Shown piece by piece: positions 1 through 19,349 of a DNA stretch of 19,349 bases (positions are counted from its first letter, which is position 1; each line of letters starts with the position of its first letter). The stretch is from an uncultured bacterium (GTDB lineage Bacteria > CAIJMQ01). The stretch lies in the NCBI GenBank assembly GCA_964573245.1, contig CAZNJA010000008.1, forward strand, positions 19,484 through 38,832, read 5' to 3'. Below the pieces are notes generated by a model. It made no database searches. It saw only the letters and a program-made list of their open reading frames with translations, and had not been told where the DNA came from. Both the position numbers and the translations under genes were made by a program.

Positions 1-383
1 CCTTCAATAATTTTTACTTTACCTTCTTGCAACTTTAATGAAAGGGCCGATTTTAAAGCAATACTCTTCTTCTTTTTTGGGATATTACATACTACTTTTT
101 TAGGTTTCGGACCAAAAGCGACTCCTCCGCCTCTAAATACTGGGGACCGAGTAGAACCAGCTCTTGCTCTGCCAGTGCCTTTTTGTCTCCAGGGTTTTTT
201 CCCTCCGCCCCTTACTTCACTTCGTATTTTTGTGGACGCCGTATGAGTTTTCCTATTAGCCAAATACATATTCACTACTTCGGATATTACTTGCAGATTT
301 GGCTGGAAGTTAAAAATAGAATCGTCTAATTGCACTTTCCTTATTACTTTACCTTCTATATTATAAACATCTACCTCGGACAT
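1..383 (-). CDS. rplD: 50S ribosomal protein L4 (5' part; runs off the window edge)
   Basis: Hand translation from ATG 383 gives MSEVDVYNIEGKVIG...TKIRSEVRGGGKKPWRQKGTGRARAGSTRSPVFRGGGVAFGPKP, the L4 signature. SD AAGGA at 391-395; follows rplC; alternative ATG at 389. Confidence 0.96.
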   Translation of the reverse strand, partial: MSEVDVYNIEGKVIRKVQLDDSIFNFQPNLQVISEVVNMYLANRKTHTASTKIRSEVRGGGKKPWRQKGTGRARAGSTRSPVFRGGGVAFGPKPKKVVCNIPKKKKSIALKSALSLKLQEGKVKIIE

Positions 384-403
384 TTTCATTTCCTTTTATC
401 AAT

Positions 404-1099
404 CTATTTTTCCACAGGTTTAGAAACAGACTTATCTTCAGCCTGCGGCTGGGTTGGCTGTAATTTAACAGGTGAACGTTCTTCGGAAAAGATAAATAAA
501 GCGGAGCCTCTCGAGCCGGGAACCGAACCTTTAACCAACAAAATATCCTTTTCCAAGTCTATTCCTGCAACAGATAATTTCTTAACGGTAATTTTTTCAT
601 TGCCGGTTTTGCCCCCCATTTTTTTACCCTTAAATACCCTGCCGGGATATGTACACTGACCAATAGAGCCGGGATGTCTGTGTTTTTTATGCGTTCCATG
701 TGACGCAGGCATCCCTGCAAATCCCCATCTTTTCATAACACCCATGAAACCTTTACCTTTTGTAAAGCCTTGTATGTTCACAAAATTCAACCCCTCAAAC
801 ACATCTACTTTTATTTCATCGCACTCTTTAAAATTGCTTGTATCTTCCAATCTTAATTCTTTCAATATCTCCATCGCTTGTAGTCCGACTTTTTTGAAAT
901 GGCCAAGATCAGGCTTACTCGCTCTTTTCTCTTTCACTTGCCCAAATCCCAACTGAATAGCATTGTATCCATCTTTTTCTTTTGTCTTTTTTTGGACGAC
1001 CTTGCAAGGACCTGCCTTAATAACGGTAACAGGTATTACTTTACCTTCCTCGTTAAATATTTGGGTCATACCTATTTTTTTACCAATAAGCCCCATCAT
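404..1099 (-). CDS. rplC: 50S ribosomal protein L3
   Basis: [57 protein letters not shown] motifs. ATGA overlap with rpsJ; ~25-aa low-complexity C-terminal tail. Confidence 0.98.
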
Positions 1100-1431
1100 A
1101 TTTTTATCTCCACATGAACCCCAGCAGGAAGATTGAGTTTCATCAATGCATCCGTGGTCTTCCTCGTAGGGTCTACAATTTCAAACAATCTTTTATGTAT
1201 TCTAAGTTCAAAAGTTTCCATTGACCTTTTATCTACATGAGGCGATCTTAAAACAGTCCATTTTTCTATTCTTGTAGGTAAAGGGATCGGACCAACCATT
1301 CTCGCACCGGTTCTTTCAACCGTTTTAACAATCTCCTTTATAGACTCATCCAACACTCTGTGGTCGTAGGCTTTCAACCTCACTTTCATACGCTGCCGAT
1401 TTTTTGCGCTTTTCTCTTTTTTCTTTGTCAT
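1096..1431 (-). CDS. rpsJ: 30S ribosomal protein S10
   Basis: [51 protein letters not shown] upstream. Confidence 0.98.
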
Positions 1432-1442
1432 GGTCCTGTCCC

Positions 1443-2642
1443 TTATTTAATCACTTCACTGACAACGCCAGCGCCCACAGTATGGCCGCCTTCTCTTATA
1501 GCAAACCTTAATCCTTTTTCCATCGCTATCGGCGCTATCAGTTTCACATCCATCATTATGTTGTCCCCAGGCATTACCATTTCTACGTCTTTGGGCAGTG
1601 TCGCTGTGCCGGTCACGTCTGTGGTCCTGAAATAGAATTGCGGCCTGTATCCAGAGAAAAACGGTGTGTGTCTGCCCCCTTCTTCTTTTGTCAGTATGTA
1701 TACTTGGCCTTTGAATTCGCTATGCGGGGTTATGCTGCCGGGCGCTGCCAGCACTTGGCCTCTTGATACGTCGTCTTTTTCTACTCCTCTAAGCAGAACT
1801 CCCACATTGTCCCCAGCTTCGCCGTAGTCAAGGATTTTCCTGAACATTTCTATGCCTGTTGCTACTGTTTTCTTTATGTCTAAGCTTAAGCCGACTATGT
1901 CTATGTCATCACCTGTTTTTATTTTGCCTCGTTCTATTCTGCCGGTTACTACCGTTCCCCTTCCGGTTATCGTAAAGATGTCTTCTATCGCCATCAGAAA
2001 TGGTTTGTCGGTTTCCCGTTTGGGGCTGGGAATGTAGGAGTCTACGGCATCAAGTAGTTCGTAGACGCTTTTGCACTCGGCGCTTGCTACATCAGCAGAT
2101 TGGATGCATTTTAGGGCACTGCCCTTTATTATCGGTATTTCGTCACCGGGAAATTCGTATTTCTTTAATAGGTCCCGTACTTCTAACTCTACCAGCTCTA
2201 ATAGCTCGGGATCTGTTACTTGGTCGGTTTTGTTTAGGTATACTACCATTGCAGGCACTCCTACTTGCCTTGCAAGAAGGATGTGTTCTCGTGTCTGCGG
2301 CATCGGCCCGTCTGCTGCTGATACTACCAGTATCGCACCGTCCATTTGCGCCGCGCCGGTTATCATGTTTTTTATGTAGTCGGCATGACCGGGACAATCT
2401 ATATGCGCATAATGTCGTTTATCTGTCTCGTATTCTATGTGCGCGATGTTGATTGTTAATCCACGCTCTTTTTCTTCCGGCGCTTTGTCGATTTCGTCTA
2501 CTGTGAATTCTTTGTCTGTCAGTCCCTTCTTCGACAAAACTTTTGTTATTGCTGAGGTCAATGTTGTCTTGCCATGGTCTACATGCCCTATCGTACCTAT
2601 GTTTATATGCGGCTTCTTTCTCTCAAATTTCTCCTTTGCCAT
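1443..2642 (-). CDS. tuf: Elongation factor Tu (copy downstream of fusA)
   Basis: [60 protein letters not shown] upstream. Confidence 0.99.
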
Positions 2643-4845
2643 CTCTTTTGCCCTCCCCTATTTGGGAATTATTATTCTTATGGAGTATCTTTCTCTCTTT
2701 CTGTTTTGAAACTTTTCCATATTTAAAAAATTCCATGATATAAGAACCGCGGCCTTTAGTCAAGGAGCGGAGAGTCGTTGCGTATCCAAACATTTCCGAC
2801 AAAGCAACCAAACCTATGACTATAACAAGGCCTCCGCGATGCTTTATTTCAGTGATTTCCACTTTTTTCACATTTAAATCAGCTAAAATTTCCCCCATAT
2901 ATTCTTCAGGAGCAACCACTTCTGTTTTCATCAGAGGTTCCAAAAGATAAGGACTGGCTTTTCTCATAGCTTCCTTAAAAGCCATAGAAGCTGCTATGTG
3001 GAAAGCAACATCCGAAGAATCTACTTCGTGATAAGAACCATCAAGCAATATGACTCTCACATCAATCACTGGATAACCTGCAAGCACTCCGTTTTTCATT
3101 GCATCTTGAACTCCTTTCTCTACGGACGAAATGAAATTCGATGGAATTGCTCCCTGTTTAATTTCGTTTATGAATTCGAAAGTAGATTTCTTCTGCTCTG
3201 CTTCTTGTCCCGCAACTTGAAAAGATTTATTTGTCTTAGATTGTTTTGCTGCCCGTCTTTTATCATGTCTTGTAGAAGATTCGCTGACAAGAGATATCGG
3301 CTCTACTTTAAGTATTACATGACCGTATTGCCCCCTTCCACCGCTTTGACGTATAAATTTCCCCTCGGCATCCGCAGCAACAGCAATAGTTTCCCTATAA
3401 GTTACTTGTGGGTTCCCAACGGTTGCTTTTATTTTGAATTCATCTAATATTCTACTGGTAATTATTAAAAGATGAAATTCTCCCATTCCGGAAATTATCG
3501 TCTGCGAAGTTTCTTCATCTTGAGAAACTTTAAAAGTAGGGTCTTCTTCCTCCAGTTTTCTTAATACTTGTTGGAGTTTTTCCCCTTCTTGTTTATTGCT
3601 CGGCTCAATCTGAACAAAAATCACAGGTTCAGGAAAGGTTACGCCTTCAAGAATAATAGGATGCTCCTCAGCGCAAACAGTATCTCCTGTTGCAGTAGAC
3701 TGCAATCCTACAACAGCAACGATTTCGCCAGCACTAGCATATCTTATCTCTTCTCTTTTATTCGCATGCATAAGAAATATTCTTTGTATTTTTTCGGACT
3801 TTTCTTTGGAAGAATCGTAAACTCTATCGCCTACTTTTATTTGTCCGGAATAAATTTTTATATAAGTAAATCTTCCTGTGAACGGGTCAGTTACTATTTT
3901 GAAAGCTAGAGCACAAAAAGGCTCTTCTTTAGCAACTTTTCTTTCTTCTTCTTGCCCGGATTTAGGGTTCTTACCTTTTACCAGAGGTATATCCAACGGA
4001 GACGGAAGATATCGCACCGCTGCATCGAGAAGAGGCTGAATAACTTTATTTTTCAAAGCCGAACCGCAAAGAACAGGAACCATTTTCTCTTTTATAGTCG
4101 CATTCCTTATAGCTTTATGTATTAATTGTTCTTCTATTTTTTCTCCATGAATAAACTTATGAAGTACTTCTTCATTTGTCTCTGCTAACTTTTCTATCAA
4201 AAGTTCTCTGTATTTAAGCGCTTTCTCTTTGTGCTGCTGCGCTAAATCTACAACTTTATAATCCATCCCTGTTTGGTCTTCGTATAAAAATTCCTTTAAA
4301 CTGACCAAGTCTATAGCACCCACAAATTGATTCCCAGAACCAATCGGCAACTGTAAAGGTAAAGTGCACGCGTTAAGTTTCTTTTCCATTTCCTCGATAG
4401 CCGCTTCATAGTCAGCGCCCTCTCTATCCATTTTGTTTATGAAGGCTATTCTCGGAACATTATATTTATTTGCTTGGCGCCACACAGTTTCTGATTGAGG
4501 TTCAACTCCCTCCACAGCACCGAAGACAGTAATGGCTCCGTCCAAAATCCTTAAAGACCTCTCTACTTCAGCAGTAAAATCCACATGTCCCGGCGTATCA
4601 ATTATATTTATTCTATGGTCTTTCCAAATACAAGTGGTAGCAGCCGCAGTAATAGTAACGCCTCTTTCCCTTTCCTGCGGCATCCAATCCATAGTAGCAG
4701 TCCCTTCATGAACTTCTCCTATTCTGTGAATTTTGCCTGTATAGAAAAGTACTCTTTCCGTAACAGTGGTTTTACCCGCATCAATATGCGCAAAAATACC
4801 TATATTTCTTACGTTTTGTAAGGCGACTCCTGTTTTCATTGTCAT
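2623..4845 (-). CDS. fusA: Elongation factor G (with ~30-aa domain IV insertion)
   Basis: [54 protein letters not shown]; lies between rpsG and tuf. Start may be 4839; overlaps tuf by 20 nt. Confidence 0.97.
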
Positions 4846-4950
4846 TAACTCGTGTTTTTTGTTTTAAAATCCATTTAAATTTAACTAAAAAAGCAACATT
4901 ATATCCGTGTTACGATTATCTTTTTTTAACTATTACGAAAGAGGTTTCTC

Positions 4951-4985
4951 AAAATTCACTTGCAATGTCCATTGAAGTGAGTTTT
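4951..4985. other. Imperfect inverted repeat (possible terminator or regulatory hairpin) in the rpsG-fusA spacer
   Basis: aaaattcactt-g-caat-gtcc-attg-aagtgagtttt; ends in TTTT on both strands. Confidence 0.4.
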
Positions 4986-5029
4986 TTATTCTATATAAAG
5001 AAATTTACTTATAACAAGAAAAAGGCGGG

Positions 5030-5503
5030 TTACCACCGATAGTGAGCAAAAGCCCTGTTAGCTTCTGCCATTTTATGAGTATCTTCCTTCTTTTTTATGC
5101 TAGACCCCTCTCCTTTGTAAGATTGCATTATTTCCTCGGCTAGTTTTGCTTCCATAGCTTTACCTTTTCTACCCCTTGCATAACCAATCATCCATTTCAT
5201 CCCCAAAGCAATACTTCTATCAGGCCTAACTTCCACGGGGACTTGATAAGTAGCACCTCCGATTCTACGCGCCCTAAGTTCTACTTTGGGCTGGACATTT
5301 TTCAACGCTTTCTTAAAAACTTCAAGGGGAGGTTCTTCTTTTATCTTTTGTTCAATTATACTAAAAGCTCCATAAACTATACCTTCCGCCTTAGTCTTTT
5401 TCCCGTCCCACATTATTTTATTAACAAACTTAGCAATCAGCAGATTATGGTATTTAGTATCTATCTGTGCTATTTTCTTCTTCGCTCCTTTTTTTCTGCC
5501 CAT
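5030..5503 (-). CDS. rpsG: 30S ribosomal protein S7
   Basis: [47 protein letters not shown]. Confidence 0.99.
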
Positions 5504-5508
5504 ATATC

Positions 5509-5525
5509 TCCTCGTTTCACTCGGA
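5509..5525 (-). promoter_or_regulatory. 17-nt hairpin motif containing the rpsG SD (copy 1)
   Basis: Minus strand TCCGAGTGAAACGAGGA, 5 nt before the ATG; 14/17 identical to 16394-16410. Confidence 0.65.
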
Positions 5526-5537
5526 AATCAAAAATTA

Positions 5538-5603
5538 CCCCGAGAAATCCAAAGGATTTCCGGGACTAAAGCCCTTAGAGATTGCTCTGTAATCTCTAAG
5601 GGC
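5538..5603. repeat. Two-hairpin palindromic element (REP/REPIN- or MITE-like), copy A
   Basis: ccccgagaaatcc-aaa-ggatttccggg, linker actaaa, then gcccttagagattgc-tct-gtaatctctaagggc (14/15-bp stem). Related to 17394-17446 and 19074-19198. Confidence 0.85.
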
Positions 5604-5637
5604 ATTTTGACTTTTACATTTTGAATTTTTAGTTAAA

Positions 5638-6006
5638 TTATCCTTTCTTGGTTCCATATTTAGAACGGGATTTTTTTCTATTTTCTGTGCCCCCCGCATC
5701 CAATTTTCCTCGAACTATATGATATCTTACCCCAGGCAAATCTTTAACTCTTCCGCCTCTAACAAGCACAATAGAATGCTCTTGCAGATTATGCCCTTCT
5801 CCGGGTATGTAGGCGGATATCTCTTTACCCGTAATTAAACGAACTTTAGCAACTTTTCTTAGTGCTGAATTCGGTTTCTTAGGAGTCATAGTGAAAACTC
5901 TCGTGCAAACTCCCCTTCTTAACGGAGAAAGTCCCAATGCTGGAGCTTTGCTTTTTCTTTTAAGGCTTTTTCTACCTTTTTTTACTAATTGATTAAGTGT
6001 CGGCAT
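5638..6006 (-). CDS. rpsL: 30S ribosomal protein S12
   Basis: [48 protein letters not shown] inside the 3' end of rpoBC. Confidence 0.99.
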
Positions 6007-9000
6007 TTTTTACCACCTCAATTTCCCTGTATTTTTTTAATCCTGTTCCTGCAGGGATTAGTTTACCAATCATTAAGTTTTCTTTCAAGCCTTTTAGTTC
6101 ATCTTTCCTACCGAAAATGGCAGACCTCGTCAAAACTCTCGGAGTCTCCTGAAACGAAGCCGCAGATATAAATGATGGAGAAGCCAAGGAAGCTTTAGTG
6201 ATTCCCAAAACAAGAGGGCGTCCTTTTGCCGGTTTACCACCGGAAGAAACAACTTTTTCATTTTCTTTCTGAAAGTCCGACTTTTCCATTTGTTCTGCCC
6301 ATAAGAAAGACGTATCTCCGGGGTCTTCTATCTGAACTTTCATAAGCATTTGTCTAATAATAATCTCTATATGCTTGTCGTTGATTCTTACTCCTTGCAA
6401 ACGATAAACTTCTTGTATTTCATTGAGAAGATATTGTTGCAGTTTTCTCTCCCCTTCAATTCGGAGTATTTCCTGAATAACGGCAGGACCATCAGTTAAC
6501 TTTTGCCCGGATGCAACCCAATCCCCTACATCCACTTCAATATGTTTACCATGCGGGACTACATATCTTCTTGTTTCATTCGGACCTTCAATGACAATAT
6601 CCCGAATATTACCCTCCATAATAATTTCTTTAACATGTCCGTCTATTTCTGTCACAATAGCGGGATTTTTGGGCTTTCTGGCTTCAAACAACTCTGCTAT
6701 TCTAGGAAGCCCTCCCGTAATATCCGTTGCCTTCACAACTTCACGAGGAGTTTTCGCAAGGAGTGCCCCAATTCCTACATGTGCATTCTCGTTAATTGTT
6801 ATATGTGCATTTGTAGGCAAAGGATAATACCTCGCATTGCCAAAGTCGTCCCCGCCTGCCGAATCTTGACGGGCAGGTCTTACTATTATTTGTGGATGTA
6901 ATGCTCCCCTATGCTCTACAACAACTTTTTCTCTAATATTGGTCTCCCGATTCAATTCTTCTCTCATCGTTAGACCTTTAATAATATCTTTGAATTCAAC
7001 CTTCCCTTTAATTTCAGAAAGCAACGGACGAGTGTATGGATCCCAACGAGATATAGTCTCTTTTGCCTTCACTCTTTGTCCATCGTTTACTTCAAGGACA
7101 CTTCCTACATTTATAGAATAAGTTTCTATTTTATTTGCTTCCTCATCTTCCAATAAGATATTGCCATTTCTGTTCAAAACTATCAATTTCCCATCGCTGT
7201 TTTTCGTTACATTTAAATTCTTAAATCTCACAATACCATCTGATTGAGCAGTATAATGCGATTCTCCAACTATTCTTGAAGCAGTGCCCCCTATATGGAA
7301 AGTTCTAAGTGTAAGTTGAGTCCCAGGTTCGCCGATTGACTGAGCCGCCATAATTCCGACCGCTTGACCTAAAGCAACCCTTTTGCCTGTAGCCAAATCT
7401 TTGCCATAACATTTCGCGCAAATGCCATTCTTACTTTGACATGTTAAAACCGATCGAATGGAAACTTCTTCTATGCCTGCCTCTTCAATTGCATCCGCAA
7501 TTTCTTCGGTTATTTCATCGCCAGCTCTCACGATAACCTCATCCAATAAAAGCAATTTTATGTCATCTGTTGCAGTCCTTCCGATAATTCTTTCTTTAAG
7601 AGAAATGAAATTTCTGCCACCTAATTCTAATGGTCTTACAGTTATTCCATTGACAGTACCACAATCTTCCTCCGTCACTATTACGTTTTGAGCAACGTCT
7701 ACCAATCTTCTGGTCAAATAACCTGCTTGAGCAGTCTTCAAAGCGGTGTCGGCTAATCCCTTTCTCCCTCCATGCGTCGAAATGAAATACTCCAGAACAG
7801 ACAAACCTTCTCTAAAGTTAGTAGTGATCGGGAATTCAATAATTTCCCCCACAGCTCCAGTTAATTGTTTGCGCGGACGAGCTATCAATCCTCTCATGCC
7901 ACCCAATTGCCTTATCTGTTGAGCACTGCCCCTGGCTTCAGATTCCATTATAAGAAGAACAGGGTTAAATGGATGTTTCTTCAATTCTGAAAACATATTC
8001 TGTGCAACTTCATCGCCAACACGACTCCAAACATCAAGCAGTTTGTTGTATCTTTCCCCATAGGTAATAATTCCTTCGTGATACTGTCTTTCAACTCTTT
8101 CCACTTCTTTACGTGCCTTTTCAATCTTTACCCATTTATCACCTGGAATCTTCACATCAGTTATACTTATGGAAATGCCTCCCATGGTTGCATAGTGAAA
8201 ACCAAGTCCCTTTAAATTGTCAAGCAACGCGCAAGTAGCATCTTTCCCAAATCGTTTGATATAGGAATCGACAAAAGAAGATAATTTACTTTTTGTCATT
8301 CCTTCATTTGCAAACTCGGAACCGTCGGGCAAAACTTCATTAAAAATAGCTCTGCCCACGGTAGTTTTCAGTTTGTTGTTTTTAACAGTCGGCATAAAAC
8401 GTTCGGGGACTGTTAATAAAATTGGCGTATGCAGTTTTATTTCTCCCAATTCATACGCCATCTTAGCTTCTTCTGTGCTCGAGAAAAATCTCATGTCTTT
8501 TTCTTTAACCGATTGCCCGGCTGTATCCATTTTCGTAAGATAATACAATCCCAACACCATATCTTGAGACGGAAGCAATATCGGAGAGCCGTCAGAAGGG
8601 CGAAACAGATTATTTGTAGACAGCATAAGCATTTGCGCTTCAAGAAGCGTTTCCATAAATAGAGGTACGTGGACACTCATCGTGTCCCCGTCAAAATCGG
8701 CGCCGAAAGCAGCACACACCATAGGATGAACTTTTATCGCCTTACTCTCTGTAAGTTTTGGTCTAAAAGCTTGAATCCCCAATCTATGCAAAGTGGGCGC
8801 CCGATTTAAAAGTACAAAGTGGTTCCTAACTACTTCCGACAACGCTTCCCATACTTCTACTGTGCGTCTTTCTATTAGTTTTTTACCTGCTTTTATAGTA
8901 TGGAAATAGCCCTTTTCCTTTAGATATCTGATTATAAAGGGTTGGAATAATTCCAGAGCCATCTCTTTGGGAATACCGCATTCGTCTAATTTCAACTTTG

Positions 9001-12000
9001 GGTCTACAACAATTACAGACCTACCTGAATAATCAACTCTTTTACCGAGAAGGTTTTGTCTGAAACGCCCTTGTTTGCCGCCAAGAGTATCAGCCAAAGA
9101 TTTTAGAGGTCTTCCTTGAGTTCCGCCCACAACAACTCTTCCTCTTCTGCCATTATCAAAAAGCGCATCAACAGCTTCCTGTAACATTCTTTTTTCATTT
9201 CTCAAAATTATTTCAGGCGCGTCAAGTTCTATCAACCTCTTAAGCCTATTGTTTCTATTGATAACTCTGCGGTATAAATCATTTAAATCCGAACTCGCAA
9301 AACCGCCTTTGTCAAGAGGAACTAATGGGCGCAAGTTTGGCGGAATAACAGGAATTCTATCCAAAATCATCCAATCGGGAGAATTACCCGAAGTTATAAA
9401 CGCCTCTACTATTTTTCGCCTTTTGTTTATTTTTCTTCTTGTCGATTGAGACGAAGTGCCTTGCTCTTTTTTCTGCAATTCATCTCGTAATTTTTCTAAG
9501 TTTAGTTCCTGCAATAAACGTTTTAAAGCAGGGGCTCCCATTCCTACTTCAAAACTATCACCATATTTTTGTATATATTCTTCGAGTTCCGAGTCGGTTA
9601 GGATTTGTTGCCTTTCCAAAGGAGTTTTACCCGGCTTAAAAACAACCCAAGAATCATAATAAATAAGTTTTTCCAGATTAGGAAGTGTCATATCCAAAAG
9701 TGTTCCTATCACAGAAGGTATAACTCTAAACATCCATATGTGCGCCACAGGAGTGATAAGTTCTATATGTCCCATTCTCTCGCGTCTTACTTTCGACTCT
9801 GTTACCTCAACACCGCATCTGTCACAAACAACGCCTTTATGTTTTATTTTTTTGTATTTACCACAATAACATTCCCAATCTTTGGTTGGACCAAATATTC
9901 TTTCGCAGAAAAGTCCACCTTTCTCAGCTCTGAAAGTGCGGTAATTTACGGTTTCGGGTTTTTTCACTTCACCTTTGGACCAAGATCTTATCAATTGCGG
10001 CGAAGCTAATCCCAACGCTATACTTTTTATTTCGGAAGCTTCGTTTTTTCTTTCTTTATTTAACCACTGCCAACTACTGCTATCCCATGTAGATTCCTTG
10101 TCCTTCTCTATTTTGAAATCAAGACAAAGCCCCTGCAGTTCTTTTACTAAGACATTAAAAGATTCGGGAATACCTGAATTTAAAGTGTTCTCGCCTTTAA
10201 CAATTGCCTCATAAGCCCTAGTTCTTCCTTCTATATCATCGCTTTTTACAGTCAAGGTCTCTTGTAAAGTATGAGCAGCCCCATAGGATTCCAAAGCCCA
10301 AACTTCCATTTCTCCAAATCTTTGCCCTCCCATTCGAGCTTTACCTCCCAAGGGCTGTTGGGTAATTAAAGAATATGGACCTATAGATCGGGCATGAATT
10401 TTATCTTCGACTAAATGATCAAGTTTAAGCAAATATATATAACCTACGGTTACCCTTTGGTCGAACCGCTCCCCAGTTCTGCCATCAAACAAAACCGTTT
10501 TTCCGTCTTCTGGTAAATTGGCTTCTTTTAAACAATTTTTGATTTCTTCCTCTGTTGCTCCATTAAATACTGGTGTTACGGCCTCAAACCCCAAAACCTT
10601 TGCCGCCCAGCCAAGATGTGTTTCGAGAAGTTGTCCTAAATTCATCCTCGAAGGAACACCCAACGGATTTAAAACAACATCTACCGGCGTTCCATCGGAA
10701 AGATACGGCATATCTTCTTCAGGAAGAACTTTGGCGATAACGCCTTTATTCCCATGACGGCCAGAAAGCTTGTCCCCTTCTTGAAGTTGTCTTTTGCTGG
10801 CTACATATACCTTTACTAATTTAATGACTCCCGGGGACAGTTCTTCCACCTGAAGATAATTTTTGATCTCCTGCGCAGCCTCTTTTTCTATAATCTTCTT
10901 TCTCTCCGCGAACTCCTCCCGATAATTACGCACTCTTTCGTTTATTTTAGCGTTCTTTACCTTTATACTGCCAAAGGCTTTTAAATCAAGCCGGCTTAAT
11001 AAAGCGGCAGACAATACTTCCGATGCTCTTATTTGTATGGAATCAGTACCTTTAGTTGAATTTTTTTGATGAGCAAGTTTAATCTTAACAGCCTGCTTAC
11101 ATTTTGTACCTTTAAGAATCTCTACGATTTTATTTAATGTTGCCCTCTGCAAACTTTCCAACAAGGTATCCTTTTTTCTCTTGATGGACTGGATTTCAGA
11201 AGAACTGTCTTTTAACCGTTTTTTATCTTCTTCTTCTCTGGAAAATATCTTCGTATCTATTACAACCCCCTCAGTTCCAGGCGGGACTTTTAAGGAAGTA
11301 TTAAGGACATCTCCGGCTTTTTCTCCAAATATTGCTCTAAGCAATTTTTCCTCCGAAGTAAGAACAGACTCGCCCTTCGGGGTAATTTTGCCCACAAGGA
11401 TATCTCCAGCGTTTACATAAGCACCTACTCTTACTACACCGTCGCTATCTAAATCTTTCAAAGCATCTTCGGAAACGTTAGGTATATCTTGAGTAATTTC
11501 TTCTTTGCCTAACTTCGTTTCTCTGCACTCAACTTCAAATTCCTCTATGTGAATTGAAGTATATGCGTCTTCTTTAATTATTTTTTCCGAAACCAAAATA
11601 GCATCTTCAAAGTTATATCCTTCCCAAGGCATGAAAGCTACTAAAGCATTTCTGCCCAAAGCCAACTTTCCGTTCTTTGTAGCAGACCCATCGGCTAAAA
11701 TATCTCCTTTCTTTACCCTTTGTCCTACATTCACAATGGGTTTTTGATGAATACACGTGGATTGGTTTGACCTTACAAAATTCCTCAGAGGGTAATAATC
11801 AAGCTCATCCAAAAGGAAGTCTTCTGTTTTGGAAGATGAACTTGCTCTCACTATTATACTTTCGCCCGAAACACTATCTACAACACCATCTTTTTTTGCC
11901 AAAACAGTAGCACCTGAATCTTTTGCAACTATATGCTCCATTCCAGTTTGGACCAAAGGAGGTTCGGGATTAACAAGAGGAACAGCCTGTCTTTGCATAT

Positions 12001-13927
12001 TAGAACCCATTAAAGCCCTATTGGAATCATCATGCTCCAAAAATGGTATTAAAGAAGCAGATGTAGAAACCGTTTGAATTGGGTCTATGTCCATATATTT
12101 AACTTCAGCACTAGGCATAGAGTGGTAATCACCCTTGTATCTTGCCAGAATTCTATCGTCGGTTAAATATCCTTTAGCATCTAGTGAAGCATTAGCTTGA
12201 GCTATAATAAACTTATCCTCTTCGTCTGCTGTAAGATAATCTACTGTGTTAGTAACTTTTTTACTCTCTACTTTTCTATAGGGCGCTTCCAATAATCCTA
12301 GACTGTTTATTTGCGCGTAATTGGCCAATGAGGTTATCAATCCAATATTTTGTCCTTCGGGAGTTTCTATCGGACAAATACGTCCGTAATGAGTTGGATG
12401 AACGTCTCTTACTTCTATCCCTGCCCGTTCCCTGGTCAAACCTTCAGGACCCAATGCGGACAATCTTCTTTTGTGCGTCAATTCAGCCAACGGATTTGTT
12501 TGGTCCATAAATTGGGAAAGTTGCGATGAGGTAAAAAATTCCATCAAAGAACTATTTATAAGACGAGGATTCACCAAAGTATGAGGCATTAAATCCTCTG
12601 CCTTTCCCATAAGCAATCTTTCGTGAATTGAACGAGCAAGTTTGATGAAAGAGGGACGAAGTTGACTTCCCATAAGTTCACCGATACTTCTAATTCTGCG
12701 ATTTCCGAGGCGGTCAATATCATCCACACCAGATTTACCCATTTGCAAATTAATTAGTTCTTTTACCACTGCAACTATATCGTCAATAGTCAAAACCCTC
12801 TTGGATGTGGGGATATCCAAATTCAATCTAGAATTTAATCTGTGTCTGCCAATTCTCCCTAAATCAAATCTCGCTTTGTCAAATAAAATTCCGCGCAAAT
12901 AAGTTTCAGCGGTATCCGACTCAAAAGGCGTCCCTGATCTTATACGCGAATAAATCTGAGTTAAAGCCTCTTCTTTGGTTTGAGTGCGGTCTTTCCTGAG
13001 GGTATTTATTATCAAAGCGCTGGAATCTTTATCTTTTATGATTTTTACTTTATTTATGCTGAAAGAGGAAAGAGTTTTAAGTAGAAGGAGAGAAATTTCC
13101 TGCTTACTTTCGGCTATTTTCTGGCCTATTTTCGCATCGACCACATCTTCAGCCAATATTTGTCCTATTAGTTTTTTATCGAAACTTCTTTGAGATAAAT
13201 TTATTTCTTCCGTTTCGCAAAAAAGCTTGATTATACCATCATCTTTTGGATAGCCTAAAGCCCTGAAAATCACTGTGCCCAACATTCTCCTGCGCGGACC
13301 TATTACACCATACAAGAGATCGTTGTTATCAGTTTCAAATTCCATCCAAGTGCCCCTGTCAGGAACTATTCTGGCTACAAAAATCTCTTTGCCTTTTTTC
13401 TGACCGCCCGATTCGAAAAATGCTCCAGGAGAACGATGTAGTTGACAAGTGATAACTCTTTCTATGCCATTTATAATAAAAGTCCCTTGTTGAGTCATGA
13501 GAGGAAAATCGCAGAGATAAACCTCTTCTTCTCTGATACTTTCTATCTCTAATCCTTTCTTGATTTCGGTATTTCTTGCAGACTTGCGATTGAAAGATAT
13601 AGGAACAGGGTTTTTATAAATGATAAGTTTCAATTTTAATTTTAAAGGAACCGAATAGGTAATTCCTCTTCTTATACATTCTGTGACACTATAACGGGAA
13701 TTTCCAATAGTATAATTTGCAAATTCAAGAGAAAACTTTCCGTTACTGGCAACAATTGGAAATAATTCACCAATAAGAGACTGCAACCCTTCATTTTTCC
13801 TTTTTAAAGGGGGTACATCCGGTTGAAGGAAAGAACTAAAAGATTGATTCTGTATCTGGACCAAATTGGGCAATCCCATCACCGGGGGAATCTTTTTAAA
13901 ATTTCTTACATTGGTAGATGTAAGCAT
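5993..13927 (-). CDS. rpoBC: Fused DNA-directed RNA polymerase subunits beta and beta' (single ORF, ~2644 aa)
   Basis: Beta motifs ([53 protein letters not shown]) run in frame into beta' motifs ([13 protein letters not shown], Zn-finger [22 protein letters not shown], x[16 protein letters not shown]). SD GGGAGG at 13939-13944 supports a start at ATG 13927 or TTG 13933 rather than 13981. Junction at ~10030-10110. Confidence 0.93.
6851..6877. repeat. 27-nt GC-rich palindrome inside the beta' coding region (encodes PARQDSAGG)
   Basis: cccg-cctgcc-gaatcttgacg-ggcagg; 19/27 GC; exactly 9 codons in frame; arms resemble the intergenic cctgcc..gcagg copies at 13955 and 14050. Confidence 0.55.
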
Positions 13928-13954
13928 ACGCAACTTTTCCTCCCTTTTTACATA

Positions 13955-13972
13955 CCTGCCTAAGCAGGCAAA
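13955..13972. repeat. CCTGCCTAAGCAGGCAAA palindromic repeat, copy 1
   Basis: Exact 18-nt direct repeat of 14050-14067; just upstream of the rpoB SD. Confidence 0.8.
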
Positions 13973-14046
13973 TTTAATCAAAAAACCGATATCACATTAA
14001 ATCCTCTCTTACTAAACAATAAAGAAAGGGGAAATTTTAGAAACAC

Positions 14047-14067
14047 TTGCCTGCCTAAGCAGGCAAA
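14047..14067. repeat. CCTGCCTAAGCAGGCAAA palindromic repeat, copy 2
   Basis: ttgcctgc-ctaa-gcaggcaa, a perfect 8-bp stem with a 4-nt loop, ~20 nt downstream of the rplL stop. Confidence 0.8.
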
Positions 14068-14086
14068 AATGTGATAGATCCCGTAT

Positions 14087-14542
14087 CTACTTGATTTCTA
14101 CTACTGCGCCAACAGCTTCCAATTTTTTCTTCATCTCTTCTGCTTCTTCTTTGGAAGCATTTTCTTTTACGGTTTTCGGCGCTCCATCAACTAAGTCTTT
14201 AGCTTCTTTCAATCCAAGATTTGTGAAACTTCTTATTTCTTTTATCACTTGAATTTTTTTATCTCCCGTAGAAGAAAGAATTACGGTAAAGGATGTTTTC
14301 TCTTCTTCAGCAGCCTGTTGCTGGGTTGATTGAGAACCAGCCGAAGCAACTACTTGAGTAACAGATTGAACTGCAGAAACACCGAATTCAGTTTCTAAAT
14401 CTTTCACTAATTCGGAAAGCTCAATAACTGTCAGGTTCTTAATCCCCCCCATAATTTCTTCTTTACTTAATTTAACCGTAGTGGATTTGGATTGTTCTTT
14501 GGGTTTTGACTGTTGCTCTTTATCTGTTTCCTTTTTAGCCAT
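14087..14542 (-). CDS. rplL: 50S ribosomal protein L7/L12 (N-terminally extended)
   Basis: [62 protein letters not shown] at 14550-14555 favours ATG 14542 over 14557. Confidence 0.96.
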
Positions 14543-15089
14543 CTTTGTTCCCTCCATCTTGAACGTCCCGATGTTTTTCGGAACTATTTTTAATTGAATT
14601 TATCACGTTCACCAGACCAAATATCATCTGGTGCAAATAATTAACTAAACCTGATACGGGAGCGTTTAAATCACCAACCATATTGGTCAATAACTCGATT
14701 TTACTTGGAAGAGTGGATATCTTTTTTAAATTTTCATCGCTGACTATTTCACCTTCCAACACACCCCCTTTCAATATTAAAGCCTGATGCTCTTTCGAAA
14801 AATTTACTAATGTTTTTATGAGCGGTATTGGATCTTCGGGTAAAAATGCAATCGCACAAGGACCTGCAATGAACTGTTGAGTCTCAATCTTATTGCTTTT
14901 ATCCATGGCTTTAAGAGCTATCGTGTTTTTCACTACTTTGTATTCCCCATTTTGTTCCCTTGTTAATTGTTTAATGCTGGACATTTCTTGAGCGTTTAAA
15001 CCCTGGAAATTCGTAAATATTACAGATTTCAAGTTGCTCAATTTGTCAACTAAAAAATCTAAATTCTCTTGTTTGGTTTTTTTATCCAT
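14535..15089 (-). CDS. rplJ: 50S ribosomal protein L10
   Basis: [41 protein letters not shown]; lies between rplA and rplL. Confidence 0.95.
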
Positions 15090-15104
15090 GAAATTCTTAC
15101 ACCT

Positions 15105-15812
15105 TTATACGTTGGAAATATCCATGAACTGCTTGACATCTAACCTTATCGATGGACTCATTGAAGTAGACATATATACCTTGTTTATATAGGAACCTTT
15201 AGAAGCATGAGGTTTTCCTTTTATTACTGCTTTTATCAAAGTAATTATGTTTTCCTTTAAATCAGAAATAGAAAAAGAACTCTTACCTACAACAAGATGC
15301 AAGTTTCCAAACTTATCGTTGCGAAATTCTACTCTGCCCAATTTCATCTCTTTAATAATTTTGCCCAAATCATTGGAAACTGTTCCAGTCTTTGGCGAGG
15401 GCATCAAACCTCTCGGGCCTAAAATTTTCCCTGCCTTAGCCAATTTTTTCATCATATCAGGAGTAGTAACAATAGAATCAAAATCAATCCAACCTTTTTG
15501 TATCTTCTCTATTAGTTCGTCTGTACCCACGAAATCCGCACCCTCTTTTTTAGCATCGTTAGCTTCTTTACCTTCGGCAATAGCCAGAATTCTCACTTTT
15601 TTGCCTATACCTTTCGGCAATGTTACAGCCCCCCTGACTTGCATATTTTGATTGCTCGCGTCAATTCCCAATTTGACAATCAAGTCCACAGTTTCATCAA
15701 ACTTAGTTTTTGGGCTTTTTTTAATTATGTCAATAGCCTCTTCAAGAAAATACAGTTTATTTGAGTCTATCTTTTGGTTTATCTCTTTATATCTTTTACT
15801 TCTTTTCTTCAT
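15105..15812 (-). CDS. rplA: 50S ribosomal protein L1
   Basis: KFDETVD, VRGAVTLPKGIGK, GKILGPRGLMPSPKTGTV, STSMSPSI. Confidence 0.98.
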   Translation of the reverse strand: MKKRSKRYKEINQKIDSNKLYFLEEAIDIIKKSPKTKFDETVDLIVKLGIDASNQNMQVRGAVTLPKGIGKKVRILAIAEGKEANDAKKEGADFVGTDELIEKIQKGWIDFDSIVTTPDMMKKLAKAGKILGPRGLMPSPKTGTVSNDLGKIIKEMKLGRVEFRNDKFGNLHLVVGKSSFSISDLKENIITLIKAVIKGKPHASKGSYINKVYMSTSMSPSIRLDVKQFMDISNV

Positions 15813-15860
15813 AAAATTTCCCGCATGGCTATAACCTAACCCATAGTTTTCAAAAGTGTG

Positions 15861-15889
15861 ATTATATATGTTTACAAAAAAAAATCCAA
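15861..15889 (-). promoter_or_regulatory. Putative sigma70 promoter upstream of rplA
   Basis: TTGGAT (15889-15884), 17-nt spacer, TATAAT (15866-15861). Confidence 0.55.
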
Positions 15890-15950
15890 CTGTTTATCCG
15901 TATTGTATATATCTAACTTGCTCCTCGTCATATTTCCTTTTCTTCTTTTA

Positions 15951-16388
15951 CTAAGAAGCACCACCTGTTTCAACTTCTATGCCCATGTTTCTAGCGGTGC
16001 CTTCTATTATTTTCACAGCCTTAGAAATATCGGGAGCATTTAAATCTTTCATCTTAATTTTTGCAATCTCTTCCAATTGTTTCCTTGTAACCTTTCCAAC
16101 TTTATTCTTATTAGGTTCAGACGAAGCCTTAGCTATTCCGACTGCCTTCTTAAGCAAAACCGCAGCAGGAGGAGATTTTGTGATAAAAGTAAATGTCCTA
16201 TCCTCGTATATGCTAATTTCAACAGGAATTATAAGCCCATCTTTACCTTGAGTTGCTTTATTGAACTGCTGGCAAAATTGCATGATATTAACCCCATGTT
16301 GTCCCAATGCAGGTCCAACGGGAGGAGAAGGATTTGCCGCACCCGCTGAAATCTGTAATTTCACCTTAGTCTTAATGTTTTTAGCCAT
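15951..16388 (-). CDS. rplK: 50S ribosomal protein L11
   Basis: [47 protein letters not shown]. Confidence 0.99.
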
Positions 16389-16393
16389 AATGT

Positions 16394-16410
16394 TCCTCGC
16401 TTTGCTCGGA
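16394..16410 (-). promoter_or_regulatory. 17-nt hairpin motif containing the rplK SD (copy 2)
   Basis: Minus strand TCCGAGCAAAGCGAGGA, 5 nt before the ATG, the same geometry as at rpsG. Confidence 0.65.
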
Positions 16411-16522
16411 AAAATTAAAAATACAAAAATTTCAGTTGAAATTTTTATATTCTAGTTTTTGGTATTCAATTTTGACGTTTGATTTGTTATTTCGCACTTT
16501 GAATTTTGCATTTTAAATTTTT
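16410..16522. repeat. AT-rich degenerate ~7-nt periodic repeats with inverted symmetry (nusG-rplK spacer)
   Basis: aaaaattaaaaatacaaaa (16410-16428) matches the reverse complement of ttttgcattttaaattttt (16504-16522) at 17/19. Internal hairpin aaaaatttca-gt-tgaaattttt. A similar tract lies at 5604-5634. Confidence 0.55.
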
Positions 16523-16524
16523 AA

Positions 16525-17052
16525 CTACACCCTCTCTAATTGCCAATACTCAAGTTCTACCGGCGTCGCTCTTCCAAAAATGGAAACCATAACAATAGCT
16601 CTGCCTTTGTCTGATTCAAGTCTTTCAATATAACCGGTAAAATTGGCAAAGGCGCCCTCGACTATCTTAACGTTTTCGCCTTCTTCAAAAAGAACTTTAG
16701 GCTGGGGTTTTGCCTTTCTTTTTTCCATTTCATCGCGAATTTTGTCAACTTCTTTATCGGATACAGGAATAGGCTCTTCCCCGGAAGAAATAAAACCCGT
16801 GACTCCGTTGGTTGTCCTAATGATATGCCACAATTTGGGACTATATTCCATATTCACAAGAATATATCCAGGGAAAAAAGTTCTTGTCATAATCTTTTTC
16901 GCGCCGTCTTTTACTTCCATAACATCTTCGGTCGGAACAAATATTTCGCTTATACTATCAGCAAGATCTTTTAGTTCCAAAGTGCTTTTTATACGGTCTG
17001 CAACTTTATTTTCCTGACCGGAAAAAGTGTGGATTATATACCATTTCTTCAT
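16525..17052 (-). CDS. nusG: Transcription termination/antitermination factor NusG
   Basis: KWYIIHTFSGQENKV, FFPGYILVNM, TNGVTGFI, KOW motif VKIVEGAFANFTG, VSIFGRATPVEL. Start is ATG 17052 or TTG 17061. Confidence 0.98.
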   Translation of the reverse strand: MKKWYIIHTFSGQENKVADRIKSTLELKDLADSISEIFVPTEDVMEVKDGAKKIMTRTFFPGYILVNMEYSPKLWHIIRTTNGVTGFISSGEEPIPVSDKEVDKIRDEMEKRKAKPQPKVLFEEGENVKIVEGAFANFTGYIERLESDKGRAIVMVSIFGRATPVELEYWQLERV

Positions 17053-17078
17053 TTTCGGCAATTATTATATCACTTGTT

Positions 17079-17270
17079 CTATTTCAAAATTTTACTAAGT
17101 ATGGAGGAAAAAAACATATCTACCAACCCTATATAAACAGCGGAAATACCCGACAATATCAACACCAAAATAGTAGAATTCCAAACCATTCTTTTATCAC
17201 TCCAAGAAACCCTTTTTAATTCTTTTCTTACATCTTGAATATATCTTTTAATTCTGTCAAACATAATCAT
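17079..17270 (-). CDS. secE: Preprotein translocase subunit SecE
   Basis: ELKRVSW motif followed by one hydrophobic helix and D; lies between tRNA-Trp and nusG. Start may be 17264. Confidence 0.93.
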   Translation of the reverse strand: MIMFDRIKRYIQDVRKELKRVSWSDKRMVWNSTILVLILSGISAVYIGLVDMFFSSILSKILK

Positions 17271-17293
17271 CCGTTCAAATTATAAAAATCCAG

Positions 17294-17367
17294 CAGGTGA
17301 GGCAGGAGTTGAACCCGCAACCGTCGGATTTGGAATCCGATGCTCTAGCCAATTGAGCTACTCACCT
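17294..17367 (-). tRNA. tRNA-Trp (CCA)
   Basis: AGGTGAG acceptor stem, TAGCTCAATTGGCTAGAGC D-arm, TCGGA-TTCCAAA-TCCGA anticodon arm, GGTTCAACTCC T-arm. CCA tail not encoded. Confidence 0.97.
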
Positions 17368-17370
17368 ATT

Positions 17371-17478
17371 TTTCGATTTCGGATTTCAAATTGCCCCGAG
17401 AAATCCCCTTAGAGATTGCTTCGCAATTTCTAGGGGCGGATTTCGGATTTTTTTATTCCGCAATCCTCAATCCGCATT
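17371..17478. repeat. Degenerate heptamer array (ATTTCGG/ATCCGCA type) interrupted by a palindromic element
   Basis: tttcgatttcggatttc...gcggatttcggattt, followed by complementary attccgcaatcctcaatccgcatt. Confidence 0.55.
17394..17446. repeat. Palindromic element, copy B
   Basis: ccccgagaaatcc and ccttagagattgc are each identical to parts of copy A. Inner hairpin at 17405-17436 with loop ttc; outer arm ggatttcgg. Confidence 0.85.
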
Positions 17479-17482
17479 ACTG

Positions 17483-17632
17483 TTACTTGGTTTCTTTGTG
17501 CAATGTGTGCTTCCTGCAAAACTTACAAAATTTCTTTAAAGCCAATTTATTCTCACGCTGCTCTTTACTTCTACTGGTAGCATAATTTCTGTTTTTACAA
17601 ACTTCGCAAAATAAAGTAATAAACTCTCTCAA
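17483..17632 (-). CDS. rpmG: 50S ribosomal protein L33 (Zn-binding C+ type, 49 aa)
   Basis: Hand translation: TTG start, MREFITLFCEVCKNRNYATSRSKEQRENKLALKKFCKFCRKHTLHKETK, TAA. SD AGAGGA; canonical position after tuf; too short for the ORF track. Confidence 0.96.
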   Translation of the reverse strand: MREFITLFCEVCKNRNYATSRSKEQRENKLALKKFCKFCRKHTLHKETK

Positions 17633-17667
17633 GATATCCTCTCTTTACTAAAAAACTCAGTTTTAAA

Positions 17668-18867
17668 TCATTTAATCACTTCACTGACAACGCCAGCGCC
17701 CACAGTATGGCCGCCTTCTCTTATAGCAAACCTTAATCCTTTTTCCATCGCTATCGGCGCTATCAGTTTCACATCCATCATTATGTTGTCCCCAGGCATT
17801 ACCATTTCTACGTCTTTGGGCAGTGTCGCTGTGCCGGTCACGTCTGTGGTCCTGAAATAGAATTGCGGCCTGTATCCAGAGAAAAACGGTGTGTGTCTGC
17901 CCCCTTCTTCTTTTGTCAGTATGTATACTTGGCCTTTGAATTCGCTATGCGGGGTTATGCTGCCGGGCGCTGCCAGCACTTGGCCTCTTGATACGTCGTC
18001 TTTTTCTACTCCTCTAAGCAGAACTCCCACATTGTCCCCAGCTTCGCCGTAGTCAAGGATTTTCCTGAACATTTCTATGCCTGTTGCTACTGTTTTCTTT
18101 ATGTCTAAGCTTAAGCCGACTATGTCTATGTCATCACCTGTTTTTATTTTGCCTCGTTCTATTCTGCCGGTTACTACCGTTCCCCTTCCGGTTATCGTAA
18201 AGATGTCTTCTATCGCCATCAGAAATGGTTTGTCGGTTTCCCGTTTGGGGCTGGGAATGTAGGAGTCTACGGCATCAAGTAGTTCGTAGACGCTTTTGCA
18301 CTCGGCGCTTGCTACATCAGCAGATTGGATGCATTTTAGGGCACTGCCCTTTATTATCGGTATTTCGTCACCGGGAAATTCGTATTTCTTTAATAGGTCC
18401 CGTACTTCTAACTCTACCAGCTCTAATAGCTCGGGATCTGTTACTTGGTCGGTTTTGTTTAGGTATACTACCATTGCAGGCACTCCTACTTGCCTTGCAA
18501 GAAGGATGTGTTCTCGTGTCTGCGGCATCGGCCCGTCTGCTGCTGATACTACCAGTATCGCACCGTCCATTTGCGCCGCGCCGGTTATCATGTTTTTTAT
18601 GTAGTCGGCATGACCGGGACAATCTATATGCGCATAATGTCGTTTATCTGTCTCGTATTCTATGTGCGCGATGTTGATTGTTAATCCACGCTCTTTTTCT
18701 TCAGGCGCTTTGTCGATTTCGTCTACCGTGAATTCTTTGTCTGTCAATCCCTTCTTCGACAAAACTTTTGTTATTGCCGATGTCAATGTTGTCTTGCCGT
18801 GGTCTACGTGCCCTATCGTACCTATGTTTATATGCGGTTTCTTTCTCTCAAATTTCTCTTTTGCCAT
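17668..18867 (-). CDS. tuf: Elongation factor Tu (copy downstream of tRNA-Thr)
   Basis: Protein identical to 1443-2642; TGA stop. Confidence 0.99.
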
Positions 18868-18930
18868 TTTTTTTGCCCTCCCCTATTTGGAATATTAAAA
18901 CAAATTTTTGTTTTATTCTTTACTTTATCG

Positions 18931-19003
18931 AGCTACTGACCGGGATTGAACCGGTGACCTCATCCTTACCAAGGATGCGCTCTGCCAACTGAGCTACAGT
19001 AGC
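18931..19003 (-). tRNA. tRNA-Thr (GGT)
   Basis: GCTACTG acceptor stem, CATCC-TTGGTAA-GGATG anticodon arm, GGTTCAATCCC T-arm. CCA tail not encoded. Confidence 0.97.
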
Positions 19004-19017
19004 AAAAAAAGCGCTAC

Positions 19018-19045
19018 ATTATACTAAAACAGCAGTATATGTCAA
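19018..19045 (-). promoter_or_regulatory. Consensus sigma70 promoter for tRNA-Thr/tuf
   Basis: TTGACA (19045-19040), 16-nt spacer, TATAAT (19023-19018), then GC-rich GTAGCGC, 14 nt upstream of the tRNA. Confidence 0.85.
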
Positions 19046-19055
19046 GCGTTTAATT

Positions 19056-19266
19056 GTGATTACACCGATTTTACCCTAGAAATCTGCCCTCTGCAATTTG
19101 AAAAATTGCGAGGACTGAGTCCCTGAAATTGCTTTTGCAATTTCTAGGGGGAAGATTTCAGGAACTTTGGTCCTTGAAATTCTAAGAATTTCTAAGGGTA
19201 AAAGATTACACTGATTAAAAATTTGCTTTATCTGTGTAATCTCGCTTTCATAATCTGTGTAATCAC
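19056..19266. repeat. GATTACACNGAT direct and inverted repeat element enclosing palindromic copy C
   Basis: gtgattacaccgatt (19056-19070) and gattacactgatt (19204-19216); inverted copies atctgtgtaatc (19230-19241) and aatctgtgtaatcac (19252-19266). Confidence 0.75.
19074..19198. repeat. Nested two-hairpin palindromic elements, copy C (inner unit 19087-19150)
   Basis: Outer unit: ccctagaaatct...agatttcagg-aactttggt-ccttgaaattc-taa-gaatttctaaggg. Inner unit: ccctctgcaattt-gaa-aaattgcgagg-actgagt-ccctgaaattgc-tttt-gcaatttctagggg. Confidence 0.85.
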
Positions 19267-19278
19267 CATAAGTTTAAG

Positions 19279-19349
19279 AGCGGGTGAGCGGAATCGAACC
19301 GCCATAGACAGCTTGGAAGGCTGCGACACTACCATTGTGCTACACCCGC
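19279..19349 (-). tRNA. tRNA-Gly (TCC)
   Basis: GCGGGTG acceptor stem, GCAC/GTGT D-stem, CAGC-CTTCCAA-GCTG anticodon arm, GGTTCGATTCC T-arm. CCA tail not encoded; 5' end is at the window edge. Confidence 0.96.

Follow-up and report, generated by a model that had tools for sequence, protein, structure and literature searches.

In the excerpted text of PMC7483510, natural fusions of rpoB and rpoC are named only for Helicobacteraceae and Wolbachia, and the literature searched yielded no description of an rpoB-rpoC fusion outside these two groups. The stretch of DNA analysed here (the window; 19,349 nucleotides from an uncultured bacterium, whose genome is a bin of 110 contigs that is 93% complete) presents another case of the architecture known from Helicobacter and Wolbachia, which is found in many other lineages as well. 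Like the rpoBC gene of the window, the Helicobacter/Wolinella type (NF007172, PRK09603; a profile of 2890 positions) is one ORF encoding beta and then beta', with the same ends joined, and the Wolbachia type (NF011417, PRK14844) has the same beta::beta' architecture. The features of the locus are listed below, with residues numbered in the ORF as listed by the ORF program.

14087..16388, minus strand: rplK-rplA-rplJ-rplL, preceding rpoBC in the customary operon order, named from their translations
14046..14067, minus strand: hairpin TTTGCCTGCTTAGGCAGGCAAG with a T-rich tail after it, located between rplL and rpoBC and resembling a terminator or attenuator
5993..13927, minus strand: rpoBC coding sequence of 2644 aa, with ATG at 13927 and stop codon at 5995..5993
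10106..13927, minus strand: beta (RpoB) module, residues 19-1292
10034..10105, minus strand: linker of 24 residues (1293-1316) between the Rpb2 and Rpb1 domains
5996..10033, minus strand: beta' (RpoC) module, residues 1317-2662
5638..6006, minus strand: rpsL, overlapping rpoBC, with its ATG 14 nt inside the rpoBC end

A single reading frame compared with known fusions

The ORF listing gives a single frame (5993..13981, minus strand) that starts at an upstream TTG and runs for 2662 aa; the ATG at 13927 is its residue 19. An in-frame TTG at 13933, 5 nt downstream of GGGAGG, is an alternative start, and the database gene call (P0002; 2628 aa) begins at a later Met. The product mass computed from the ATG at 13927 is 295.9 kDa. 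No stop codon, frameshift or plausible internal start occurs within 5993..13927. The sequence-only reading had described beta and beta' as one polypeptide with no stop between them, which was borne out by our analysis, the junction text that it quoted being recovered exactly. Eleven Pfam families are arranged in the order Rpb2 domains 1, 2, 3, 45, 6 and 7, then Rpb1 domains 1-5, with every Rpb2 domain at residues 39-1292 and every Rpb1 domain at residues 1316-2598. The frame passes both the bacterial beta model TIGR02013 (1713.6 bits against a cut-off of 801.15) and the bacterial beta' model TIGR02386 (1658 bits against 963.5), and each model has one match in the genome to which the window belongs (93% complete), in both cases within the rpoBC ORF. 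This ORF is the sole rpoB and rpoC of the genome, and chance does not account for an open frame of 2662 codons in which two complete protein families follow each other in the correct order.

The window protein is distinct from both groups in which such fusions have been described. It scores 2718.5 bits against NF007172 (cut-off 5372) and 2624.9 bits against NF011417 (cut-off 4632), reaching neither, and it is about 250 residues shorter than the Helicobacter/Wolinella type, of which a Helicobacter muridarum locus, a single ORF of approximately 2890 codons, is an example. In trees of beta and beta', the Campylobacterota sequences (three loci, including that of H. muridarum) are grouped in a separate clade close to Pseudomonadota and distant from the window clade, which is also far from all Pseudomonadota rows in trees that contained no Wolbachia sequence. 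With this distance seen in three trees and scores far below both cut-offs, the suggestion that the protein resembles neither Helicobacteraceae nor Wolbachia was upheld. These comparisons support the view that the window fusion is of neither the Helicobacter nor the Wolbachia type and is independent of both. The accompanying suggestion of an independent fusion in another lineage stands in so far as the window is separate from the two known groups, with the correction that the fusion is neither private to this genome nor rare.

Ordinary two-gene rpoB-rpoC loci have their domains, the rplKAJL upstream context and the TIGR02013 and TIGR02386 passes in common with the window, but they keep a stop, a spacer and a start between the genes, all three of which the window lacks. 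The two genes are separate in 78 of 80 named loci among the matches listed, a set of reference taxa that is biased towards same-frame neighbours (mostly unfused, none from the window's clade) and is therefore no estimate of frequency. Likewise, each of the best 60 among 127 matches to solved structures is a separate chain of beta or of beta'.

Conservation of the junction and the predicted product

An artefact at the junction was a caveat of the sequence-only reading. In that case, an indel or an error in calling the stop, confined to this metagenome bin, would have merged two separate genes. The division of the bin into 110 contigs and the low contig depth at the junction (about 5 in X1, which may be the source sample) leave some room for such an error. 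However, no indel was found at the junction in contigs from two sequencing runs: contig record 3 of X1 covers 9854-10500, and contig records of X2 cover 9898-10048 and 10088-10324, with zero differences from the window. It should be noted that this check rests on contigs, and that those of X2, X3 and X6 cover the junction only partly. The runs in which this lineage was located are metagenomes from salt marsh and sediment, and the listing for the junction stretch contained no RNA run. The sister genomes, which the same reading had proposed to inspect for the fusion, all carry it. The junction is open, with a conserved linker, in 8/8 other genomes of the same class, with frames that reach 2600-2691 aa wherever the contig is long enough, and six full-length rpoBC ORFs of this class were confirmed as single ORFs by re-reading the DNA. 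Many independent protein clusters (78-95% identity) also have an open frame; among the best 120 database matches to the junction region, 108 from several sources are at least 2200 aa long and 12 are shorter pieces. Linker sequences differ among the assemblies, making one shared systematic error implausible, and we regard an assembly artefact as a negligible prospect. The fusion is real and lineage-wide, being fixed throughout the sampled class, whose closest named proteins carry the label Candidatus Ratteibacteria. At the level of the gene, the marks of a natural beta::beta' fusion are found here, namely an uninterrupted frame, beta N-terminal to beta', retention in relatives and no separate copy.

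Linker sequences are conserved inside the family and differ from clade to clade. An aromatic pattern, W/F..W.W[LM], is mostly retained among the nearest relatives (P0003-P0010, to a minimum of approximately 78% identity), with the first aromatic missing in P0010 and in genome G004. Elsewhere in the class, the linker differs and is 4-5 residues shorter. The conserved PESF and ASP anchors are 54 residues apart in the window and in the seven database relatives closest to it (53 in P0010); the spacing is 49-50 residues in the remainder of the class and ranges from 34 to 84 among other fused proteins. When residues 1100-1660 were modelled with AlphaFold2 (mean pLDDT 60.9), the linker had pLDDT below 50 and the beta' clamp part 80-95, consistent with a linker that is short and probably flexible. 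The beta C-terminal part is poorly modelled (pLDDT 25-50), so the model is uninformative on the proximity of the beta and beta' ends.

In solved polymerases, the beta C-terminus and the beta' N-terminus are adjacent. An artificial beta-beta' fusion is tolerated in Escherichia coli, as is artificial splitting in Helicobacter pylori, and the fused enzymes known so far have been described as single chains. The locus very probably represents a genuine, inherited in-frame rpoB-rpoC fusion yielding one tethered chain of approximately 296 kDa, in which the short linker would join the beta C-terminus to the beta' N-terminus. This linker may derive from the tail of the former beta and the head of the former beta' after loss of the stop codon, the spacer and the start codon. 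The enzyme would then function like any other bacterial core RNA polymerase (alpha2, beta::beta', omega), and the tether would only set a 1:1 ratio of the large subunits and make beta-beta' association intramolecular. As judged from sequence, the chain is expected to be uncleaved and active, and the tether close to neutral.

A different outcome would be that separate beta and beta' arise from the one fused frame, either by proteolysis of the linker, which is predicted to be flexible, or by internal initiation at in-frame TTG/GTG codons past the linker (residues 1323, 1330 and 1339). No well-spaced Shine-Dalgarno sequence was found at these codons, however, and all three fall within conserved beta' residues. 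The first in-frame ATG past the linker is residue 1403 (RRERMGH), in agreement with the earlier remark that none occurs until well inside beta'. The linker is conserved in the family and contains no recognisable protease site, and the known fused enzymes are reportedly single chains. We therefore consider separate products improbable and favor the single tethered chain.

The usual rplKAJL-rpoBC context and the 14-nt overlap with rpsL suggest that rpoBC is probably transcribed and translated within one long operon of ribosomal-protein and polymerase genes. Besides the hairpin between rplL and rpoBC, TTTGCCTGCTTAGGCAGG recurs at about 13972..13955.

Spread and possible ancestry of the fusion

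Fusions were found in 13/293 sampled genomes of other lineages (10/229 families, approximately 4-5%). By label, other fused proteins belong to Omnitrophica, NPL-UPA2, Aerophobetes, Caldiserica, Puniceicoccales and Magnetobacterium casensis, and a locus in a Paceibacterota MAG is also fused. The fused rpoBC genes of other uncultured lineages, whose hosts are mostly uncultured and have small genomes, share the architecture of the window, with short, variable linkers whose sequence is clade-specific. For some of these genes, JGI annotation already uses "subunit beta-beta'". Approximately 19 further genomes appeared to be fused (two matches, frames above 2300 aa) and were rejected when a beta'-only query gave unfused frames of 1150-1550 aa, as were two genomes (G127 and G050) in which the frame holding beta' measured 2253 and 2043 aa, respectively, but proved to be a separate gene for a long beta'.

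Trees require at least 11-19 changes of fusion state, suggesting that origins are frequent. In bacteria without the fusion, rpoB and rpoC often share a frame and are set apart by only 1-3 stops, so that a small number of point changes, or even one, could fuse the two genes. Fixation in the candidate class, together with the 13/293 genomes (10/229 families) elsewhere, indicates that fusion is a recurrent, apparently easy evolutionary step that is not peculiar to two groups. Such fusions affect gene calling and those marker-gene phylogenies in which two genes are expected, and they also provide natural single-chain polymerases for work on assembly and structure. The window itself adds one more lineage to a known kind of fusion, and the gain is modest in this respect.

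The phylogenies present two potential scenarios for the origin of the fusion in this class. It may have arisen within the class alone, as a private, recent and fully independent event. The frequency of origins (at least 11-19 state changes) is in keeping with this scenario, as is a class linker that is unalignable with those of neighbouring fused clades. Nevertheless, fusion also occurs in the sampled lineages closest to the class, with the P0015/P0019 group joining the class at an SH-aLRT of 99. The next neighbour is also fused, being either a seven-row group that includes NPL-UPA2 (support of 64 in one tree and 0.95 in another) or an Omnitrophica-labelled clade, which was not rejected in a constrained tree (AU test with iqtree2, LG+G4; p 0.44). 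No standalone beta' representative falls inside the fused assemblage around the class (0/127), in trees whose fused rows were chosen by similarity, a sampling that favors fused neighbours. We are inclined to doubt a private origin. In the other scenario, the fusion is an old trait shared by a candidate assemblage of several phyla, comprising the Ratteibacteria-labelled class, its sister group, and NPL-UPA2-type and/or Omnitrophica-labelled lineages; if so, it would be a rare genomic change carrying phylogenetic signal.

Sequence motifs of beta'

Three features of the beta' module were located.

9812..9871, minus strand: N-terminal zinc-binding cysteine motif of 20 residues, intact, read from sequence
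8684..8704, minus strand: catalytic motif GADFDGD (usually NADFDGD)
7835..7882, minus strand: loop of 16 residues, 7 of them inserted in comparison with most bacteria

The Asn of the catalytic NADFDGD motif is termed "invariant". In the window, the three Asp residues are present and the usual Asn is Gly (residue 1760; codon GGC, 8704..8702). Asn occurs in 221/231 aligned rows, and Gly throughout the window's family. Among the fused rpoBC of uncultured lineages compared, Asn is absent only in this family and its two closest protein clusters. A pattern search for non-Asn variants was dominated by xADFDGD repeats outside rpoC, so only matches inside rpoC coordinates were counted, and it is blind to replacements with A-initial codons (Thr, Ser AGY, Lys, Arg AGR, Ile, Met). 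With this substitution, the family's only RNA polymerase may contact the ribose of the incoming nucleotide differently, and the Asn-to-Gly change may be a more interesting lead than the fusion itself. The joint proposal, in which the fusion is an old shared trait of a multi-phylum uncultured assemblage and the family's sole RNA polymerase has altered ribose contacts through loss of the Asn, is put forward only tentatively.

The zinc-binding role of the N-terminal cysteine motif is established. The loop had been taken as a peculiarity of the lineage, an idea that did not hold: although absent from the H. muridarum protein, the insertion is also present in Bacteroidota, Ignavibacteriota, Zixiibacteriota, Gemmatimonadota, Elusimicrobiota and an Omnitrophica-labelled fused clade.

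The fused reading frame and its inheritance within the class

The minus strand carries a single open frame (window 5993..13981, 2662 codons from an upstream TTG), whose translation runs from the beta C-terminus through a linker stretch into the beta' N-terminus in one frame, with no stop between them. The likely start codon is ATG 13927 or, alternatively, TTG 13933, which lies 5 nt downstream of GGGAGG. Counted from the ATG, the product has 2644 residues and a mass of 295.9 kDa, matching the coordinates and mass proposed in the sequence-only reading. The absence of a stop, also claimed there, is borne out by the junction translation. All six Rpb2 families of Pfam fall at residues 39-1292, and the five Rpb1 families follow at residues 1316-2598. 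As had likewise been stated, the first ATG past the linker lies well inside beta' (residue 1403); the in-frame TTG/GTG codons past the linker (residues 1323, 1330 and 1339) have no well-spaced ribosome-binding site and fall within conserved beta' residues. The product exceeds the curated cut-offs of the ordinary rpoB and rpoC models (TIGR02013 and TIGR02386). In the whole genome (93% complete; 1.46 Mb in 110 contigs) each of these models gave a single match, both within the rpoBC ORF. The beta' module retains its zinc-binding cysteines and the Asp triad, and the fused enzyme would otherwise be expected to behave as a normal core polymerase.

To examine the junction in relatives, as the sequence-only reading had suggested, a 221-residue query spanning it was searched in 40 other genomes. 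It matched in one piece, with no stop, in 8/8 same-class genomes (three of the same genus, one more of the same family and four of other families). Their open frames are 2600-2691 aa where the contig is long enough, two of the eight ending at a contig edge, and six of these loci re-read from DNA are each a single ORF. Among the 120 best database matches to residues 1100-1500, which come from several sources, 108 are proteins of at least 2200 aa, in a search that took only proteins of 1464-4659 aa and is thus uninformative on the frequency of unfused relatives. The closest of these proteins (78-95% identity over the same residues) keep a recognisably conserved linker. Contigs from sequencing runs were also compared over window 9600..10500: a contig from run X1, possibly the source sample, spans 9854-10500 with zero differences, as do contigs from run X2 over 9898-10048 and 10088-10324, and no insertion or deletion is recorded for the contigs of any of four runs. 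The indel at the junction that would have marked an artefact was therefore not seen in the run contigs compared. The rpoBC fusion is real, inherited and class-wide.

Relationship to other fused polymerases

The genome search listing holds no relatives between the 'same class' and 'same domain' levels, and the group is therefore small and isolated. Among named proteins, the closest over the junction region bear the label Candidatus Ratteibacteria (95%), a candidate phylum by NCBI rank, and, loosely, Candidatus Omnitrophica (93%); the other half of the class carries a Caldiserica label in database proteins. It should be noted that these names are depositors' labels, not phylogenetic placements. 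NCBIfam provides two equivalog models for fused proteins, and the window protein scores below the cut-off of both the Helicobacter type (NF007172; 2718.5 versus 5372) and the Wolbachia type (NF011417; 2624.9 versus 4632). In all three beta+beta' trees (191, 231 and 63 rows), the window protein is widely separated from the Campylobacterota clade (named locus L068 and sampled genomes G054 and G220) and from every Pseudomonadota row. Scores and tree position together support the earlier suggestion that the protein is of neither type. The fusion is independent of those in Helicobacter and Wolbachia, and is one more instance of a recurrent, already known kind of event.

The beta+beta' trees were built without the linker columns and are all unrooted, so that gains are indistinguishable from losses. 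At least 14 changes between fused and unfused states are required by the FastTree phylogeny of 191 rows, 19 by the 231-row tree (2525 columns), to which 40 more unfused genomes were added, and 12 by the IQ-TREE phylogeny (LG+C20, 'quick'; 63 rows, 1300 columns). The class is united with a fused group of database proteins, P0015/P0019 (SH-aLRT 99). A seven-row fused group including an NPL-UPA2 protein joins next with weak support (64 in IQ-TREE, 50 in the 231-row tree). The same weakly supported grouping appears in a beta'-only tree of 205 rows (0.95), where 0/127 added standalone beta' representatives fall inside the assemblage of the class, P0015/P0019 and NPL-UPA2.

A 7-residue insertion in a beta' loop (window 7835..7882, minus strand) is common to the class, P0015/P0019, Bacteroidota, Ignavibacteriota, Zixiibacteriota, Gemmatimonadota and Elusimicrobiota-type genomes, is also present in one large Omnitrophica-labelled fused clade, and is absent from the NPL-UPA2 group and Verrucomicrobiota-type rows. 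This rare indel conflicts with the weak NPL-UPA2 sister placement in the gene tree. Forcing the 29 insertion-bearing rows into one clade gives a tree that is not rejected (LG+G4, delta lnL 4.4, AU p 0.44 versus 0.56). There the Omnitrophica-labelled fused clade stands next to the class and P0015/P0019, and unfused Elusimicrobiota-type genomes come after it; the constrained and unconstrained trees need 11 state changes each. There are hence two candidate sister groups of the class plus P0015/P0019, and both topologies place fused lineages as the nearest of those sampled; the fused rows had been picked for their similarity to the query, a choice that itself favours fused neighbours.

The frequency of the fusion was assessed in 301 genomes with a completeness of 80% or more, of which 293, from 229 families, lie outside the class. 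The junction query matched in 282 of these 293, and a one-piece, stop-free junction occurs in at least 13/293, from at least 10 families, among the matches listed; the 12 re-read from DNA (all but genome G095) are all single ORFs. A beta'-only query in 146 genomes, which gives the true length of each frame, matched 133 genomes outside the class, and 7 of these carry the fusion. Genomes G127 and G050 were rejected as fused, their long frames being separate genes with a long beta'. Among 80 named loci, a biased set that gives no frequency estimate, two are fused: Helicobacter muridarum, the positive control, and a Paceibacterota MAG. The 150 best 50%-identity cluster representatives for the beta' part, searched with no length limit, comprise 10 fused proteins, 133 with a standalone-like beta' start and 7 not assignable.

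The fused database protein P0100 (2812 aa) shares >80% identity with the unfused beta+beta' of Burkholderia anthina (L036), and several other fused proteins are nested among unfused Pseudomonadota in the trees, which suggests recent or strain-level fusion, or else misannotation, within well-known groups. Small genome sizes mark the 13 fused genomes outside the class (1.0-3.1 Mb), against 0.9-1.9 Mb within it and 0.5-9 Mb in the whole sample, kin genomes being non-independent. Some database annotations already use 'subunit beta-beta'' for such proteins, and a passage of a preprint describes rpoB and rpoC as 'occasionally fused' (bioRxiv 10.1101/2021.11.05.467461). Natural fusions of the two genes are named for Helicobacteraceae and Wolbachia in PMC7483510, and a full-text literature search found nothing on rpoBC fusion beyond these groups.

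The linker and the origin of the fusion

In the window protein, 54 residues separate the conserved anchors PESF and ASP, and the same holds for the seven database relatives closest to it; the spacing is 53 residues in the database protein P0010, 49-50 elsewhere in the class and 34-84 among the other fused proteins. An aromatic pattern, T-W/F...W-x-W-L/M-x-K, is mostly kept in the family and closest relatives, the first aromatic being missing in genome G004 and in P0010, and the linkers of different clades are not alignable. In an AlphaFold2 model of residues 1100-1660 (19-row alignment), the linker has pLDDT <50 and includes a helix of five residues, WQWLN. Confidence reaches 80-95 in the beta' clamp part; the beta part, modelled outside its context, is poor. 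On this model, the linker can be read as a flexible tether from the former beta/beta' tails. The best 60 of 127 solved-structure matches are all separate beta or beta' chains. The beta C-terminus and beta' N-terminus are adjacent in solved polymerases, an engineered beta-beta' fusion is reportedly tolerated in E. coli, and engineered splitting is reportedly tolerated in H. pylori. Unfused genomes often have rpoB and rpoC in one frame, with 1-3 stops plus a short spacer in between. Fusion would then need no more than losing those stops or deleting a short segment, which is consistent with the many state changes on the trees.

Catalytic motif and operon surroundings

The beta' catalytic motif of the window reads GADFDGD, not NADFDGD (residue 1760, codon GGC, window 8704..8702, minus strand), and this rpoBC is the genome's only RNA polymerase. 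Glycine is found in 5/5 family genomes and in database proteins P0002-P0006, alanine in the next-closest two protein clusters (P0007 and P0008), and asparagine in all remaining aligned rows (221/231), among them P0009, P0010 and the rest of the class; P0255, an unrelated standalone beta' representative, also has glycine. A search of the 301 genomes for non-Asn motifs, covering only codons not beginning with A, found one main rpoC outside the family, among 293 genomes, with alanine (G122, re-read). Genome G281 has a divergent second beta'-like gene with GADFDGD (C22:64147-64443; 42% identity over the active-site region, open frame 1624 aa) beside a normal rpoC. The other non-Asn matches lie outside rpoC wherever its position was known or checked, with a few unplaced. 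Loss of the Asn as the fixed natural state of a sole RNA polymerase is rare.

We take the motif Asn to be E. coli beta' N458 by established numbering. According to a passage of PMC7862312, N458S in E. coli lowers selectivity for NTP over 2'-dNTP at the binding step only 4-fold, R425 being the main determinant of this selectivity. Since the effect is only 4-fold, a viable polymerase without the motif Asn is plausible by analogy.

The following features surround the fused gene:

5993..6006, minus strand: 3' end of rpoBC, with the rpsL start codon 14 nt inside it
13955..13972 (approximate) and 14046..14067, minus strand: two copies of hairpin-forming TTTGCCTGCTTAGGCAGG, between rplL and the rpoBC start
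1443..2642 and 17668..18867, minus strand: two tuf copies, differing at 10 of 1200 nt

The rpsL/rpoBC overlap leaves no spacer between rpoBC and the str operon (rpsL-rpsG-fusA-tuf-rpsJ), coupling the two directly. The TTTGCCTGCTTAGGCAGG copy at 14046..14067 has a T-rich tail and is terminator- or attenuator-like. The tuf copies share a 1033-nt identical block and have unrelated flanks, a pattern characteristic of tufA-tufB gene conversion.

What the first reader, a model, noticed from the sequence alone, without database searches (positions are those of the whole stretch)
8678..8707. Catalytic motif of beta' is GADFDGD instead of NADFDGD
Seen: codons TTC GGC GCC GAT TTT GAC GGG GAC ACG ATG give [13 protein letters not shown] (8704-8702) differs from AAC at two positions, so a single miscall cannot explain it. 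The usual Q after the motif is also replaced by T. The three Mg-binding Asp and the Arg of LLNRAPTLH are intact. Established: this Asn (E. coli beta' N458) is near-invariant in cellular RNA polymerases and helps select the NTP ribose over dNTPs. Inference: this housekeeping polymerase may have altered sugar selectivity or compensating changes.
Basis: partly seen in the sequence, partly recalled or inferred. Interest (0 to 1): 0.7.

Follow-up and report, generated by a model that had tools for sequence, protein, structure and literature searches.

The report
RNA polymerase active-site Asn replaced by Gly
The only RNA polymerase of this uncultured bacterium carries glycine where almost all cellular RNA polymerases have a substrate-contacting asparagine; the change is real, inherited and kept by selection, and the same change turns up rarely in several unrelated microbial lineages.

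Summary
Window 8707-8678 (minus strand) reads [10 protein letters not shown] inside one 2662-codon fused rpoB-rpoC frame, which is the only rpoC found in the genome.

The Gly (E. coli beta' N458 position) is not an error:
- All 5 species genomes of the family have it, as GGC or GGT.
- Contigs from 3 sequencing runs cross the codon with no difference.
- dN/dS is 0.04-0.065 at dS of 1 or more.

A tree shows stepwise loss of the side chain: Asn in the sister families, Ala in two metagenome lineages, then Gly. The Thr after DGD is a phylum-wide trait.

Asn is indeed near-invariant. G was found in 4 of 403 sampled genomes outside the phylum. G (rarely A, once H) nevertheless recurs in some Chloroflexota, Patescibacteria, Armatimonadota, Bacillota and DPANN or methanogen archaea.

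All other NTP-site residues are intact, including R425, the main 2'-OH discriminator. Published N458S and N458A data predict mild effects on ribose contact, translocation and RNA cleavage, not a new substrate class. I found no compensating change shared by the G lineages.

The parts
5993..13981 (-). Fused rpoB-rpoC open frame (2662 codons from the first TTG). The true start is probably the ATG at 13927 (M19). The beta' part begins near 9950.
   Evidence: PF00623 is over its cut-off. Beta and beta' Pfam domains are on record for the window's own protein P0002. Residues 1361-2662 align with E. coli beta' 60-1366 in solved structures. The start is inferred from alignment of the N-terminus with E. 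coli RpoB.
8678..8707 (-). Catalytic loop [10 protein letters not shown] (the NADFDGD motif with G for N, and T for the Q that follows)
   Evidence: Mapped to E. coli numbering.
8702..8704 (-). GGC, Gly at the position of E. coli beta' N458
   Evidence: The four other genomes of the family have GGC or GGT. Three genomes of sister family f3 (G006-G008) have AAT or AAC.
8681..8683 (-). ACG, Thr at the position of E. coli beta' Q465 (a phylum-wide trait)
   Evidence: It is T in all 14 rows of the T-clade (8 A/G rows and 6 Asn rows) and Q in the 6 fused outgroup rows.
8786..8812 (-). LLNRAPTLH. The Arg (8803-8801) is E. coli beta' R425, the main 2'-OH discriminator, and is intact.
   Evidence: Its role is taken from PMC7862312.
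8657..8659 (-). TTT, Phe at the position of E. coli beta' T473 (Ser in most bacteria). This change arose on the same branch as the loss of Asn.
8720..8722 (-). ATG, Met at the position of E. coli beta' L452 (specific to the Gly family and one Ala lineage)
7295..7333 (-). Trigger-loop segment [14 protein letters not shown]929, R933 and H936 are intact. M932 is Leu, phylum-wide and also in some Asn-type bacteria.

Best explanation
This is the organism's single, working, fused beta-beta' RNA polymerase. The Asn of the NADFDGD catalytic loop lost its side chain in two steps during the history of the lineage: Asn, then Ala, then Gly. The small residue has since been kept under strong purifying selection.

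Shown here:
- the codon is real and is inherited across the family;
- the order N, then A, then G on the tree;
- the gene is single-copy;
- omega is about 0.05;
- every other catalytic and NTP-binding residue checked is intact;
- the same G or A state occurs in unrelated bacterial and archaeal lineages.

Inferred from published E. coli work on N458S and N458A: the enzyme loses one hydrogen bond to the 3'/2' hydroxyls of the incoming NTP and of the RNA 3' end. Sugar discrimination, which is carried mainly by R425 and trigger-loop Q929, should therefore be only a few-fold weaker at the binding step. The pre-translocated state should be less stable, and intrinsic RNA cleavage and termination behaviour should shift. 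It stays an ordinary NTP-using transcriptase. Whether the change was adaptive or merely tolerated is open.
For: Sequence and frame.

Single copy: one rpoC locus in G000. Five G-type genomes of other phyla each have exactly one motif match.

Fixation and inheritance:
- 5 of 5 family genomes have G, and 4 of 4 genomes of the sister families have N.
- Gly codons vary synonymously, GGC x3 and GGT x2.
- Contigs of 3 runs agree.

Selection: NG86 dN/dS is 0.039-0.065 over the whole gene and 0.042-0.064 within +-150 codons of the motif, at dS 1.0-2.1.

Order of events: fused NQ proteins, then the NT clade (100*), then P0012 N, P0010 N, P0009 A (99*), P0008 A (99*), then the G clade.

Intact site: beta' R425, D460/462/464, Q929, R933, H936, and beta E565, R678, M681, E813, D814, K1065, K1073, R1106, H1237.

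Recurrence elsewhere: in a truncated scan of species genomes, 43 of 119 matches lie in RNAP context, of which 39 are G, 3 A and 1 H. At least 5 changes are needed on a tree of 64 beta' rows.

Literature (passages read):
- N458S lowers selectivity 4-fold at binding and raises it 1.5-fold at incorporation; R425K lowers it 17- and 25-fold (PMC7862312).
- N458 binds the 3' and 2' OH of the RNA 3' end, and N458S destabilises the pre-translocated state (PMC6821320).
- N458S speeds intrinsic cleavage (bioRxiv 10.1101/2024.06.20.599782).
- Chromosomal N458A is viable in E. coli with hyper-attenuation (bioRxiv 10.1101/2020.06.16.155770).
Against: - No enzyme of this lineage, and no N458G mutant, has been assayed in anything I read. 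The published data are for Ser and Ala, and Gly also adds backbone freedom in a loop that holds the catalytic Mg.
- Several substitutions at otherwise invariant columns share the branch with the loss of Asn (beta P372S, H447R; beta' D54G, S473F, D806N, I1352M). They could be compensations, which would imply the loss is not mild on its own.
- Asn is kept in about 99% of sampled genomes, so the side chain clearly matters in most backgrounds.
- The genome is a 93%-complete, 110-contig assembly. A second, divergent polymerase on an unassembled piece cannot be fully excluded.
- No RNA run was available to show expression.
Confidence: 0.75

Rival explanations
1. The small residue is adaptive. It retunes elongation, pausing, termination or proofreading. 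Alternatively it removes a contact used by natural nucleoside-analogue inhibitors of the NTP site, and that is why it arose repeatedly.
For: - Independent origins in several phyla and in archaea.
- Replacements are almost only G or A, and A/G pairs occur in close relatives in four lineages: P0008/P0009 versus the Gly family; L085 versus L103; L038/L050 versus L081; L102 versus L121.
- Gly is retained over dS of 1 or more.
- N458S and N458A do change translocation bias, cleavage rate and attenuation in E. coli.
- That nucleoside-analogue inhibitors contact this Asn is recalled, not checked.
Against: - Frequency is low (4 of 403 sampled genomes) and the carriers share no obvious ecology.
- No shared co-substitution was found.
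- The idea that faster intrinsic cleavage replaces a lost Gre factor fails. GreA was found in 4 of 9 genomes of the phylum, all in the Gly genus, and in none of the Asn-type families.
- Retention of Gly is equally expected if reversion needs two base changes through unfit intermediates.
Confidence: 0.15
2. The polymerase has markedly relaxed or changed sugar selectivity (uses dNTPs or 3'-modified nucleotides).
For: N458 contacts the ribose hydroxyls and is one of three conserved residues able to contact the 2'-OH (PMC7862312). Gly removes the side chain completely. The neighbouring Q465T, A467S and M932L differ from E. coli.
Against: - N458S changes selectivity 4-fold or less in E. coli and less than 5-fold in earlier E. 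coli and yeast work cited there.
- R425 and Q929, which carry most of the discrimination, are intact.
- Q465T, A467S and M932L are also present in the Asn-type sister families.
- The gene is under the same strong constraint as in the relatives.
Confidence: 0.06
3. Artefact: a sequencing or assembly error, a chimeric bin, or a decaying or second gene copy.
For: It is a metagenome-type assembly of 110 contigs, and read depth in the laid runs is low at 3-5.
Against: - Five species genomes and six protein clusters share G.
- Three runs' contigs agree.
- The frame is open for 2662 codons, with omega about 0.05.
- There is a single PF00623 locus.
- The locus sits in the conserved order nusG-rplKAJL-rpoBC-rpsLG-fusA-tuf.
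Confidence: 0.01

Closest known systems
E. coli RNA polymerase beta' N458S and N458A laboratory mutants (and yeast Rpb1 N479S, recalled)
   Same: The same residue of the same loop is replaced by a small side chain. The enzymes are active, and N458A is viable on the chromosome. Effects are modest and fall on ribose contact, translocation register, cleavage and attenuation.
   Different: Here the change is natural, is to Gly, is fixed in a whole family and sits in a fused beta-beta' protein that also has T465, S467, F473 and L932. N458G itself does not appear in the passages I read.
Natural G-type (GADFDGDQM / GADFDGDEM) large subunits found here in Chloroflexota, Patescibacteria, Armatimonadota, a Thermoanaerobacterales MAG, and DPANN and methanogen archaea
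   Same: The same position and the same Gly (rarely Ala). Each of the five such genomes checked has a single motif match. R425 is intact, and the trigger-loop motif was found where the frame reached it.
   Different: They have independent origins, are unfused, keep Q or E after DGD and keep S473 and mostly L452. None is described in the literature I could search.
Canonical bacterial RpoC with NADFDGDQM (E. coli, Thermus and others)
   Same: Full-length collinear match to solved beta' chains. Pfam RNA_pol_Rpb1 domains 1-5 are present, and all Mg- and NTP-binding residues checked are present except N458.
   Different: G for N458 and T for Q465, plus fusion to RpoB.
Fused RpoB-RpoC of Helicobacter and Wolbachia (recalled, not checked here)
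   Same: beta and beta' are translated as one polypeptide.
   Different: The lineage is unrelated. Here the fusion spans a whole candidate phylum and neighbouring lineages whose proteins are labelled Omnitrophica, Caldiserica or 'bacterium'. Whether the linkers are homologous was not tested.

Membership tests
Bacterial DNA-directed RNA polymerase beta' subunit (RpoC) | Pfam RNA_pol_Rpb1 domains (PF04997, PF00623, PF04983, PF05000, PF04998) | tested here: met
   PF00623 scores 85.5 and 45.9 bits, over its cut-off. All five families are on record for the window's own protein P0002.
Bacterial DNA-directed RNA polymerase beta' subunit (RpoC) | Collinear full-length similarity to solved beta' chains | tested here: met
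   Residues 1-1291 of the beta' part align with E. coli beta' 60-1366, E = 0, 1350 bits.
Bacterial DNA-directed RNA polymerase beta' subunit (RpoC) | Three Mg-binding Asp of the DFDGD loop | tested here: met
   D at the E. coli 460, 462 and 464 positions.
Bacterial DNA-directed RNA polymerase beta' subunit (RpoC) | Asn preceding ADFDGD (E. coli N458) | tested here: not met
   Gly, GGC at 8704-8702. This is the finding itself. Because every other feature is met, it is a variant member and not a non-member.
Bacterial DNA-directed RNA polymerase beta' subunit (RpoC) | R425 of NRAPTLH and trigger-loop Q929, R933, H936 | tested here: met
   All present. M932 is Leu, as in the Asn-type relatives.
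Bacterial DNA-directed RNA polymerase beta subunit (RpoB), fused form | Beta domains and active-site residues in the same reading frame as beta' | tested here: met
   One open frame of 2662 codons. PF04563, PF04561, PF04565, PF10385, PF00562 and PF04560 are on record for P0002. Beta E813, D814, K1065, K1073, R678, R1106 and H1237 are present.
Housekeeping (sole) polymerase of the cell | No second rpoC in the genome | tested here: met
   One locus in G000, which is 93.16% complete in 110 contigs. Incompleteness leaves a small doubt.
Housekeeping (sole) polymerase of the cell | Expressed and catalytically active | not testable with these tools
dN/dS of about 0.05 is the only indirect support.

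The most novel reading that the evidence does not exclude
A 'small-residue' (Gly/Ala) state at beta' 458 may be a distinct, convergently evolved functional class of cellular RNA polymerase. It is found in at least six bacterial and archaeal lineages. The missing ribose contact would change translocation, pausing, proofreading or sensitivity to nucleoside-analogue inhibitors. Only Gly or Ala would be allowed because a water molecule must take the amide's place. The Ratteibacteria-like family, with its preserved series Asn, Ala, Gly and its co-substitutions (S473F, D806N, beta H447R), would then record how the switch is made.
Probability: 0.15. Interest if true: 0.7.

Novelty: new variant of a known kind. 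Interest (0 to 1): 0.45.

Why it matters
Papers on the nucleotide-addition mechanism call this Asn 'universally conserved' (PMC7862312). This work shows that it is not. A housekeeping polymerase can live without the side chain, evolution reached that state repeatedly, and it used almost only Gly or Ala.

This gives enzymologists natural, long-tested N458G and N458A backgrounds for asking what the ribose contact is for: sugar choice, translocation register or proofreading. It also gives them a dated series of intermediates in one lineage. For annotation and motif-based screens, it warns that GADFDGD and AADFDGD are genuine catalytic loops and not errors. The expected physiological effect is modest, so it is a useful curiosity and not a new kind of enzyme.

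Tried and rejected
1. Compensation by the trigger loop. M932L is present, but it is phylum-wide and also occurs in Asn-type outgroups. Rejected.

2. A co-substitution shared by all G lineages. None was found at columns 90% or more conserved among 28 Asn-type beta' sequences. The 25 other G-type sequences keep S473 (25 of 25) and mostly L452 (20 of 25). That alignment covers mainly the first ~1050 residues of beta'.

3. 'Gre factor lost, faster intrinsic cleavage compensates'. PF01272 was found in 4 of 9 genomes of the phylum, all in the Gly genus (two copies in G000 and G003). It was not found in G004 or in the four Asn-type genomes, which are 64-93% complete. This is the opposite of the prediction.

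4. Complete census. Its pattern could not see codons starting with A (Ser-AGY, Thr, Lys, Ile, Met, Arg-AGR). The three sample searches partly fill that gap. One search listed only 150 of 380 matches.

5. Search for intermediates between Asn and Ala in metagenomes. It was truncated at 120 stretches, and none resembled this family. The tally was 110 N, 6 G, 1 T and 1 S, many in divergent RNAP-like frames.

6. Expression. No RNA holder was listed.

7. Earlier notes of this scan. Nothing was found.

8. Literature.
- No paper holds GADFDGD.
- No paper holds AADFDGD, SADFDGD, TADFDGD, HADFDGD, DADFDGD or xADFDGD.
- No paper holds Q465 together with 'RNA polymerase' and rpoC.
Supplementary tables of PMC7862312 may hold further N458 data that I could not see.

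9. Structure modelling of the site was not attempted. The fold tools return no coordinates or ligands, so the distance between residues 458 and 473 could not be measured.

Full report
**Observation.**
The reverse complement of window 8707-8678 reads TTC GGC GCC GAT TTT GAC GGG GAC ACG ATG, which is [10 protein letters not shown]. It lies in frame in a single open frame, 5993-13981 on the minus strand, 2662 codons. This frame encodes RpoB and RpoC as one polypeptide. All beta and beta' Pfam domains are on record for the window's own protein. Residues 1361-2662 align collinearly with E. coli beta' 60-1366 among solved structures.

In an alignment with E. coli rpoC taken from a RefSeq record, the Gly is at N458 and the Thr at Q465. 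The three Asp are at 460, 462 and 464, and the Arg of LLNRAPTLH is at R425.

**Is it an error?**
No, on three lines of evidence.
- The genome (1.46 Mb, 110 contigs, 93% complete) has one PF00623 locus.
- Its phylum holds nine species genomes in the collection. All five of the window's family have G, with codons GGC, GGC, GGC, GGT, GGT. The four genomes of the two sister families have N, and all nine have T after DGD.
- Contigs assembled independently from three sequencing runs of salt-marsh metagenomes cross the codon without a difference. Depth is only 3-5, one run may be the source sample, and a fourth run did not reach the codon.

Pairwise dN/dS within the family is 0.039-0.065 over the whole gene. 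It is 0.042-0.064 within 150 codons either side of the motif, at dS 1.0-2.1. The Gly has therefore been kept through at least one synonymous change per site in a strongly constrained gene.

**How it arose.**
A search of 5.8 billion protein clusters with residues 1560-1860 listed the best 120 of 7997 scored hits. Counting the query as well, 121 proteins were tallied:
- 107 have N...Q.
- 6 have N...T.
- 6 have G...T, all at 90% identity or more to the window.
- 2 have A...T (P0008 at 87% identity, P0009 at 85%).

Sources name the nearest relatives 'Candidatus Ratteibacteria', 'Candidatus Omnitrophica' and 'Caldiserica' bacteria, so the lineage is Ratteibacteria-like.

I built a maximum-likelihood tree of 30 beta' parts (LG+G4, quick search, SH-aLRT support, rooted on three unfused proteins). 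It gives a ladder:
- fused N...Q proteins;
- a T465 clade (100);
- within it, the two Asn sister families on one side;
- on the other side P0012 (N), P0010 (N), P0009 (A, 99), P0008 (A, 99), and then the Gly family.

So Asn was replaced first by Ala and then by Gly. The step from AAY to GCY still needs an unseen intermediate. Ser/Thr473-to-Phe arose on the same branch as the loss of Asn.

**How unusual is it?**
Asn is indeed near-invariant. I used a degenerate DNA pattern that prints the codon.
- All 141 listed matches from genomes outside the phylum were AAY. Only 150 of 380 matches were listed.
- In an evenly drawn sample of Chloroflexota, 133 of 141 genomes matched and 5 of those had GGC. 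One of the 5 is the centre genome, which was chosen because it has G, so the count is 4 of 132 otherwise. It is 4 of 131 without the one genome flagged as unpublished.
- In Patescibacteria, 131 of 141 genomes matched, and only the centre had Gly.
- Pooled, that is 4 of 403, about 1%.

Yet the state recurs. Of these, 43 lie in RNA polymerase context: 39 G, 3 A and 1 H. They break down as follows:
- 24 canonical bacterial G-type beta' sequences. These come from Chloroflexota (Limnocylindria, Chloroflexia, Anaerolineae, Dehalococcoidia), Patescibacteria (Saccharibacteria, Daviesbacteria, Woykebacteria), Armatimonadota and a Thermoanaerobacterales MAG.
- 10 archaeal G-type sequences, from Nano-, Woese- and Micrarchaeota and from methanogen MAGs.
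- The remaining 9 are 5 G-type frames in divergent RNAP-like context, the 3 Ala sequences and the 1 His sequence.
- The other 76 matches are chance hits, mostly ADFDGDGM calcium-binding-type repeats.

Five G-type genomes from other phyla each have exactly one motif match. A tree of 64 beta' rows needs at least five changes between Asn and a small residue. That is a lower bound, because Asn-type Patescibacteria were not included. In four lineages, close relatives carry A in one and G in the other. No paper in the searchable library holds GADFDGD or five other single-residue variants of the motif.

**What it probably does.**
All other residues that bind the metals or the NTP are intact. These are beta' R425, Q929, R933 and H936, and beta E565, R678, M681, E813, D814, K1065, K1073, R1106 and H1237. 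M932 is Leu, but so it is in the Asn-type sister families and in several outgroups.

The passages I read say the following.
- R425, N458 and Q929 can contact the 2'-OH. R425 is the major discriminator (R425K lowers selectivity 17-fold at binding and 25-fold at incorporation). N458S costs only 4-fold at binding (PMC7862312).
- N458S speeds intrinsic RNA cleavage (bioRxiv 10.1101/2024.06.20.599782).
- A chromosomal N458A E. coli strain is viable and hyper-attenuating (bioRxiv 10.1101/2020.06.16.155770).

By inference, the Gly enzyme is an ordinary transcriptase. It lacks one ribose hydrogen bond and should show slightly weaker NTP binding selectivity, a forward-shifted translocation register and altered cleavage and termination. 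Nothing here tests this directly. N458G itself does not appear in those passages, and Gly could also loosen the metal-binding loop.

**Compensation.**
No substitution is shared by the independent G lineages at columns conserved in Asn-type enzymes.

Within this lineage, several changes at columns invariant in 12 Asn-type fused relatives sit on the same branch as the loss of Asn. They are beta P372S, H447R, I818V and I1304T/A, and beta' D54G, I416V, S473F, D806N (just after the bridge helix) and I1352M. L452M follows slightly later. They may be compensatory or merely co-inherited. I could not measure distances in a structure.

The idea that faster intrinsic cleavage replaces a lost Gre factor is contradicted. 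GreA was found only in the Gly genus.

**Verdict.**
The residue is near-invariant and the enzyme is the housekeeping one. However, the expected effect on sugar choice is small, and the motif variant is a rare, recurrent natural state and not a unique oddity. It is a new natural variant of a known enzyme, of moderate interest.

Noticed in passing
window 5993-13981 (-): rpoB and rpoC are fused into one frame. The fusion is shared by all nine genomes of the phylum where the contig allows it to be seen (frames of about 2600-2690 aa). It also occurs in more distant N...Q proteins of 2577-2621 aa labelled Omnitrophica or 'bacterium'. It is therefore older than the T465 and A/G changes.
   Followed up: partly
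window 1443-2642 (-) and 17668-18867 (-): There are two tuf genes, one at each end of the nusG-rplKAJL-rpoBC-rpsLG-fusA block. They are 1190 of 1200 bases identical and encode identical proteins, which suggests gene conversion.
   Followed up: partly
window 5993-6006: The rpsL frame (5638-6006) starts 14 bases before the rpoBC stop codon ends, so the two frames overlap.
   Followed up: no
G000:C5:5619-5843 and G000:C14:3983-4210: The window's genome has two GreA-type genes, and G003 also has two. No PF01272 match was found in G004 or in the four Asn-type genomes of the phylum, which are 64-93% complete.
   Followed up: partly
residue after DGD (E. coli beta' Q465): This position is less conserved than the Asn. 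It is T in the whole phylum and in two unrelated genomes of the broad sample (G099, G213). In Patescibacteria it is M in two genomes and A in one (G624, G573, G597).
   Followed up: no
L078 (Clostridia MAG): A canonical beta' with His at the Asn position (YHADFDGDQMPVHIPLS), sister to a G-type Thermoanaerobacterales MAG on the tree.
   Followed up: no
L051, L061, L087, L124, L128, L146; L174, L184, L191, L195, L242, L248, L284: These are divergent RNA-polymerase-like frames in MAGs and metagenome contigs. They carry G, and in two cases T or S, before ADFDGD, with unusual flanks. They may be phage or other non-canonical polymerases and were not examined.
   Followed up: no
G422, G443, G516 (Chloroflexota) and G283: Each genome has two matches to the rpoC catalytic motif. 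All are Asn in the three Chloroflexota genomes; G283's codons were not among the rows listed. This could be duplicated rpoC or contamination.
   Followed up: no
L103, L151: These contigs are titled 'uncultured Gammaproteobacteria' but carry beta' sequences that group with Patescibacteria (Woykebacteria-like and L085-like) on the tree. The labels are probably wrong.
   Followed up: no
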